In this document: piece after piece, positions 1-64,000 of the stretch
Numbering within the stretch: the stretch's first letter is position 1
Layout of the letters: each line of letters starts with the position of its first letter
Virus record (IMG/VR): IMGVR_UViG_3300025909_000005
From: a virus
Lineage: Duplodnaviria > Caudoviricetes
Strand: one strand, 5' to 3'
Length of the DNA: 64,000 nt
Position numbers and translations under genes: made by a program
Notes under the pieces: generated by a model
Database searches by the model: none
What the model was told of the DNA's origin: nothing
The model's input: the letters and a program-made list of their open reading frames with translations, nothing else

Positions 1-378
1 CTGATCGCTGGCTGCTACCAAAAGAAGAAGGACGTGCTTGACTTCGCTGTTGTCTTCGGCCCAAAGATGGAACGCAATGAGAAGGGGCTGATCGAGGCGG
101 AGCGGGTGGGCACCGGCTTCATGTGCATCTCACGACGCTGCATCCTTCAGATGATCAAGGCGTACCCAGAAACGTATCTCGGGAGAGAGAACTTCTACGC
201 CCTGTTCGACACGAAGGTTGAGAAGCAGCAGCTGATCAGCGAAGACTACACGTTCTGCGATCGCTGGCGTGCCATCGGTGGGAAGGTTATGATCGACCCA
301 GAGATTCACCTCGGCCATCACGGCACGAAGCTGTTCGATGCCAAGTTCAGCAGGCACCTACCGCTATCTAGCCACTAA
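1..378 (+). CDS. Glycosyltransferase-like protein (GT2-like), 5'-truncated by window edge
   Basis: Frame is open from base 1 (LIAGCYQKKK...). Motifs VGTGFMCISR, LISEDYTFCDRW and IHLGHHG are typical of phage GT2-like proteins. Confidence 0.6.
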   Translation: MIAGCYQKKKDVLDFAVVFGPKMERNEKGLIEAERVGTGFMCISRRCILQMIKAYPETYLGRENFYALFDTKVEKQQLISEDYTFCDRWRAIGGKVMIDPEIHLGHHGTKLFDAKFSRHLPLSSH

Positions 379-383
379 TGCTA

Positions 384-575
384 TTATTCTTCGCGCAGTG
401 GTAGCAGCGGAATTTTAAAGGTCTCCCCGGGATGGGGCACCTGAGTTCCATTCAACTCGTTGAACATGCGACGAAGGACGATCAAGTCGTCCTGCGTGTA
501 GTCATGCCTGCCCTTCAGTCGAAGGACAGCATCGATGGTCTCTGTGGGCCGGAACTTGTGCTCGATGTACTTCAT
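384..575 (-). CDS. Small LysM-like domain protein
   Basis: HKFRPTETIDAV...LNG...PHPGETFKIP matches the LysM/tail-X pattern. Confidence 0.5.
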   Translation of the reverse strand: MKYIEHKFRPTETIDAVLRLKGRHDYTQDDLIVLRRMFNELNGTQVPHPGETFKIPLLPLREE

Positions 576-589
576 CGAGCTATTTACGC

Positions 590-817
590 TTACCAGCGGC
601 CCCAGTCAGGGGCACGTTCGTCTTCCTTGCCGTTGCTGTAGCGATCATCACCGTGCTCGATGATGTAGTCGGACAGGGTCTTGACCGACAAGTCCTTGTC
701 CTTGGCAGCGACTTCCTCGGCTGTGGCCTTGTTCGTGTACACCTCATCACCGAACATGTTGATGTTGTTGTCGATGTAGTACGTGATGACGAACAGGCTG
801 TCTTTGGCGTAGATCAT
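590..817 (-). CDS. Hypothetical protein, paralogue of 870..1124
   Basis: ATG at 817 follows an AAGGAG SD. Shares FGD(E/D)V(Y/F)T...A(E/K)E with its neighbour. Confidence 0.6.
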   Translation of the reverse strand: MIYAKDSLFVITYYIDNNINMFGDEVYTNKATAEEVAAKDKDLSVKTLSDYIIEHGDDRYSNGKEDERAPDWGRW

Positions 818-869
818 GATGGGCTCCTTGGAATAGATCCATTGTACAACAGATCTAGGCTCTTGTACA

Positions 870-1124
870 TCACCAAGAAGCGTCTTGCACACCTCGATCG
901 AACGAGTATTCCTTGGTCTTGGCAAGGAGGTCTTCCAACATGCAGGCTTCTACTGGCGTCCTGTAGCGGCCGTCGTCGTTGATGCCCTTGTTTGCGACGA
1001 CGGCCGCTGCTTGGGCTTCTTCCTTGGCGTTCTCGCCGGTGAAGACGTCATCGCCGAAAATGAAAATGTCATCACCGACGTCTACGACAAGCAGGTAGAT
1101 CTCGTGGGCTGCTACTTTTGCCAT
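870..1124 (-). CDS. Hypothetical protein
   Basis: AAGGAG SD; upstream minus-strand TATAAT at 1153-1158. Confidence 0.65.
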   Translation of the reverse strand: MAKVAAHEIYLLVVDVGDDIFIFGDDVFTGENAKEEAQAAAVVANKGINDDGRYRTPVEACMLEDLLAKTKEYSFDRGVQDASW

Positions 1125-1152
1125 GCTGGCTCCTTCTGTTACAGTTGATCCG

Positions 1153-1176
1153 ATTATACATCAGAGCCCATAAATA
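1153..1176. promoter_or_regulatory. Divergent promoters: minus-strand TATAAT (1153-1158) and plus-strand late-type CATAAATA (1169-1176)
   Basis: Motif match at the junction between small minus-strand genes and the structural operon. Confidence 0.55.
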
Positions 1177-1200
1177 GTCGATCGAAAAGTGGATCGACAC

Positions 1201-3132
1201 ATGACAGCAACAGACATCTCCCAGAAGTCAACACACGACCTGTGGATTGACGCGCGCCAGTTCAGCATCAGCATCTCTCGTCCTTCCCCAACGACGATCC
1301 AGCTTACCATCACTCGACCAACGACGATGGCAGTGGCTGATGGCGCTCTGATCCTGCTCTCTGACCTGCCGATCAACGCGATCAACTACCCAGAAGATGG
1401 CACGATCTACAACCCATCAACTGACTGGCTGGCTCCGTCACCAACGAATGGTCAGATTCCAGCGCTCGATGGTGCGCACGTAGTCGGCTTCTACTCGAAC
1501 ATCCAGGAACTGCCGTTCCCAACTCCAACGGCAACCTCGACAAGCCTCAATGAGTCAGGAACGGCTGAGGCCTACCAGTCGTTCACCATCACAGTCACGA
1601 ACACAAACCCGAACACGATCTACTACGCGTCGGTTCACGCCTCCTCGAACGTCCTCCAGTACTACCCGATCGGTGTCTCGTCCTACCCACTTCAAGGTGA
1701 GCTGACTGAAGGGCGCAACACGAACCTGGCAAGCGCGTTCACGGGTAACATTCCCGTTTATGACTCGGCACCTCTCTCGCCAGCTCCTGGCTCTGTCTAC
1801 TTCGATAAGCAGCTGAACCTTGTTCAGTACTTCGACGGCGTCTCGGGCTCTTGGATTCCAACCCGCTCTGACTCGATTGTCTCGGGTGCCTACAATCCAG
1901 GTGTGCTTGGACAAGTCTACCTTTACGGTGGTGGACAGCTGAAGGTCTTCAATGGCAAGAAGTGGGTGGACATGACCCCCTCGAACACGCAGCTCCGTCA
2001 AGGCGTGACGTGGGTACCGCTTACGCGCTTCTCTGCTACCACGACGCCGCCTCAGCTGCCAGTTCTGGGTGAGATGTACTACGACTACACGCTGCAGCGC
2101 ATCCAGTACTGGGATGGCGCAATGTGGGTCTTCCCAAACTCCACGAACACGCTTTTCAATACAGGTGCCCAGGTAGTTCCTGCCTTTGTGACGCCGCTCA
2201 CCATTGAACCGCAGCTGCTCTCGGATCCTTACATCGGTCAGCTCTTCTACAACCTGACCACCCGCACGCTCAATGCCTGGAACGGCGTCTCCTGGAACCA
2301 GGTCAACACTGACCAGCAGGGCTCGCCGTCCTACGACAAGATCGCGATTGGCGATGATGGCTCCTACGCCGCCCGCCTGCAGATGATAAAGGTCTGTCAG
2401 TCCCAGCTTGGCTGGCCGCAGCAGTGCGTCGAGCTCAAGGAGGAGCAGTTCAACATCGCCCTTGACAATGCACTTGCTAACTACCGCCAGCTCTCGTCGG
2501 GCGCCTACACGCGTCGCTTCATCATCTACAAGCTGATCCCTGGTCAGCAGCAGTACTACCTCAACAACAAGGCCGACCGTACAGACTCGATCGTCGACAT
2601 CCACAAGATCCACCGCATGGGCCCACTTGGCATCTACGGCGGTGGACCGAATGACGTTTGGGCTCAGGCCTTCGCACAGCGCTACTACGACATGGCTGCT
2701 GGGGGCGGTGACCTGCTTTCCACGCAGCTCGTTGCCATGTACAGCGAGGAGCTGCAGCGCATGTTTGCTGGTGAGCTCATGTTCCAGTGGGACGAGCCAA
2801 CCCGTGAACTCTACATCACGCGCGCCGTTCGTGGCTACGAGACGGTCATCATCGAGGCAATGCTCGAGCGCTCTGAACAGGAAATCATCAACGACCGCTG
2901 GTCCAACCAGTACATCCAAAACTGGGCGATGGCTGAGCTGAAGTACATGCTTGGCATGATCCGCTCGAAGTTCACGTCTGGTACTCCAGGCGCGGCTGGT
3001 TCCATCAACTTGAACGGTGAACTCCTTATTTCTGAGGCTCGTCAAGACATGACTGAGCTGAAGGAAGAGCTCCTTAACTACGAGTACGGCGGTCAAGTCG
3101 GTCTCGGCAACACGGCGTTCCTCATCGGATAA
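1201..3132 (+). CDS. gp13: Neck/head-tail adaptor protein (T4 gp13-like) with long N-terminal extension
   Basis: C-terminal third has LGWP..CVEL..EQF..ALDNAL, YIQNWAMAELK.MLG.IRSKF and LNGELLISEA, as in gp13-like neck proteins. Preceded by a late promoter. Confidence 0.75.
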   Translation: MTATDISQKSTHDLWIDARQFSISISRPSPTTIQLTITRPTTMAVADGALILLSDLPINAINYPEDGTIYNPSTDWLAPSPTNGQIPALDGAHVVGFYSNIQELPFPTPTATSTSLNESGTAEAYQSFTITVTNTNPNTIYYASVHASSNVLQYYPIGVSSYPLQGELTEGRNTNLASAFTGNIPVYDSAPLSPAPGSVYFDKQLNLVQYFDGVSGSWIPTRSDSIVSGAYNPGVLGQVYLYGGGQLKVFNGKKWVDMTPSNTQLRQGVTWVPLTRFSATTTPPQLPVLGEMYYDYTLQRIQYWDGAMWVFPNSTNTLFNTGAQVVPAFVTPLTIEPQLLSDPYIGQLFYNLTTRTLNAWNGVSWNQVNTDQQGSPSYDKIAIGDDGSYAARLQMIKVCQSQLGWPQQCVELKEEQFNIALDNALANYRQLSSGAYTRRFIIYKLIPGQQQYYLNNKADRTDSIVDIHKIHRMGPLGIYGGGPNDVWAQAFAQRYYDMAAGGGDLLSTQLVAMYSEELQRMFAGELMFQWDEPTRELYITRAVRGYETVIIEAMLERSEQEIINDRWSNQYIQNWAMAELKYMLGMIRSKFTSGTPGAAGSINLNGELLISEARQDMTELKEELLNYEYGGQVGLGNTAFLIG

Positions 3133-5072
3133 TGGCTGATCCAAATAAGTCACTGTACGAACCAACGGAACATCGAACCACTCTCGATGAGTGCGCAGAT
3201 GCGGCCGGCTCGTTCAACAACCCGAACACACCAAACTCGGGCCTGCCACCGATTCCAGCTGGCACTATTCCAAGCCCAGGTGGTGGTGTTGTCACGCCTC
3301 CAAACGTCTACGTTCCACCTGACATCTGCATTGGTGACTTCACCATCTCGCAGAACGAGTGTGCGATCAACGATAGCAACTACCAGCAGTCACTCGCTGC
3401 TCAGCAGTTGGCCATCTCTGGTGCACCGCTGAACGTTTTCAAGCTGCTCGGCAATCATGAACAGGGAAAGCTGATTGACCTCGTTGGTCACGGCCACGCA
3501 ATTGGCTCTGACGATACCTCAATGGCCTTCGACGAGCTTGCTGGTGAGTGGACCTCCTCAGTCACCGGCCTCGCTGTCACGCAGACGCCTGCCTATGTTG
3601 GCTACGATTTCGGCTACCGCCTCACGTCTTACGGCCAGCTTGAGAACGCCAAGGGACAGCCGGCAGACCAGCACATCACCTCGATCCGAATCACACAGGG
3701 TCCAGACGCCAACACCCGCGCCCTTCAAGTTCGTGTCGATCGCTCTGACGGTGACTTCATCATGGGCACGCCGATCTACACCGCGACTGGTAACGGCACG
3801 GTCACTCGCTTCAGCCAAGGCATTGACACCAAGCCAGGCGCGTTCATGCTCTTCGCGACGTCGCCTACCAAGTTCAGCGTCATGTGGACCGGAAATGGCA
3901 CCTACATTCTAGGTGACGCCACAGTCGGTCAGATGTTTGACTCCAAGCACGGCTCGTTCGTCATCGCTCCTGGCACCATTCCATTTGCTGCAGGCGACGC
4001 CATCTCGGTGCCCATCCAGCTCGAGTGGAAGCGCGTTGACGTAGTGAACCTTCCGAACGTTGCAACTCCTGCCCTGATTCGTATCAAGCAGTCGGCACCA
4101 TCTCGCTTCTGGCGCATCGTCCCGACCTCATTTGCTGGTGTAACCACGAACTCTCCTTGGGTCGTTGAGAAGCTCGAGCTCTTTGACTACCAAGCCACGA
4201 TGCTCACGGACATCCAGGACCCGCTGTTCATGGAGAACCGAGACCGCGACTACGCGAAGACCTCCATCCAGCTGAAGGTTGCCTACACTCCATTTGACGC
4301 GGTCTCTGACCTCACGAAGTTCGGCTTCCAGGTCGCAGACATCTACAGCTTCACGACGACCTTCGCCACCATGGTTGAAGCTCTAGGCCGCCCAATTGTT
4401 GTTGGTGACGTGCTTGAGCTTCCATCCGAGATGCAGTGGGACCAGAACATGCGTCCCGTTCGCAAGTTCCTCGAGGTCACTGACGGTGGCTGGGCAGCGG
4501 ACGGCTACACCACAGGCTGGCAGCCAATCATCTACCGCTTCCAGGCGCAGCAGCTCATCCCAGGTCAGGAGCACCGTGACCTGCTTGGCACCCTTGACAC
4601 GCAGAAGTACGTCGTCGATGACGGCCGCTTCTTTGATGGCATCGAACAGATCTCCACTGGCTACCTCACGGCCATGGAGAACAACGAAGCTGAAGCTCGC
4701 AAGGCAGTTCCAGAAACGGGCACGAACGTTCGTGAAGCCGCCTCTGGTACGAATCGCTTTAACCAGCCCGGCTCCTACGACGGCGTTGGCGTCTACGTCG
4801 AGGACGGTCTGCCACCAGATGGCCATGAATACAAGACAGGCTTCGACAAGCTGCCGGATGTCGCTGAGGCCAACGACGGCGACTACTTCCGCCTGGAGTA
4901 CTCACCTGAGCGCAACCTTCCAGCTCGCCTCTACAAGTTCAGTGGAGTCAAGAACCGCTGGATCTTTGTTGAGACTGACCGTCGCAACCAGCGTTCGTCG
5001 CACACCCCATCACAGCGCGAAATCTTTGCTCTTGACAAGCAGTTCTCGCCAACAGCCAAGAAGATCTCATGA
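3132..5072 (+). CDS. gp14: Neck/head-closure protein (T4 gp14-like) with inserted beta-sandwich domains
   Basis: ISGAPLNVFKLLG and QDPLFMENRDRDY...LTKFGFQ motifs; lies directly after gp13. Confidence 0.7.
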   Translation: MADPNKSLYEPTEHRTTLDECADAAGSFNNPNTPNSGLPPIPAGTIPSPGGGVVTPPNVYVPPDICIGDFTISQNECAINDSNYQQSLAAQQLAISGAPLNVFKLLGNHEQGKLIDLVGHGHAIGSDDTSMAFDELAGEWTSSVTGLAVTQTPAYVGYDFGYRLTSYGQLENAKGQPADQHITSIRITQGPDANTRALQVRVDRSDGDFIMGTPIYTATGNGTVTRFSQGIDTKPGAFMLFATSPTKFSVMWTGNGTYILGDATVGQMFDSKHGSFVIAPGTIPFAAGDAISVPIQLEWKRVDVVNLPNVATPALIRIKQSAPSRFWRIVPTSFAGVTTNSPWVVEKLELFDYQATMLTDIQDPLFMENRDRDYAKTSIQLKVAYTPFDAVSDLTKFGFQVADIYSFTTTFATMVEALGRPIVVGDVLELPSEMQWDQNMRPVRKFLEVTDGGWAADGYTTGWQPIIYRFQAQQLIPGQEHRDLLGTLDTQKYVVDDGRFFDGIEQISTGYLTAMENNEAEARKAVPETGTNVREAASGTNRFNQPGSYDGVGVYVEDGLPPDGHEYKTGFDKLPDVAEANDGDYFRLEYSPERNLPARLYKFSGVKNRWIFVETDRRNQRSSHTPSQREIFALDKQFSPTAKKIS

Positions 5073-5740
5073 TCACCTTCAAGCAATTTCTACTTGAGCA
5101 GGACGACCCTGATCTCTTCCAAGTCCTTGAGCGCGATTGCGCTGACTTCCTGCATCAGTCGCAGCGGGTAGGACTGATCTATCGTGGCATTCAAGAGACG
5201 TCTCTTGCCAACCACCATGACTACGCTATCCACGATGCTGGGCACCATGGCCCCATTGAGATGTGGGAAAAGCTCGTCAAGGGTCAGGGTGGTCGATCAA
5301 GTCGCCGGCCTCGTGATTCAAGCTCGTCACAGCACGATGCAGCTGATGCTTGGTTCGAACAGAAGTTTGGTGTCTACGCCCGCTCAAAGTCACTGTTCGC
5401 TAGTGGAAACAAGCACGCCCTCTCTGACTACGGTGACACCTACATCGTGTTGCCAAAGGGCCACATGAACGTCATCTGGTCCCCGAAGGTTGATGACATG
5501 TACGGCCACTTTGAGACTGGAGAATGGGGCAAGATTCGTCAGGGACTCCGGATGGGTTCCGTTTCTGAAGAGGAATTTTGGCACCAAATTGGCATGGACC
5601 TCGACGATCAGGACTACCGTGAAGGTGACCTTCCAGCAGGTATCAAGTCAGGCAACGAGCTCATGATTCAGTGCAACTCGTACTACATCATTCCAGTCGC
5701 TGATGAAGCAGCGATAAAGCGCGGGCTCAAGATCGAATGA
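5069..5740 (+). CDS. Tagged putative internal head protein, family A (ART-like)
   Basis: N-terminus MITFKQFLLE; conserved IYRG, RRPRD, RSKSLF, YGDTYIVLP and GNELMI. Confidence 0.6.
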   Translation: MITFKQFLLEQDDPDLFQVLERDCADFLHQSQRVGLIYRGIQETSLANHHDYAIHDAGHHGPIEMWEKLVKGQGGRSSRRPRDSSSSQHDAADAWFEQKFGVYARSKSLFASGNKHALSDYGDTYIVLPKGHMNVIWSPKVDDMYGHFETGEWGKIRQGLRMGSVSEEEFWHQIGMDLDDQDYREGDLPAGIKSGNELMIQCNSYYIIPVADEAAIKRGLKIE

Positions 5741-6366
5741 AGACGTTCAAGCAGTTCATTTCTGAGGCGCAGTTCGATGACATCGATGCGGCCGTAGATG
5801 AGATCCTCCACCACTGTGGACCATTTCTTCATGAGTCTCGTCGCAAGGGTTTCCTGCAGCGTGGCATGCAGGGACTTGACCTTACGCCGTGGGATGACAA
5901 GTCGGTCCCATACGTTATCAAGAAGGTGAACAAAGAACGCGTACCACGTCGAGGTGCCGGCCTGAACGCCATCGAGCACAAGGTCGTTGACGACTTCCTC
6001 CACGACAAGCTCGGCATTCGTGGTCGTTCTCAGGCGATGTTCTGCATTGGCCAGTCTGAGAAGGGAACGCAGAAGGCCAGCCAGTTTGGTACGCCGTACA
6101 TCGTCTTCCCGATCGGTGACTTCAAGTACGTGTGGTCGCCTGAGGTCTTTGACATCTTTGGCCAGCTTCACTACAAGAGTGAGGACCCTGAAGAGCAGAA
6201 GAAAGAGATTGAGACCTGGCTGGAGGGCAAGAAGTACCGCACGACGGGCCTTGATCAGGCGGTGAAGTCTGCGAATGAGATCATGATCGACTGCGAGACG
6301 TACTACGTCTTCAGTAAATACATGTGGGCCCACAAATTCCGAACAAAACTAGGCATCGGCCTCTGA
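5737..6366 (+). CDS. Tagged putative internal head protein, family A (ART-like)
   Basis: N-terminus MKTFKQFISE; LQRG, RVPR, RSQAMF, FGTPYIVFPIG and ANEIMI. Confidence 0.6.
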   Translation: MKTFKQFISEAQFDDIDAAVDEILHHCGPFLHESRRKGFLQRGMQGLDLTPWDDKSVPYVIKKVNKERVPRRGAGLNAIEHKVVDDFLHDKLGIRGRSQAMFCIGQSEKGTQKASQFGTPYIVFPIGDFKYVWSPEVFDIFGQLHYKSEDPEEQKKEIETWLEGKKYRTTGLDQAVKSANEIMIDCETYYVFSKYMWAHKFRTKLGIGL

Positions 6367-6367
6367 C

Positions 6368-7171
6368 ATGGCAATCCAAAACTACTGGTACGACGGGCAG
6401 GTACGACAGTTCCTGCTTCAATTTGTGGCAATCTTCCATGGTCTGCAGGTGCAGACGGGCAAGGGAGAGTGTGACGTTCCTGAGATGATCTCGGTACCAG
6501 TCGTTGTCGGCAACAAGGACCGCGTCGTCGCAGCCATTCTCCAAGGCAACACGCACAACCGCATGTTCTCGTTGCCAACGATGGCTGTCCACATCAACGG
6601 TCTCGAAATGGCTGATGATCGTCGACGCGCTCCAGGTATGGTAGACCAGCGCACCCACCTTGAGGTTGGCGGAATCTTCCCGAACGACCTGACAGTTGTA
6701 AAGCGCGTCATGCCAGTTCCATACAACATGGTAATGGAGCTCTCCATCTACGCCTCGAACTCTGACCAGCTTTGGCAGATCCTCGAGCAGATCCTGGTGC
6801 TCTTCAATCCAGACATCCAGATCCAAAAGTCGGATGGTGAGTTCGACTGGACCAAGATTACTCGCGTCATCCTCACGGACATCAACAACGAAGAGAACTA
6901 CCCAACAGGAACGGACCGTCGCCTGACCGTCTGGACCCTGAACTTCCTCATGCCGATCTGGCTGAGCATCCCGATGGGTGCGCGTGACGACCTCGTCCGT
7001 AAGATCATCATCCAGATTGGTGAGCTCGACACGATCACCCTAGATGAGGTCGATGATGAAGGTAACATCACGCCGTTCGGTTCACCGCTCGCCCGCATCG
7101 AGCTCGACGGTCACCCAGTAGAAGGGGTCCCTGGCGATCCAGAACAGGTGGATCGTGAAGAAAACCTTTAA
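6368..7171 (+). CDS. gp15: Tail terminator / sheath stabiliser (T4 gp15-like)
   Basis: YWYDGQVRQF..QF..IF, VPVVVG, MPVPYNM..ELSIY and QILEQILVLFNP motifs. Confidence 0.8.
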   Translation: MAIQNYWYDGQVRQFLLQFVAIFHGLQVQTGKGECDVPEMISVPVVVGNKDRVVAAILQGNTHNRMFSLPTMAVHINGLEMADDRRRAPGMVDQRTHLEVGGIFPNDLTVVKRVMPVPYNMVMELSIYASNSDQLWQILEQILVLFNPDIQIQKSDGEFDWTKITRVILTDINNEENYPTGTDRRLTVWTLNFLMPIWLSIPMGARDDLVRKIIIQIGELDTITLDEVDDEGNITPFGSPLARIELDGHPVEGVPGDPEQVDREENL

Positions 7172-8603
7172 GCAGTTCCTTGAGGCGCGTATGACGCCGA
7201 CCTCATTTGCCTCTGCCCTTGAGCGCATCGGCAAGGACGCCAAGATGGGCTTCGAGTTTGAGTGCTTCGTCGGTGAGAAGTCAGACCTCTTCCGCGGTGA
7301 GCCATCTCCTGCTGTCCCAGTCCTGAACCTTGACCGCATCGGTACACTCGCCGACTTCCTCGACGTCTTCTACATGTCGATGGCCGAGCATGACAAGCTG
7401 CGCAAGGACCTGGCAAAGTGGAAGGTCGACAACCCTGGCAAGATGTGGATCGACTACATCAAAGACGAGTACGACTCTGTCGAGCGCTTCGTTCAGCTCA
7501 ATGATCTCAAGCCGATCTACGGCTGGACTGATCACAAGGAAGACACCGTCTACACAGAACACCCAGCAACATCTGACCATGTCGTGCCATATCAAGATGT
7601 GGCCGACGCCGCCATCGCTGCCCTTAAGGAGTGGCTTGGCAAGAACGTCGTTGACGGTGTCAGCAAGTCTGAGTGGGCCATCACTGATGACGGCTCGATC
7701 AACAGCCATGGCAACGGTCCAGGCGTAGGCATCGAGATTGTCTCGCCTCCTCTGCCAACCGAGGAGGCGCTTGACGGACTGCAGTCAATCTTCCGCTTCA
7801 TCAAGAAGTACGACCTCGTCACGAACGAGTCGACTGGCCTGCACATCAACATCTCTATCCCACACCTACGTGAACGCCTTGACCCGCTCAAGCTAATCCT
7901 GTTCATGGGTGAGGAACACATCCTTGAGAAGTGGGCTCGCACGAACAATGAGTACACGAAGTCGCACGCCAAGGAGATTGTCGATGACATCAAGAACCAC
8001 GGCGTGCCAAAGGAAACTGGCATCTTCGAGGTCTTGAACCGTTTTCTGAGCAAGCACAAGTACCACACCGTCAACCTCAGCAAGCTTGCTGCTGGCTACC
8101 TTGAGTTCCGTGTGGCAGGTGGAGACAACTACCACGAAGAGATTCAGAAGGTGAACCAGACGATTGGTCGCTTCCTGTCCGCCCTTGAAATTGCCTGCAG
8201 CGCCGACCTTGAACGTCAGCAGTACCTGAAGAAGGCGAGCAAGCTCTTTGGCGCGGCCATCTCGGCAGCTAAGTCAGGCGAACCGATGGAAACCGCAGAG
8301 GAGTTCCTCCAGGCCGGTGGCGGCTACTCTAAGACGGAGCAGCTCCTAGGTCTTGTCAAGGACGATGCCGATGAAAACACCGCGGCCTACGTCGTGTCCT
8401 CTCTGATTGTTCGCGTCATCGGCTTCATGCAGCGTCGCAATCTCGATCCAAGCACACGCGTCAAGATCCAGGTGCGTCAGATCTTCCGCAAGCTGCTCGC
8501 AAAGTACCCTGACCTGTGGGAAAAGGTCAAGGACAAGCTCGTTATGCATGAGCACCAAGACCTAGAAGACTTCATCCGGATCTTCGGTTTGAGTGGAAAG
8601 TAG
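7155..8603 (+). CDS. Putative amidoligase (COOH-NH2 ligase type 2) with N-terminal tag
   Basis: GFEFEC, DGSI, GIEIVSPPL, STGLHINIS, KYHTVN and YLEFR motifs. N-terminus MKKTFKQFLE (GTG start). Confidence 0.7.
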   Translation: MKKTFKQFLEARMTPTSFASALERIGKDAKMGFEFECFVGEKSDLFRGEPSPAVPVLNLDRIGTLADFLDVFYMSMAEHDKLRKDLAKWKVDNPGKMWIDYIKDEYDSVERFVQLNDLKPIYGWTDHKEDTVYTEHPATSDHVVPYQDVADAAIAALKEWLGKNVVDGVSKSEWAITDDGSINSHGNGPGVGIEIVSPPLPTEEALDGLQSIFRFIKKYDLVTNESTGLHINISIPHLRERLDPLKLILFMGEEHILEKWARTNNEYTKSHAKEIVDDIKNHGVPKETGIFEVLNRFLSKHKYHTVNLSKLAAGYLEFRVAGGDNYHEEIQKVNQTIGRFLSALEIACSADLERQQYLKKASKLFGAAISAAKSGEPMETAEEFLQAGGGYSKTEQLLGLVKDDADENTAAYVVSSLIVRVIGFMQRRNLDPSTRVKIQVRQIFRKLLAKYPDLWEKVKDKLVMHEHQDLEDFIRIFGLSGK

Positions 8604-8634
8604 TGACGTTCTGGACCGGATTCCTGACCTAGGA

Positions 8635-8641
8635 ATAAATA
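8635..8641 (+). promoter_or_regulatory. T4-type late promoter ATAAATA
   Basis: Upstream of the sheath gene; same motif as T4 TATAAATA. Confidence 0.65.
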
Positions 8642-8692
8642 CCCGCATGAACAACCAGAGCAGGTCTATCTGCCCACAATAGGAGAACAACA

Positions 8693-10537
8693 ATGGCAAC
8701 ACTGGTTTCACCAGGTACGTCGGTCACTGTTACTGATCAGAGCTATTTCATCCCTGCAACGGCAACGACAGTACCACTGATCTTCATTGCCACGGCAGCA
8801 GGAAAGACCCAGACTGACGGAGTTACGCCAGCAGCAGGTACCCTCGAGCACTCTGTCGTCCGTACCGTCACGTCTCTCAACCAATCGCTTCAGCTTTACG
8901 GCGTTCCAAAGTTCCGCGCAGACACATCTGGCAACCAATTCCACGGTGATGCACGCAACGAACAGGGCCTGTACGCGCTCAATCACTTCCTTGGCGTCGG
9001 CAACGTCGCCTACGTCGTTCGCGCCAACATTGACCTGACCGACGAGCCACAGACCTTCATCAGCCTTGGCACTCCAGTTATTTCTGGTGAACCAACGTTC
9101 TACGGCATTGGCAACGGTACCCTCTCGAACTTCGCTACGCAAGGTTCGACTGTCAAACCACAGCTCATCACTGTTACGTTCAGCTCGCCTTCGACCTTCT
9201 CGGTAACGGGCTCGGTCGCTGGCTACATCGGCGCTGGTTCTGTTGGTCTGCCGTTCGCATCGAACGTGATCAACTTCAACTCGGCTGCTGGCTCCGTCGC
9301 ATTCGCAGCTGGTGACAAGTTCACCTTCGCTCTCGTGTACATGGCGCAAGCCGGGTCAGGTAACGTCGGTAATGGTTCCCTCGTCAATCTCGTGACTGAC
9401 ACCCTCGCCGTTCCTGAAACTCTCACCGTCTCGTTCACCTCGCCAACAGCCTTCACGGTCACTGGCACGGTCTCGGGCTCTGCTGGTTCTGGCGTGATCA
9501 ACACGCCGTTCGACAACAACCGCGTCAACTTCACGGTCATTCCTGGCACCGTCGCCTTCGCAACTGGCGATGAGTTCACGATCGACGTTTCCTCGGTCAC
9601 CGTCTCGGCTCCTCTCGGTGCCAACGACGCAGCCAAGCGCGTTGCAATCGTTACCGCTCTCCAAGCTGAAATCAACAGCAACGTTGACGTTCGCTCTGAG
9701 ACGTACGAGTACAACCTCGTCCTCTGCCCAGGTTTCCCTGAGGTCGTCGACGAACTGCTCGCCCTCTCGGCTGACGTCAAGGACGAAGTGTTCGTCATCG
9801 CTGACACGCCTTCGTACCTGTCGCCTGAACAGACCGCTCAATGGGGTCTCACGTCGGAGCGCTTCAACTCCACGTCGGCTGCGTACTACTACCCATGGGC
9901 TCTCGCCTCAAACCTCGATGGTACCAACGTTCTCGTTGCTCCGTCGGCCGTGGCGCTGCGCACCTTCGGTGTGAGCGACAACGCAGGCTACGTCTGGAAC
10001 GCACCAGCTGGTGTCTCGCGCGGTCTCGTTACTGGCGTCTCGCAAGTTGGTTACATCACTGGCACACCAGGCACGGCAACGACCTTCGTTCCTGTGAACC
10101 TGAACCAGGGCCAGCGCGACATCCTCTACGAGTACGACACCAACATCAACCCGATCACGTTCTTCCCAGGTCGTGGTCTCCTGGTTTGGGGTGCCAAGAC
10201 TTCGGCTCCAGCTGCATCGTCGCTTGACCGCGTCGGTCCAGTTCGCCTCGTCATGTACCTGCGCCGCTCGCTGCGTAAGGGTTCGTTCCCATTCACGTTC
10301 GAACCAAACGACAAGATCACTCGCGACAACTTGAAGGCAGCTGCTGACGCAATCCTGCATGACATCCTTGTCAAGCGCGGTCTGTCTGACTTCGCAACGT
10401 ACTGCGATACGTCGAACAACTTCGGTTCACGCATCGACAACAACGAGCTGTGGCTTGACGTCGCGATCAAGATCGTCCACGATGCTGAATTCATCTACAT
10501 CCCAATCCGCGTCCTGACAGCTGACGCAACACTCTAA
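8693..10537 (+). CDS. gp18: Contractile tail sheath protein
   Basis: LVSPGTSVTVTDQS N-terminus; WNAPAGVSRG, INPITFFPGRG..VWGAKT, FEPND and LDVAIK C-terminal sheath motifs; AGGAG SD. Confidence 0.93.
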   Translation: MATLVSPGTSVTVTDQSYFIPATATTVPLIFIATAAGKTQTDGVTPAAGTLEHSVVRTVTSLNQSLQLYGVPKFRADTSGNQFHGDARNEQGLYALNHFLGVGNVAYVVRANIDLTDEPQTFISLGTPVISGEPTFYGIGNGTLSNFATQGSTVKPQLITVTFSSPSTFSVTGSVAGYIGAGSVGLPFASNVINFNSAAGSVAFAAGDKFTFALVYMAQAGSGNVGNGSLVNLVTDTLAVPETLTVSFTSPTAFTVTGTVSGSAGSGVINTPFDNNRVNFTVIPGTVAFATGDEFTIDVSSVTVSAPLGANDAAKRVAIVTALQAEINSNVDVRSETYEYNLVLCPGFPEVVDELLALSADVKDEVFVIADTPSYLSPEQTAQWGLTSERFNSTSAAYYYPWALASNLDGTNVLVAPSAVALRTFGVSDNAGYVWNAPAGVSRGLVTGVSQVGYITGTPGTATTFVPVNLNQGQRDILYEYDTNINPITFFPGRGLLVWGAKTSAPAASSLDRVGPVRLVMYLRRSLRKGSFPFTFEPNDKITRDNLKAAADAILHDILVKRGLSDFATYCDTSNNFGSRIDNNELWLDVAIKIVHDAEFIYIPIRVLTADATL

Positions 10538-10548
10538 AGGACACCCTC

Positions 10549-11064
10549 ATGTCTACAAACACCCAGTCCCAAGGCCGCAGCTACGAATCGGAAAAGGACT
10601 TCACGTACGTTCCGGTTTCCAGCGACACCCCTCAGCGCGAGCTAAACCGCTGGATTCTCCAGTACGACCGCGCGCTGAACGTTGGCGACGTCACAAAGGA
10701 CGCTGCTGCAAAGCAGGCCGCCATGCTCTACGGCCCAGTCATGGCGCACGGCACTGCAGCTCCAACGCTCTCTCTGACCCAAGGCACCGCCGCAACGGTT
10801 ACTCTCTCGACGATCTCGAGCGGTACACCAGCATCGGTCTCGGCAACCGCCGGTTCCGTTCCTGCTGGCATGGCCCTCGCTGTCTCTGGTCAGACCGTCA
10901 CGCTCGCGGGTACGCCATCGGCTGCTGGCGCAGTTAGCTTCACCGCTACTGTTGTCACCGACCACGGCTCTGTTAACGTTGCAGTCACTGGATCGGTTGC
11001 CGCTTCGGCACCAGCTCCTGCTCCATCGCCAGCTCCTGCTCCATCGCCAGCTCCTGGCCCTTAA
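10549..11064 (+). CDS. Ig-like domain virion protein with Pro/Ala tail
   Basis: GSVPAGMALA...TLAGTPSAAG..SFTATV is a putative Ig (He_PIG-like) pattern. Lies between sheath and tube genes. Confidence 0.55.
   Translation: MSTNTQSQGRSYESEKDFTYVPVSSDTPQRELNRWILQYDRALNVGDVTKDAAAKQAAMLYGPVMAHGTAAPTLSLTQGTAATVTLSTISSGTPASVSATAGSVPAGMALAVSGQTVTLAGTPSAAGAVSFTATVVTDHGSVNVAVTGSVAASAPAPAPSPAPAPSPAPGP
11011..11056 (+). repeat. 18-bp tandem repeat CCAGCTCCTGCTCCATCG x2.5, encoding PAPAPS
   Basis: Read directly from the sequence. Confidence 0.85.
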
Positions 11065-11085
11065 GGTCTAACGCTCAAGCAATTG

Positions 11086-11110
11086 AAGCCGAGGTTCGCC
11101 TCGGCTTTTT
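11086..11110 (+). terminator. Rho-independent terminator with UUCG loop
   Basis: AAGCCGAGG-TTCG-CCTCGGCTT followed by a T-run. Confidence 0.85.
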
Positions 11111-11150
11111 CATTTCCGGCCCGTTTGATGCTGGAAAACATGACCTACGC

Positions 11151-11157
11151 ATAAATA
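11151..11157 (+). promoter_or_regulatory. Late promoter ATAAATA
   Basis: Upstream of the tail tube gene. Confidence 0.65.
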
Positions 11158-11203
11158 GGTTCATCTTGAGAAACACAGGTCATTAGACCCAAAGGAGAAA
11201 AGC

Positions 11204-11812
11204 TTGGCAACTCTTAGCAACTTCGGTATTCCTGGAGCAGGCGCCGGCATTCTACACCCACGTCTGAAGTACAAGTTCCGCGTCACGTTCAGCGGTATCG
11301 GACAACTGGTGCCAGGTGCAAACTCCCGCAATCTGACCATGCAGATTGTCACGACGACCCTCCCGAACCTGACCTGGGAAATGGTTACCCTGAACCGCTA
11401 CAACTCGACCGCATACGTCGCAGGCAAGCACACGTGGGAAGCCATCAACATGACGTTCGAAGACGACATCACAGGTCTCGCCACGAAGGTCATCGAAGCT
11501 CAGATGGAAACCCAACAGCGCATCATCGGTGCCGACCTTGACGGTCGTTGGCTGAACACTGCAGCAACTGGTTCTGACTACAAGTTCGGCGTTCGCATCG
11601 ACCAACTGGACGGTGACGAAGGCGTTGTAGCTACCTGGATCCTTGAAGGCGCGCAGTTCGAAAGCGTTGACTTCGGCGACCGTGACTACGCAGCCAACGA
11701 AGCTGCCACGATCACAGTTGGCATCCGCTACGACCACGCACGCAAGATCGAGTCTGGTACCGGTTACGGTACGGCTCTTGGCGGTAACGTCGTTGGCAAC
11801 TCCAACACCTAA
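11204..11812 (+). CDS. gp19: Tail tube protein
   Basis: TTG start after AAGGAG; PRLKYKFRVTF, YVAGKHTWE.IN.TFEDD and ITVGIRYDHA motifs. Confidence 0.88.
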   Translation: MATLSNFGIPGAGAGILHPRLKYKFRVTFSGIGQLVPGANSRNLTMQIVTTTLPNLTWEMVTLNRYNSTAYVAGKHTWEAINMTFEDDITGLATKVIEAQMETQQRIIGADLDGRWLNTAATGSDYKFGVRIDQLDGDEGVVATWILEGAQFESVDFGDRDYAANEAATITVGIRYDHARKIESGTGYGTALGGNVVGNSNT

Positions 11813-11831
11813 GCTCGAAAGAGCTTCTGAG

Positions 11832-11854
11832 AAGGGATCCCGTGGGATCCCTTT
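11832..11854 (+). terminator. Hairpin/terminator
   Basis: AAGGGATCCC-GT-GGGATCCCTT then T-rich sequence. Confidence 0.6.
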
Positions 11855-11875
11855 GTTGTATAATGGGCTGTAAAT

Positions 11876-12472
11876 ATGACCATGAACCTTACCTTCAAAG
11901 AATACCTGCAAGAAGAAGCCGTTGGCAACTTCAACGAGAACGAGCCACGCCACGTCTCTGACGAGTTCGTTCGTGGCGGTCGACCGCTCAACAAGGCGGC
12001 GATCAAGGAGCTGAAGGGTAAGGGGATCCAAACGGTCATCTGCCTGCTTCGCGCAGACAAGAAGTACCCAGCTGAGATCTCAGGCGTCGAAGCCGAGAAG
12101 GAAGCTGTCGAAGCTGCAGGCATGAAGTTCGTTTCCATCGATATGGACGAACGTAAGAACCCATCTGAAGCGGACATCAACAAGTTCCTGGCCGCCGTGA
12201 AGAGCGGCGGTAAGTCGTACGCGCACTGCTCCGCAGGTCGAGACCGAGTCGGCCTGATGAACGCGATCTACGACATGAAGGTCCTGCACATGTCCTACAA
12301 GGACGCGTACACCCGCTACCTCAAGGGTGGCCATGACTACGCAACCTGGACCAACCTCGACAAGTTCTTCTACAAGTACGCGCACGGCACACCTGAAGCC
12401 GCGAAGGACGCGATCGAAGCAGGCGCCCACCCAGCCGACGCGAAGTGGCTGTACCAATACATCACAGAATGA
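11876..12472 (+). CDS. Cys-based (PTP/dual-specificity) phosphatase with N-terminal tag
   Basis: HCSAGRDRVG active-site loop, FVRGGRP and GIQTVICL. N-terminus MNLTFKEYLQE. Confidence 0.8.
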   Translation: MTMNLTFKEYLQEEAVGNFNENEPRHVSDEFVRGGRPLNKAAIKELKGKGIQTVICLLRADKKYPAEISGVEAEKEAVEAAGMKFVSIDMDERKNPSEADINKFLAAVKSGGKSYAHCSAGRDRVGLMNAIYDMKVLHMSYKDAYTRYLKGGHDYATWTNLDKFFYKYAHGTPEAAKDAIEAGAHPADAKWLYQYITE

Positions 12473-13374
12473 AAGTCTCAGAACTTCTTGAGGCAAGCGC
12501 CCTTGGTCGTCTCAAGGTCGACATCGACAAGCACAAGCCAGAATTCGCTGACTTCTTCGAGGATCCAACAGATGAGTCGGCTGTGGGCAAGGGCATTCGT
12601 GCAATTGCCAAGAAGTATGGTCTCACAGTCACGCTGTTCATTCGCCGAAACAAAGCTGCAATTGTCTACTCGATCAAGCTAACCTTAACCGCGGCCGCAG
12701 AAAAGGCACTGCTTGCCAAGACAGGTGCAGAGTATGGTGTGTACAGCTTGCCAGACGGTTCACCTGAGCGCGAGGAGCAGGACGCTGCTTGGGTCCGATA
12801 CGCCGCTGAATCTAACGAGATGAAGGACAAGTTCTGGAACGAGCTGCCACGTCATGCAGGTGTTTCCACGAAGCCGGACGTTTTCTTGAAGTATGAAGGA
12901 TCAAACACAGAGGGTGAGATGCGCTTCGACACAGGAGAGGTAGAGGCTGCTGCGTTTGCCGCACAGGCTGGCGGTGGTATCCTTCTCAAGGACACGGATA
13001 AGAAGATCAGCCTGGACCACATAGAGTACCACAGGCAATATGGGAATGAACCATTCCACTTGGTCTACGTTTCTGGTGACGCCTCGCAATTGAAGAAGGT
13101 CAACAAGGTGCTGAAGCGACTGAGCGAGGAAGGTCACAATGGTGATATCGCGCTGTCACCTGCAAATCAAGAGAAGGTCGCAGAGCTTGCAGGCATCACA
13201 GAGAAGACGAAGCGCTACTACCAGAACTACATGGATCACGACAACTATAACAAGCTTGTTCCCTCGGGCGTCATGATACGCGTCTTCAAGAACGGTCAGA
13301 TCCCTAAGATGTACAAGACTGGCAAGACGCTGAAGATCACAGCAGAAGACTTTCTCAAGGTATTCCCTACCTGA
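12469..13374 (+). CDS. Hypothetical protein with type-2 tag (MKVSELLE)
   Basis: ATGA overlap with the phosphatase stop; long ORF. Confidence 0.6.
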   Translation: MKVSELLEASALGRLKVDIDKHKPEFADFFEDPTDESAVGKGIRAIAKKYGLTVTLFIRRNKAAIVYSIKLTLTAAAEKALLAKTGAEYGVYSLPDGSPEREEQDAAWVRYAAESNEMKDKFWNELPRHAGVSTKPDVFLKYEGSNTEGEMRFDTGEVEAAAFAAQAGGGILLKDTDKKISLDHIEYHRQYGNEPFHLVYVSGDASQLKKVNKVLKRLSEEGHNGDIALSPANQEKVAELAGITEKTKRYYQNYMDHDNYNKLVPSGVMIRVFKNGQIPKMYKTGKTLKITAEDFLKVFPT

Positions 13375-13382
13375 CCGGCCAC

Positions 13383-13389
13383 ATAAATA
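13383..13389 (+). promoter_or_regulatory. Late promoter ATAAATA
   Basis: Motif match upstream of 13411. Confidence 0.65.
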
Positions 13390-13410
13390 GAGGATACCTA
13401 TGGGACCTCT

Positions 13411-14784
13411 ATGGCCGACATTACACCAATTCTCAACAGCACGGGCATCTCGCTAGAGCGCGCAGCCGCCGACAAGTTCGGTGCAGCTGTTGAAACGTTC
13501 GCTACGCAGAACCTTGGTGCTGGTTTAGCTGCCAACGCAACAGGATCCACGAACGTTCCTGTGAACCGTGGCGATGGTTCGTTCTACGCGAGCTCTTACG
13601 CCGCGTCGATCACTGCAGGCCACGACTACCGTCCAAAGCAGAAGTTCCTCTTCAAGGTCGAGTTCGTCTTCACGGCTGCTGCCATGGCAGCCTACCCTGA
13701 GGTCTTCGCAGGTGCTAAGTCAAACGACTTCACCTTCATGATCAAGGCCGTTGACCGTCCCAAGATCACGTTCGAGTACTCAGACGACCTGAACTACTAC
13801 AACTTCCGTTCCAAGGCCATCACGCGCGTTCGTCACCAAGAGCTGACGATGACGTTCATCGATGACGTTGGCAACCGCGTGCTGAACTTCTTCCGTGCGC
13901 TCATGATGATCTACCAGCCAATCACGAAGCGCCAGCTGACTCGTGAAGGCCTGACATATCAGGACCGCATCAAGGCACCGACTGGTGTCAACCTCGGTTC
14001 GGGCATGGAGTTCTCCTCGCCTGGTGATCTTGACCAGCTCGACTACTCCCACCGCGGCGTGCTTCAGCCTGGCATCTCTACCAATGACATCGGCGCGGTC
14101 ATTCAAACCATTCGCATCCACCAGATCTACACTGATCCAGGTGTGCCACTTGGTCAGACCGTCAAGGACGTCGTCTTCGACTTCATCAATGCTCGCCTTG
14201 TCTCGTTCGACCTTGAGGATCTCTCTCACGAGTCCAGCGACTTCGGCCAGATGAACATGCAGTTCGACTACGACTGGATGGAGATCGTGAACCTCGGCTC
14301 AATCAACGCGACAGCAGATGTCGGTGCCAAGGCCTCGCTGCCATCCATCGGCGGAGCACCAACCGACTTCTCACCGAACACCGGTGGTGGAGCCAGCCCA
14401 GGCAACTCGAACCCCTTCGCCAGCATCATCACGAACCAGCTTGGACGTGCTGGGCAGCAGGTCACATCCACTGCTGTTGGCAAGGCGATCACCACGATCG
14501 CAGGCAATGGCCAGTTTGCATCGCTCATCAACTCACAAGTGTCGAACCTTGCCGGTGGCATCGTCGGCCAGGCAGGTCGCAACCTTGGCACGGCCTACTC
14601 AGGCTCTGTCCTGCAGCAGGTCAGCGCAGCAGGCTCTTCTGTCTTGAACATCATTCGACCAGCCGCCTCTACTTCTAGCTCGACTCAGCAGGTCGTAGAC
14701 TCAGCAATCGTGGGACCGCAGCAGGTTGACAAGGTCGTCATCGCCGAGAGTGACGTTCTCAACACACTACCAGGATCCATCTAA
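13411..14784 (+). CDS. Tail-tube-fold baseplate/tube-initiator protein (gp48/gp54-like)
   Basis: PKQKFLFKVEF, IKAVDRPKITF, ELTMTFIDD and MQFDYDW tube-like motifs, followed by a low-complexity C-terminus. Confidence 0.6.
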   Translation: MADITPILNSTGISLERAAADKFGAAVETFATQNLGAGLAANATGSTNVPVNRGDGSFYASSYAASITAGHDYRPKQKFLFKVEFVFTAAAMAAYPEVFAGAKSNDFTFMIKAVDRPKITFEYSDDLNYYNFRSKAITRVRHQELTMTFIDDVGNRVLNFFRALMMIYQPITKRQLTREGLTYQDRIKAPTGVNLGSGMEFSSPGDLDQLDYSHRGVLQPGISTNDIGAVIQTIRIHQIYTDPGVPLGQTVKDVVFDFINARLVSFDLEDLSHESSDFGQMNMQFDYDWMEIVNLGSINATADVGAKASLPSIGGAPTDFSPNTGGGASPGNSNPFASIITNQLGRAGQQVTSTAVGKAITTIAGNGQFASLINSQVSNLAGGIVGQAGRNLGTAYSGSVLQQVSAAGSSVLNIIRPAASTSSSTQQVVDSAIVGPQQVDKVVIAESDVLNTLPGSI

Positions 14785-15245
14785 TGGCAGCAGTTCGCGG
14801 CGCAATGCGAGGACGGTTCTCACCAAAGAACCCAGGTAAGTACGTTGGCAACGTCAACAACATCCTTTTTAGAAGTTCCTGGGAACTTCGCTTCATGATC
14901 TGGCTCGACACGACTCCAGCTATTCTGCGCTGGGGCTCTGAAGAGATGGCCATCCCGTACGTGAACCCGATCAAGAGCGCCGAACGCGGCAAGGTCGTGG
15001 TCTCACAGTACTACCCTGACTTCGTCGTCATGTACAAGGACCGCCTCAACCAGATTCAGAAGGAGATCGTTGAGGTCAAGCCGTTCAAGGAATCCGTCAT
15101 GACTCCTGGCATGTCAGAGCGTGACAAGATGGCCTATGCCGTCAATCAAGCCAAGTGGAAGGCCGCAGCCACCTTCGCCGAATCTCAGGGCGCAAAGTTC
15201 CGCGTCATCACTGAGAAGACGATGTTCAAGCAAGGACGCATGTGA
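14784..15245 (+). CDS. gp4: Head completion nuclease (T4 gp4 / TnsA-N-like)
   Basis: GRFSPKNPGKYVG, FRSSWE, WGSEE..IPY, YYPDF and EVKP motifs. Confidence 0.88.
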   Translation: MAAVRGAMRGRFSPKNPGKYVGNVNNILFRSSWELRFMIWLDTTPAILRWGSEEMAIPYVNPIKSAERGKVVVSQYYPDFVVMYKDRLNQIQKEIVEVKPFKESVMTPGMSERDKMAYAVNQAKWKAAATFAESQGAKFRVITEKTMFKQGRM

Positions 15246-15598
15246 AAATCAATGAATTGATTGAGGGACTTGCCAAGCTGCAATCCTCCTACCGAGAACT
15301 GTTCAAATTCAGCCCAGATATGTCCGATGAAAAGATTGCAGACCACCTTGATCGTGTGGGCCATCAATTTGATTTGAAGGTGTATCCGATTGAGACTTGG
15401 CGTAGCACATATGTAGCTGATGAACTTACCATTGGTGCAGCTTCTTCAGACATCGAATCAGCTGAATTCAAGAAAAAGCTGACGGACTTCGTTCGCGACG
15501 CCAATGAGGGCGCCAAGCTTTCTAAGGCAGGATTTAGTTTGCATGTAAGCGGCGTACATGCTTGGCGCCAGGCCACTGTCACAATTGAGAGGTCATGA
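15242..15598 (+). CDS. Hypothetical protein with type-2 tag (MKINELIE)
   Basis: GTGA overlap with the gp4 stop. Confidence 0.6.
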   Translation: MKINELIEGLAKLQSSYRELFKFSPDMSDEKIADHLDRVGHQFDLKVYPIETWRSTYVADELTIGAASSDIESAEFKKKLTDFVRDANEGAKLSKAGFSLHVSGVHAWRQATVTIERS

Positions 15599-16086
15599 TG
15601 AACCCAAAGCCAAAGTCAGACAACCCGATGCTCAGCAACGACAAGAAGCTGACGAACCCTCTGGACGAGCTCTTCAACACAGCCCAGTCTGAGGAGGTCG
15701 TTGAGTACGAACAGGTCACTGAAGGTGAGCTCGCCGAGATGGCAGAGCCAGAGAAGCCAACGAAGGACGAGGAAGACGTTGAGATCGATGCCAAGATCGA
15801 CACTGTCTACACCGCGGCCATCGATGCCTTCAACCAGCAGACGGCCTACACCGAGATCATCGAGCCTCGCTACGCAGCTCGCAATGCTGAAGTCGCCGCA
15901 AACTACCTGAACATCGCCCTCAACGCCGCCGCCACCCGTGCCCGCGTCAAGGGAGACCGTGCTCGCACGGCGAACTTCGTACCATACGCCAACGGCGGTC
16001 GAAACACCAACAACGTCGTCGTTGCCTCTCGTGAAGAAATCATGAAGATGATCAGCGTGGATGCGGACGTGAAAGAGATCAAGTGA
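15595..16086 (+). CDS. Possible terminase small subunit (gp16-like)
   Basis: Acidic N-terminus, helical core and C-terminal TNNVVVASREEIMK resembling the gp16 C-terminus; near the terminase. Confidence 0.45.
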   Translation: MMNPKPKSDNPMLSNDKKLTNPLDELFNTAQSEEVVEYEQVTEGELAEMAEPEKPTKDEEDVEIDAKIDTVYTAAIDAFNQQTAYTEIIEPRYAARNAEVAANYLNIALNAAATRARVKGDRARTANFVPYANGGRNTNNVVVASREEIMKMISVDADVKEIK

Positions 16087-16817
16087 TCACCTTCAAGCAG
16101 TTCCTTGCTGAGGCTGAAGTTGCTGGCGTCTATGTCAAGGGCCCACTGAACGTTATCTCCTCATTGATCAAGGACAAATTCAGCCTGGACTGGAGCAAGA
16201 TCTCAATGACCTGCTTGGCAGCTCAATTCGTCTTCGCGCTTGAAGCTGCTACGGATCTTCCAGCGCAGCAGCTCGTGTGGGCTGGTGAGAGAAACTTCCC
16301 TCGCATGTCAACGAGCTCGGCCACATTTGAGCAGCTCTTCAATGCGTTCAACAACAAGCCGCTCAAGCTTCGCGATGGGCGAGTTGTTACGTTCAAGCTC
16401 TCCTCACACAGCTTCACTACTCAGCAGGCAATTGAGCACGTCAAGCAGGGCATTCCTTCTGTGATGGTTGTTAACTCTGACATGGGTGATTGGGGCGGAT
16501 ACAACTACCTGACAGGTAAGGATGAGAATCCCGACTTTGAGAAGACTGGTCAGGTTTCGACAAAACACGTTCGAAAGCATAAGATCGAGGGCGGCGGGTA
16601 CTTCCACGCCCTTCTCCTTGTAGGCTATGATGAAGAATCAAAGGAGTTAATCCTTCGAGAATCACGTAGCTCGTATGGTTTCAAGGGCTACCTCAAAATT
16701 CCGGCGAAGGCCGCTACCTTCAAGCACACGCGCTTCATTGCGACGATCGTTGATTCCTACAAGATCAAGGATCCAAAGCCATCTAAGAACGACGACCACT
16801 TTGCGCAAGCCGCATGA
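16083..16817 (+). CDS. Papain-like cysteine protease-fold protein with N-terminal tag
   Basis: SMTCLAAQ (Cys) and FHALLLVGYD...ILRES.SSYGFKGY.KIP (His strand). N-terminus MITFKQFLAE. Confidence 0.6.
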   Translation: MITFKQFLAEAEVAGVYVKGPLNVISSLIKDKFSLDWSKISMTCLAAQFVFALEAATDLPAQQLVWAGERNFPRMSTSSATFEQLFNAFNNKPLKLRDGRVVTFKLSSHSFTTQQAIEHVKQGIPSVMVVNSDMGDWGGYNYLTGKDENPDFEKTGQVSTKHVRKHKIEGGGYFHALLLVGYDEESKELILRESRSSYGFKGYLKIPAKAATFKHTRFIATIVDSYKIKDPKPSKNDDHFAQAA

Positions 16818-17626
16818 TCACCTTCAAACAATACCTTCAAGAGGCGCGCTACCGGACCGACATCAGCGAGGAGCGAGCCATCGACCTCCTCAAGGCAAAC
16901 TGCAGCGACGCCTTGAAGCACATCGATACGCCTCTCATTCGTGCTTCCAAGCGAAGCAGCGAACAGGCGTACATCATGCATGGCGAGCTTGGCGAACGGC
17001 AGTCTGCGTGGTCTCGAAGCAACTTCTACACCATCACTCTGGATGAGGTCAATGGCCCACAGGGTTACCCATTGCGTTCCAAGTCGGTCATCTTCGGCAA
17101 CTGGGCAAATTGGGAGAGCATGGATCATTACGCAAAGGCAGGCGGCATGTACGCGCTGTTCCCCTACGACGGCGTCAAGATTGGTGTTACGCCTAAGTGG
17201 GACCTTTGGGAAGGGCCCGCTTTTAAAATCGGTCATGGAACTCGCAGGCGCCAATTGAACGGTTGGAACAACTTCTTCCGTGCCTTGCACCTCGATGATT
17301 CCTCATATGAGGCGTTTGTTTCATCCATTGAAACTGCCATCAAGAACGAGGATGAATGGGCTGATGAACATGAGATCAAGGACGAGGACAAGGACGAGCT
17401 TGACGAACTTGTTGAGATGTTCGACAATGGTAAGGTTGATGAACAGCTTCACCGAGCATACGACGCCAAAAACCAGGACTTTGATCTTGTTGACACGCAC
17501 CTAATTTACGACATCTCCGGCACTCATGAGTGCTGGACAAGTGGGAAGTGTATTGCGTGGCGTCTAGGAAATAGCCGTGATGATGCAGAGAGCTCCCTTG
17601 CAAACCTGAAGGAGATGCTGAAGTGA
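16814..17626 (+). CDS. Tagged putative internal head protein, divergent family A
   Basis: MITFKQYLQE; NCSDAL, LIRA, LRSKSVIF, MYALFP and THECW align loosely with family A. Confidence 0.55.
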   Translation: MITFKQYLQEARYRTDISEERAIDLLKANCSDALKHIDTPLIRASKRSSEQAYIMHGELGERQSAWSRSNFYTITLDEVNGPQGYPLRSKSVIFGNWANWESMDHYAKAGGMYALFPYDGVKIGVTPKWDLWEGPAFKIGHGTRRRQLNGWNNFFRALHLDDSSYEAFVSSIETAIKNEDEWADEHEIKDEDKDELDELVEMFDNGKVDEQLHRAYDAKNQDFDLVDTHLIYDISGTHECWTSGKCIAWRLGNSRDDAESSLANLKEMLK

Positions 17627-18000
17627 TTACCTTCAAGCAGTTTCTAGAAGGGCTGAAGGACCTGGCGAAAGATGCTGATGAGAACCCACCCATTGTGCCT
17701 GTCGTTATGCTTGACGTTCTCAAGTCTCAGGCCGAGAAAAGCAAGTACAAAATGCAGATCACCAATGCCGATCCTAAGAAGGCCGAGCTGCACTTTGAGT
17801 ATCGAGATGAGAATCACATCACTCTGATGACAAGCGTGTTCTTCTACCCTGATAGAACGTCCATGCAATGGGGACGCTGGGGCGGCGGGCACTCAGGAAA
17901 CCAGTCCTTCGATCACAGCGAGTACGGCACGCCTACCGAACTGGCGCGTGTCATCCTTCATCGACTTCACTACGTGGCAGATCTTCTGTACGGACAATGA
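17623..18000 (+). CDS. Tagged small hypothetical protein
   Basis: MITFKQFLE (GTG start overlapping the upstream TGA). Confidence 0.65.
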   Translation: MITFKQFLEGLKDLAKDADENPPIVPVVMLDVLKSQAEKSKYKMQITNADPKKAELHFEYRDENHITLMTSVFFYPDRTSMQWGRWGGGHSGNQSFDHSEYGTPTELARVILHRLHYVADLLYGQ

Positions 18001-18737
18001 TCACCTTCAAACAATTCATCGATGAGAGCACCAACGACAAGGGCGTCCTCAAGGCCATCTTCGTCGTGGGTATTCCTGGTGCAGGCAAGACCTACACCAT
18101 TTCCCAAATCAACGGCCGCATCGCACCAAAGCTGGTCACGATGGACACAGCTGCTGAGTACCTGATCAAGAAGCTGGGCATCCCATCGACTGACGAGACC
18201 TGGCCAAAGATCGTCGACACAGCTCGCAAGATGACACTTGGATCCCTCTACTCCTACGTGAATGGCGTGCTGCCCCTTTTCGTCGACGGAACCCTCAACG
18301 ACATCTCAAACGTTCAGTCGCGCATCAATATTCTTGAGGACATTGGCTACGACATCGGCATGGTCTACGTGCACGCTGACCTGTACACTGCGAAGTCCCG
18401 GGCTGTAGCGCGGGCAAAGGTGAATGGTCGCCACGTCTCCGACGACTTCATTGAGAAGACGCACGCTGTCTCCGAGAAGAACAAGGAGCTGTTCATGAAC
18501 CGCTTCTCGTTCTACAAGGAGGTTGACAACAGCTCGGGCGCCATGGACAATGAGGCGCTGCTGAAGATCTACCGGGCCGCTCAGGGTTTCTACAGTGAGC
18601 CAGTAAAGAACGAACGTGGTCAAGGAGTCCTTGAGAAGCTTAAGAGCGAGAAGCAGGGCTACCTCGTACCGACGATCTATCAGAAGGAAGACCTTGCCGA
18701 AAAATTGGCTGGCTGGTACAAGGGCGGACGTAAATAA
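17997..18737 (+). CDS. Zeta-toxin/AAA_33-like P-loop kinase with N-terminal tag
   Basis: IFVVGIPGAGKT Walker A, LFVDGT, GYDIGMVYV and RAVAR....GRHV lid. N-terminus MITFKQFIDE. Confidence 0.7.
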   Translation: MITFKQFIDESTNDKGVLKAIFVVGIPGAGKTYTISQINGRIAPKLVTMDTAAEYLIKKLGIPSTDETWPKIVDTARKMTLGSLYSYVNGVLPLFVDGTLNDISNVQSRINILEDIGYDIGMVYVHADLYTAKSRAVARAKVNGRHVSDDFIEKTHAVSEKNKELFMNRFSFYKEVDNSSGAMDNEALLKIYRAAQGFYSEPVKNERGQGVLEKLKSEKQGYLVPTIYQKEDLAEKLAGWYKGGRK

Positions 18738-18741
18738 CACC

Positions 18742-19548
18742 ATGAAAATTGATGAACTCCTGAACCCTTTGGTTCCACAGCCCCTCCTCGAGGGCCTCAC
18801 CCTGTCCATCTATGAGGACCTGATCCAGGACCTCATGCTTGAGGACGACGCGGCTGCACCTCCTGCTGACAGTAGCCCGCCTGCTGCAACTGGTGGCACG
18901 CTTGGAACGACTGCAACCACGCCGGTCGTGGACGGCAGTGGTTCACACAGCTGCGGCCCATACGAGATTGGGCACTGGGGTGGCGGTCCAATCGGTGTTG
19001 GTCCAGTCTTCGGTGGCATGTGGTTCAATCAACTCTACGCATCTGTCAAGCAGCTCATCACCGCAAAGCGTATCAAGACACGCATGAAGCAGATTGGCAT
19101 CTCAACGAAGGGTGCTGCTCGAGTTGAGAAGGCCGCAAAGGCGGCTGCAAAGAACGTGAAGGACCTGCTGTCCAACCCACGCAGCGTTGCCTACCAGACT
19201 CCGGTTTGGACGACGCAGAAGATGCCGAAGCCGATGCTTAAGAAGTGGAATGAACACTTCGGAGAAGAGTTCCAGAAGGAGCTTGCGAAGCTGACGGTAG
19301 ACGACCTCTTTGAAGGAGTGAACGCAAACGACCTAGCCACGCAGTGGCTAGGTGTCAAGTCACTCGGTGCTGCTCAACCGGCCCTGCGTAGCGAAGAGGA
19401 GCAGTTCCTCGACCGTGGCCGTCAGGTTAAGCGCCAGGTCATTGACACGCCGATGGGAAAGACAGTCGTCATTCTCTACCAGCTCGGTGACAAGAAGATG
19501 GTCCGTCTGGAAACTGCCGATCGAAAGATGAAGTCCTACGTGGCGTAA
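18742..19548 (+). CDS. Hypothetical protein with type-2 tag (MKIDELL)
   Basis: TAAATA at 18731-18736 directly upstream; Ala/Pro/Thr linker. Confidence 0.6.
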   Translation: MKIDELLNPLVPQPLLEGLTLSIYEDLIQDLMLEDDAAAPPADSSPPAATGGTLGTTATTPVVDGSGSHSCGPYEIGHWGGGPIGVGPVFGGMWFNQLYASVKQLITAKRIKTRMKQIGISTKGAARVEKAAKAAAKNVKDLLSNPRSVAYQTPVWTTQKMPKPMLKKWNEHFGEEFQKELAKLTVDDLFEGVNANDLATQWLGVKSLGAAQPALRSEEEQFLDRGRQVKRQVIDTPMGKTVVILYQLGDKKMVRLETADRKMKSYVA

Positions 19549-19559
19549 CGAAAGCAATC

Positions 19560-19925
19560 ATGAGTTTCACTGACCTGATGTCCTACCTTCTTTACGCGGA
19601 GGTGGCGACGCAAAAGATGCACTGGAAGTCAAAGTCGTTCGCTCGCCACGTTGCGCTGGGTGACATGTACGAGGCCATGGTTGACATCGTTGACGAGCTC
19701 AATGAGATCTGGATGGGCAAGTACGGAAATGAAACTCCCATTCCTACTAAGGACTGGAACGCAGATATGACCTCCGAAAAGAGCTACATAGATCAGATGT
19801 TCGCGACCCTTGAGGCCTTCCACGGATTGGTCTTTCAGGATGGCGATGACTATATCAAGAACAAGTTCGAGGAACTACAGGCGGTCGTCGCCCGAGCGAA
19901 ATACAAGATTGATAACCTGGTGTAA
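19560..19925 (+). CDS. Ferritin/Dps-like four-helix protein (DUF5856-like)
   Basis: QKMHWKSKSFARHVALGDMYE...DELNEIWMGKYG pattern. Confidence 0.65.
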   Translation: MSFTDLMSYLLYAEVATQKMHWKSKSFARHVALGDMYEAMVDIVDELNEIWMGKYGNETPIPTKDWNADMTSEKSYIDQMFATLEAFHGLVFQDGDDYIKNKFEELQAVVARAKYKIDNLV

Positions 19926-19942
19926 ATTCCACGAAAGGAACG

Positions 19943-20197
19943 ATGATGGGTATTCTGAAGAAAGTGTTGATTGCCGGTGCAGGTGCAGCGGCATCCTATT
20001 ACGCAACCAAGTGGGTCGCGCAGCTGCTTGAAGAGAAGCCGCTCGACCAACGCCTGGCCGACCTGCAAAAGATGGCGGAGGTCTACACGACCGCTGCCAA
20101 GGACGCAGGTACTGATGCAGTTGAAAAGACGATGGGCAAGAAGGACGAGCTTATCGAGGGTCTGCAAAAGTACCTGGACAGTCTGAAGAGCCAGTGA
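19943..20197 (+). CDS. Small protein with N-terminal hydrophobic helix
   Basis: KKVLIAGAGAAASYY followed by a coiled-coil; GAAAGGA SD. Confidence 0.6.
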   Translation: MMGILKKVLIAGAGAAASYYATKWVAQLLEEKPLDQRLADLQKMAEVYTTAAKDAGTDAVEKTMGKKDELIEGLQKYLDSLKSQ

Positions 20198-20313
20198 TGC
20201 TCCGCACGATCGGCAAGGTAATCGCCGGTGTGGCTGCTACGGCAGCTACGACCTACCTGGGGAAGCGCTTTCTCCAGTGGGCCGGCGTCATCAAGAAACC
20301 TCCGCAAAAGTGA
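20197..20313 (+). CDS. 38-aa peptide MLRTIGKVIAGVAATAATTYLGKRFLQWAGVIKKPPQK (absent from ORF track)
   Basis: TGATG overlap upstream and GTGA overlap downstream; resembles the N-terminus of 19943..20197. Confidence 0.6.
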   Translation: MLRTIGKVIAGVAATAATTYLGKRFLQWAGVIKKPPQK

Positions 20314-20990
20314 TCACCTTCAAGCAGTTCCTGAACGAAACGACGGTCGAAAAGTACTCCACGGATCTAGAAGAAATTGTGGACCTCATTCAGCAGGACT
20401 GCCAGCCATTCCTGCGCGAGGCCGGCGACTACGCGCTCTTCCGCGGGTTCAGGGGCCGACGAGGCTTGACTGATGATCACGGCCACCACATTGGGCCCAT
20501 CTACTGGCTCAAGGCAACTCCACGCACTGACCGTCGGCCACTTGACTCGTATAAGCTGGCTCATGACCTCATGGACGACTGGTTCGAGAAGAACTACGGT
20601 GTGCGCGCTCGGTCTGAGGGCGTCTTTTGCGCTCCTCGTCAGGCTCAGGCTGCTTCGTATGGGCGCGCCTTCTACGTCTTTCCAATTGGCAACTTCAAGG
20701 TTCTCTGGGCCAGCCACGATGTGGCTGGAACGAGCGGCGTCAAGGACACTGCAAGCCTCTCAGATTCCATCTACAGGTTTGCTGAGACCGTGGAGCCGGA
20801 CAAGCAGGCCGACGTTGCTGACCGCGTCATGACGAACCACAATCACTGGCATGAAGGCAACGTGAAGAAGGCAGTCCAGTCTGATGCCGAGATCACGCTC
20901 ATCTGCGACAAGTACTACGCCGTGGCCTGTGGGCCAAATGTACACTACACTGACCTCATTTCTGGAAAACAGTTGCCCCGTGAAGAGTAA
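20310..20990 (+). CDS. Tagged putative internal head protein, family A (ART-like)
   Basis: MITFKQFLNE (GTG); LFRG, RRPLD, RSEGVF, YGRAFYVFPIG and DAEITL. Confidence 0.6.
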   Translation: MITFKQFLNETTVEKYSTDLEEIVDLIQQDCQPFLREAGDYALFRGFRGRRGLTDDHGHHIGPIYWLKATPRTDRRPLDSYKLAHDLMDDWFEKNYGVRARSEGVFCAPRQAQAASYGRAFYVFPIGNFKVLWASHDVAGTSGVKDTASLSDSIYRFAETVEPDKQADVADRVMTNHNHWHEGNVKKAVQSDAEITLICDKYYAVACGPNVHYTDLISGKQLPREE

Positions 20991-21014
20991 ATAAGAGATC
21001 TACCGGATCTCTTC

Positions 21015-21599
21015 ATGACGCACATCGCCTACATTCACGGACTGAATTCTAGTCACACGTCGTTCAAGTACATTCATGAGATGCTACCTGAACACAAGGC
21101 CACGTTCCTTGACTACGAGAGTCACCAGGACCTCGGCACCTCGATCGCGCAGGTGCTTCGGAAGTTCCCTAAGAGTGAGCCTGTTGTCATCGTCGGTCAC
21201 TCCCTAGGTGGCGTCATCGGCACGCTAATCGCGGCTGAGTACCCTGACCGCGTCCTCAAGCTCGTCACGATGTCCTCGCCCTTCAGTGGTTCCCGCGCGG
21301 CTTCAACCCTTCGCTGGATCCCTGGCTCCCTGAAGATCCTGAACGACATCACGCCAGCCTCCTCATACATCAAGAAGGTGAAGTCGCTGAAGTTGGACGT
21401 TCCAACTATCTCGATCATCTCCACGGGCGGTCACCTGCCTACATCACCAGAGCCAAATGACAGCGTCGTCTCACTGTCCTCTCAGCGCGCCTTGAAGTTC
21501 GGAAAGAAGATCGAGGTCAACGTATCCCACTTTGAAGTCCTCATGCATGACAAGACCGTCAAGACGATCAAGGACTTCGTCTTCGGAGACACCGAATGA
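21015..21599 (+). CDS. Alpha/beta hydrolase (esterase/lipase-like)
   Basis: YIHGLNSS, VGHSLGG nucleophile elbow, NDSVV (Asp) and SHFEVL (His). TAAATA at 20988-20993. Confidence 0.85.
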   Translation: MTHIAYIHGLNSSHTSFKYIHEMLPEHKATFLDYESHQDLGTSIAQVLRKFPKSEPVVIVGHSLGGVIGTLIAAEYPDRVLKLVTMSSPFSGSRAASTLRWIPGSLKILNDITPASSYIKKVKSLKLDVPTISIISTGGHLPTSPEPNDSVVSLSSQRALKFGKKIEVNVSHFEVLMHDKTVKTIKDFVFGDTE

Positions 21600-22396
21600 A
21601 GATCCACTCAAAGCGCCACCGCGACGCTCACGCAATCCATCCGTACACGTCTCACCAGGTTCAAATGATGATGGACCCCGTGAAGTTCATCAACGCGTAC
21701 ATGCACACTCCCTACGCCATCGGTGGCACAAAGCAGATCAGGCTCCATCCCTTCCAGGAGGACTTCATCAACTGCATCAAGCAGAACAAAAACGTCATCG
21801 CTGTCATGCCACGTCAGTCAGGCCAGACGATGACTGCTTTGGCCTTCTGCCTCTGGGAAAGCATGTTTGTTGTTGGCGCTGACGACACCATGATCCTTAC
21901 AACGGATCAAATGAACGTGCAACCGCTCGCAGACATCCTGAAGACGATGCTCAACTCTGTTCCAGCGTTCATGCGACCATCTGTTCTACAGCAGAATCGA
22001 ACAGCTATCTCGTTCGCGAAGGGTTCGCGCATTGAAGTTGCTCACATCAACCCATCTACTGTCTGTGGCCGATCACCAACTAGAGTTCACCTCGACTCGT
22101 TTGCAGCCGCGTCTGACCAGCGACAGAAGGACGCGTGGTACACCCTCATCGGTACTCTCGTCACGTCCAACAACATCTCCATGACCGGTACTCCTCGCGG
22201 TACCACTTCAACGTTTGCCCACATCTGGCGCGAGGCCAACCTCCAGATTGCCAATGGCAAGACGTTTAACGACTTCACGCCGTTCTTCAAGAACGTGCAT
22301 GACATGACTCACTTGGACCCACTCTGGCTCCAGTCAACTCGCAAGGCGATTGGCGAGTCAGCGTGGAAGTCAGAATTTGAGTGCCAGTTCCTATGA
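21596..22396 (+). CDS. Degenerate terminase large-subunit ATPase-domain paralogue
   Basis: Collinear with the N-terminal half of 22393..23937, but Walker A is PRQSGQT and Walker B is HLDSF; no nuclease domain. Confidence 0.7.
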   Translation: MKIHSKRHRDAHAIHPYTSHQVQMMMDPVKFINAYMHTPYAIGGTKQIRLHPFQEDFINCIKQNKNVIAVMPRQSGQTMTALAFCLWESMFVVGADDTMILTTDQMNVQPLADILKTMLNSVPAFMRPSVLQQNRTAISFAKGSRIEVAHINPSTVCGRSPTRVHLDSFAAASDQRQKDAWYTLIGTLVTSNNISMTGTPRGTTSTFAHIWREANLQIANGKTFNDFTPFFKNVHDMTHLDPLWLQSTRKAIGESAWKSEFECQFL

Positions 22397-23937
22397 AGAA
22401 TCCCCAGCTAAAGCGCGCCTACTCCACAGACGAGTATACCCCTCAAATGATTGGTGAGCTTGCCAAGTGCAAGAAGGATCCCGTCTACTTCATCCGTACC
22501 TACGTGAAGGTCCAACACCCGGTCCGTGGTACGGTTCCGTTTGACCTGTACGAGTACCAAGAGCGGTTCATCCGTCACATGCAGGACAACCGCTTCACGA
22601 TCACGCTTCAGCCACGCCAGTGCGGCAAGACCCTGACGGTGGCCATGTTCCTGTTGTGGTACGCGATGTTCAATGAAGACGCGCTGCTCCTGATCGCCTC
22701 GAAGAACCAGGGCCACGCCCTTGAGATCGCCGCGCGCGTTCGCTTCGCCTACGAGGAACTTCCAAACTGGATCAAGTGCGGTCTCAAGTACTACAACCGC
22801 CACAACATCGAGTTCGACAACGGTTCGCGCATCATCTCGGAAGCCACGACCGAAAAGACAGGTCGTGGTCTCGCTATCACGAAGATCTACCTCGACGAGT
22901 TGGCCTTCATTAACCCACGCATCCAACAGGAGCTGTGGAAGTCTCTGACCCCTACCCTTTCGACTGGTGGTTCGGCTATCATCTCGTCGACGCCAAACGG
23001 TGACACCGAGCTCTTCGCCAGCCTGTGGCGCGAGGCCAACACCGAGGGAGATGGCAAGCCAGGCCGTAACGGCTACGCACCTTTCCAGGTTGACTGGCGC
23101 GAACACCCTGAACGCAGCGACGACTACTGGGACACGATGGTTTCTCAGCTTGGTCTTCTTGCCTGCCGTCAGGAAGTTGGCTGCGAGTTCCTCTCGTCTG
23201 ACGCCCTGCTCATCAACTCCCTTCGCCTGCATGAGCTTCACGAATCCATGGTCCACCACACGGACATGGGCTTCAAGTTCTGGAAGGCGGACGAGGACAT
23301 TGGTGGAAGTGGCAAGACCTACCTCGTCGGTGTCGACCCTGCAACCGGTGGCGGTAACGACTACTCGGTCATCGAGGTGTTTGAGTTCCCGAGCCTGGAG
23401 CAGGTTGCTGAGTGGCGATCCAACGAGATCAAGATCCCGATGCTGTACGCCAAGCTCAAGTGGATCTTGAACAAGCTCTCTGCTCCGATCAACCGTGGAC
23501 GTGCTGAGGTGCTATGGACCTTCGAACGGAACGGCATCGGTGAAGCTGTCTCGACGCTCTACTACAACGACGAACGACAGCCAGAAGCTGAACTCTTCAA
23601 TGACAACCCTGCCAAGCTGGGCGTCTTTACCTCGGGCAAGACGAAGGTCCTGACCTGTCTGCAGCTCAAGGCGGCAGTCGAGCGCGTCAAGGGCGGCCTG
23701 AAGATCAACTCAGCCCAGCTCCTGAACGAGCTCAAGAACTTCGTGGCCAAGGGTGGATCGTACGAGGCCAAGTCTGGTGCCACAGACGACTGTGTCATGG
23801 CGCTGGTGCTCGTCATGCGACTGCTCAAGCGTATCGGCGACTACGACGACCGGGCCTTCAGAATGGTGAACGAATACGTAGAACCTGACGTGGATGATCA
23901 GTGGGGAGATGAGCCAGTCCCGTTCTCGATCTCTTAA
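22393..23937 (+). CDS. gp17: Terminase large subunit
   Basis: PRQCGKT Walker A, IYLDELAF Walker B, SSTPNG coupling motif, GVDPATG..NDYS and DDCVMAL nuclease motifs. Confidence 0.95.
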   Translation: MKNPQLKRAYSTDEYTPQMIGELAKCKKDPVYFIRTYVKVQHPVRGTVPFDLYEYQERFIRHMQDNRFTITLQPRQCGKTLTVAMFLLWYAMFNEDALLLIASKNQGHALEIAARVRFAYEELPNWIKCGLKYYNRHNIEFDNGSRIISEATTEKTGRGLAITKIYLDELAFINPRIQQELWKSLTPTLSTGGSAIISSTPNGDTELFASLWREANTEGDGKPGRNGYAPFQVDWREHPERSDDYWDTMVSQLGLLACRQEVGCEFLSSDALLINSLRLHELHESMVHHTDMGFKFWKADEDIGGSGKTYLVGVDPATGGGNDYSVIEVFEFPSLEQVAEWRSNEIKIPMLYAKLKWILNKLSAPINRGRAEVLWTFERNGIGEAVSTLYYNDERQPEAELFNDNPAKLGVFTSGKTKVLTCLQLKAAVERVKGGLKINSAQLLNELKNFVAKGGSYEAKSGATDDCVMALVLVMRLLKRIGDYDDRAFRMVNEYVEPDVDDQWGDEPVPFSIS

Positions 23938-23946
23938 GGTCTGCCC

Positions 23947-23953
23947 ATAAATA
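23947..23953 (+). promoter_or_regulatory. Late promoter ATAAATA
   Basis: Upstream of the fibre cluster. Confidence 0.65.
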
Positions 23954-23983
23954 GCCCTGTAATTTCTAACACAGGGCTACACC

Positions 23984-26900
23984 ATGCTTACAGACGGTAT
24001 TCAGCTGCTCGGCTCTTCAACTGCGACGAACCTGTCGATCACGAGCGGCACCACCCTTCCTTCTACCGGCCTGAACGTCGGTGAACTCTTCTACCAGATT
24101 GGAACTGGTCTGTATGTCTCGGATGGCTCCGCGTGGAACCAAGTCGGTTCAGCATACGTCCTGACCGCTGCCAAGATCACGACCGCGCTTGGCGCAACTC
24201 CTGCAACTCTCGACGGCACCGGCAAGCTGAGCACCTCCCAGCTGCCAGCGATCGCCATCACTGACACCTTCCCTGTCGCATCTCAAGCTGAGATGCTGGC
24301 GCTCACCGCTCAGACAGGCGACGTTGCAGTTCGCAGCGACTCGAACACCTCCTGGATTCTGAAGGGAACCGATCCTTCTCAGCTCTCCAACTGGACGCAG
24401 CTGCTCACACCAACTTCGGCAGTCACCTCAGTCAACACTCAGACCGGTGCAGTCACGCTCACCACCACGAACATCTCGGAAGGTACGAACAAGTACTACA
24501 CAGACGCCCGTGCTCGTGCAGCAATCTCGGCAACTGGCTCTGGCGGCTCGTATGACTCCTCGACTGGTGTCATCACGTTCTCCTCCGGAACGGCAGGCAC
24601 GCTCTCGGCAGCCACCACGATTGGTGACGGCACAGGCGCTTCTTCGATCACCTCGACAGGTGGTACGAACGCCAACCTCACGATTGCAGCGGGTCAAGGC
24701 GGTGCGAACTCCTCGCTGTACCTCCAGGCTGGTCCATCTGGTTCCGGTTCCCAGACTGGCGGCTCGGTCTACATCTCTCCAGGTGCCAATGGTGCAACCT
24801 CTGGTTCCGGCATCGGCAACGTCGTTATTCAAGGCAACCCAGCTTCTGCCTACGTTGGCGCGACGGGTGGCAACAGCAACGGCGCAATCGTCTTCCAGAC
24901 GGGTGCAGCGCAGTCCACAAACAACACAGTCAACACACTCGTCAACCGCCTCGTCATCCAGGCAGGCGGTGCATGGATCGTCAGCGGCTCAGCAGGCTCA
25001 AGCGGCCAGGTTCTGACGTCTGCTGGTGCCGGTGCGACACCGACCTGGACAACCATTGCGACAACTTCGCTGTCGGCAACTGGCGGTACTCCACGCTCAA
25101 GCACGACAGGTGTCTACGCCGGTCTCGATGCGACGAACCAGCCGGTCATCACGCTGAACAACGCCGGTCTGACCACTGGCAACCGTGCCTCTGACATCTA
25201 CATTGCTTCCGACGGCATCCTGCGTTGGGACTTTGCGAACGACTCGTACACGGTCGGTACAGCGTGGCTGCAGGTTGCACGTTCTAGCAACACCGCAACC
25301 AACATCACGCTCACAGGCACGGCAATCACGCTTACGGGCGCCGTATCTGGCACGTCCTTCAGCGGTGATGGTTCTGCTCTTACGGCCCTCAATGCATCGA
25401 ACCTTTCTACCGGCACGGTTGGTACGGCCCGTCTTGGTTCAGGTACGGCTTCCTCTACGACCTTCCTTCGTGGTGACGGCACCTGGGCAACCCCATCGGG
25501 TGGCAGCGGCACAGTCACTTCTGTTGCAGTTTCGGGTGGTACAACGGGTCTTACGACTTCCGGCGGTCCGATCACTGGCTCTGGAACGATCACGCTTGCC
25601 GGTACTCTCGCGCTGGCAAACGGCGGTACAGGTGCAACTACCCAGGCTGGCGCTGCGAATGCAGTTCTTCCAACGCAGACAAGCAACTCTGGCAAGTTCC
25701 TCACAACTGACGGCTCGAATGTTTCTTGGGCTACGGTCTCTGGTGGCACTGGTTCTCCAGGTGGCTCTGACACGCAAGTTCAGTACAACGCGTCTGGCGC
25801 CTTTGCAGGCAGCTCGACCTTCACGTTCAACTCTGGCACCGGCACCGTCACTGCAACGACCTTCTCTGGTGCCCACACGGGTAACGGTTCGGGTCTGACG
25901 AGCCTGACACCAACGAACATCACTGCAACTGGAACACCATCTTCCACGACGTACCTGCGCGGTGACGGCACTTGGTCAACCCCTTCTTCCTCAGCCACCT
26001 CAGCTCTGACAAGCGGCTTCGTTGCCTACGGTATCTCTGGTACGATGAGCGGCTCTACCGCGCTCACCTTCTCGGGCTCTCCAACAAACGGCTCTGGAGC
26101 TCCAACACTCGTCATCGGCGCCTCGACAAACACACAGGCCGCCACCCTCCAACAGAACGACAACCCAGGCTCAACCTTCACGGTTCGCGCTGGTGATTCT
26201 AGCGGCGGTGGTTCCGGTGGTACCCTCGTTGTTCGAGCTGGTCACGGCACGACCAACACTGGCGGTCAAAACGGCGGTAACGTCACGATCATCGCTGGTT
26301 CGTCGGTCGCTGGTTCTAAGGGTTACGTCAGCGTTACAACTGGTGGTACGACAGTCGGTGGTGGCGGTGGTACTGAACGCCTGCGCATCGACCAAAACGG
26401 TACATGGACGCTTAATGGTGCGGCAGGTACCACTGGTCAGGTTCTGACTAGCCAAGGTTCCTCTGCTGCACCAATCTGGGCGGCTGTCAGCCTCACCTCG
26501 CTGCAGGCCACGGCTAGCGCCTCAGTCAACACCTCCACGACTGGATCGTATGTGGGTCTTGACGGTAACACTCAGCCAATCTTGGCGATGGTGAACACCG
26601 CCGCCGGCACGAATAACAAGTACAGCGAATGGGCCGTGACCTCGGCCGGCAGCACTGTTCTGTCGCTCGTGAATGACGCCAACACCGGGAGCTCAAATGT
26701 CATCACTGTTGCGCGCTCAGGAAACACCGCGACGCTGATCACGCTGGCATCGACAGCGGTGAATCTCTCTGGCCTCACGTCTGGTCTTCAGCTGAATGCA
26801 AGCGCGGGCACGACTGGTCAGGTTCTCACGAGCCAAGGTGCTTCATCTGCACCAACATGGACGACACTGGCAGCCCCGACAACCCTCAGCGCAACTGGCA

Positions 26901-27751
26901 CCCAGCCAATCGCGAACTCCGGTGGTACTCAGCCAGGCTCAGCATCAACTGGTGTCTTCATTGGTAAGGACAGCTCAAGCCGTCCGAACTTGACGTTCGT
27001 CAACAGCAGCGGCGGTACCGACTCGAAGGCAACCTACCTGATCAGCACAGGCACTACCTTCGAAGGTCGATTCGCCAATGACATTGACGCTGCCGACGCA
27101 GCATGGATGGCAGTCACGCGCTCTGGCACAACGGCAACTGCGATCTCGTTCACGACGACCGCGATGTCGACCAACACGTCGTTCTCGTCTCCGCTGCTCA
27201 CGTCTGCAAGCACGCTGACGATTACGGCCGGTGCGAACATGGTCATTCAGACGACAGGCGCGAACGGCATCGCCATGAAGACGCCGAACGGCTCGACTGT
27301 CGGCTCAATTGCAATCACGGCTGGTACCGCATCTGCCGGTGCCGGTGGTCCTGTCTCACTGACAGCCGGCAACGGCTCCACCACCGGCGGCAACGCCACG
27401 CTCCAGGCCGGTAACGGCGCTGCAGGTGTTGGTGGTTCTGTCACCATTGCTGGTGGCTCTGGTGGTAACGCAATCGGCGGTGACATCACGATCACTCCAG
27501 GCGCGGGCTCCGGTGGTTCACAGGCAGGTGCTCTCACCCTCGGTGTTGGCTCTCCAGCAACGGCAGCCTTCGGTGGTTTCCCTTACATGCCTGCCATGGC
27601 AGGCGCTCCTTCTGGCGCGCCGACAGCAAAGTCTGGCTTTGTTCCATTCGTGTACGACACGACGAACAACAAGCTTTGGATCTACACAGGCTCCGCCTGG
27701 AAGTGCGTTCCTCTCGGCACAGCTGGTGCTGCGATGGCAACCACGTACTAA
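23984..27751 (+). CDS. Long tail-fibre-like protein (S/T/G/A-rich, internal repeats)
   Basis: Fibre motifs VTSVNTQTGAVTL, GQVLTS.G..PTW x3 and FLRGDGTW x2. Confidence 0.7.
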   Translation: MLTDGIQLLGSSTATNLSITSGTTLPSTGLNVGELFYQIGTGLYVSDGSAWNQVGSAYVLTAAKITTALGATPATLDGTGKLSTSQLPAIAITDTFPVASQAEMLALTAQTGDVAVRSDSNTSWILKGTDPSQLSNWTQLLTPTSAVTSVNTQTGAVTLTTTNISEGTNKYYTDARARAAISATGSGGSYDSSTGVITFSSGTAGTLSAATTIGDGTGASSITSTGGTNANLTIAAGQGGANSSLYLQAGPSGSGSQTGGSVYISPGANGATSGSGIGNVVIQGNPASAYVGATGGNSNGAIVFQTGAAQSTNNTVNTLVNRLVIQAGGAWIVSGSAGSSGQVLTSAGAGATPTWTTIATTSLSATGGTPRSSTTGVYAGLDATNQPVITLNNAGLTTGNRASDIYIASDGILRWDFANDSYTVGTAWLQVARSSNTATNITLTGTAITLTGAVSGTSFSGDGSALTALNASNLSTGTVGTARLGSGTASSTTFLRGDGTWATPSGGSGTVTSVAVSGGTTGLTTSGGPITGSGTITLAGTLALANGGTGATTQAGAANAVLPTQTSNSGKFLTTDGSNVSWATVSGGTGSPGGSDTQVQYNASGAFAGSSTFTFNSGTGTVTATTFSGAHTGNGSGLTSLTPTNITATGTPSSTTYLRGDGTWSTPSSSATSALTSGFVAYGISGTMSGSTALTFSGSPTNGSGAPTLVIGASTNTQAATLQQNDNPGSTFTVRAGDSSGGGSGGTLVVRAGHGTTNTGGQNGGNVTIIAGSSVAGSKGYVSVTTGGTTVGGGGGTERLRIDQNGTWTLNGAAGTTGQVLTSQGSSAAPIWAAVSLTSLQATASASVNTSTTGSYVGLDGNTQPILAMVNTAAGTNNKYSEWAVTSAGSTVLSLVNDANTGSSNVITVARSGNTATLITLASTAVNLSGLTSGLQLNASAGTTGQVLTSQGASSAPTWTTLAAPTTLSATGTQPIANSGGTQPGSASTGVFIGKDSSSRPNLTFVNSSGGTDSKATYLISTGTTFEGRFANDIDAADAAWMAVTRSGTTATAISFTTTAMSTNTSFSSPLLTSASTLTITAGANMVIQTTGANGIAMKTPNGSTVGSIAITAGTASAGAGGPVSLTAGNGSTTGGNATLQAGNGAAGVGGSVTIAGGSGGNAIGGDITITPGAGSGGSQAGALTLGVGSPATAAFGGFPYMPAMAGAPSGAPTAKSGFVPFVYDTTNNKLWIYTGSAWKCVPLGTAGAAMATTY

Positions 27752-27763
27752 GGACTTTGGACA

Positions 27764-28792
27764 ATGCTCACAGACGGTATTCAACTTCTTGGCACCTCAG
27801 CCGCCACCAATTTCACGATTGCAAGCGGCTCGACACTGCCTTCTGCAAGCGTTGCTGGCGAACTCTTCTACAAGACAGGCGTTGGCCTGAATGTCTTCGA
27901 TGGCACTGCTTGGGGTACCGTTGGTACGGGAGGTGTCACGAACCTTACGGTGAACGGAAGCAACGGTATCGGCACGTCTGTCGATATCTCAGATCCTACG
28001 TCACCCATCATCTCGCTGTCTCTTGGCACGATCACGCCAACTGCGGTTAGCACTGGAAACCTGACCCTCACTGGCACCATCTCGGTGAACAGCTCAGTCG
28101 GCGTCTCGGGCTACGTGCTCACGTCGCAAGGTCCTGGTCTTGTTCCACACTGGGTCGCGCCTGCATCTGCTGACCTCTCGAACCTGAACGCAACGAACCT
28201 GACGAGCGGCACAGTTCCGCTTGCGCGTCTTGCTTCCTCTGGCACCGCCTCAACGACTACGTTCCTCCGTGGTGACAACACGTGGGCAGCTCCTCCAGGC
28301 GGTGTCTCGTCTGTTGCAGTTGTAACAGCGAACGGCATCTCTGGTACCGTTGCCTCGGCCACGACCAATCCATCGATCACGCTGACGCTTGGTGACATCA
28401 CACCAACGTCTGTTGCATCGACAGGCGCAGTGAGCGGCACGACAATCACGGGTACCTCTGTCAAGGCGCGCCTCCTGCCAAAGGCAACGACGGCCACGAA
28501 TCAGGCAACGATCACGCCACCGGGCGACACGTCTGACTTCTACGCCGTGACGGGTCAGGCACAGAACTTCACGATCGCCGCACCATCAGGCACGCCAATT
28601 CTTGGTCAGAAGATGATGCTTCTGATCTCGGACAACGGCACCTCACGCACGATCACGTGGAACGCAATCTACCGCGCAGTTGGTGGTCTCACCCTTCCAA
28701 CTGCAACAAGCGCTGGCAAGGGCCTCTACGTCGGCATGATCTACAATTCATTCGCATCTCTCTGGGACATCATCGCGACTGCCCAGGTCTAA
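27764..28792 (+). CDS. Short fibre-like protein, paralogue of the 23984 N-terminus
   Basis: Starts MLTDGIQLLG like 23984; shares the LNA.NL..GTV..ARL...GTAS.TTFLRGD.TW module. Confidence 0.7.
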   Translation: MLTDGIQLLGTSAATNFTIASGSTLPSASVAGELFYKTGVGLNVFDGTAWGTVGTGGVTNLTVNGSNGIGTSVDISDPTSPIISLSLGTITPTAVSTGNLTLTGTISVNSSVGVSGYVLTSQGPGLVPHWVAPASADLSNLNATNLTSGTVPLARLASSGTASTTTFLRGDNTWAAPPGGVSSVAVVTANGISGTVASATTNPSITLTLGDITPTSVASTGAVSGTTITGTSVKARLLPKATTATNQATITPPGDTSDFYAVTGQAQNFTIAAPSGTPILGQKMMLLISDNGTSRTITWNAIYRAVGGLTLPTATSAGKGLYVGMIYNSFASLWDIIATAQV

Positions 28793-28798
28793 ACCCAT

Positions 28799-29764
28799 AT
28801 GACTACAATCGTTCTTACCTCAGGATCTTCTTGGACGGTACCGTCCGACTTTGACCCGAACAATAACACCGTCGAGCTCATCGGTGGCGGTGGCGGTGGT
28901 GCAGGTAGCTGGGGCAAGACAGCCCTTCCTCACTTTGCTGGTGGCGGTGGTGGCGGTGGTGGTTACACTAAGATCACGAACTTCGACCCAGGTGCAAGCA
29001 CAACGATCTCTTACTCGATCGGTGGCGCTGGTTCTGCAGGTGTCAACCAAAACAACACCGCTTCTTCCACACTCGTTCAAGCAGGCAACGGCGGCACGAC
29101 AACTTTCTCGACGTATTCTGCAGGCGGTGGCACTGGCGCCACACAATCTAGCACTGGTGGTAGCCCAGGTTCTGGTGGCACTGGTACAACAGCGAATGGT
29201 GGTAGCGGTGGCGCAGGCAGTCTTGGCCAATCGGGCTCAACCGCTCTTGTAACTGGCGGTGGTGGCGGTGGTGGCGCCGGTTCTAGTAACGGCAATGGTG
29301 GCGTGGGTGGTTCTGGTGGCGGTAACACTACCAACGGTGGTGGCGGTGGTGGCGGCGGCGCTGGTGGCACCACTGTCGGCGGCAACGGCGGCAACGGCGT
29401 CTCAGGCCAGGGCGGTAACGGTGGTGCAATCTCTGGCCAAACGGCCGGTGCAGGCGGCACGAACGCAGCTGGTGGTGCCGGTTCCAACGGTGGTGGTGGT
29501 GGTGGTGCAGGTGGTCAGGGTTTCAACGGCGGCGCCGGCTCAGGTGGTAACAATCCTGGTGGCGGTGGCGGTGGTGCCGTAGGCGGTTCAACCGCAACTG
29601 GCGGTGCTGGTGGTGGCTTCGGTGGCGGTGGCGGTGGTAACGCAACTGGCACCGGCGGCACATCACAGGCCATCTCAGCGGGTGCAGGTCGCCAAGGCGG
29701 CATCATCATCACGTACACACCGACGGCCATCTATCGGCCTGACATGTTCGCAATGTTTGCTTAA
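28799..29764 (+). CDS. Glycine-rich fibre-tip/adhesin-like protein
   Basis: SGSSWTVP...VELIGGGGGG, long poly-Gly tracts and G.QGGIIITY end. Confidence 0.65.
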   Translation: MTTIVLTSGSSWTVPSDFDPNNNTVELIGGGGGGAGSWGKTALPHFAGGGGGGGGYTKITNFDPGASTTISYSIGGAGSAGVNQNNTASSTLVQAGNGGTTTFSTYSAGGGTGATQSSTGGSPGSGGTGTTANGGSGGAGSLGQSGSTALVTGGGGGGGAGSSNGNGGVGGSGGGNTTNGGGGGGGGAGGTTVGGNGGNGVSGQGGNGGAISGQTAGAGGTNAAGGAGSNGGGGGGAGGQGFNGGAGSGGNNPGGGGGGAVGGSTATGGAGGGFGGGGGGNATGTGGTSQAISAGAGRQGGIIITYTPTAIYRPDMFAMFA

Positions 29765-29784
29765 CCTGTTTGCGGGTTCCATGT

Positions 29785-29800
29785 TATAATGGGACCTATG
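29785..29800 (+). promoter_or_regulatory. Early-type -10 box abutting start codon (TATAAT-GGGACCT-ATG)
   Basis: Motif recurs many times; no SD between the box and ATG. Confidence 0.6.
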
Positions 29801-30091
29801 AGCATCATTGTTTACCACATCAGCTGCGAGACGGGTGAACCGTACGCAACGCCCTTCAACGACAACGAGCTGACGACGGCCCTCAAGTTCATGGAGGGCA
29901 TGCGGAAGATCGGTCACCATCACGTCACGTACTCCTCGGAGCACGGCGACCACGTCGGAAAGCCTGGTGTCGACGCAGTCGTTGACGGCAAGACGCCTGA
30001 CGGCAGCACCTACGACTGGTCAAAGGCCGGTCGAGCTGGCAAGATTCGCCAGTCAGAACGCGACCGCTGGGCTGAGGAGGCGAAGAAGTGA
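29798..30091 (+). CDS. Hypothetical early protein
   Basis: ORF with phage-typical codon use. Confidence 0.65.
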   Translation: MSIIVYHISCETGEPYATPFNDNELTTALKFMEGMRKIGHHHVTYSSEHGDHVGKPGVDAVVDGKTPDGSTYDWSKAGRAGKIRQSERDRWAEEAKK

Positions 30092-30444
30092 AGAAGCAAA
30101 ATCGCCTCGAGCTGCAGAACCTCTGCAGAATCAAGAAGGAGCAGCTCGCCACGCTAATCCAGCTCTACAACACCTGCTTCGAGCCTTATCAGGATCAAGC
30201 CCGTGAGTTAGCCCTCAAGCTGATGAACACGGACATCACCATCCTCGAGCGCATCATGACGGTCGCGTTCGACCCCGAGGAAAAGTCTGGTGACTCCATC
30301 GTGTGGAGCGACGCTCGCTTTCACAACTGGCACAACTACATTTCGAAGGACGTTCGCGCCATCTGGGACACGTTCACAGAGAAGCAGCAGCTCGTTCTCG
30401 AGAAACAGGCCCGACGCGAGGCCATGGCTGAGGAATGGGAGTGA
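30088..30444 (+). CDS. Hypothetical protein
   Basis: GTGA overlap with the upstream stop. Confidence 0.6.
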   Translation: MKKQNRLELQNLCRIKKEQLATLIQLYNTCFEPYQDQARELALKLMNTDITILERIMTVAFDPEEKSGDSIVWSDARFHNWHNYISKDVRAIWDTFTEKQQLVLEKQARREAMAEEWE

Positions 30445-30620
30445 CACCTAAGGAGACTCTTCAAGTCATTCTTGATACGAAGCTGAAGAAGTACAAGGAG
30501 CTGAACACCGCCGTTCGGCTCTCAATTGGCCTGCGCCACTTCGGTTTTCTCTTCGAGCTCATGACAGCTGAGGCACAGGAGATTGGAGCTCTGCGCGATG
30601 TCATTGCCAACATGGACTAA
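30435..30620 (+). CDS. Hypothetical protein
   Basis: ORF continuing the operon. Confidence 0.45.
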   Translation: MGVTPKETLQVILDTKLKKYKELNTAVRLSIGLRHFGFLFELMTAEAQEIGALRDVIANMD

Positions 30621-30762
30621 AATCTGGGAGACACTCAAGTCGTGGTTCCACTACACTCCTTCGATGCAGTGGGACATGGCCGCCAACACAATGTGGGTTG
30701 AAGGCTACACGGAGTTTGAGATCGAGCTGGAGCTAGGCCCACGCCCGAAGGACGAAGTGTAA
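30598..30762 (+). CDS. 54-aa hypothetical protein (MSLPTWTKIWETLKSWF...), absent from ORF track
   Basis: GGAG SD upstream; fills the gap before the next promoter. Confidence 0.5.
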   Translation: MSLPTWTKIWETLKSWFHYTPSMQWDMAANTMWVEGYTEFEIELELGPRPKDEV

Positions 30763-30790
30763 CAGTTGAGCACCTCCGCTCAGGTTGGTG

Positions 30791-30804
30791 TATAATGGAT
30801 TCAT
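30791..30804 (+). promoter_or_regulatory. Early promoter TATAAT-GGATTC-AT with CCAACCCA leader
   Basis: Near-identical to the 32867 and 54574 copies. Confidence 0.65.
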
Positions 30805-30826
30805 ACCAACCCACACGGACCCTCTC

Positions 30827-31267
30827 ATGCTGCACATTCGACTCGAAGCTGGTTTCCCCGTCGAAGTCACGTCCGAATTCCCCAAGGACGGCACCTGGTG
30901 CCCGAAGGGCGGCGTCGACGGCTGGATCAATCGCAACGACATCAAGTCTTTCGCGTACGCCCAGACCCTCGCACAGATCCTGACCGAGAAGTTCGGCACG
31001 ATCTACCTGGCCACTGACGCCGGTGAGAGCACCTCCCCGCGCTACGACGTGCAGGAAGCCCCGAAGGTCGGCGACAAGGTCTCCAAGTCCTTCAACGGCG
31101 ACTCCTACCCCTGCGGCACGATCGTGAAGATCACTCCGACGTGGCAGATCACGACCGACACCGGCGCCAAGTTCCGCCGCTACAAGGAATCCGGCGCCTG
31201 GCGCCAAACCGGCCGCGGCTTCTGGATGATCAGCGGCCACCACGACGAACGCAACCCGAGCTTCTAA
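30827..31267 (+). CDS. Hypothetical early protein
   Basis: Strong GC3 codon bias; downstream of a promoter. Confidence 0.7.
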   Translation: MLHIRLEAGFPVEVTSEFPKDGTWCPKGGVDGWINRNDIKSFAYAQTLAQILTEKFGTIYLATDAGESTSPRYDVQEAPKVGDKVSKSFNGDSYPCGTIVKITPTWQITTDTGAKFRRYKESGAWRQTGRGFWMISGHHDERNPSF

Positions 31268-31268
31268 C

Positions 31269-31463
31269 ATGCTGACCCAAATCATCATCAAGCACCAGGA
31301 CACCGTCCTGGTGAACTCGACGATTTTGCCGGGCGGCTTCGCTCCGGTGCCTGACATCGGCGACACAATCAAGATCGGTGACACGTTCGGCATCGTCGAG
31401 AAGCGCACCTTCGAGTACGCCAACGACTACACGCGAGTCACGATCCAGACTGCGAGGCTCTGA
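31269..31463 (+). CDS. Hypothetical protein
   Basis: Tightly packed ORF. Confidence 0.6.
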   Translation: MLTQIIIKHQDTVLVNSTILPGGFAPVPDIGDTIKIGDTFGIVEKRTFEYANDYTRVTIQTARL

Positions 31464-31726
31464 TGGCACGCGCACTCAAGTTTACCATCGGCTCGATCGG
31501 CTTCGTCGACTGGGCTGCTGGCCAAAAGGAAGAGGACGCCGAGGTTCGCGGCACGTTCGTGATCGCGCAGCGACTCCTGAAGATCGGCCATCCCGACCAG
31601 ATGACGCGTGACCAGTTCGCGGCGCACTTGGTCGATGCCTTCGAACGAGAGCTCGGCAGCTTCGAGGCCTACCTCGACGAAATGCGTGGTTCGCACCTCG
31701 ACCTGCCCGTCGCAATAAGGAAGTGA
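31463..31726 (+). CDS. Hypothetical protein
   Basis: TGATG overlap. Confidence 0.6.
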   Translation: MARALKFTIGSIGFVDWAAGQKEEDAEVRGTFVIAQRLLKIGHPDQMTRDQFAAHLVDAFERELGSFEAYLDEMRGSHLDLPVAIRK

Positions 31727-31727
31727 C

Positions 31728-32048
31728 ATGATCTCTCTGGAAGAAGCGCTGCAGCTGAAGCAGCGCACCCCCACCGACGTGGAGAAGGACATCGAGAACG
31801 GTTTCCAACGCTGGCTCCACGCAAAGCTTCCTGAAGACATCGCTGCTGCGGCGCGGTACGCGTACAGCACGATGGTGGACTACGGGCCTGAGGGCATGAA
31901 CCCGCGCGAGCACTGGACACAGCGCGAGGAGTACGTGAAGCGGCTGAACGACATCATCGGCCCGCACGGCCACGAGGCCCGTTTCATGCAGGCTTCCCGT
32001 GACATGCCGTACTCGGGAGTCACCGTGAAGTTCTTCTATAGGACGTGA
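31728..32048 (+). CDS. Hypothetical protein
   Basis: Tightly packed ORF. Confidence 0.6.
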   Translation: MISLEEALQLKQRTPTDVEKDIENGFQRWLHAKLPEDIAAAARYAYSTMVDYGPEGMNPREHWTQREEYVKRLNDIIGPHGHEARFMQASRDMPYSGVTVKFFYRT

Positions 32049-32049
32049 C

Positions 32050-32412
32050 ATGAGCGCCATCGAGAACATGAAGAAGGTCAAGCTGTCCGATGCGGACATC
32101 AAGACGATCCTCCGCAACGCGGAGCTCAAGGCCGCCGAGGCCACGCGCAACTACATCCAGCAGTACGGCGAACACCCGTTCAACTGCGGCTTCGCGTGGG
32201 TCAAGATTCGCCCCGCTCGTGGTCAGTTCATCAAGGTGATGAAGGAGATCAAGATGGGCAAGACCGACGACTTCGAAGGCGGCTACACGATCTGGAACCC
32301 CTCGGGCCATCCCACGCAGGACATGAGCGCGAAAGAAGCTGGCGCCAAGGTCTTCGCAGAAATTCTCCGCTCGTACGGCCTGAAGGTTTCTGCCTTCTCT
32401 CGACTGGACTGA
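32050..32412 (+). CDS. Hypothetical phage protein
   Basis: CGFAWVKI..ARG...Q.MSAKEAGAK.FA.IL pattern of a common phage family. Confidence 0.65.
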   Translation: MSAIENMKKVKLSDADIKTILRNAELKAAEATRNYIQQYGEHPFNCGFAWVKIRPARGQFIKVMKEIKMGKTDDFEGGYTIWNPSGHPTQDMSAKEAGAKVFAEILRSYGLKVSAFSRLD

Positions 32413-32414
32413 TC

Positions 32415-32795
32415 ATGCCAACGTACAAAATCAACCTACTCGGTGGCCGCGACCTGAACGCCGCAGTCATGCTCGCAATGGGTCTCAAGGTCGTGCGGCG
32501 CGAGGACGGACTCCGTGTCATGGTCACCGACACCGAGGACGACATGGCGTTCGAGTGCTCGATCGTTCCTGACCCGTACTGCACGAACTGGGAATGGGCG
32601 GGGCCCGTCCTCCATCGAGAACGCATCTCGCTCAACTACTCGGACCCCGAGGAAGAAGACCAGCTGTACGCTTGGGCGATCTGCGGCAACCACGAGTTCG
32701 ATGACGCGAGTCCGCTCGTCGCTGGCATGCGCGCCTTCGTGGCACGTAAGGTCGGTCGAATCGAGAACTACGAATACGTGGTAGATCTTCCGTGA
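32415..32795 (+). CDS. DUF2591/NinX-like phage protein
   Basis: LNAAV..AMG, YCTNWEWAGPVL.RERI and SPLVAGMRAFVA motifs. Confidence 0.6.
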   Translation: MPTYKINLLGGRDLNAAVMLAMGLKVVRREDGLRVMVTDTEDDMAFECSIVPDPYCTNWEWAGPVLHRERISLNYSDPEEEDQLYAWAICGNHEFDDASPLVAGMRAFVARKVGRIENYEYVVDLP

Positions 32796-32866
32796 AGTGG
32801 GTGGTGATTGGCCTCACCATCGCAACTATTTTGTGGGTCTTTTGGGCCTAAATACAGGTTCTGTGG

Positions 32867-32880
32867 TATAATGGATTCAT
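32867..32880 (+). promoter_or_regulatory. Early promoter TATAAT-GGATTC-AT
   Basis: Followed by a CAACCAAGGAG leader with SD. Confidence 0.65.
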
Positions 32881-32898
32881 ACAACCAAGGAGCCTGTG

Positions 32899-33024
32899 AT
32901 GAAGGACAACCGCAAGCGCTACGTCGACAAGTGGTACGAGGACTGCGGTGGCAAGCCGTACCGCTACAGCGGCCGTCGCAAGCTCCGCCACTTCGAACGC
33001 GATCTCCGCAAGCTGGGGGTCTGA
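32899..33024 (+). CDS. 41-aa basic peptide (absent from ORF track)
   Basis: AAGGAG SD; MKDNRKRYVDKWYEDCGG... Confidence 0.55.
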   Translation: MKDNRKRYVDKWYEDCGGKPYRYSGRRKLRHFERDLRKLGV

Positions 33025-33025
33025 C

Positions 33026-33100
33026 ATGGCGAAGAAGCAAGAACAACCGATGTGGCCCTGGCCCCCGAAGAACTGGAAGCCGAAGAAAAAGGGAAAGTGA
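33026..33100 (+). CDS. 24-aa peptide MAKKQEQPMWPWPPKNWKPKKKGK
   Basis: Fills the gap; its stop overlaps the next start (TGATG). Confidence 0.4.
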   Translation: MAKKQEQPMWPWPPKNWKPKKKGK

Positions 33101-34359
33101 TGGAATTTTTCGAAGAGTTTTTGGAGCGCGTCAAGTGGACGCCGCGCTGGCAGGTGATGGTGAACACCGTCGAGGCCTCGCCGTGGCACCGTGAGGCCAA
33201 CGTGGCCGTTCACACGGAGATGACGATCGCCCACTACAACAAGACGTTCGCCCACGCCCGTACGGCGCGTCAGAACACGTTCACGCGAATGTGCCTGCTG
33301 TTCCACGACTTCGGCAAGCCGGAGGCGGAGGAAACGCTGGAGAAGAAGGAAGAGCCGGGCGTGTTCTACCGTCGTTACGCCGGCCATGAGCCGATCTCGG
33401 CGAACGAGTTCATGTCGTTCATGTGCGATCACCACTCGCTGCGTGAGCTGTTCTTCAAGGAAGGCTTCTCGTGGGTTGACCTGCGCGCCATCAAGGTGGC
33501 GATCGAGCACCACCTGCCGTACGGCCTGAAGAAGGAAGACAAGCGCATCGCGCTGCGCTCCCACATCGCTCACTCGCTGGGCGAGTTCGACGACTGCTAC
33601 TTCGACATGCTGCGTTCCGACGCGGCAGGTCGCATCTCTGACGACATGCCGACGAAGCTGCAGAACGTCGAGGACTGGATCGCGGAGTTCGCCCCGCTGC
33701 CGGTTCTGCCGATCAATCCGCGCGAGCGCTTCGACAAGCTGCGCCACGTGAAGGGTTCGCTGAAGGCGATCAAGAAGCCGGGCGAGGAAGTGCAGCTGAT
33801 CCTGAATGGTCACGAGCGACGTCAGCCGGTGCTGGTGGTTCCGGTCGGTATCACGGGCGCTGGCAAGTCCACGTGGATCAAGAAGCTGATGAACGATCAG
33901 CCGAACCGCTTCGTCGTGTACGAGGAAGACGTGCTGCGCGTGGTGTACGCCATGGAGAACTTCAACGAGGTCGACTGGCAGGCGTGGGAGAACATGTCCA
34001 TCAAGGAGCGGTACGACGTTGCTTGGAAGTTCTGCCACCTGGACCCGCGCTCGAAGTTCGACGCGTACGCGAAGGCCGATTTCATCGCCGCGCTGGGGTC
34101 GGGCAAGGATGTCATCGTTGACAAGATGAATCAGGGTCGCAAGGCTCGGACGAAGCTGATCAACGAGGCGAAGCAGCGCGGCTTCATGGTGACGTCGGTC
34201 GAGTTCTTCATCTCCGAGAGCGAGGCCAAGCGGCGTCAGCGGTCGCGTGGTGACAAGGCGGTTCCTGACTACCGAGTTCACCAGATCGCGATGCAGCTGG
34301 AGACGCCGTGGGTCGGCTCTGAGGTGGACGAGTTCGAGATCATTCCGCTGGACAAGTGA
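33100..34359 (+). CDS. HD-domain phosphohydrolase fused to AAA_33/PNK-like P-loop kinase
   Basis: PWHREANVAVHT, LLFHDFGKP, GHE and SDAAGR in the HD half; PVGITGAGKST and DVIVDKMN in the kinase half. Confidence 0.75.
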   Translation: MEFFEEFLERVKWTPRWQVMVNTVEASPWHREANVAVHTEMTIAHYNKTFAHARTARQNTFTRMCLLFHDFGKPEAEETLEKKEEPGVFYRRYAGHEPISANEFMSFMCDHHSLRELFFKEGFSWVDLRAIKVAIEHHLPYGLKKEDKRIALRSHIAHSLGEFDDCYFDMLRSDAAGRISDDMPTKLQNVEDWIAEFAPLPVLPINPRERFDKLRHVKGSLKAIKKPGEEVQLILNGHERRQPVLVVPVGITGAGKSTWIKKLMNDQPNRFVVYEEDVLRVVYAMENFNEVDWQAWENMSIKERYDVAWKFCHLDPRSKFDAYAKADFIAALGSGKDVIVDKMNQGRKARTKLINEAKQRGFMVTSVEFFISESEAKRRQRSRGDKAVPDYRVHQIAMQLETPWVGSEVDEFEIIPLDK

Positions 34360-34366
34360 GGACAAG

Positions 34367-34618
34367 ATGACAACCTTCGCAGAAGCAATGGTGATGACGG
34401 ACGAACAGCTGAACAAGCTGGGGGACCGTCACCTCCTCGCCCTGTTCCGCCAGTCCCGCTCGTTTGACTACGACCGTGATTGGAAGGACGGGGAAATTGT
34501 CGAGTCCGACTATGACAAGTTCAACAGGCGAGTCAAGGCAATCCTCGCCACGCGGCCGCACGTCGAGAAGAAACCGAAGGCGCCAGTACGCCGCGAAAAG
34601 AAGAAGCTCAAGTACTAA
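34367..34618 (+). CDS. Hypothetical protein
   Basis: GAGG SD; followed by a terminator. Confidence 0.6.
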   Translation: MTTFAEAMVMTDEQLNKLGDRHLLALFRQSRSFDYDRDWKDGEIVESDYDKFNRRVKAILATRPHVEKKPKAPVRREKKKLKY

Positions 34619-34637
34619 TCCTCCTTCGACATTCTTC

Positions 34638-34658
34638 AAGGGCCTTCGGGCCCTTTTT
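34638..34658 (+). terminator. Rho-independent terminator with UUCG loop
   Basis: AAGGGCC-TTCG-GGCCCTT followed by TTT. Confidence 0.85.
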
Positions 34659-34784
34659 CTTGCCTGGTCCTGCCGAAACTAGATGCTTGACCTTAAGTCA
34701 GGTCGAGTTCTAGTGGCTCAATGTTACAATCATTATTCCGGTTAAGTACACTTAACTGCGTAGGTTGCAAGCACGGGGAAACCC

Positions 34785-34792
34785 TATAAATA
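34785..34792 (+). promoter_or_regulatory. Perfect T4 late promoter TATAAATA
   Basis: Exact match upstream of gp32. Confidence 0.75.
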
Positions 34793-34853
34793 CCACGCTG
34801 CCAAAAGAGAGCAGCGCTTTGCAATCATTTGTAACTTTGAAAGGTTTTAGACC

Positions 34854-35774
34854 ATGGCCAAGAAAAATCTCGCTGACATCGCAGCAGCATTCGCATCGAA
34901 GACCTCCGGTGAATCGAGCGGCAACCAAACGTGGAAGCTGTTCTTCAACTTCTGGAAGGCGCCTGTGGATAGCGTTTCCGTTATCCGCTTTCTCCCTGAC
35001 GCAGACGAGGACAACTCACTGGGCTTCCTGGTGGAAAACCTGGCGCACGAGCTCACCATCAACGGTAAGCGCGAGAAGGTCCCTTGCCTGAAGATGTACG
35101 GCGAAGACTGCCCAATCTGCGCACTGTCCCAGAAGTACTACGACGAGAAGTCGCCAGACCACAATCAGGCTCTGGGCAAGAAGTACTACCGCAAGAAGAG
35201 CTACATCGGCCAAGCGCTGGTGATCGACACCCCGATCGAGCACGATCAAGAGCAGCTCGTGAAGCTGATCGAGTTCGGCCCGAAGATCTTCCAACAGATC
35301 AACTCGGCCTTCGGTTCGGGTGACCTCGAGGAAGCTCCGTTCGAGCTCAAGGGCGGTTACAACTTCCGCATCAAGAAGACCAAGTCGGGCGAGTACGCCG
35401 ACTACGGCACCTCGAGCTTCGCACCGAAGCAGACCGACGTCGCTGATGACGTCATCGAGGCCCTCAACCTGTACGACCTCAAGCAGTACCGTACGCCACG
35501 CGTCTCGCGTGAGGTCCTGGAAGCGATGCTTCTTGCTGACCAGACGGGCGCTGCTTACACGGACGCCAAGGAAGGTGAAGACAAGCCGGCACCAGCGCCA
35601 GCTCCTGTCTCGGCTCCGAAGGCCAAGGTCGCAGGTGATGAAGCTCCTGCACCAGCTCCGGCTCCTGCTGAAGCCACTGGCGAGAAGAAGCTCTCCGTCG
35701 TTGAACAGCTCCGCGCACGCGCTGCTGCCCAGAAGGCTGCTGAAGCCGCTGGTGAAGACGAGAAGCAGTACTGA
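34854..35774 (+). CDS. gp32: Single-stranded DNA-binding protein
   Basis: VIRFLP, CL..YGEDCPIC, FGPKIF, GYNF.IK and YA.YGTSSF motifs of T4 gp32. Confidence 0.92.
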   Translation: MAKKNLADIAAAFASKTSGESSGNQTWKLFFNFWKAPVDSVSVIRFLPDADEDNSLGFLVENLAHELTINGKREKVPCLKMYGEDCPICALSQKYYDEKSPDHNQALGKKYYRKKSYIGQALVIDTPIEHDQEQLVKLIEFGPKIFQQINSAFGSGDLEEAPFELKGGYNFRIKKTKSGEYADYGTSSFAPKQTDVADDVIEALNLYDLKQYRTPRVSREVLEAMLLADQTGAAYTDAKEGEDKPAPAPAPVSAPKAKVAGDEAPAPAPAPAEATGEKKLSVVEQLRARAAAQKAAEAAGEDEKQY

Positions 35775-35777
35775 TCG

Positions 35778-35800
35778 AAAGGGCCTTGTGCCCTTTCTCT
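35778..35800 (+). terminator. Terminator-like hairpin
   Basis: AAAGGGC-CTTGT-GCCCTTT. Confidence 0.65.
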
Positions 35801-35811
35801 AAGGAGCAACA

Positions 35812-35958
35812 ATGAAATTTTCCAAAGTGTATGGCAAGAATGCCCGCGGCAAGACGTATCCTGAGCAATCAACACGTCAAGCGCTGCGTGGTTCGCGCCG
35901 CGCTCAGGGCGGCCCCGGTATTACCGAAGGCCAGAACCCTGTAGCAAAGGAGGTTTGA
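35812..35958 (+). CDS. 48-aa basic peptide (absent from ORF track)
   Basis: AAGGAG SD; TGATG overlap with uvsX. Confidence 0.55.
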   Translation: MKFSKVYGKNARGKTYPEQSTRQALRGSRRAQGGPGITEGQNPVAKEV

Positions 35959-37040
35959 TGGCACTCAAGTTCCTCAAAGACTTCAAGAAGGCTGTTGCTA
36001 AGCTCGACTCAGTCGGCGTTGGCATCAAGACCGTCGAAGAGTGGCTGAGCACGGGCAACTACGCCCTGAACCGCGCACTCTCCGGCGACTACCTCAAGGG
36101 CGTTCCCCTCGGTCGCATCACGCTCTTCGCTGGTCCATCTGGATCAGGCAAGTCGTTCATCGCCTCGAACATCGCGCTTCAAGCACAGAAGCAGGGTTAC
36201 CACATCCTGTTCCTGGACTCTGAGCACGCCATCGACGTTGACTACCTGCAGAAGATCGGTGTTGACGTGTCCGAAGAAGCTCTCACGTACCTCTCGGTCG
36301 CCACGATCGAAGACGTGAACGGCATCCTGTCCGAGTACTTCACTGGCTACCAGAAGGAGTACGGCAAGGACAACATGGACGCTCAGAAGACGCTCATCGT
36401 CATCGACTCGCTCGCCATGCTCTCGTCCTCCACCGAAATGGAGAACTACGACAAGGGCGTCATCAAGGGTGACCAAGGTCAGCTCGCAAAGCGCCGCAAG
36501 GCCATGCTGCGACTGGCAGTGGGCAAGCTCGGTCGTCTGCCGATCAAGCTCCTCATCACCGACCACGTGTATCCTCAGGACATCATGATGGGCGACGGTG
36601 CATGGGCCATCACGAACTCCACCAAGTTCTCCTCCTCGATCATCGGCATCATCACGAAGCTGAAGCTCAAGGAAGAAGGCGAGGTCACTGGTGTTCGCAT
36701 GCGCTTCGAGACTTACAAGTCTCGCTTCGCAAAGCTTGGCACGAAGGTCGAGCTCGAGGTTCCGTACAATCGAGGCATGTCCTCGACGTCGGGTCTGCTC
36801 GAGTTGCTGGAAGCCGATGGCGTCATCAAGAAGGGCACACAGCCTGGTGAGAAGCTGATGTGGGTCGCTGAAGTGAATGGCGAACACATCAAGTTCAAGG
36901 AGAAGGACTTCAACGATGAGATCGCGTTGAAGCTGCTGAAGCATCCTGCCTGCAAGCCAATGCTCGCGCGTGGCGAACCCGAAGTCGATCTTGAAGCACT
37001 CGACGATGTTGTCGACCAAGACGAAAAGGAAATGGCATGA
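35958..37040 (+). CDS. uvsX: RecA-like recombinase
   Basis: STGNYALNRALSG, AGPSGSGKS, LDSEHA, IVIDSL and FSSSII motifs. Confidence 0.92.
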   Translation: MALKFLKDFKKAVAKLDSVGVGIKTVEEWLSTGNYALNRALSGDYLKGVPLGRITLFAGPSGSGKSFIASNIALQAQKQGYHILFLDSEHAIDVDYLQKIGVDVSEEALTYLSVATIEDVNGILSEYFTGYQKEYGKDNMDAQKTLIVIDSLAMLSSSTEMENYDKGVIKGDQGQLAKRRKAMLRLAVGKLGRLPIKLLITDHVYPQDIMMGDGAWAITNSTKFSSSIIGIITKLKLKEEGEVTGVRMRFETYKSRFAKLGTKVELEVPYNRGMSSTSGLLELLEADGVIKKGTQPGEKLMWVAEVNGEHIKFKEKDFNDEIALKLLKHPACKPMLARGEPEVDLEALDDVVDQDEKEMA

Positions 37041-37258
37041 CCGAATCCAAAATCACCATCCAGCTGGTACACGGCGGCTTCGTGCTGACGACGCCTGACG
37101 ACGGTGGCCTCAGCAAGTTTGGCGTTGAACCGACAGCCAAGGCAGGGCTGAAGACGGAAGTCTTCACCTCTCAAGGCAAGCTGATGAAGGCACTGCGTCA
37201 AGCGATTGACGAAAACAGCCTGCTCGTGAAGAGCAAGGCAGCCGACTCGGAAGAGTAA
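37037..37258 (+). CDS. Hypothetical protein
   Basis: ATGA overlap; followed by a terminator. Confidence 0.65.
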   Translation: MTESKITIQLVHGGFVLTTPDDGGLSKFGVEPTAKAGLKTEVFTSQGKLMKALRQAIDENSLLVKSKAADSEE

Positions 37259-37262
37259 TCCA

Positions 37263-37288
37263 AGAGGGGCCTCGCGCCCCTCTCTTTC
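37263..37288 (+). terminator. Rho-independent terminator
   Basis: AGAGGGGC-CTCGC-GCCCCTCT followed by CTTTC. Confidence 0.7.
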
Positions 37289-37289
37289 C

Positions 37290-37556
37290 ATGAACATCAC
37301 TCTATCTGCTAGGTCCAAGATCCTTACGCTCTTGGATGATGGCAAGGCATTTCGCATCCAGGCTTCTGGCAGCGGATCCGCTGGCGCACACGTGGACCTG
37401 ATTCCTAACGAGAGTGTAACAGCTCAAGATAGTACAATATCAACTGTGCCGCTGGTTATTGCCGACATCACGACAGTCACTCTTCTAGCTGGTCAGTCTG
37501 TAGACTTTGACTACCTCACTGGAGAGTTCATCATTTCAAATCGAGGACAAGAATAA
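37290..37556 (+). CDS. HesB/IscA-like protein lacking the Cys ligands
   Basis: ITLSARSKI..L...FRI..SGSGSAG...LV.D..T..LL.G..VDFD...EF.I.N pattern. Confidence 0.4.
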   Translation: MNITLSARSKILTLLDDGKAFRIQASGSGSAGAHVDLIPNESVTAQDSTISTVPLVIADITTVTLLAGQSVDFDYLTGEFIISNRGQE

Positions 37557-37759
37557 TGGCAAAGCCAACGTTCGCAATTTCTCTCACCTTCGTCACCAAG
37601 GCGAAGGACTACGACGCAGCGCATGAGCTGGCCGAGCGCATCGGCAGCTATGTGGTTGCCGACAAGATGGCATCCGAGTTCAGCACGATTGACGTCGAAC
37701 TCATCGATGAAGATGAGGACTCAATCGAGGAACTCAACTTCGACGGAGATGACGAGTGA
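37556..37759 (+). CDS. Hypothetical acidic protein
   Basis: GAGG SD; TAATG overlap. Confidence 0.6.
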   Translation: MAKPTFAISLTFVTKAKDYDAAHELAERIGSYVVADKMASEFSTIDVELIDEDEDSIEELNFDGDDE

Positions 37760-38217
37760 GCTTTCTCCTCACGCTTGAAGAGGACAAGCTGGGAGACCAA
37801 CTCCCGGCTATCTTCGAGAACTATGAACGGCACGTCAAGAATGCCGAGCCTCTCTTCGAGCTGGAAGGAATGCACCTCGAGGTTGTCATGCGCAACCTCC
37901 CCTACCACCAGCGCGAGTACTCGCTGCGTGCTGCTGAGATGAAGCAAGTTGTCAAGTGGCTTGAGAACTACAAGAACAAGATCGAGTCGCGTCTGACAAA
38001 GAACTACGCGCAAGGACAGCGAGCCCTTCCTGCTCGAGAGGCCACCACCTACATCAACGGTGAGAAGGACATGGTCGAACTCAATCAACTGATCATTGAG
38101 GCGACCCTCATTTACCAAAACCTAGACGACATTGTCGAGTGCTTCAAGCAGATGGGCTGGATGTGCGGCAACATCACGAAGCTTCGAGTCGCCGAACTAC
38201 AGGACGTAGAACTATGA
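37756..38217 (+). CDS. uvsY: Recombination mediator
   Basis: Helical protein ending ...YINGE.D...IVECFKQMGW...NITKLRVAE; lies between uvsX and uvsW. Confidence 0.75.
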   Translation: MSFLLTLEEDKLGDQLPAIFENYERHVKNAEPLFELEGMHLEVVMRNLPYHQREYSLRAAEMKQVVKWLENYKNKIESRLTKNYAQGQRALPAREATTYINGEKDMVELNQLIIEATLIYQNLDDIVECFKQMGWMCGNITKLRVAELQDVEL

Positions 38218-39011
38218 CAGACCAAGACATCATCAACCTCATCGACTCCAAGGTTCAAAAGATGGAGACCGAATTCAGTCAAGGCATTGACCAGCTCGTC
38301 AATGACATTGACACGTGCTTGACCGAGCATCTTACCAATGTGGTCCACAGCGTAGATGGCAAGACAGGTCACATCTCACTGGGGTCGGACTACCTCTCGC
38401 TGTCAGGTGGCACGATGACTGGAAACCTCAACGTGGCTGGTGACGTCAACGTCAGCGGCGGCGTCACCCTCTTCGCGCCCGTTATCTCACAAGCAAGCGG
38501 CACAGTTTGGCCGCAGAACTCTTCAACAGCTGGACAAACGAATGGGCCTACCGCTGGCCCGACAACTGGTCCGCTGCCAGGCAACTCGATCCCTCCGATT
38601 CATGGTGGATACCCAGCGGTGGGCACCGTCGTCTCAGGTGGCAGCATCGGCATCGGCTCAGTGAACACTACTGTTGCAGCAGCCGCCGCCGGTGCCATGT
38701 ACCCGCCAGCCGGCTACTCCAACACCATGACGGTGACGAGTTCAATCTACGTGGGTGACGATGAGCTCATGGAGGAAGACGTGGCCTACTCCATGGACCC
38801 AGAGCTTCCACCTCTCGTCATCGACTCCATGACCGAAGACGGTACCCGCATCGACCTCGTCCTGACTCCGGACTACAGCGCTCCTGCCATGGATCTTTTC
38901 AAGATCATGGTCGCAGTTGCCAGCTACGCGGACCAGTCGTCGTTCAACTTCTACCTGTACGTCAAGAAGCACAACCTTGAGCGTCACTTCAAGTTCGAAG
39001 AGGTGCTGTGA
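38214..39011 (+). CDS. Hypothetical protein with fibre-like segment
   Basis: VHSVDGKTGHISL and YLSLSGGTMTGNL motifs; low-complexity middle. Confidence 0.55.
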   Translation: MTDQDIINLIDSKVQKMETEFSQGIDQLVNDIDTCLTEHLTNVVHSVDGKTGHISLGSDYLSLSGGTMTGNLNVAGDVNVSGGVTLFAPVISQASGTVWPQNSSTAGQTNGPTAGPTTGPLPGNSIPPIHGGYPAVGTVVSGGSIGIGSVNTTVAAAAAGAMYPPAGYSNTMTVTSSIYVGDDELMEEDVAYSMDPELPPLVIDSMTEDGTRIDLVLTPDYSAPAMDLFKIMVAVASYADQSSFNFYLYVKKHNLERHFKFEEVL

Positions 39012-40426
39012 GCAAGGTCTGCAACATCACCGTTCGCGACGAGGTCTTCTGTAACGTCTTGGGGCTCACGCCCCCTGACGCCCAGTTCCTGAGCAACAAG
39101 TTCGCCTTGATGGTGGAGGGGGCGTTCTTCATGCCCCTCTACAAGCTCGGCCGCTGGGATGGGAAGGTGCGCTTCTTCGAGGAGAAGACAGGCAAGATCT
39201 ACCACCGCCTGCTCGATGATGTTGTGCCGTACTTGGAATCCTGGGGCTACGACATCAACCTCGTGGACACCCGAGCCCCAGTGAAGCAGATCACGGAGCG
39301 AATGGACAAGGACTGGTTCATCCGCAAACAACCTGAGATGGCGCTGCGAGTTGAGCTTCGCGACTACCAGGTAGAGGCAGTGAACTGCTGCCTGAACGCG
39401 CAGTCCGGCTTCGTGCTTGCTGCCACGGGTTCAGGCAAGACCTGGATGGTCGCGGCCCTGTGCGACATCATGAACCGCGCCGACATCAAGACCCTCGTGA
39501 TCGTTCCGTCTGATGACCTCGTGGTCCAGACTGCTGCGACCCTTCGCCTTGGTCTGCTCGACGTTGGCATCTACTCAGGTTCGACGAAGGACATCTACCA
39601 CGAGACGGTCATCGCCACGTGGCAGGCGCTGCAGAACAACCCATCGCTGATGAACGAGTTCAAGTGCGTCATCGTCGATGAGGCCCACGGTGCCAAGGCC
39701 AAGGTTGTTGGTGACCTCATCAACGTCCACGGCAAGGCCATCGCCTACCGCTTCGGCTTCACTGGCACCATGCCGAAGCCGGAAATCGACAAGATGACGT
39801 TGAAAGGATCCATCGGTGAAACACTCTTCTCGATCACAGCAGCCGAGCTCATGGAACGCGGGTACCTCGCGCAACTTGAGATTGAACCAGTGGAGATTGA
39901 AGACGACGTCGACGAAGAGTTCCCTGATTACTCGTCTGAGAAGGCCTTCCTCAACCGCTCCCCAGACCGCCTTGACTTCCTCGCTGACCTCATCATCGCG
40001 AAGGCAGCCCAGTACGGAAATACTCTGGTCCTGGTCAACTCGGTCAAGCAAGGCAAGGAGCTCCAGAAGCTCATCAAGGACTCCGTCTTCCTTTACGGCG
40101 CGGATGACACGGATGTTCGGGCTGAATGGTACTCCATGTTTGAGAAGCGTGATGACCTCATTGTTATCGCTACCTTCGGCATTGCTTCAACAGGTATCTC
40201 GATCGATCGAATCTTCTGTGAAATCATGATCGATGCCGGCAAGGCGTTTATCCGCTGCATCCAGTCGATCGGTCGCGGCCTGCGTAAGGGCCATGACAAG
40301 GAACGCGTGCACCTCGTCGACGTGCACTCCAAGCTCAAGTGGAGCAAGAAGCACTTCCGCGAGCGCAACAAGTACTACAAGGAGGCAAAGTACCCAGTGT
40401 CAAAGCTGGTGAAGTACAAGCTATGA
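39008..40426 (+). CDS. uvsW: SF2 DNA helicase
   Basis: LRDYQ, ATGSGKT, VDEAH, GFTGT and QSIGRGLR motifs. Confidence 0.92.
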   Translation: MSKVCNITVRDEVFCNVLGLTPPDAQFLSNKFALMVEGAFFMPLYKLGRWDGKVRFFEEKTGKIYHRLLDDVVPYLESWGYDINLVDTRAPVKQITERMDKDWFIRKQPEMALRVELRDYQVEAVNCCLNAQSGFVLAATGSGKTWMVAALCDIMNRADIKTLVIVPSDDLVVQTAATLRLGLLDVGIYSGSTKDIYHETVIATWQALQNNPSLMNEFKCVIVDEAHGAKAKVVGDLINVHGKAIAYRFGFTGTMPKPEIDKMTLKGSIGETLFSITAAELMERGYLAQLEIEPVEIEDDVDEEFPDYSSEKAFLNRSPDRLDFLADLIIAKAAQYGNTLVLVNSVKQGKELQKLIKDSVFLYGADDTDVRAEWYSMFEKRDDLIVIATFGIASTGISIDRIFCEIMIDAGKAFIRCIQSIGRGLRKGHDKERVHLVDVHSKLKWSKKHFRERNKYYKEAKYPVSKLVKYKL

Positions 40427-40605
40427 AGACACAACAAGAATACCTGACTGAAGACACCGAGTTCCTTGAGTCAATTGCTCGTCAGCTCAGCTACGACGCA
40501 AGCCGAGAAGAAGGCATTCGCAAGCACCGTCTCTACGAGATCGCCATGCGCATGCGCTCCAACTTCTACACGCCGGTCTACCGCCACCTGAGGAAGACAC
40601 CATGA
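40423..40605 (+). CDS. Hypothetical protein
   Basis: ATGA overlap. Confidence 0.5.
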   Translation: MKTQQEYLTEDTEFLESIARQLSYDASREEGIRKHRLYEIAMRMRSNFYTPVYRHLRKTP

Positions 40606-40865
40606 CCCCAGAAGAAATCGCGGTTGAGCTAGAGCGCCGCACCCTCGACAACTGGGGCAACATCATGGGTCTTGAGATCCTCCTGACGGCCCTCTTCATC
40701 AGTCATCCTGAGAAGGAGAAGCTCCAAGGAGTTCTGGCCGAGCTTGAGAAGGCGGCAGACCAGCTGATCAACCGAGAGGTCCTCATGATGGACAACGTCT
40801 CGCCCTACGCCGCGAAGGCCTTCGACGCGATGCACGGCGTCCTGTCTAAGTTCAAGAAGCTGTAA
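40602..40865 (+). CDS. Hypothetical protein
   Basis: GAGGA SD; ATGA overlap. Confidence 0.6.
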   Translation: MTPEEIAVELERRTLDNWGNIMGLEILLTALFISHPEKEKLQGVLAELEKAADQLINREVLMMDNVSPYAAKAFDAMHGVLSKFKKL

Positions 40866-40886
40866 CAATCTTTGTTACAATCTACT

Positions 40887-41414
40887 ATGACTCATCCCAT
40901 CATCTACAACGTGGTAGACAAGGAGCTGACAGATTACTTCTGGAAGTTCGCACAGTCGGTAGAAGCACAAGACGAGGCTCTTGAGATCTTCCAAAACACT
41001 GCAACGGGCGGCCGCCGAACAGAAGAGGATCATCTCGTTGATTGCATCTACGGTGTAGTAGGAGAACTTGCCGCGTTTAAGCGTCTCTCGACGGCAGGTT
41101 GGAAGTGTGAACGTTCCGCTGCCTGGTCACCAGCAACTGCTCATATTGATGGGCATTTGTTGTCGCGACCGGTAGACATCAAACTAAAGTATCGGGGCGG
41201 TGACCGTTTCGAACAAACCCTCAATGAGAAGAGGTTGTGCGAGGAGCACGACGACAACATTCTTTACATCTGCATCGAGATGGTCAATGAGGAGTTGATG
41301 TTCAGGGGTGAGCGTTATTTCAAAGATCTTCGCGAGTCATCGATAGGCAAAGGCGACTACGCATATCGAGACGAGCTACAACAACTACTTGGACCAAATG
41401 CAACTACTCTCTGA
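40887..41414 (+). CDS. Hypothetical protein (possible nuclease-like fold)
   Basis: GVVGELA...IDG...VDIK pattern is PD-(D/E)XK-like; atypical codon use. Confidence 0.45.
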   Translation: MTHPIIYNVVDKELTDYFWKFAQSVEAQDEALEIFQNTATGGRRTEEDHLVDCIYGVVGELAAFKRLSTAGWKCERSAAWSPATAHIDGHLLSRPVDIKLKYRGGDRFEQTLNEKRLCEEHDDNILYICIEMVNEELMFRGERYFKDLRESSIGKGDYAYRDELQQLLGPNATTL

Positions 41415-41907
41415 GGTCTCACGGCCATACATCGTCGACTCCATCACTTCACCGATGGGTGTCACCCACTTCTGGACCTTCTCAGGTCACATGATGGACT
41501 TCAAGCTCGAGGCACTCGAGTACCTTGAGGAAACCATCGGACCGACCATGAAGATCCGAGTGCAGAACCTCGAGATCGAAATGCCGACCTCGTGGTCCCT
41601 CGTCGCTGTTGACAAGGAGACGTACACGATCGACACGATCCCCGTCACCGCCTGCGCCACCTTCGAACACGACATCCTGCTCTTTTCACCAGATGATAGC
41701 AAGCTCGTCACGACGAAGCTGAACGTCGTCGACTTCAAGGAGAAGGCGTCGTGCATTCACCCGATGATTCCAAAGGGCTCTGCAATGATCCACCCCACAG
41801 GTCCAGAGCGCTCACACGGCCGTGACATTTTCTATGGGATTGTGTGCGGCCCCCATGATCTTGTGAGATTCATTGGCGGTAGGACTGTGGGCGATATTTT
41901 GGGTTAA
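41398..41907 (+). CDS. Hypothetical protein
   Basis: Long ORF with typical codon bias. Confidence 0.65.
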   Translation: MQLLSEVSRPYIVDSITSPMGVTHFWTFSGHMMDFKLEALEYLEETIGPTMKIRVQNLEIEMPTSWSLVAVDKETYTIDTIPVTACATFEHDILLFSPDDSKLVTTKLNVVDFKEKASCIHPMIPKGSAMIHPTGPERSHGRDIFYGIVCGPHDLVRFIGGRTVGDILG

Positions 41908-42020
41908 GAGCTCAGTAAATATGGCAGGCCAATTCTGTACACATTGACCTGGCCGACTTAGCTCTGGGCTTGGAACCCCATCCTTGTTAGGCAGCCTTAA
42001 CCTGTACACAAGGAGGATTC

Positions 42021-42305
42021 ATGCAATCCTATCAAGTAGTCGCTACTGGAAAAGCGTGGGCGCATAATGGTGCCTATCGCTACATCACTTCTGTCCGTCT
42101 TCATCCAGGCGGTTACATTTTCCCAAAAGAGTTTGCTGCAGAGCAAATTGAAAAGGGAGAGTGGTCGCTCTTTACCTCAGATATCTGGGGCAACAAGACG
42201 CCGGTGCTTGCTCGCCATTTGCGAAATGGTCATCCCTTCTTGATCACGGAGGCTGACAAGTCTGTGATTAACAACTTGCTGAGCTTGCCAGATATCTTGA
42301 CCTAA
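42021..42305 (+). CDS. DUF3892-like protein
   Basis: YITSVRL, FL.TEAD...NNLLSLP motifs; AGGAGG SD. Confidence 0.6.
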   Translation: MQSYQVVATGKAWAHNGAYRYITSVRLHPGGYIFPKEFAAEQIEKGEWSLFTSDIWGNKTPVLARHLRNGHPFLITEADKSVINNLLSLPDILT

Positions 42306-42949
42306 GGCCGCTCAACCTTGAAGAGCTTCTTTAGCTTCCAAGGATCGACGCCAAGAGCAATCGCGGCGTCTTTTCCAGAAGGATAGAGAACTCCATCAAT
42401 GATGCACGGCTTAGCCGCCGGGTTTCCACCGCCCTGACGTTGCTTAGAAGGTTTCTCGGCAATGCCAGGGCGGCTCTGTTTAATTCGCTCCATCTGTTCA
42501 GGAGTTCGTTTCTTCCCTGTCTGTGCAGCGCTCTTCTTCGCTTTCACGTCAGGTCGATTCTGCGCAATCTTCAAGGAAGCTGATTGATGAGCACGCCACT
42601 CATCTGTTCGAATCACATCGCGCGATCCAGCTCCACCACTTGTCTTGTTTGTGAGCTGACCTGTTCCAAGATCGAGCCGACCAAATTTTGCGATGTACTC
42701 GCGCTCTTTGTCTGACGCCTCTTGCTTGCTCATACCATCATGTAGAATGCGCTCACGAACAGCGAGACCTTCAACCTGAATTTCCTTGATGAGCTGGCTT
42801 TTGACGTCGTTGGCCTTAATGACACCACCGTTCGCAACGTGCTTGGCGTGAAATGAAACCCTACCCGGCCGACCCATTCCGACATAGAAAACCTCATGCG
42901 TGAGCGGGTGCTCTAGGAAGTACACTTGATAGTCTCGGTGAGCATGCAT
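42302..42949 (-). mobile_element. GIY-YIG (LEM-3-like) homing endonuclease with NUMOD3-like basic repeats
   Basis: YQVYFL...FYVGMG...R...H, E...I..FG......LTN.TSGG and KKRTPEQ; inverted relative to its neighbours. Confidence 0.75.
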
Positions 42950-42960
42950 ATATCTTATCC

Positions 42961-42967
42961 ATAAATA
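42961..42967 (+). promoter_or_regulatory. Late promoter ATAAATA
   Basis: Upstream of the endolysin. Confidence 0.65.
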
Positions 42968-43002
42968 GTCTCCTCAGTATTTACAAACGTGACGGAGCCT
43001 TC

Positions 43003-43584
43003 ATGACCTACAGCATCGCATTTCAAAAAGCAATCAACAACGTCATGAAGTATGAGGTTGGTGGATTCTGGAATGTGAATGATCCAGCTGTTCCGCAGGG
43101 GCTGATCGATACGTACGCCCATCGCCGCGCGGTGGGTTACACGAACGACCCCAATGACAACGGCGGTGAGACGAAGTTCGGTGTCGCAAAGTCAGGCAAC
43201 CCTGACCTTGACATTACGGACCTGACGTGGGCTCAAGCTCAGTCCGTCTACTTCATCCGCTACTGGCTTGCCGCGCAGTGCGACAAGCTTCATGACCGCG
43301 TTGCTGCCCTTCATTTCGACGGTGCAGTCAATCACGGCATTCGGCGCGAGAACATGTTCCTTCAACGTGCAGTTGGCGTGACACCTGATGGTGTCGTAGG
43401 TCCTGTCACTCTCGCCAAGACGAATGGCATGAACGACATCACGGTCTGCAATCGCATCTGCGACCAACGTGAACAGTTCTACCGCAACATCGTCGTCAAC
43501 AATCCTTCCCAAGCTAGGTACCTTGCCGGCTGGCTGCGTCGTGTAGCCGAGGTTCGTGCCTGGACGACGGGTCCAGGCTTCTAA
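43003..43584 (+). CDS. Glycoside hydrolase family 108 endolysin with PG-binding domain
   Basis: NDPNDNGGETKFGV, FDGAVNHG, LQRAVGV..DGVVGPVT and YLAGWLRR motifs. Confidence 0.85.
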   Translation: MTYSIAFQKAINNVMKYEVGGFWNVNDPAVPQGLIDTYAHRRAVGYTNDPNDNGGETKFGVAKSGNPDLDITDLTWAQAQSVYFIRYWLAAQCDKLHDRVAALHFDGAVNHGIRRENMFLQRAVGVTPDGVVGPVTLAKTNGMNDITVCNRICDQREQFYRNIVVNNPSQARYLAGWLRRVAEVRAWTTGPGF

Positions 43585-43706
43585 GAACTCAATCGCAAAA
43601 CGGGTGCTGCGGCACCTGTTGTTGCTTCCGTGTCTTGACGCCGCTAAGTTACAATATTCTTATTGGTTGTCAAGCACTGCTATGTACAACCAACTGAATT
43701 TTCTCA

Positions 43707-46064
43707 ATGGAACAAACAAAAACAGTCGTCAAGCGTGACGGCAGCAGGGTCGACTTCGATCTTGCAAAGTGGCAAGCTCAAATTGCCAAGGTCTGCGAAG
43801 GAGTGGCAGACGTTTCGCCATCGATGATCGAGATGGCAGCTCAAGCACAGTTTCACGAGGGCATGACGACTCGTAAGCTGGACGAGATTGCACTGCGCTC
43901 GATGGTCGACCTGATCGATGAGACAGAGCACCCTGACGTGGGCAACGTCAACTACCAGTTCGCCGCTGGTAAGCAGCGAATCACGATGCTCCGCAAGGAC
44001 GTCTACGGTCAGTACCAGCCACCGCGCCTGTACGAGATCGTCAAGAAGAACGTGGAGAAGAAGCTCTACACACCTGACCTTCTCGTGTGGTACACGGAAG
44101 AGGAGTGGGATCACCTCGAGCGCCACATCGACCACGAGAAGGATGAGCTCATGCCCTACGCGGCAGTTGACCAGCTCATCGAGAAGTACCTCGTCCAGAA
44201 CCGCGTGACAGGTGAGGTCGTTGAATCTCCACAGGTCCGCTACATGGTGGCCGCTGCAACTGCCTTCCACGCCGAGAAGAAGGATCGCCTCAAGTGGGTC
44301 AAGGAGTTCTACGCGTCTGCGTCGGACGGTCTGTTCACACTCGCAACTCCAGTCCTCGCTGGTCTTGGCACCAAGACGAAGCAGTTCAGCTCGTGCGTGC
44401 TCATCAAGTCTGACGACACGCTGAAGTCGATCTTCGCCTCTGGTCAGGTGCTCGCCGACTACGCCTCGAAGAAGGCCGGCATCGGTCTTGACGTCAGCCG
44501 TCTTCGTCCGCTGGGTGCACCAATTCGCCAAGGCGAGATCAAGCACACCGGTTACATTCCCTTCCTGAAGAAGTGGTTTGCTGACCTGCGTTCATGCTCG
44601 GCGGGTGGCATCCGCAACGCCGCTGCAACTGTCACGTACCCAATCTGGCACTACCAGTTCGATGACCTCATCGTCCTCAAGAACAACCAAGGCACCGAAG
44701 AGAACCGCGTCCGCCACATGGACTACTCGGTCGTGCTCAATGCCTTCTTCTGGCGTCGCCTGAAGCAGCAGGGCATCATCACGTTCTTCGACCCGAACGA
44801 AGTGCCTGAGATGTACGAGACCTTCTACCGTGACACGGCTGAGTTCGAGAAGCTGTACGAGTACAACGAGAAGAACGCCGCCAAGCTTGGTCTCCGCACC
44901 AAGTCGATGCCAGCTGAGACGGTCTTCAAGGACATGCTCGTCAAGGAGCGTGGTGAAACTGGCCGCATCTACCTGCTGAACATCGACAACGTGATGAACC
45001 AGGGTCCGTTCGATGCGTCGATCCACCCGATCTACCAGTCGAACCTCTGCCAAGAGATCATGCTGCCGACCCGCGCCTTCCAAACGGTTGACGACATGAA
45101 CGGTCGCATCGCGCTCTGCACCTTGGGCTCGATGAACTGGGGAGCCTTCCGTCACCCAGAAGAGATGCGCCGTCCACTGCGTCAGCTGCAGCGCATGCTG
45201 CACAACCTGCTGCAGTACCAAGACTTCCTGACCATCCAGTCTGAGCTCCACAACAAGGAGTTCGAGCCGCTCGGTATCGGCATCACGAACCTCGCCTACT
45301 GGCATGCCAAGCGCAAGCTCAAGTACGGTGAGACGGAAGCCCTTGCTGAAGTCAAGAAGTGGATGGAGCACATGTCGTTCTACGCGACTGAAGGCACCGT
45401 CGACCTGGCACAGGAGAAGGGAAAGTGCCTGGAATCTGACAATACCTGGTACGGTCGTGGCGTGTTCACTCACGAACGTCGTGCAAAGGGTGTCAACGAG
45501 CTGACCGACTTCACGCCGTCTCCTGACCTGGCATGGGAGCAGCTTCGTGAACGCATGAAGGTCTACGGCGTCCGCAACGCCACGACCATCGCGCTGCCAC
45601 CAGTTGAGTCCTCGTCTGTCGCCATCTCTGGTGTCGGCTCCACGAACGGCATCTCCTTTGTCAAGAACCTGATCACGATCAAGTCCTCGAAGGCAGGTGA
45701 CTTCGCTCAAGTCGTTCCCGAGTACAAGAAGCTCAAGAACTACTACCAGCTTCTGTGGGACCAGCCAGACTGCATCGAGTACCTGAAGACGGTTGCTGTG
45801 CTGCAGGCCTACACCGACCAGGGCATCTCGTGCGACACGTTCTACTCGCCGAAGTTCTTCCCTGAAGGCAAGATTCCTGTCACACTCGTGATCAAGAACC
45901 TCATGCTGTTCCACTACTGGGGCGGCAAGTCCAACTACTACCACCTCGTCGACAAGCAGGCGCTCATTGACAGCCTGTCTGCCGAGAAGACGGACAGCCA
46001 CGTGGAGTTTGAACCGCTTCCCGAGATTGAAGAAGACGAATACTGCGAGGCGTGTGTTCTGTGA
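43707..46064 (+). CDS. nrdA: Class Ia ribonucleotide reductase alpha subunit
   Basis: ATP-cone (VVKRDG), ATPV, FSSCVL, SNLCQEI and C-terminal CEACVL. Confidence 0.96.
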   Translation: MEQTKTVVKRDGSRVDFDLAKWQAQIAKVCEGVADVSPSMIEMAAQAQFHEGMTTRKLDEIALRSMVDLIDETEHPDVGNVNYQFAAGKQRITMLRKDVYGQYQPPRLYEIVKKNVEKKLYTPDLLVWYTEEEWDHLERHIDHEKDELMPYAAVDQLIEKYLVQNRVTGEVVESPQVRYMVAAATAFHAEKKDRLKWVKEFYASASDGLFTLATPVLAGLGTKTKQFSSCVLIKSDDTLKSIFASGQVLADYASKKAGIGLDVSRLRPLGAPIRQGEIKHTGYIPFLKKWFADLRSCSAGGIRNAAATVTYPIWHYQFDDLIVLKNNQGTEENRVRHMDYSVVLNAFFWRRLKQQGIITFFDPNEVPEMYETFYRDTAEFEKLYEYNEKNAAKLGLRTKSMPAETVFKDMLVKERGETGRIYLLNIDNVMNQGPFDASIHPIYQSNLCQEIMLPTRAFQTVDDMNGRIALCTLGSMNWGAFRHPEEMRRPLRQLQRMLHNLLQYQDFLTIQSELHNKEFEPLGIGITNLAYWHAKRKLKYGETEALAEVKKWMEHMSFYATEGTVDLAQEKGKCLESDNTWYGRGVFTHERRAKGVNELTDFTPSPDLAWEQLRERMKVYGVRNATTIALPPVESSSVAISGVGSTNGISFVKNLITIKSSKAGDFAQVVPEYKKLKNYYQLLWDQPDCIEYLKTVAVLQAYTDQGISCDTFYSPKFFPEGKIPVTLVIKNLMLFHYWGGKSNYYHLVDKQALIDSLSAEKTDSHVEFEPLPEIEEDEYCEACVL

Positions 46065-46264
46065 CAAGAGAAGAGTTTGACATCGAACTCCGTAAAGTGT
46101 GCGACGCGACAAAGGGTTGCGTCGTCTTCACGGGTTCACCAACACGAAGCGACGCCTTCCTCGGCGAATTTTCGTTCGACGCCGCATGGCGGTTGTGGCT
46201 GAGAGATGGTTACACCGGCATGCGCGTGACGACCGAAGAAGAGAGCAACGACGAAATTTTCTAA
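46061..46264 (+). CDS. Hypothetical protein between nrdA and nrdB
   Basis: GTGA and TAATG overlaps at both ends. Confidence 0.5.
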   Translation: MTREEFDIELRKVCDATKGCVVFTGSPTRSDAFLGEFSFDAAWRLWLRDGYTGMRVTTEEESNDEIF

Positions 46265-47397
46265 TGAGCCAACTAGACTACACCAAGATTCCCGACTACG
46301 CCCACCGCCAGATGTTCCTGGACCCGGCAGGCCCAGTCACCATTCAGCGCTACGAAGAGTATGCGTTCCCAAAGCTGGCACAGTTCCTTGCGACACAGAA
46401 GGGCGCATTTTGGTCGCCAAATGAAGTGACGTTGATGAAGGATCAGATTGACTTCAAGGAAGCATCGAAGTCGACCCGCCACATCTACACGTCGAACCTT
46501 CTGCGTCAGACGATGCTCGACTCCATTCAGGGTCGTTCGCCTGTTCAGATCTTCACGCCTGTCTCGTCCGTGCCTGAGATGGAGGGCCTCGCCCTCTGGT
46601 GGTCGGCCTTCGAGCAGATCCACAGCGAGTCGTACTCGCACATCATCAAGAACATCTACCAGGTCCCAGTCGAGCAGTTCAACGCCATTCACGGCATCTC
46701 TGAGATCACCGAGATGGCCTCAGGCATCGACCTCCACTACAACCACTTGCACGAGCTGAACTCCAAGATCGTCGCCTACCAGAAGGCCAAGCGAGAAGGT
46801 GCTCCTGCAATCGTGCTGAAGTGGCTCGAGGTCACCGAGCATGACCACGTCAAGGCAATCTGGATGGCGCTCATCGCGTCCTACGGCCTTGAAGCGATTC
46901 GCTTCATGGTCTCGTTCGCGACGTCCCTCGGCATGGTCGAGAACAAGATCTTCATCGGTTCAGGCAACCTCATCTCCCTGATTCTGCAGGACGAAACGCT
47001 TCACACGAAGTGGACCGCCTACATCATCAACCAACTGGTGAAGGTTGACCCACGTTTCCGTGAAGTCGCCAACGAACTGCGCAAGGAAACCCTGGACGCC
47101 CTCATCTCAGTCATCGATGAAGAGAAGAACTGGGCACGCTACCTCTTCAAGGAAGGCCCAATGATCGGCCTAAACGAGAAGATCATGGTGGACTTCGTCG
47201 ATCACACAGCTCCACTGAAGCTTGCTGAGATCGGTGTCAAGATTCCGACGCGTGTCAAGTCGACCCCGCTGCCGTGGTACAACAAGCACTTCAACACAAA
47301 CAAGAAGCAGACTGCGCTCCAGGAAAACGAGAGCGTCAGCTACGTCCTTGGTGCCATGACAAGCACCATCAACTACGAAGAACTTCCTTCCCTCTAA
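46264..47397 (+). CDS. nrdB: Class Ia ribonucleotide reductase beta subunit
   Basis: LDSIQGR, EQIHSESY (radical Tyr), LEAIRF and DETLH di-iron motifs. Confidence 0.95.
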   Translation: MSQLDYTKIPDYAHRQMFLDPAGPVTIQRYEEYAFPKLAQFLATQKGAFWSPNEVTLMKDQIDFKEASKSTRHIYTSNLLRQTMLDSIQGRSPVQIFTPVSSVPEMEGLALWWSAFEQIHSESYSHIIKNIYQVPVEQFNAIHGISEITEMASGIDLHYNHLHELNSKIVAYQKAKREGAPAIVLKWLEVTEHDHVKAIWMALIASYGLEAIRFMVSFATSLGMVENKIFIGSGNLISLILQDETLHTKWTAYIINQLVKVDPRFREVANELRKETLDALISVIDEEKNWARYLFKEGPMIGLNEKIMVDFVDHTAPLKLAEIGVKIPTRVKSTPLPWYNKHFNTNKKQTALQENESVSYVLGAMTSTINYEELPSL

Positions 47398-47405
47398 GGA
47401 GCAAC

Positions 47406-47624
47406 ATGTACACCGTTTTCACGAAAGACAACTGCACGTTCTGCGACCAAGCCAAGGCTCTCCTCACTACGAAGGGCATCCCCTTCTCCGTGAAGAAGCT
47501 GGGTGAGGACATCACCCGTGACGAGCTTCTCGCTCTCATTCCTACCGCCCGCACCATGCCCCAGATCCTGAAGGATGGTCAACCTATCGGTGGCTTCACG
47601 GAGCTTCGCGCACAACTTCAGTGA
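47406..47624 (+). CDS. Glutaredoxin
   Basis: CTFC active site, TMPQI and IGGFTEL; AAGGAG SD. Confidence 0.92.
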   Translation: MYTVFTKDNCTFCDQAKALLTTKGIPFSVKKLGEDITRDELLALIPTARTMPQILKDGQPIGGFTELRAQLQ

Positions 47625-47662
47625 TGTACTTTCGGGTGGTTGCAGATTATAATGGACCTATG
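47624..47662 (+). promoter_or_regulatory. Early promoter ATGTAC-N18-TATAAT-GGACCT-ATG (leaderless type)
   Basis: Recurrent motif. Confidence 0.65.
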
Positions 47663-47956
47663 ACCACCCAACTCAACATTCCCGCGTCGGCCTTGGCAGC
47701 AGAAAAGTGCGCCAAGGCCGACGGTGTTTCGGACATCGTCAAGTGGATGGACGAGCAGCTGAAGGCGCAGACCAAGGCTGTCGAGTCTGCCCGCAAGGAC
47801 CGTGCTTCGTTCGGCATGTACGAGGACTGCGGTGAGTTCTACGTGACCCGCGTTTACGAGGAGGAAGCCCGACTCGCGACGATGCTCTCGTGGAAGATCA
47901 GCACGGAGAAGTACATGAAGAAGCTCCGTCACGAAGCACGAGAGGCCCTCGAATGA
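47660..47956 (+). CDS. Hypothetical early protein
   Basis: Start abuts a promoter. Confidence 0.65.
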   Translation: MTTQLNIPASALAAEKCAKADGVSDIVKWMDEQLKAQTKAVESARKDRASFGMYEDCGEFYVTRVYEEEARLATMLSWKISTEKYMKKLRHEAREALE

Positions 47957-48108
47957 AACCAATCTACGCCATCATCGCAGGTGTCGCTCTTGCCCTGATC
48001 GGCACCTACTTCTACGCGGTGGTCCGAATGGACCCCGCAATCTTCCTCAGCGCTCTCGGTGGGGCCATCACGGCTGACGGCATTCGCCGCTATCGGGAGG
48101 CGCGATGA
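47953..48108 (+). CDS. Small membrane protein
   Basis: Two hydrophobic stretches; ATGA overlaps. Confidence 0.55.
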   Translation: MKPIYAIIAGVALALIGTYFYAVVRMDPAIFLSALGGAITADGIRRYREAR

Positions 48109-48389
48109 AGCGCAAGAAGATGCTCTACACGCCCGAGCCCGCCCTGAAGCGGCTCGTGGAGCTGGCCAAGAAGGAGCTCAAGCAGCAGATCGAGGCAGGT
48201 GTACCGCCCATGAACAAGCAGCGGTGCCGAAACCAAGCGATCGTGAACTACTCCGAGGGTTGCGTGAACCTCGAGGGCTGCCACCACCACTTCATGAACA
48301 TGTGCGGTGACTATGGCCTGACCGGCGAGGAAGCTGCGCTGCTCAACACTATCACGGCGAAGTACGCCGACTACTACGACAGGAAGTAG
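48105..48389 (+). CDS. Hypothetical protein
   Basis: GGGAGG SD. Confidence 0.6.
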   Translation: MKRKKMLYTPEPALKRLVELAKKELKQQIEAGVPPMNKQRCRNQAIVNYSEGCVNLEGCHHHFMNMCGDYGLTGEEAALLNTITAKYADYYDRK

Positions 48390-48391
48390 CC

Positions 48392-48592
48392 ATGACGGTC
48401 CTCTTTGTCTTCACTTTCGGGATCGTGTTCATCGTCGCTGCGACGTTGGCGTACCTCGCCTCCTTGGACCGCCGCTCATACGTGCAGACGCGAGCCAAAC
48501 AGCCGGCCCGGGTCTACACCTACACCTGCAAGGGCTGTGGATCAGGAACCGAGACCGGAGCCGCCTGCTCGTACTGCCGTCTCCCTCGCTAA
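48392..48592 (+). CDS. Small membrane-anchored Zn-ribbon protein
   Basis: TM helix, then CKGC...CSYC. Confidence 0.6.
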   Translation: MTVLFVFTFGIVFIVAATLAYLASLDRRSYVQTRAKQPARVYTYTCKGCGSGTETGAACSYCRLPR

Positions 48593-48625
48593 GCGCGCGG
48601 GTAATAGCATTAGTGGCTAGATAGC

Positions 48626-48650
48626 GCCCGCTTTACGCGGGCTTTTTGTT
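48626..48650 (+). terminator. Rho-independent terminator
   Basis: GCCCGC-TTTAC-GCGGGC followed by TTTTT. Confidence 0.8.
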
Positions 48651-48689
48651 GCCTGCTCCTAAATATCGGATCAACTATAGGAGCAGATC

Positions 48690-49256
48690 TTGGCAGTAAC
48701 CCTCGACCAAGTCACACAGGCGGCTCAAGCCGCCGCACAGGCAGCTTCCACGGCTGCAAACGTCGCCGCCACTCTCAACACCAGCGTCGTCACAGTCTTT
48801 GGCTATCACCTGAACATCGCCAGTTTGGCGCTGGTTCTTGGCATCCTCGCCATTGTCTACTTCATCTACAGAACTCAGAGGTCTGAGAAGCTTGACTTTG
48901 CTGACATGCTCACCGCAGATGGTAGAAAGGTGTCAACATCAAAGATTCTCCAGCTGCTCGGTGGTCTGACGTCGACATGGTTCGTTCTGAAGACGGGCCT
49001 TGCAGGCACCCTCTCTCCTGAAATCTTCGGCATCTACCTCGTGTACGTTGGCGGTGTAGAAGGCTTCTCGAAGTTCATGATGGCGAAGTACAACTACTCT
49101 GAGACCTCGGTCAAGGACGCAGCTGCGGTACCACCGCCTGGTCCGAACGACGGCGGCAAGGATGTTGGACCGATCAAGGAAACGACGAAGACCACGCTCG
49201 ATTCTGATGGTAACGTTCTTAGCGTAGACAAGACGACTGAGAAGGGCACCAGCTAA
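48690..49256 (+). CDS. Holin-like membrane protein
   Basis: TTG start after AGGAG; TAAATA at 48660; three hydrophobic segments and a charged C-terminus. Confidence 0.45.
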   Translation: MAVTLDQVTQAAQAAAQAASTAANVAATLNTSVVTVFGYHLNIASLALVLGILAIVYFIYRTQRSEKLDFADMLTADGRKVSTSKILQLLGGLTSTWFVLKTGLAGTLSPEIFGIYLVYVGGVEGFSKFMMAKYNYSETSVKDAAAVPPPGPNDGGKDVGPIKETTKTTLDSDGNVLSVDKTTEKGTS

Positions 49257-49296
49257 CCTGGTCCTAAATAGAAGGTTCAAACCAGGAACCTTCATA

Positions 49297-52200
49297 ATGA
49301 GAATCAACTTCCGTCAGGGTCTAATCTCCTACACCAAGGACGGTACCGGTGCACCGCAGTTCCTGCTCGCATCGCAGACCCCGGGCTTCATCTCTCTGAT
49401 CGTTAGCCCAACCCCTGTCACGGCAACGTTTGCTCATGGTGGCTCAGACTACCTGCAGACGTTTGACGTGACGGTTCCAACCGCATGGGGTCCAGTACAA
49501 GGTTCCACACCGACGTACCTCTACTGGGACATCGACCTGCTGTCAGCAGCTGTCTCGTACGGTACCACCGTTCTTGAGCCGACCTTCGGCGCCACTCCTC
49601 CTCCAGCAGTCGAGGACCAGCACTGGTTTGACACGACCACGAACAAGATGCGGGTCTGGTCGGCCGCTGCCAACAAGTGGGTTGAGCGCGTCAGGTTGTT
49701 CGCAGGTTCAGTCATCGGCAGCCAGATCATTCCTCAGGAAGCTGGCTCACAGGTTGGACTGAACGTTCCCTCGAACGCGGGCTACATCATGCTCGACTCG
49801 CTGCTGCGCCCGTTCCGCACGTCAGCAGATGAGCTCCTGACTACCGACACGCCAGTTCGAATCAAGACAACGAGCGGCACGTCCGGCGTTCTCTCGACTC
49901 CACCAAGCGCCATCACCGCCGTTCGTGCGGCTCAGAACATTCCAGCCATGACGCTCGTCTACTTCGTAGGCGAGAACCTGGTTGCCGCTGCCTCGAGCGA
50001 CCCTGGCCTGGTTCAGCGCCAGATCCCAGTCGGTATCATCCAGCAGCCGCTCGCTGCAAACGAGATTGGCAACCTCTCACTACACGGCGCCATCACCTAC
50101 GACCAGTGGGACTGGAGCGACTCCCTTGGAAAGCCGGTCTACTGCAACTCGTACGGTCGCCTGACGACGTCACGTCCTCAAGGCGTGCTTGCGTACCGCA
50201 TCGGTACGATCCAGAACCACAACACGATCCTTCTTAACATCGATGCTGAGACGTTCCCGCAGGTCTACTCTCAGACCGCGAACGAGGTCATCATCGCAGG
50301 CACCGCGCCTGTCACGACCGTTGAGACGACGAACGACCTTGGTGAACGCGTTGTCACCATCTCGGTCGCGCCTTCAGACCCAAGCCAGCCGAGCTTGCTC
50401 ACGCCTGAGCAGGCGGCAGAGATTGCAAGCATCCAGCCTGGCTTCGACCACCTTCAGTCTGAGATTGACGCCACAAACCAGAGCGTTACTGACCTGCAGA
50501 GCGAGCTTGATGCCGACCTCATCGACATTCAGAACAAGCTTGACCAGAAGTTCGACGCTGACTACACGCCGTTCGACGCACGCTACGCACTGATCGACCA
50601 CAACCACGATGGTCGCTACGCGCCGCTCGTCCACACGCACGAGATCGTGGACGTGCTTGGTCTGCAAGATGCCCTCAACGCGAAGGCCGATCGCACCCAC
50701 CTCACCCAGCTTGATGAGGTCTACACGTCCGTCGATCGCACGGGCCTCACTGACGTTGGCACCGCACCGACACTGCCAGACATTCTCGACGGCCTCCAGA
50801 CCCAGCTCGACAACATTCCACCTGGTTACACCGACGCGCAGACAGATGCCCGCATTGCCTTGACTCCGCTCAGCGGCATCAAGGACGTCAAGTACACTGG
50901 CGTTCGCGCAGGCGGCGACGTACTGTCATTCGACCTTGGCACTGGCAACTGGACAAATCGCACGCTTCCTCAGTACATCGTCTCAGTCAATGGCAAGACA
51001 GGTACCGACATCGTCCTCACAACTGACGACATCGAGGAAGGCACCGTTCACCTCTTCTTCAATGAAGCGAACTTCCTGGTGCTCTTCAACTCGGCCATCT
51101 CGACTACCTCCATCAACGCCCTCGTTGACGTTCAGACGGAGTACACTGACGAGCATGGCCAGCACGTGTCTCCACAAGATGGTCAGGTTCTGACTTGGTC
51201 GGATCCTATCTCGCAGTGGATCCCGTCAACGATGCAGGTCAACGTCACCTCGGTGAACTCGAAGCTAGGCGATGTCGTTCTGACGACGACTGATGTGCTT
51301 GAGCCCGAAGGCGACAACCCACCGAACAAGTACTTCACGATTGGTCGCACCATTCAGGTGATGAACGATCAGCCACTCAAGACTCTCTCAGACATCGACA
51401 AGGCGATCTCGCCGCTGCCCTTTGACGTGCTTGCCTGGGACGGCGCCAAGTGGACGAACCTGGCACTGCCTGTCGCGCCTGTCCGCATGGTCTGCGGTTA
51501 CATTTCGGATGACTTCCCAAGCGGCAACATCGCGCTAACGACAGCGGACATCACTGAGGATCCAAGCAACCTCTACTGGACGCAGCGTCGCTTTGACGAT
51601 GCGTACCGTGAAAAGAAGATCGTCGGCCTGAAGGACTTCGCTGGAACGCCGCACAACGGCCAGTTCCTCGCGTTCTCTCAACCGCTCGACGAAGACGGCA
51701 ACCCAACTGGCGATGGCTACTGGGTTCCTACGCCGGCGCCTGGCGCGCCGGTCACGAGCGTAAACAACAAGACAGGGGCCGTTGTTCTGACGGCTGCTGA
51801 CTTCGGTATCTCTTCCTTCTACACAACGGCAGACTTCACGACTGACCTGAACGACCAGTTCCCGCACAAGATCAACAACACCTCGATCACGTCTCTCAAG
51901 AACGTGGCTGCAGGTGCACTTGACGGTGAGTTCCTCCAGTACGATGCCGCAAGCGACACGTGGCACGGTGGAGTTCCACCAACTGCGGTTGTTACGTCTG
52001 TTGCAACCAAGACTGGTGACATCACCCTCGTTCCTGGTGACATCGTCGAGCCAACAACCGTTGGAAATGCCACGCTGATCTTCTTCAGCGCGCAGCGCTT
52101 CAAGAACAACTTCCAGGCCTCTTCAATTGCTGACTTGGCTGACTTGAGCATCTCGAACCCACAGTCGAACGACACGCTGATCTTCAATGGAACCAAGTGG

Positions 52201-53262
52201 GCAAACGCTCCAGTTCCATCTGCTCCTGTCTTGACGGTTGCTGGTCGTACTGGCAACATCAGCCTGACGACAGACGACGTCGGTGAGGGCTCCAATCTCT
52301 ACTGGACCCAAACGCGCTTCACGAACGCGTTCACCTCGGCCTATCAGTCAAAGACCCTGAGTTCCCTCAAGGACATCAACGGCTACAGTGTCGCGAACGC
52401 TGGTCAGTACCTCAAGGCCTACGACAACGGCGATGGTACCCTGCACTGGGGTCCAGGTGATGCGCCTGGCGCACCCGTTACATCCGTCGCCGGTCGCACC
52501 GGTGCGATCACGCTGACAACGTCTGACGTCGCAGAAGGCAGCAACCAGTACTTCACGACTTCGCGCCTCTCTGCTGCGCTCGCCACCCTTTCGATCGACG
52601 GCTTCAATGACGTGACAACGACGTCTCCTGTTACAGGACAGGTTCTCAAGTGGAATGGTGTGCAGTGGGTCAATGACGTTGTCAACATTTCCAGCTCTGC
52701 TGTCATCTCGGCCCTTGGCTACACTCCAGCAAACGTGGGTGGTGATTCGTTCACTGGCCCGATCGGCTCGAACAACACCGTCACGGGTACGCGCTTTATC
52801 TCGACAACTGCAACAGGCACCGCTCCGCTGACCGTTGCAAGCACAACGCTCGTCACTAACCTGAATGCACAGCTCTTCAACTCGCAGTCTTCGACGTACT
52901 ACACTGACACGTACATGACGTTTGCGATCTCGGACGAGTCAACGACTCCAACCGTTGGCTCTGCCAAGATCACGTTCCGTGCCCCGTACGCCATCACGCT
53001 GACGCAGATTCCACGCCTGTCGCTGACCGCATCTGGTTCTTCTGGCCTGACAACGGTCGACATCAAGCTTGCAGGTACAACCATTCTTGGTTCAGCAAAG
53101 CTCTCGATCGACGCCACTGAAAAGACCTCTGTCACGGCAGCAACACCTACAACGCTGGCTGTTACATCAATCCCTGATGACGGTGAAATCACGGTCGACC
53201 TCAACGCCATCGGTACTGGCGCAACAGGTCTCAAGGTCACTCTCTATTTCCGCAAGACGTAA
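49297..53262 (+). CDS. Long tail-fibre-like virion protein with about 7 internal repeats
   Basis: TAAATA at 49265; repeated V(T/L)SV..(K/R)TG...LTT.D(V/I).EG.N.Y(F/W)T..R units. Confidence 0.72.
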   Translation: MRINFRQGLISYTKDGTGAPQFLLASQTPGFISLIVSPTPVTATFAHGGSDYLQTFDVTVPTAWGPVQGSTPTYLYWDIDLLSAAVSYGTTVLEPTFGATPPPAVEDQHWFDTTTNKMRVWSAAANKWVERVRLFAGSVIGSQIIPQEAGSQVGLNVPSNAGYIMLDSLLRPFRTSADELLTTDTPVRIKTTSGTSGVLSTPPSAITAVRAAQNIPAMTLVYFVGENLVAAASSDPGLVQRQIPVGIIQQPLAANEIGNLSLHGAITYDQWDWSDSLGKPVYCNSYGRLTTSRPQGVLAYRIGTIQNHNTILLNIDAETFPQVYSQTANEVIIAGTAPVTTVETTNDLGERVVTISVAPSDPSQPSLLTPEQAAEIASIQPGFDHLQSEIDATNQSVTDLQSELDADLIDIQNKLDQKFDADYTPFDARYALIDHNHDGRYAPLVHTHEIVDVLGLQDALNAKADRTHLTQLDEVYTSVDRTGLTDVGTAPTLPDILDGLQTQLDNIPPGYTDAQTDARIALTPLSGIKDVKYTGVRAGGDVLSFDLGTGNWTNRTLPQYIVSVNGKTGTDIVLTTDDIEEGTVHLFFNEANFLVLFNSAISTTSINALVDVQTEYTDEHGQHVSPQDGQVLTWSDPISQWIPSTMQVNVTSVNSKLGDVVLTTTDVLEPEGDNPPNKYFTIGRTIQVMNDQPLKTLSDIDKAISPLPFDVLAWDGAKWTNLALPVAPVRMVCGYISDDFPSGNIALTTADITEDPSNLYWTQRRFDDAYREKKIVGLKDFAGTPHNGQFLAFSQPLDEDGNPTGDGYWVPTPAPGAPVTSVNNKTGAVVLTAADFGISSFYTTADFTTDLNDQFPHKINNTSITSLKNVAAGALDGEFLQYDAASDTWHGGVPPTAVVTSVATKTGDITLVPGDIVEPTTVGNATLIFFSAQRFKNNFQASSIADLADLSISNPQSNDTLIFNGTKWANAPVPSAPVLTVAGRTGNISLTTDDVGEGSNLYWTQTRFTNAFTSAYQSKTLSSLKDINGYSVANAGQYLKAYDNGDGTLHWGPGDAPGAPVTSVAGRTGAITLTTSDVAEGSNQYFTTSRLSAALATLSIDGFNDVTTTSPVTGQVLKWNGVQWVNDVVNISSSAVISALGYTPANVGGDSFTGPIGSNNTVTGTRFISTTATGTAPLTVASTTLVTNLNAQLFNSQSSTYYTDTYMTFAISDESTTPTVGSAKITFRAPYAITLTQIPRLSLTASGSSGLTTVDIKLAGTTILGSAKLSIDATEKTSVTAATPTTLAVTSIPDDGEITVDLNAIGTGATGLKVTLYFRKT

Positions 53263-53972
53263 TGCCCTTTCTTCTGAACCCTTACGCCCTGGCGCCGACG
53301 ATCGTTGTCCCTCATGACCCGCTTTTCGCGAACGTAACACTCCTCACAAACGTCGTGGGTGGTTCGATCGTCGATCAGTCCCAGTATGGCAACACACTCA
53401 CGCCGACAGGCGTCACGGTAGACACAGTCAACGTGGCCATCGCTGGTACGTCGTCAATGAAGTTCACGAGCACGAGCTTCATCTCTGTCACGCCGTACAC
53501 AGCGGCAAAGTTCGATCTGTCCTCTACCAACAAAATCTGGACAGTCGAGGCGTACGTTTACCTCGATGGCAACCAGTCATCGATTCCATCCCTGCGTCTC
53601 GACATCGCTGGCAATCAAGGCGCAAGCACTGGCTGGGAATGTGACATCTCTTCCAGCGCCATTGGCATGACCTTCCCAGGCTTTGGTGGACCTGCACTCG
53701 GCGCCCATGCCGTTGGCAACCAGGGCTGGCACCACATCGTCTGGCAGCGGAACAACTCGTCCTACACAGCGGGCGAGGACGGCAACATGTACTCAGCCGT
53801 CACGTACACGGGTGGTGGTGGAGCGAACAACTTCATGAAGATCGGTGGCAACTTGAACAACTCGACCACCATTGCCTACCACATCCAGAACCTGCGCATG
53901 ACCGTCGGTGTGAACCGCTACGCCATGTCGACTGGAGGTTACACAGTTCCTACAACGTTCCCTACGTCGTAG
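53262..53972 (+). CDS. LamG/concanavalin-like lectin-domain fibre-associated protein
   Basis: DPLFANVTLL, WTVEAYVY, WHHIVWQR and IQNLRMTVGVNRY motifs. Confidence 0.7.
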   Translation: MPFLLNPYALAPTIVVPHDPLFANVTLLTNVVGGSIVDQSQYGNTLTPTGVTVDTVNVAIAGTSSMKFTSTSFISVTPYTAAKFDLSSTNKIWTVEAYVYLDGNQSSIPSLRLDIAGNQGASTGWECDISSSAIGMTFPGFGGPALGAHAVGNQGWHHIVWQRNNSSYTAGEDGNMYSAVTYTGGGGANNFMKIGGNLNNSTTIAYHIQNLRMTVGVNRYAMSTGGYTVPTTFPTS

Positions 53973-54009
53973 TGTACAATGGGCGCTAGCTGGACTATAA
54001 TCAGCTATG
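53972..54009 (+). promoter_or_regulatory. Early promoter GTGTAC-N18-TATAAT-CAGCT-ATG (leaderless type)
   Basis: Recurrent motif. Confidence 0.65.
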
Positions 54010-54288
54010 CTCTTCCTAATCGCAGCCGTTACGATCGCCGCAAGCGCACCTCAAGCGCATACGCAGACGTTCACGCAACGATCTGTCTGCTCGGGAGAGC
54101 GCTGCACGGTCTCGATTCAAACTGACGCGCCCATCATCATCTCGAAGGTCCAAAAGGGCCGTTCGCCGTACACGTTCGTGTTGGCTGCTGGTGGGTTCTT
54201 CACGACCGACTATGAGGCAAGTGCCCCTCCTGAAATCGTTGTGGTTGCCAACAAGGTTGCCACGACCCTCACCTTGGCACACGAATGA
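54007..54288 (+). CDS. Small protein with signal-peptide-like N-terminus
   Basis: MLFLIAAVTIAASAPQA. Confidence 0.55.
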   Translation: MLFLIAAVTIAASAPQAHTQTFTQRSVCSGERCTVSIQTDAPIIISKVQKGRSPYTFVLAAGGFFTTDYEASAPPEIVVVANKVATTLTLAHE

Positions 54289-54536
54289 GCGAACGACACC
54301 GAAGACAAGTCCAGAACTGGCAGTCGGCCCACTACAACCCGCCCACTGAGTGGAGCAACGGCCACACGGTCCGTGACCGTGACGGCAAGGAGTCATACGC
54401 GTTCTTTGCCCGTTACGAGTACGACTACAGCATGAACCGATGGGGCGTCTGGTACCAGATGGACGCGCCAAAGCTGGGCAACATCGGTCTCCAGATTTGG
54501 CCTCACGAGTGGTTGAACGGGATGATTGTCGTCTGA
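54285..54536 (+). CDS. Hypothetical protein
   Basis: ATGA overlap. Confidence 0.55.
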   Translation: MSERHRRQVQNWQSAHYNPPTEWSNGHTVRDRDGKESYAFFARYEYDYSMNRWGVWYQMDAPKLGNIGLQIWPHEWLNGMIVV

Positions 54537-54550
54537 GTTACACTTTCTCA

Positions 54551-54587
54551 GTGTACACATCTCGCAGGTTGGATATAATGAATCCAT
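54551..54587 (+). promoter_or_regulatory. Early promoter GTGTAC-N17-TATAAT-GAATCC-AT
   Basis: Recurrent motif with ACCAACCCA leader. Confidence 0.72.
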
Positions 54588-54612
54588 ACCAACCCACTTA
54601 GGAAGTTTCGAA

Positions 54613-55293
54613 ATGGCAAAGCTCAATCTCTTCAAGGCTGCAACCGAAGTTTCGGCGAAGCCCACGGCCGCCAAGAAGCGTGCGAAGCTCGAAGTTCCGA
54701 TGAATGACATCGCGAACCTCGCCAAGATCAAGGCGATGATGGATTCCCTCGAGGCGGCCAAGGCCACGCTCGAGCAGTCGATCAAGTCGGCCGGCTTCGA
54801 GAAGTTCCTCGAAATCTCCGGCTCGGTCCGTCCCGAATCGTTCAAGGGCATCGACGGCGTCGGTTCCGCCTCCGTCGAAATGCGCAAGCGCGGTACGAAC
54901 TCCGCCCTCAACGCCGACGAAGTCGCGGCTCTCGAAGCCATGGGTCTGAAGCCCTTCGAACAGGTCATCACGACCGAGATGTACGGCATCAACCCGAAGT
55001 ACGCCGCGGACGAAACGCTGATGGAGAAGGTCTCCGAAGCCATCGGCAGCTTCGTTCCGGAAGACTTCATCGTCCTCCAAGCCGGCGTCAAGAAGAACGT
55101 CGTCGATGACGGTCTCGTGAACTCGGTCTTCGCGATGTCGGCCAACGATCCGAACCGCCGTTCGGCCATCAAGCTGGTCACGACGATGGCCCTCAAGCCG
55201 AAGCTCTCCGCTGACTACGACTTCACGCAGCTCGCTGCTGATGTGCAAGCTCTGATCAAGCCGGTGCAGGACGACGAAGCCGAAGAAGCCTGA
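54613..55293 (+). CDS. Hypothetical early protein, probably highly expressed
   Basis: Strong codon bias; AGGA SD. Confidence 0.75.
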   Translation: MAKLNLFKAATEVSAKPTAAKKRAKLEVPMNDIANLAKIKAMMDSLEAAKATLEQSIKSAGFEKFLEISGSVRPESFKGIDGVGSASVEMRKRGTNSALNADEVAALEAMGLKPFEQVITTEMYGINPKYAADETLMEKVSEAIGSFVPEDFIVLQAGVKKNVVDDGLVNSVFAMSANDPNRRSAIKLVTTMALKPKLSADYDFTQLAADVQALIKPVQDDEAEEA

Positions 55294-55294
55294 A

Positions 55295-55381
55295 ATGCTT
55301 CTGATCCTCTGCCTCGTTTCCCTGATCGTCGGCCAGCCCGGGCTGGCCCTTCTCTTCGCAATCCTCTGGGTGATCTTCTGA
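55295..55381 (+). CDS. 28-aa hydrophobic peptide (absent from ORF track)
   Basis: MLLILCLVSLIVGQPGLALLFAILWVIF fills the intergenic gap. Confidence 0.5.
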   Translation: MLLILCLVSLIVGQPGLALLFAILWVIF

Positions 55382-55382
55382 C

Positions 55383-55589
55383 ATGGACAACAACTTCCAC
55401 AGACTCGCGGAGCAGTTCGCGGACGAGAACCCCGATATCGTCGACCACGTCCGCCTGATCGAGGACTGGTACAACGACGAGGGCATCGACATGCGCATCC
55501 GCCAGTTCGTCGCACACCAGGGGATCGACCCCGCCTGGGAAGACGAACTCGTCGAGGTCATCACCGAACATCTCGAGGAAGTGGCCTGA
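55383..55589 (+). CDS. Hypothetical acidic protein
   Basis: Tightly packed ORF. Confidence 0.6.
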   Translation: MDNNFHRLAEQFADENPDIVDHVRLIEDWYNDEGIDMRIRQFVAHQGIDPAWEDELVEVITEHLEEVA

Positions 55590-55747
55590 TGGTTTCCTTC
55601 TTCATCGTTCTTGGCGTCGGACTCGTGATCGGGTCCTACGTCGGCGCCTACTTCGGTGGGTTCATCAACGCACTTGTCGCGTGTGGGCTTCTGCTCCTCT
55701 CGCTACTCGTGATCTGTTTCCTCATCCTCGCCTTCGCAGCCATCTGA
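55589..55747 (+). CDS. 52-aa membrane peptide (absent from ORF track)
   Basis: TGATG overlap; two TM-like segments. Confidence 0.55.
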   Translation: MVSFFIVLGVGLVIGSYVGAYFGGFINALVACGLLLLSLLVICFLILAFAAI

Positions 55748-55757
55748 AAGACACACC

Positions 55758-56048
55758 ATGAGCATTCGTGACGAAGCCCTCGAGTCCGCTGACATGTTCA
55801 TCGAGGACGTGAAGGAGGCTGCCGGCCTCGACTACACCAAGCACCGCGAGGCCATCGCTGACCTCTACGAGCACGGCCACTGGAACGGCAGCAACGACGT
55901 CTACCTCCGCACGGGCGATGCGTCGCTGCCGAACCTGCGCTTCATCCAGGAAGACGAGTACGACCAGTCCATGGACGAGGACGAAGACCGTCCCGAGTGG
56001 GACGAGATGATCTGCTCGACTGACAACGGCTACGTCTGGTACGCATGA
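55758..56048 (+). CDS. Hypothetical acidic protein
   Basis: ORF. Confidence 0.6.
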   Translation: MSIRDEALESADMFIEDVKEAAGLDYTKHREAIADLYEHGHWNGSNDVYLRTGDASLPNLRFIQEDEYDQSMDEDEDRPEWDEMICSTDNGYVWYA

Positions 56049-56206
56049 CCCACTTCCAGTTCCTGCTCAACGTGATCTTCTTCGGCTTCATCGGCTGCGC
56101 GATCACGGAGGGACTGCTGCACAGGCCGGTGCTCACAGAGTGGTGGCTGCGCATCTGCTTCTTCGCTGCCTTCATGGACCTCTTTCTCTGGATTTTCCCA
56201 TGGTGA
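56045..56206 (+). CDS. 53-aa membrane peptide (absent from ORF track)
   Basis: ATGA overlap; hydrophobic. Confidence 0.5.
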   Translation: MTHFQFLLNVIFFGFIGCAITEGLLHRPVLTEWWLRICFFAAFMDLFLWIFPW

Positions 56207-56209
56207 CCT

Positions 56210-56734
56210 ATGCTCGTTAACATCCTCCTCTACAACGGCCCGAAAGACCCGACCATGGAGGCCATCTTGGCCATCCTCGGGCAGGGCGGCAAGGTCGAAC
56301 GCATCGACACCGGCGTCTACGACTGTCCGCACTTCAACTTCAGCAACGAAGTCGGCATTCACGAGTACGACGACAAGTATCCTCATCTGACGAGGATCAC
56401 GAGTGAAGAAGACATCGCTGTGGCGCTGGCTAACGATCGTCCGGTCTACGAGAGCTTCGGCTGCTATGGCGTCTGCGACAACTACAAGCAGGTCATCGAG
56501 CAGTGCAAGGAGCTGCAGCCCAGCGATCCCGGCCTGTACATCATGTCGGTCACGCGTGTTTCCCGTGACGAGCAACCGGCCGAGGGCGGCTGGCGCTGGC
56601 ACAAGTGGGGCGAGTACATCGGCGCACAGAACCCGCAGCACGAGTACCTCTACGACGAGAAGGACATCGACGAGGTCTTCTGCTACCACGTTCTTCATGT
56701 GCCCGAGAACATGGCCGTTGAGCTGCCAGTGTAA
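56210..56734 (+). CDS. Hypothetical phage protein
   Basis: YGVCDN and GGWRWHKWGEYIG motifs. Confidence 0.7.
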   Translation: MLVNILLYNGPKDPTMEAILAILGQGGKVERIDTGVYDCPHFNFSNEVGIHEYDDKYPHLTRITSEEDIAVALANDRPVYESFGCYGVCDNYKQVIEQCKELQPSDPGLYIMSVTRVSRDEQPAEGGWRWHKWGEYIGAQNPQHEYLYDEKDIDEVFCYHVLHVPENMAVELPV

Positions 56735-56740
56735 GAAGTG

Positions 56741-56777
56741 GTGTACTTCTCGGGCTGACTGGTTATAATGAACCTAT
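56741..56777 (+). promoter_or_regulatory. Early promoter GTGTAC-N17-TATAAT-GAACCT-AT
   Basis: Recurrent motif with CAACCCAAGGAG leader. Confidence 0.72.
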
Positions 56778-56795
56778 CAACCCAAGGAGCTCTTC

Positions 56796-56972
56796 ATGTT
56801 CTACGCTCTCCAAAATCTCGACGACGCCGACACCGTGACCGAACACACGTACGATGACGTGGACGAGGCGTTCCGCAACGCCGAGCTGTTCACGCAGCTC
56901 GGTTACGAAGTCTCGGTGCCGAAGTCGATCGATGGCATCTCGTACACCTTCACTGTGGAGACGGTGCAGTGA
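56796..56972 (+). CDS. 58-aa hypothetical protein (absent from ORF track)
   Basis: AAGGAG SD. Confidence 0.6.
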   Translation: MFYALQNLDDADTVTEHTYDDVDEAFRNAELFTQLGYEVSVPKSIDGISYTFTVETVQ

Positions 56973-57214
56973 TCACCGCTCAAGAGGCCGCTGCCCTGTC
57001 AGCGAAGAGCTGGCTCGAGAAAAGAATCGAGGATGCAGCCAAGAAGGGCCACTGGCAGGTCACGTTCAACTCCACGAATCTCCAGCTGATTCGCGAAGCC
57101 CGCCAAGAAGCGCTCGCCGCTGGCTTCAAGGTGAGTCACATTCTGACGCTCGTCGAGCGTGACGGCGACGACCACATCATCCACATCAACTGGCTCGCCT
57201 TCAAGAAGGATTGA
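56969..57214 (+). CDS. Hypothetical protein
   Basis: GTGA overlap. Confidence 0.6.
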   Translation: MITAQEAAALSAKSWLEKRIEDAAKKGHWQVTFNSTNLQLIREARQEALAAGFKVSHILTLVERDGDDHIIHINWLAFKKD

Positions 57215-57215
57215 C

Positions 57216-57434
57216 ATGAGCAGCATGCGCTACATCATCGTCTACCGCGAGCGGCGCACCGGCCTCGTGGTCGTAGGTGCCGGTGAGAGCGACCGCATCG
57301 ACTACGACATCGCGTCCTCACGCGTCTTCCCCTACACCGATGAAGGTGAGGCCGAAGGCGAGGAGTACGCAGAAGAGCTCGCGCAGAAGAACGGCCTGAA
57401 CTTTCACGGTTCCCGCCGCCGCTACCTCGACTAA
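57216..57434 (+). CDS. Hypothetical protein
   Basis: AAGGA SD. Confidence 0.6.
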   Translation: MSSMRYIIVYRERRTGLVVVGAGESDRIDYDIASSRVFPYTDEGEAEGEEYAEELAQKNGLNFHGSRRRYLD

Positions 57435-57467
57435 CACGCAGGTTAGCACCTGTGTTAGAATGGACCT

Positions 57468-57788
57468 ATGAGAGACAACGAAGCGAACCTCGCGTGGCTT
57501 TGCGGTGGCAACTTCAAGGTTGACATCGAAGGCAGGCGTGTTACGCACATCAAGCCTCAACCTGATGGCACGATCCAGTTTTACCTCATTCGTCCACCTG
57601 AGACGGAGATGGAGAAGGCGATCTGGTCCTCGGGTGTCGGCATGTCCTACATCGCTGAGAATCAGCAGGTTTTTCTCGAACCCGAGAAGGGCTACACGTA
57701 CATCGAGTGCAAGCTGAACGGCGAGGACGCCAAGTTCTACCACTTCCAATTCTGGGCCGAGGTGCCCCTCACTCTGGAGCACATGTGA
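57468..57788 (+). CDS. Hypothetical early protein
   Basis: TAGAAT-GGACCT-ATG leaderless-type start (57456-57470). Confidence 0.62.
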   Translation: MRDNEANLAWLCGGNFKVDIEGRRVTHIKPQPDGTIQFYLIRPPETEMEKAIWSSGVGMSYIAENQQVFLEPEKGYTYIECKLNGEDAKFYHFQFWAEVPLTLEHM

Positions 57789-57864
57789 ACAACGAAACCC
57801 GCGACTTCATGGGGTCAGCAATCGCGCTGATCCTCGTCCTCTTCGCCATTGCGGTGGTGTTCGG

Positions 57865-58071
57865 ATGAATCGTCAGCAGCAAGCTGACGCCGTGGTCAGG
57901 GAGTTCGCGCCACGTGATGGCTCGGGTGCTCTCGGCAGGCGGTGTCGTGTCGAACTGAATGCGCTCTACGCCAAGTGGGATGCAGAAGACCTCAACGCAC
58001 GTGTGCCTGAGCTGAACCGCCTGGCAGACCAACGAAACCAAATGTGGAGATTCCTTGTCAGCCGCCGATGA
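57865..58071 (+). CDS. Hypothetical protein
   Basis: ORF in a packed operon. Confidence 0.45.
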   Translation: MNRQQQADAVVREFAPRDGSGALGRRCRVELNALYAKWDAEDLNARVPELNRLADQRNQMWRFLVSRR

Positions 58072-58273
58072 AATCCGTGCTCAAGCCTTCAAGCTCCAGC
58101 TGAAGGTGCAGGCCCTCGACCTGCTGAAGGACGCCATGCCCGACGTCAAGCATGGTCATGACTTCAGCAAGTGCGAGTACGACAACGGCGACTACTACGG
58201 GCCGTGCACATGCGGGCACTCTGACCGCCTGCGTCTCTACCGATTCATTGAAGAAGCGATCGCCAAAGCATGA
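58055..58273 (+). CDS. Hypothetical protein
   Basis: ORF in a packed operon; possible Zn ligands (H..C...CTCGH). Confidence 0.55.
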   Translation: MSAADEIRAQAFKLQLKVQALDLLKDAMPDVKHGHDFSKCEYDNGDYYGPCTCGHSDRLRLYRFIEEAIAKA

Positions 58274-58485
58274 ACGCAAGCCGACTCCTCAAGATCATGA
58301 AGGTTCTGCAGGACGCAGGGCAGGGTGACGCCACCATCGAGGCAGTGAAGGATGGGTTGATCGTCTTCGTCGAGATGCTCGTCATCACAGCACAACATCG
58401 AAAGGTGTACGACGAGCTGAACGAAGAGCTCGAGGAGCTCGGCGGGACGCAGATCGAGGGCGACGTCTGGAAGTTCTTCCTATGA
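58270..58485 (+). CDS. Hypothetical protein
   Basis: ATGA overlap. Confidence 0.6.
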   Translation: MNASRLLKIMKVLQDAGQGDATIEAVKDGLIVFVEMLVITAQHRKVYDELNEELEELGGTQIEGDVWKFFL

Positions 58486-59414
58486 GCGACCTCTGGGCAA
58501 TCACCACCTACTTCAACCCCTGCCGCTACAAGACCCGCCGGGTCAACTACGAGCGGTTCATGGAGGGGCTGGCGCGTCAAGGTGTGCCGTGCTTCACCGT
58601 CGAGTGCGTGTTCGACGGTGAGGAGTTCGAGCTCCCACCTGGTCCGAACCTCCTGCAGATTCGGAGTGAGTCGCTGCTCTGGCAGAAGGAGCGGCTGCTG
58701 AACCTCGCTGCGCAGAAGCTGCCACCTGAGGCGAGGTACGTGGCGTGGTTGGACGCAGACATCCTCTTTGAGAACGATCGGTGGCCACTGCAGGCGAAGC
58801 ACCTCATGGACACCCATCCAGTCGTGCAACTCTTCACCTCTGCGGACCGCCTGGACGAACAGGACAACAGCGTGGGTGACGTCGTCTACTCCTTCGGAGC
58901 CGTGACGGGCAGTGACCCTGAGCTGCTTGAAGCCCAGCGCTACGACGTTCACGGCCACACAGGCTACGCCTGGGCGATGACGCGAGAGCTCTTCGACAAG
59001 GTCGGTCTCTACGAACACTCGGTCGTGGGGTCGTCAGACCACTTCATGGCTCATGCCATCCACAACGACTACGGCTTCTGCATCGCCAACGCCCTCAAGC
59101 ACGACGCGCTGCAGATCGAGCACTTCAAGGCGTGGGGTCAGAAGTTTCACGCCATTGTGCAGGGTCGGTTCGCAGTCGTTCCCGGCAAGATCAATCACCT
59201 CTGGCACGGCGACCTGAAGAACCGTCGATACTTCATGCGCATGCACGACGTCACCGATCTAGGCTTCAACCCGAACACCGACGTTGAGGCGCCGGAAGGT
59301 CGGCCTCTCCGCTGGACGACCACCGCACGTGCCAAACCTGAACTCATCGCCTACTTCTACAACTACTTCGCCGCTCGTCAAGAAGACGGCGAGCAACTCG
59401 AAAGAGCAGCATGA
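58482..59414 (+). CDS. Glycosyltransferase-like protein (GT-A fold)
   Basis: WQKERLLN, VAWLDADI (DxD), GYAWA, VVGSSD and HLWHG motifs. Confidence 0.65.
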   Translation: MSDLWAITTYFNPCRYKTRRVNYERFMEGLARQGVPCFTVECVFDGEEFELPPGPNLLQIRSESLLWQKERLLNLAAQKLPPEARYVAWLDADILFENDRWPLQAKHLMDTHPVVQLFTSADRLDEQDNSVGDVVYSFGAVTGSDPELLEAQRYDVHGHTGYAWAMTRELFDKVGLYEHSVVGSSDHFMAHAIHNDYGFCIANALKHDALQIEHFKAWGQKFHAIVQGRFAVVPGKINHLWHGDLKNRRYFMRMHDVTDLGFNPNTDVEAPEGRPLRWTTTARAKPELIAYFYNYFAARQEDGEQLERAA

Positions 59415-60175
59415 CCATCGCTGAAGACATCTCCAAGCTCCAACAAGAAATTGCCTCCGCAGTCGAGGAACGTGACAAGGCCGTTCACGACTACGTCAAG
59501 GAGACGTTTGCCGGCTTCGACAACACCACGATGGAGGTGCTCAAGCTGGAAGGCCTGTGGAGCTCCAAGATGGTCACGCTGTTCGCGCAGGCGCAGAGGC
59601 ACATTCCCCCGAAGGGCGTATGGTCCTGGTTCGTCGAGCACTCGAAGGCCGATAAGGCTGCACTGCAAGACTTGAAGGAACGCGCGATCGAGGTGCTCAA
59701 GCAGGACGCCCAGCCCAAGCAGCAGTTCAACGAGCTGAACGTCAGAATCATCAACGCCCGCGAGAAGCTGAAGAACCTCGGCAAGGCAGTGCCAGCCCCA
59801 AAGCCCGCACCAAAGCCGGCAAACCTGCCACAACCGAAAGTCGGGCGCCCCGGCTGGTCGGCTCCATCGCACACCGCAACGACCACGCCAACTCCTCCGA
59901 CCCCGCAGTGGAGGCCACACGTTGGTCGCTCGGTCTACTCGGACGGCAGCACATACATCGACGACACGACGTACGATGACGGCTCCAATGCGATGATGAT
60001 GGGCATGCTCGTTGGCACGATGATGAATCAGCCGCCCCCACAGCCTGACGTCGTCTACGTGCCAGTCCCGGACAACTCCGACACGGGTGGCGTGGCGTGG
60101 GTTCCTGATCAAGCTGCCTCTGCACCTGACTACTCGGCCTCCCAGCCGGACGTGGGTCAATCCAGCTGGTCGTGA
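59411..60175 (+). CDS. Hypothetical coiled-coil protein with Pro-rich tail
   Basis: ATGA overlap. Confidence 0.65.
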   Translation: MTIAEDISKLQQEIASAVEERDKAVHDYVKETFAGFDNTTMEVLKLEGLWSSKMVTLFAQAQRHIPPKGVWSWFVEHSKADKAALQDLKERAIEVLKQDAQPKQQFNELNVRIINAREKLKNLGKAVPAPKPAPKPANLPQPKVGRPGWSAPSHTATTTPTPPTPQWRPHVGRSVYSDGSTYIDDTTYDDGSNAMMMGMLVGTMMNQPPPQPDVVYVPVPDNSDTGGVAWVPDQAASAPDYSASQPDVGQSSWS

Positions 60176-60179
60176 GTTC

Positions 60180-60389
60180 ATGGCACTCATCCACCTGCTG
60201 ACGAAGAAGACGGCCAAGAAGGTGGTTGAGTACTGCTGCGTCGCCTTCTTTCAGGCGATGATTCTCGTGCTGATCTTTCCGGAGTTTCGCAGCCCGTTTG
60301 CCGCACTCGTGGTCACGGTGTCGCTTGTCACAGGGTTGGTAGTGGCCTTCGAGTTCTTCTGGAAGCCGCCTGAAGAGAGCGACGAGTAG
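60180..60389 (+). CDS. Small membrane protein
   Basis: Two TM-like segments. Confidence 0.55.
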   Translation: MALIHLLTKKTAKKVVEYCCVAFFQAMILVLIFPEFRSPFAALVVTVSLVTGLVVAFEFFWKPPEESDE

Positions 60390-60426
60390 TGTACTTGGTG
60401 GGGCCATGGGTTATAATCAACCCATG
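60389..60426 (+). promoter_or_regulatory. Early promoter GTGTAC-N17-TATAAT-CAACCC-ATG (leaderless type)
   Basis: Recurrent motif. Confidence 0.72.
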
Positions 60427-61044
60427 GACTACACCGAATACTCGTACCTCTGGCCTCCGCGGCCCGAGACGAAGATCGCGCGGCCGATGCTCGGCTTCTA
60501 CCAGAACAAGGGCTTCTTCGCGCAGAAGAAAAAGAACGGCACGTGCACGGTCATCTTCGCTCGTGGCAAGCAGGTCATCTTCAAGACCCGCCACGGTGAC
60601 GAGAACAACGGCGACCACAAGCTCTGGACGCCGAACGCCGAGCACAAGAAGTTCTTCTCGGGTTCCGAAGGCTGGAACGTCTTCGTCGCTGAGCTGCTGC
60701 ACAGCAAGGTCTCCGGCGGCCCGAAGGATCACCTCTACATCTTCGATCAACTCGTCGACAACGGCGTGTCGCTCGTCGGCAAGACCTTCAATGATCGCTA
60801 CCAAGGGCTGAAGGCCCGCTTCGGTGGCGAATCTCAAGACGATCACTTCCTTCTCCATGAGCACGTCTCATTGGCGAAGTGTTTTAAGGGCGGCTTCGAG
60901 AAGCTGTTCGCGAACCTCAAGAAGGAAGACGAAGGCCTCGTTCTCAAGGACCCCAACTCCGTGCTGCAGCCTTGTCTCCGCCCCGATTCCAACTGGGGTT
61001 GGCAGGTCAAGTGCAGGATTCCTCAAGCCAACTACTCATTCTGA
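60424..61044 (+). CDS. ATP-dependent ligase-like nucleotidyltransferase (adenylation domain only)
   Basis: Motif I QKKKNG, TRHG, III VAELL, IIIa YIFD, IV EGLVLK and V WQVKCR. Confidence 0.62.
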   Translation: MDYTEYSYLWPPRPETKIARPMLGFYQNKGFFAQKKKNGTCTVIFARGKQVIFKTRHGDENNGDHKLWTPNAEHKKFFSGSEGWNVFVAELLHSKVSGGPKDHLYIFDQLVDNGVSLVGKTFNDRYQGLKARFGGESQDDHFLLHEHVSLAKCFKGGFEKLFANLKKEDEGLVLKDPNSVLQPCLRPDSNWGWQVKCRIPQANYSF

Positions 61045-61046
61045 TC

Positions 61047-61253
61047 ATGATGCAAATCCCCAAAGGCTGGACTGGTGTCGAGGCGCAACTTGCCAGCGAC
61101 GTGAAGCGCTCGAACGGCGCCATCCTTCGTGCGAAGCAGGAGGTGGAACGGCTGGAGGCAGCGAGCGCGCTGCTCAAGATGCGCTGCAACCATCGCCACA
61201 CCAAGGTCGAAGGTCTCGACACGGTGTGCGCGATCTGCGGCTACAAGCTGTGA
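61047..61253 (+). CDS. Small coiled-coil/Zn-ribbon protein
   Basis: C.H.H...C.ICG C-terminus. Confidence 0.55.
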   Translation: MMQIPKGWTGVEAQLASDVKRSNGAILRAKQEVERLEAASALLKMRCNHRHTKVEGLDTVCAICGYKL

Positions 61254-61459
61254 TCAAGTTCCAGTTCACTGACGACTTCGGTGACCTTGTCCAGGTGCAA
61301 CCGCTGGAGAAGGACGCGAACACGTGGCACTCTGTGGTGGATAACTACGGTGCGTTCCTCTCAGTGCTCGAGCTGAACTGGCCGAACAAGCGCTACTTCA
61401 CGCGCATTGTGGAGCAACTCTACCCGCTTCCAAAGAAGCCCAAGAAGATCAGTCCTTGA
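61250..61459 (+). CDS. Hypothetical protein
   Basis: GTGA overlap. Confidence 0.5.
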   Translation: MIKFQFTDDFGDLVQVQPLEKDANTWHSVVDNYGAFLSVLELNWPNKRYFTRIVEQLYPLPKKPKKISP

Positions 61460-61817
61460 GGACTTTCGCGTTGCTCATGTCGTTCACGAGATCATCATAG
61501 TTGATCTCGAAATACTGTCGCGCGGGCTTTTTGTACATGATCTTCGCGTCCTTCAAAATGCCTCCTTGGACGTCGCGATCTGAGATGAGCTCAATCGTAT
61601 CTTGCACGTCGATCTCATCGTCGTTGATGAGCTTTACAAGGTCGTGCGCCTTGTCTGCAGGGCAATTGATCCACACGGTTGTTGTGGCGTGTGAATCATT
61701 GAGTGTCGCGTGCCACCACGTATACGTACACTTTGCAAGCACGCCGACAATCGGTTGTTTGTCCACCATAGCTGCCATCTTAGAGAGGCTGCTCTTCTTG
61801 ATCTCGTTGAGCTTCAC
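61449..61817 (-). CDS. Hypothetical protein with type-2 tag (MKLNEIKK)
   Basis: Coupled to the ClpS-like gene; under a minus-strand late promoter. Confidence 0.6.
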   Translation of the reverse strand: MKLNEIKKSSLSKMAAMVDKQPIVGVLAKCTYTWWHATLNDSHATTTVWINCPADKAHDLVKLINDDEIDVQDTIELISDRDVQGGILKDAKIMYKKPARQYFEINYDDLVNDMSNAKVLKD

Positions 61818-62191
61818 TCGCCAGCCTTCATGACCTCGGTGTCAAGCGGCCATGGGCCATTGTGCTTGACGAAGGGGCGGTAGTGATCGTACGACTTGTT
61901 GTTGCGAGCGTGTTGTTCGATCTTGGTGGCGACCGACTCGGCGACGTCCTTCGAACCGTAGGCAGCGACAGCCACCCAACCATTCTTGTGCGCCTTCATC
62001 ATCCGCTTGTAGGCTTCGCCCGGACTGATCTTCACGGCTGCCACGATGGCTTCCACGACTACCTCTGCAGGAGTCACGGGGTTGTTCAGGATCATGACGT
62101 TCCAGCCGGTAGGGTCGTTCAGCGGCACCTCCTTGGCGGTGGTGGCCGTGCCGGTCTTGTCGACAACGTCTGCTACTTCATCCAACCTCAT
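61814..62191 (-). CDS. clpS: ClpS-like N-degron adaptor, N-terminus MRLDEV
   Basis: WNVMILNNPVTPAEVVVEAI...AYKRMMKAHKNG.VAVAAY..DVAES matches the ClpS core; AAGGA SD; late promoter at 62218-62224 (minus). Confidence 0.68.
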   Translation of the reverse strand: MRLDEVADVVDKTGTATTAKEVPLNDPTGWNVMILNNPVTPAEVVVEAIVAAVKISPGEAYKRMMKAHKNGWVAVAAYGSKDVAESVATKIEQHARNNKSYDHYRPFVKHNGPWPLDTEVMKAGE

Positions 62192-62203
62192 TCTGAATCC
62201 TTT

Positions 62204-62241
62204 TTGTACGAGTGCGGTATTTATGGTAGAATTATAACATG
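62204..62241. promoter_or_regulatory. Overlapping divergent promoters: plus early TTGTAC-N17-TAGAAT-TATAAC-ATG and minus late ATAAATA (62218-62224)
   Basis: Both motifs read directly from the sequence. Confidence 0.65.
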
Positions 62242-63129
62242 ATGGAAACCCCCATTCCCCCACAAAAGCCGATTCTCACCATCAACGAGGATCGTCTGCC
62301 TGCAGATGAAGCCTACATGCAGATCGCAGAGATCACCGCCCGACGTTCGAAGGCACGTCGCCTCCAGGTCGGCGCGATCATTGTGCGCGGCACCCAGCTC
62401 ATGTCCGACGGCTACAACGGCATGCCAGCCGGCTGCAAGGGCGAAGACGAAATCTGCGAGTACATCGAGACAATCGAGACACCTCCGAACCAAGGTGATC
62501 CATACGGTGACACGCGGTACGAGGTTCGCACGAAGCCAGAGGTGCTTCACGCCGAGGCGAACGCGATCCTCAAGTGCGCGCTGAACGGTAGGGAAACAGA
62601 GGGTGCCACCCTCTACACCACGTACTCACCGTGCCCCGAGTGCGCGAAGCTGATCAAGCAGGCGGGCATCAAGCGCGTCGTGTTCCGCAACCACTACCGC
62701 AGGCCAGAAGGCGTTGGCCTTCTCACAAAGTGGGGCATCAAGTGCGAGCAGCTCGACAACTTCCCTGACACCGTTCCAGCTGCGGCGTTCGACGTTCCAG
62801 TGCAGGAAGAGACGGCTGGTCCGATGGATCAATATCGGCTGCCCGAGGGCAAGCTCATCATTCCAACTCTCGATGACGTCCTTGAGCTGCCGAAGGAGTT
62901 CGACCTCATGCTGACCTACGATGGCGTGGTTCACAAGCTCTACCCTGATGGCATGTTCGGCCTCGCGATGGACCCGCTGAGCGGGGGCGAGAATGGGTCT
63001 GCATACCTGCTCAATGAGTTCACTGCTGTCGACGAGGATCAAGGGCGCTGGCAAGATTGGCCCGCAAACACGAGAATCTTCGCAAGAGTAACGACGTCAC
63101 ATGCCGTGAAACACGCGCGCAAGCTGTGA
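62239..63129 (+). CDS. dCMP deaminase with C-terminal extension
   Basis: VGAIIV, GYNGMP, VLHAEANA and SPCPECAKLI Zn motifs. Confidence 0.88.
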   Translation: MMETPIPPQKPILTINEDRLPADEAYMQIAEITARRSKARRLQVGAIIVRGTQLMSDGYNGMPAGCKGEDEICEYIETIETPPNQGDPYGDTRYEVRTKPEVLHAEANAILKCALNGRETEGATLYTTYSPCPECAKLIKQAGIKRVVFRNHYRRPEGVGLLTKWGIKCEQLDNFPDTVPAAAFDVPVQEETAGPMDQYRLPEGKLIIPTLDDVLELPKEFDLMLTYDGVVHKLYPDGMFGLAMDPLSGGENGSAYLLNEFTAVDEDQGRWQDWPANTRIFARVTTSHAVKHARKL

Positions 63130-63143
63130 TATAATGGACCTAT
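63130..63143 (+). promoter_or_regulatory. Early promoter TATAAT-GGACCT-AT
   Basis: Recurrent motif with CAAC leader. Confidence 0.6.
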
Positions 63144-63164
63144 CAACTAACTAGGACCTACATT

Positions 63165-63425
63165 ATGCCTTCGTTCACCGACGCGTCGACCCAAGACTTC
63201 ATGTCCCGTTCCACGAACCTGCGCCGTCACGGCCTCGCTCGTGCGATCTTCGACCCGACGAACCCTGCGCACCAGGCCTCGCTGAAGAAGTTCATCGAGA
63301 CCGGCAACTGGGGCGGCGTCCAGTTCTACCCCGAGTTCCCCTTCACTGACGTGCCGATGACGGTGCTGATGAAGATGGCGGCCCACACCCTCAAGGCGCA
63401 GTCGCGCATCGTCGAACACGAATGA
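63165..63425 (+). CDS. Hypothetical protein
   Basis: AGGA SD; strong codon bias. Confidence 0.7.
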   Translation: MPSFTDASTQDFMSRSTNLRRHGLARAIFDPTNPAHQASLKKFIETGNWGGVQFYPEFPFTDVPMTVLMKMAAHTLKAQSRIVEHE

Positions 63426-63769
63426 CCCAACACCTGAAGCTCGTTGAAGTTACCGTCGAAGGAAAGACGGGATTCCTGGTCTCTCCGCACCCCAGTTGCT
63501 GGGACCCGGCGCCGATCACGGATGACCCGACCAAAGCCTGCAACTTCAACGAGACGTGGCAGCCGTACGTGAACGGCGGGCTTAAGGTGAAGCACGACCT
63601 CCAGCAGACTCTCGACTCGCTCGTACACCCGCAAGACGAGATGTTCGCGAAGTCGGGGCTGCGCATCGATGACCTACCACACGTCGTCGAACTCGAGGTC
63701 AGCGTGAGCTGGATCGAAACCGATCGCAGGCTCGGACGAGGACCACACCGTGCGCCAGCTCAAGGTTGA
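63422..63769 (+). CDS. Hypothetical protein
   Basis: ATGA overlap. Confidence 0.55.
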   Translation: MTQHLKLVEVTVEGKTGFLVSPHPSCWDPAPITDDPTKACNFNETWQPYVNGGLKVKHDLQQTLDSLVHPQDEMFAKSGLRIDDLPHVVELEVSVSWIETDRRLGRGPHRAPAQG

Positions 63770-64000
63770 GCTCGCAGATCGGACGCTTCGCTTCGACGGA
63801 GTTTCAGAGGTTGCACCTGAGGAGCTGGCAAAGTTCCTGCTTCTAGGTGCCAAGCCCGAGGAGCTCCGTGTTGTGGGGTCTGAAGAGGACATCGCGCAGT
63901 TCAATGCAGCTGCTGGAGATGTTCTGAAGCTCGCCAGTGATGAGCCCATCTCACTGAACATGGGCTACATCCTCCCTGAGAACTACGCGAAGCTGGACCT
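63750..64000 (+). CDS. Partial ORF (MRQLKVELADRTLRFDG...LPENYAKLD), possibly the N-terminus of a DnaE-like polymerase subunit
   Basis: GTG start after GAGG; open to the window edge; the LP..Y..LD motif is only suggestive. Confidence 0.35.
   Translation, partial: MRQLKVELADRTLRFDGVSEVAPEELAKFLLLGAKPEELRVVGSEEDIAQFNAAAGDVLKLASDEPISLNMGYILPENYAKLD

What the first reader, a model, noticed from the sequence alone, without database searches (positions are those of the whole stretch)
21596..23937. Catalytically degenerate terminase-ATPase paralogue coupled to the real large terminase
Seen: 21596..22396 is collinear with the ATPase half of gp17 (DPVKFINAYM vs DPVYFIRTYV; L.PFQEDFI vs LYEYQERFI) and ends at the ATPase/nuclease boundary (EFECQFL vs EVGCEFL). 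Its Walker A Lys is Gln (PRQSGQT vs PRQCGKT) and its Walker B Glu is Ser (HLDSF vs YLDEL). The ORF is intact and overlaps the gp17 start (ATGA). Established: these residues are needed for ATP hydrolysis, and terminase ATPase domains are the trigger for several Avs defence systems. Inference: a retained pseudo-ATPase that regulates the packaging motor or acts as a decoy against terminase-sensing immunity.
Basis: partly seen in the sequence, partly recalled or inferred. Interest (0 to 1): 0.72.

Follow-up and report, generated by a model that had tools for sequence, protein, structure and literature searches.

The report
Dead terminase-ATPase copy beside terminase
The gene just upstream of this giant soil phage's DNA-packaging motor gene is a well-preserved but enzymatically disabled copy of the motor's ATPase domain. 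Such 'truncated terminase' genes were already noted in other jumbo phages, and nobody knows yet what they do.

Summary
Window 21596-22396 encodes a 266-aa, ATPase-domain-only paralogue of the adjacent large terminase TerL (28% identity, E 3e-35). The model fits T4 gp17 ATPase at TM 0.82. Walker A Lys is Gln and Walker B Glu is Ser. ATGA overlaps join it to both neighbours.

It is not decaying. Five natural variants keep the frame, with 17 synonymous against 2 non-synonymous changes (dN/dS 0.03).

It belongs to a large family. About 33 of the 150 best cluster representatives in an exhaustive search are short copies lacking the Lys and usually the Glu, while keeping the rest of the nucleotide pocket.

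The arrangement is already published without a function: the 'truncated large terminase' of Rak2-like phages and gp17.2 of phiM12. This scan has also met it on other DNA.

It is not a small-terminase substitute. A gp16-like gene lies at 15595-16086, and phiM12 has gp16, gp17.2 and gp17 in a row.

It is dispensable. Three close relatives lack it, one with a deletion scar.

It diverges far faster than TerL and sits in a recently exchanged block.

My best reading (0.42) is a non-catalytic, binding-only accessory partner of the terminase. A decoy against terminase-sensing immunity stays open (about 0.2).

The parts
21596..22396 (+). Gene for the 266-aa ATPase-domain-only, catalytically disabled TerL paralogue (P0001)
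   Evidence: 28% identity, E 3e-35 to TerL. (PHROG TerL families). (pLDDT 93; TM 0.82 to T4 gp17 ATPase). (dN/dS 0.03).
21596..21622 (+). Codons for the basic N-terminal peptide MKIHSKRHR. The clade motif is MKIISKRGR, the most conserved stretch of the protein.
   Evidence: 75% mean pairwise identity over residues 1-9 against 35% overall, in 10 cluster representatives. It has low pLDDT and is probably a disordered tail. The same peptide is left fused in frame to TerL in L007.
21809..21829 (+). Walker A remnant PRQSGQT (Lys replaced by Gln; P-loop Arg, Gln, Gly and Thr kept)
22088..22102 (+). Walker B remnant HLDSF (Asp kept, catalytic Glu replaced by Ser). The position of the trans Arg finger 10 residues upstream is Cys.
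22393..22396 (+). ATGA overlap: stop of the paralogue inside the start of TerL
   Evidence: Equivalent ATGA or TAATG junctions occur in L002, L006, L009, L025, L028 and L031.
22393..23937 (+). Functional-looking large terminase TerL (514 aa) with intact Walker A GKT, Arg finger, Walker B DE and nuclease domain
21015..21599 (+). Alpha/beta-hydrolase (esterase/lipase-like) gene. It overlaps the paralogue's start and lies in the same conserved block.
19950..22400 (+). Block that is 97-99% identical to variant contigs whose flanks, including TerL, are only 73-91% identical. This points to recent recombinational exchange of the module that ends with the paralogue.
15595..16086 (+). gp16-type small-terminase candidate (P0191), separated from the paralogue by about 5.5 kb of cargo genes
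   Evidence: phrog_445 'terminase small subunit', E 0.0015, nearly full length. Its homologue directly upstream of the L009 paralogue (E 2e-13) matches the same PHROG at 6e-10. There is no Pfam hit, so this is a candidate only.

Best explanation
The gene encodes a folded but non-hydrolysing copy of the TerL ATPase domain. It is the type annotated as 'truncated large terminase', 'terminase-like protein' or gp17.2. It is an optional third gene of the terminase operon, lying downstream of a gp16-like small terminase and overlapping the start of terL, so it is made together with TerL. It has lost exactly the two catalytic residues (Walker A Lys, Walker B Glu) and the whole nuclease domain. It keeps the RecA-like core, most of the nucleotide pocket and a conserved basic N-terminal peptide. 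I infer that it works by binding rather than by catalysis, as an accessory, non-catalytic partner of the packaging enzyme. It would dock on TerL, or on TerS or DNA through its N-terminal tail, and tune assembly, initiation or premature activity of the motor. In a sister clade a ribbon-helix-helix DNA-binding domain takes the place of the tail. Shown here: homology, fold, loss of catalytic residues, gene overlap, purifying selection, family-wide pattern, dispensability. Inferred: binding to TerL, TerS or DNA, and any effect on packaging.
For: Homology and fold. Specific loss of catalytic residues with the pocket kept, counted in 37 paralogues chosen for lacking the Lys and/or Glu: Q-motif Gln 33/37, P-loop Arg 37/37, Gly 36/37, Thr/Ser 35/37, Walker B Asp 30/37, Arg finger 24/37, but Lys 2/37 and Glu 3/37. 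All 35 TerL sequences keep every one of these. Purifying selection on this very gene: 17 synonymous against 2 non-synonymous differences, dN/dS 0.03, and 20 against 5 in L047; P about 7e-10 under neutrality. Conserved overlap with terL in lineages whose TerL is only 31-82% identical, in Erwinia phage pEa_SNUABM_50 and in phiM12. The nearest relative, P0056, has the same esterase-paralogue-TerL order. No plus-strand terminator-like site lies between the gp16-like gene and terL. The N-terminal nonapeptide is 75% identical against 35% overall. In L007, which deleted the gene, that peptide remains fused in frame to TerL. RHH_1 domains above Pfam's cut-off are fused to the dead ATPase in a sister clade. 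One relative, P0041, is a tandem fusion of two dead domains, which would fit action as an oligomer.
Against: No direct evidence of binding to TerL, TerS, portal or DNA exists. The gene is dispensable: L001, L003 and L007 (TerL 80% identical) have no copy anywhere on contigs of 251, 113 and 35 kb. The cultured relatives RsoM2USA, XacN1 and PA5oct lack one beside terL. It diverges about 20 times faster than the TerL ATPase domain between the same pairs of phages (path 2.5 against 0.13). It also lies in a recently exchanged block at the edge of a cargo island. That behaviour is typical of accessory or arms-race genes rather than motor subunits. In this copy the trans Arg finger position is Cys. 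Not every family member lies next to terL: L004 has a homing endonuclease gene in between, and the gene downstream of P0114 does not look like TerL.
Confidence: 0.42

Rival explanations
1. Counter-defence or stealth protein. A TerL look-alike made together with TerL soaks up or blocks host sensors that recognise the terminase ATPase domain (Avs1-3, Upx). The loss of the ATP-binding Lys and Mg-binding Glu would keep the copy itself from triggering those sensors.
For: The behaviour is that of an accessory gene. Presence among close relatives is patchy. Long-range divergence is very fast while short-range purifying selection is strong. The gene sits at the edge of a cargo island in a recently exchanged block. 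Literature (PMC13601566): the isolated TerL ATPase domain is sufficient to activate EcAvs2 and Upx. EcAvs2 contacts the terminase-bound ATP and active site. The T4 stand-alone ATPase-like protein vs.8, with intact Walker motifs, is toxic with EcAvs2. A Walker-dead copy could therefore plausibly escape such sensing.
Against: No decoy of this kind is described; the word 'decoy' does not occur in that paper. A copy that cannot hold ATP would lack the very features Avs2 and Avs3 read, so it may simply not bind them. All Rak2-like phages are reported to keep the gene, which is unusually stable for an anti-defence gene. RHH fusions are not explained. Nothing here tests binding to any sensor.
Confidence: 0.2
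2. Dominant-negative weapon. The dead ATPase domain poisons the packaging motors of co-infecting related phages by entering their TerL rings, while the phage's own TerL is resistant.
For: The fold is preserved and the catalytic residues are removed, the classic make-up of a dominant-negative subunit. The gene diverges fast and is exchanged as a cassette.
Against: This is purely inferential. Tight co-translation with the phage's own TerL would expose its own motor first. No exclusion phenotype is known for any member.
Confidence: 0.07
3. Replacement of the small terminase. The paralogue sits in the gp16 position and does the DNA-recognition job of TerS.
For: It lies immediately upstream of terL with overlapping codons. 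RHH DNA-binding domains are fused to it in a sister clade. Like TerS proteins, it evolves fast.
Against: A gp16-type candidate lies at 15595-16086. In L009 the order is gp16-like, paralogue, TerL. In phiM12 it is gp16, gp17.2, gp17. Close relatives do without the paralogue.
Confidence: 0.05
4. Decaying partial duplicate of terL with no function.
For: Catalytic residues are lost, the nuclease half is absent, and some relatives lack the gene.
Against: dN/dS is 0.03-0.07, with the frame intact in five variants. The model is confident (pLDDT 93). Motif retention is selective across the family. An AU test does not reject one old origin for the 33 paralogues (p 0.65).
Confidence: 0.02

Closest known systems
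'Truncated large terminase' / 'terminase-like protein' of Rak2-like jumbo phages (CBB_274 in vB_PcaM_CBB, Buttimer et al. 2017, PMC5259590; pEa_SNUABM_50 QOI72292.1)
   Same: A TerL ATPase-domain-only gene immediately upstream of terL and overlapping it. The pEa_SNUABM_50 protein matches my paralogue profile at E 4e-18 and also lacks the Walker A Lys (GCGIT) and Walker B Glu (FFDDV). No function is known.
   Different: It is very divergent (a long branch) and lacks the MKIISKRGR N-terminal peptide. The paper calls it truncated but does not discuss catalytic residues, selection or distribution beyond Rak2-like phages and phiM12/phiN3. Orthology with the window's gene is unresolved.
gp17.2 of Sinorhizobium phage phiM12 (YP_009143010.1)
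   Same: A TerL-N paralogue between gp16 and gp17 with 4-nt overlaps. It matches the profile at E 2e-44.
   Different: It keeps Walker A GKT and Walker B DE. It is shorter (196 aa) and lacks the C-terminal third of the domain. It is therefore truncated but not obviously dead.
T4 gp17 ATPase domain (PDB 2O0H/2O0J; Pfam Terminase_6N PF03237)
   Same: Same fold (TM 0.82) and the same order of motifs: DPxYF, Q motif, P-loop, NGS, Walker B, STP.
   Different: It has no Walker A Lys, no catalytic Glu and no nuclease domain, and in this copy no trans Arg finger. Pfam's model does not reach P0001 itself.
T4 vs.8, a stand-alone terminase-ATPase-like protein (Evans et al. 2026, PMC13601566)
   Same: A separate phage protein homologous to the TerL ATPase domain. 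It is relevant to terminase-sensing immunity because it is toxic with EcAvs2.
   Different: It keeps its Walker motifs, is not encoded next to gene 17, and is too distant for my paralogue profile to detect in the T4 genome.

Membership tests
T4-type large terminase (TerL, gp17) | Homology to the TerL ATPase domain (sequence and fold) | tested here: met
   BLASTP E 3e-35 to the adjacent TerL. PHROG TerL families at 3e-19. Foldseek hit to 2O0H at TM 0.82. Pfam PF03237 itself gives no hit for P0001.
T4-type large terminase (TerL, gp17) | Walker A GK[ST] and Walker B D-E catalytic pair | tested here: not met
   The motifs read PRQSGQT and HLDSF. All 35 aligned TerL sequences have K and E.
T4-type large terminase (TerL, gp17) | C-terminal RNase H-like nuclease domain | tested here: not met
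   The protein ends at the domain boundary and has no Terminase_6C match.
'Truncated terminase-like' / gp17.2 genes of jumbo and T4-related phages | ATPase-domain-only TerL homologue encoded directly upstream of terL on the same strand | tested here: met
   The same layout occurs in pEa_SNUABM_50, phiM12, L002, L006, L009, L025, L028 and L031, and the P0056 contig.
'Truncated terminase-like' / gp17.2 genes of jumbo and T4-related phages | Common descent with the published members | tested here: inconclusive
   The free tree splits the paralogues into several groups; starred branches force at least 2-3. The AU test does not reject a single clade (p 0.65). Long branches limit both results.
Small terminase (T4 gp16 type) | Similarity to TerS families; sole candidate for DNA recognition in the operon | tested here: not met
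   P0001 matches only TerL families. A separate gp16-like gene exists at 15595-16086.
Anti-defence decoy of terminase sensors | Binds or blocks Avs1-3 or Upx without activating them | not testable with these tools
   No known family exists to compare with. This needs co-expression assays.

The most novel reading that the evidence does not exclude
Walker-dead TerL ATPase-domain copies, made together with TerL in many jumbo phages, are a widespread phage counter-measure against immune sensors that recognise the terminase ATPase domain (Avs1-3, Upx). They would act as non-activating decoys or sponges, which would explain their patchy presence, fast divergence, cassette-like exchange and the selective loss of the ATP/Mg-binding residues.
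Probability: 0.17. Interest if true: 0.85.

Novelty: new member of a known kind. Interest (0 to 1): 0.45.

Why it matters
TerL is the most conserved phage protein, the engine of genome packaging and a main target of bacterial pattern-recognition immunity. A selectively maintained, catalytically silenced copy of its ATPase domain recurs in the terminase operons of many jumbo phages. It is either an unrecognised accessory component of the packaging machine or an immune-evasion device. Either answer would add a new player to a very well-studied system. The family is broad, and it has cultivable carriers (Rak2-like phages CBB and pEa_SNUABM_50; phiM12), so the question is directly testable. The existence of such genes is already in the literature and in earlier notes of this scan. 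The window therefore adds a new, well-documented member and some new facts: selection, dispensability, the N-terminal motif and a separate TerS candidate. It does not add a new kind of element.

Tried and rejected
- **Complex prediction:** Complex prediction of TerL (A4) with the paralogue (A3) gave no verdict (score 0.02 against a mark of 0.32). Three earlier attempts did not reach the machine. This is not evidence either way.
- **Expression:** no RNA holder was listed for the gene or the region. This is no evidence on expression.
- **Close relatives:** megablast of 21000-24000 against cultured phages found no match. The search for related loci with P0001 alone in IMG/VR found nothing. The word-based protein search found only a 99% copy.
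- **Missing DNA:** DNA of the P0003 and P0056 contigs could not be fetched. The TerL partner of the nearest relative could therefore not be compared.
- **XacN1 ORF256:** this gene upstream of terL is not a paralogue.
- **Pfam PF11053 (T4 gp16):** it found nothing convincing in the relatives' contigs. P0191 has no Pfam or PDB sequence hit and no BLASTP similarity to phiM12 gp16. Its TerS assignment rests on phrog_445 and its L009 homologue only.
- **T4 vs.8:** my profile does not detect it in T4.
- **Literature:** searches for 'pseudo-ATPase' with terminase, and for a second TerL copy lacking the nuclease, gave nothing. The two jumbo-phage transposon papers concern chimallin phages and say nothing on this gene.
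- **TerS replacement:** this was my working idea until. I dropped it.
- **Many independent duplications:** the first tree suggested this. I withdrew it as a claim after the AU test.
Full report
**1. The observation**

The ORF at 21596..22396 (+) is open and encodes 266 residues, P0001. The next gene, 22393..23937, is a complete T4-type large terminase, P0002, with Pfam Terminase_6N and Terminase_6C.

BLASTP aligns P0001 residues 9-266 with TerL residues 7-267 at 28% identity, E 3e-35. The copy therefore covers the ATPase half and stops at the domain boundary.

The stop of P0001 lies inside the TerL start (ATGA). The start of P0001 lies on the stop of the upstream esterase gene in the same way, with a GGAGA 7 nt upstream.

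An AlphaFold2 model built on 37 relatives is confident (pLDDT 93.2). Its best structural matches are the T4 gp17 ATPase domain (2O0H/2O0J, TM 0.82, E 3e-18), followed by other TerL ATPase domains.

**2. Where it sits**

The window is part of a T4-related jumbo phage from rhizosphere metagenomes:
- The exact protein occurs on a 376,619-bp contig.
- The DNA occurs in rhizosphere runs of about 20 studies.
- The closest cultured TerL sequences belong to Ralstonia RsoM2USA (46%), Xanthomonas XacN1 (42%), PA5oct (39%) and the Rak2-like/Eneladusvirus group (36%).

The neighbourhood reads as follows:
- neck/adaptor, gp15-like, sheath, tube and head-closure genes;
- a 163-aa gene at 15595-16086;
- about 5.5 kb of cargo genes (AAA_33 kinase-like, DUF5856, small proteins, a phrog_11975 member, an esterase);
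- the paralogue and TerL;
- a 1255-aa repetitive fibre-like protein.

No plus-strand terminator-like site lies between 15000 and 24500.

**3. A separate small terminase**

An earlier first-stage note on this genome called the 15595-16086 gene gp16-like, and I tested that.
- The gene has no Pfam or PDB sequence match.
- It matches phrog_445 'terminase small subunit' almost end to end at E 0.0015.
- It is homologous (E 2e-13) to the gene directly upstream of the paralogue in locus L009. That gene hits the same PHROG at 6e-10, and phiM12 gp16 hits it at 4e-36.

In L009 the order is gp16-like, paralogue, TerL. In phiM12 it is gp16, gp17.2, gp17, with 4-nt overlaps. The paralogue is therefore a third gene of the terminase operon, not a stand-in for TerS. 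I gave up that idea, which had been my working reading.

**4. It is under selection**

Five metagenomic variants of this very gene (L043-L047) keep the 266-codon frame.
- Four of them differ by 17 synonymous and 2 non-synonymous changes (dS 0.10, dN/dS 0.03).
- L047 differs by 20 and 5 (dN/dS 0.066).
- With 176 synonymous and 622 non-synonymous sites, so few replacements have P about 7e-10 under neutrality.

The 'decaying duplicate' reading is refuted.

**5. It belongs to a large family**

TerL relatives in IMG/VR (33 loci) show upstream TerL-N paralogues in L002, L004, L006, L009/L010, L025-27, L028 and L031. Their cognate TerL proteins are 31-82% identical to the window's.

A profile of seven paralogues was scored against 1.84 billion cluster representatives and gave 19,245 hits, mostly TerL. 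Among the best 150:
- about 33 are short (227-335 aa) and lack the Walker A Lys, with T, M, S, I, L, V, N or Q in its place, and usually the Walker B Glu, with N, D, S, C, G or Q in its place;
- every protein of about 500 aa or more in which the motif is aligned keeps GK[ST] and DE.

I aligned 37 paralogues. I chose them for being short and lacking the Lys and/or Glu, so the Lys and Glu counts themselves are partly by construction. The rest of the pocket is nevertheless kept:
- Q-motif Gln 33/37;
- P-loop Arg 37/37;
- P-loop Gly 36/37;
- P-loop Thr/Ser 35/37;
- Walker B Asp 30/37;
- Arg finger 24/37.

The window's copy has Cys at the Arg-finger position. About nine short hits keep both catalytic residues. 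Some of these may be fragments of TerL, and some may be intact-Walker paralogues like phiM12 gp17.2.

**6. It is already known as a gene arrangement**

Notes from this scan pointed to Buttimer et al. 2017, which I read (PMC5259590). [quoted passage not shown] No function is given.

I checked two of these.
- pEa_SNUABM_50 'terminase like protein' overlaps terL, matches my profile at E 4e-18, and reads GCGIT and FFDDV at the two motifs, so it is dead too.
- phiM12 gp17.2 matches at 2e-44 but keeps GKT and DE and is cut short at 196 aa.

A 2026 paper describes T4 vs.8, a stand-alone terminase-ATPase-like protein with intact Walker motifs that is toxic with EcAvs2 (PMC13601566). My profile does not detect vs.8 in T4.

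I found no paper on the catalytic state, selection or function of these copies. The window therefore holds a new member of a known but unexplained kind.

**7. Dispensable, fast and mobile**

Three close relatives (L001, L003, L007; TerL 80% identical) go straight from esterase to TerL. They have no second match anywhere on contigs of 251, 113 and 35 kb.

L007 carries a deletion scar. The first ten codons of a paralogue (MKIISKRGRE) and its last codon are joined in frame to the TerL reading frame, whose start is GTG there. The gene was present in that lineage and was lost.

RsoM2USA, XacN1 and PA5oct have no copy beside terL.

Between the window and L006 the TerL ATPase domains are 90% identical (tree path 0.13), but the paralogues are 33% identical (path 2.5), about 20-fold more distant.

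At short range the segment 19950-22400 is 97-99% identical to L043/L044. This segment holds two small genes, a phrog_11975 gene, the esterase and the paralogue. The flanks drop to 73-91%, and that includes TerL, which is normally the most conserved gene. dS jumps from 0.10 in the paralogue to 0.23-0.55 in TerL right at the junction. This looks like recent recombinational exchange of the module. Together with strong short-term constraint, it suggests that part of the long-range 'divergence' is allele or cassette replacement rather than steady fast evolution. I could not separate the two.

**8. One origin or many**

A first tree split the paralogues into several groups among the TerL clades. After I removed the longest branches, starred branches still forced two groups. 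However, an AU test did not reject a single paralogue clade, and the constrained tree was even slightly better (p 0.65). Long-branch attraction could favour that tree, so the number of duplications is open.

The window's gene lies in a well-supported clade made only of paralogues (10-11 rows, SH-aLRT 96). Its nearest member is P0056 (34%), whose contig has the same esterase-paralogue-TerL order.

**9. Clues to mechanism**

Within that clade the N-terminal nonapeptide MKIISKRGR is 75% identical on average, against 35% for the whole protein. It is MKIHSKRHR in the window. It lies in the only low-confidence, probably disordered part of the model. It is also the part that L007 kept fused to TerL. 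That is the signature of a short binding motif.

A sister clade (L025, L031, P0048, P0181) instead carries an N-terminal ribbon-helix-helix domain above Pfam's threshold, that is, a DNA-binding dimerisation module. Another clade has a helical extension of about 110 aa. One relative is a tandem of two dead domains.

Taken together, these features point to a protein that acts by binding, with a variable N-terminal adaptor: a preserved fold, selectively removed catalytic residues, co-translation with TerL and these appendages. I therefore favour a non-catalytic accessory partner of the terminase that tunes assembly, initiation or premature activity (0.42).

Dispensability, patchiness, fast turnover and the cargo-island location fit an arms-race gene equally well. 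The isolated ATPase domain is what EcAvs2 and Upx sense. The decoy or stealth reading therefore stays alive (about 0.2), although a copy that cannot hold ATP would lack the features Avs2 and Avs3 read. A dominant-negative role against competing phages is possible but unsupported (0.07).

**10. Verdict**

The element is real, selected and part of a broad family, but the arrangement is already in the literature and in earlier notes of this scan.

- direct evidence of purifying selection;
- the family-wide pattern of selective catalytic loss;
- proof of dispensability with a deletion scar;
- the conserved N-terminal motif and alternative N-terminal domains;
- the co-existence of a gp16-like TerS candidate;
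- the mosaic boundary at the paralogue/TerL junction.

The function remains to be tested at the bench.

Noticed in passing
window 15595-16086 (+): A 163-aa gp16-type small-terminase candidate (phrog_445, E 0.0015). It is homologous to the gene directly upstream of the paralogue in L009. Here about 5.5 kb of cargo genes separate it from the paralogue and terL.
   Followed up: partly
window 19950-22400 against L043/L044: A sharp mosaic boundary. This block is 97-99% identical to variant contigs, while both flanks are 73-91% identical, including terL from about 22400 on. dS jumps from 0.10 to 0.23-0.55 at the paralogue/TerL junction.
   Followed up: partly
L007 5968-6003: Deletion scar of the paralogue. 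Its first ten codons (MKIISKRGRE) and last codon are joined in frame to the TerL frame, which has GTG at its usual start. TerL there may carry the paralogue's N-terminal peptide.
   Followed up: partly
L004 3968-4636; also L020/L021, L028, L029/L030, L031, L033: Selfish elements crowd this locus. L004 has an HNH/NUMOD3 homing-endonuclease gene between the paralogue and terL. Several other loci have terL interrupted by 1-2 kb inserts that look like inteins or endonuclease genes.
   Followed up: no
L025 5797-6792, L031 5803-6768; proteins P0048, P0181: A clade of dead TerL-N paralogues carries an N-terminal ribbon-helix-helix (CopG-type) domain above Pfam's cut-off.
   Followed up: partly
protein P0041 (612 aa, metagenomic): A tandem fusion of two Walker-dead TerL ATPase domains in one polypeptide. 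Walker A reads SRQTGIS and SRETGLT; the Walker B region reads IIEDFA and IIKDFA.
   Followed up: no
window 5069-5740, 5737-6366 and 20277-20990 (+): Three paralogous genes of PHROG 11975 (unknown function), two of them in tandem among tail genes and one in the cargo island upstream of the esterase.
   Followed up: no
window 23984-27751 (+): A 1255-aa Gly/Ser/Thr/Ala-rich repetitive protein directly downstream of terL with no PHROG match. Relatives (L002, L005, L007) have similar fibre-like proteins in the same place.
   Followed up: no
L053 2934-4565 (phiM12 gp17): The bona fide TerL of phiM12 reads SRQSAKTT at Walker A (Ala in place of the usual Gly), while its truncated neighbour gp17.2 has the canonical GKT.
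   Followed up: no
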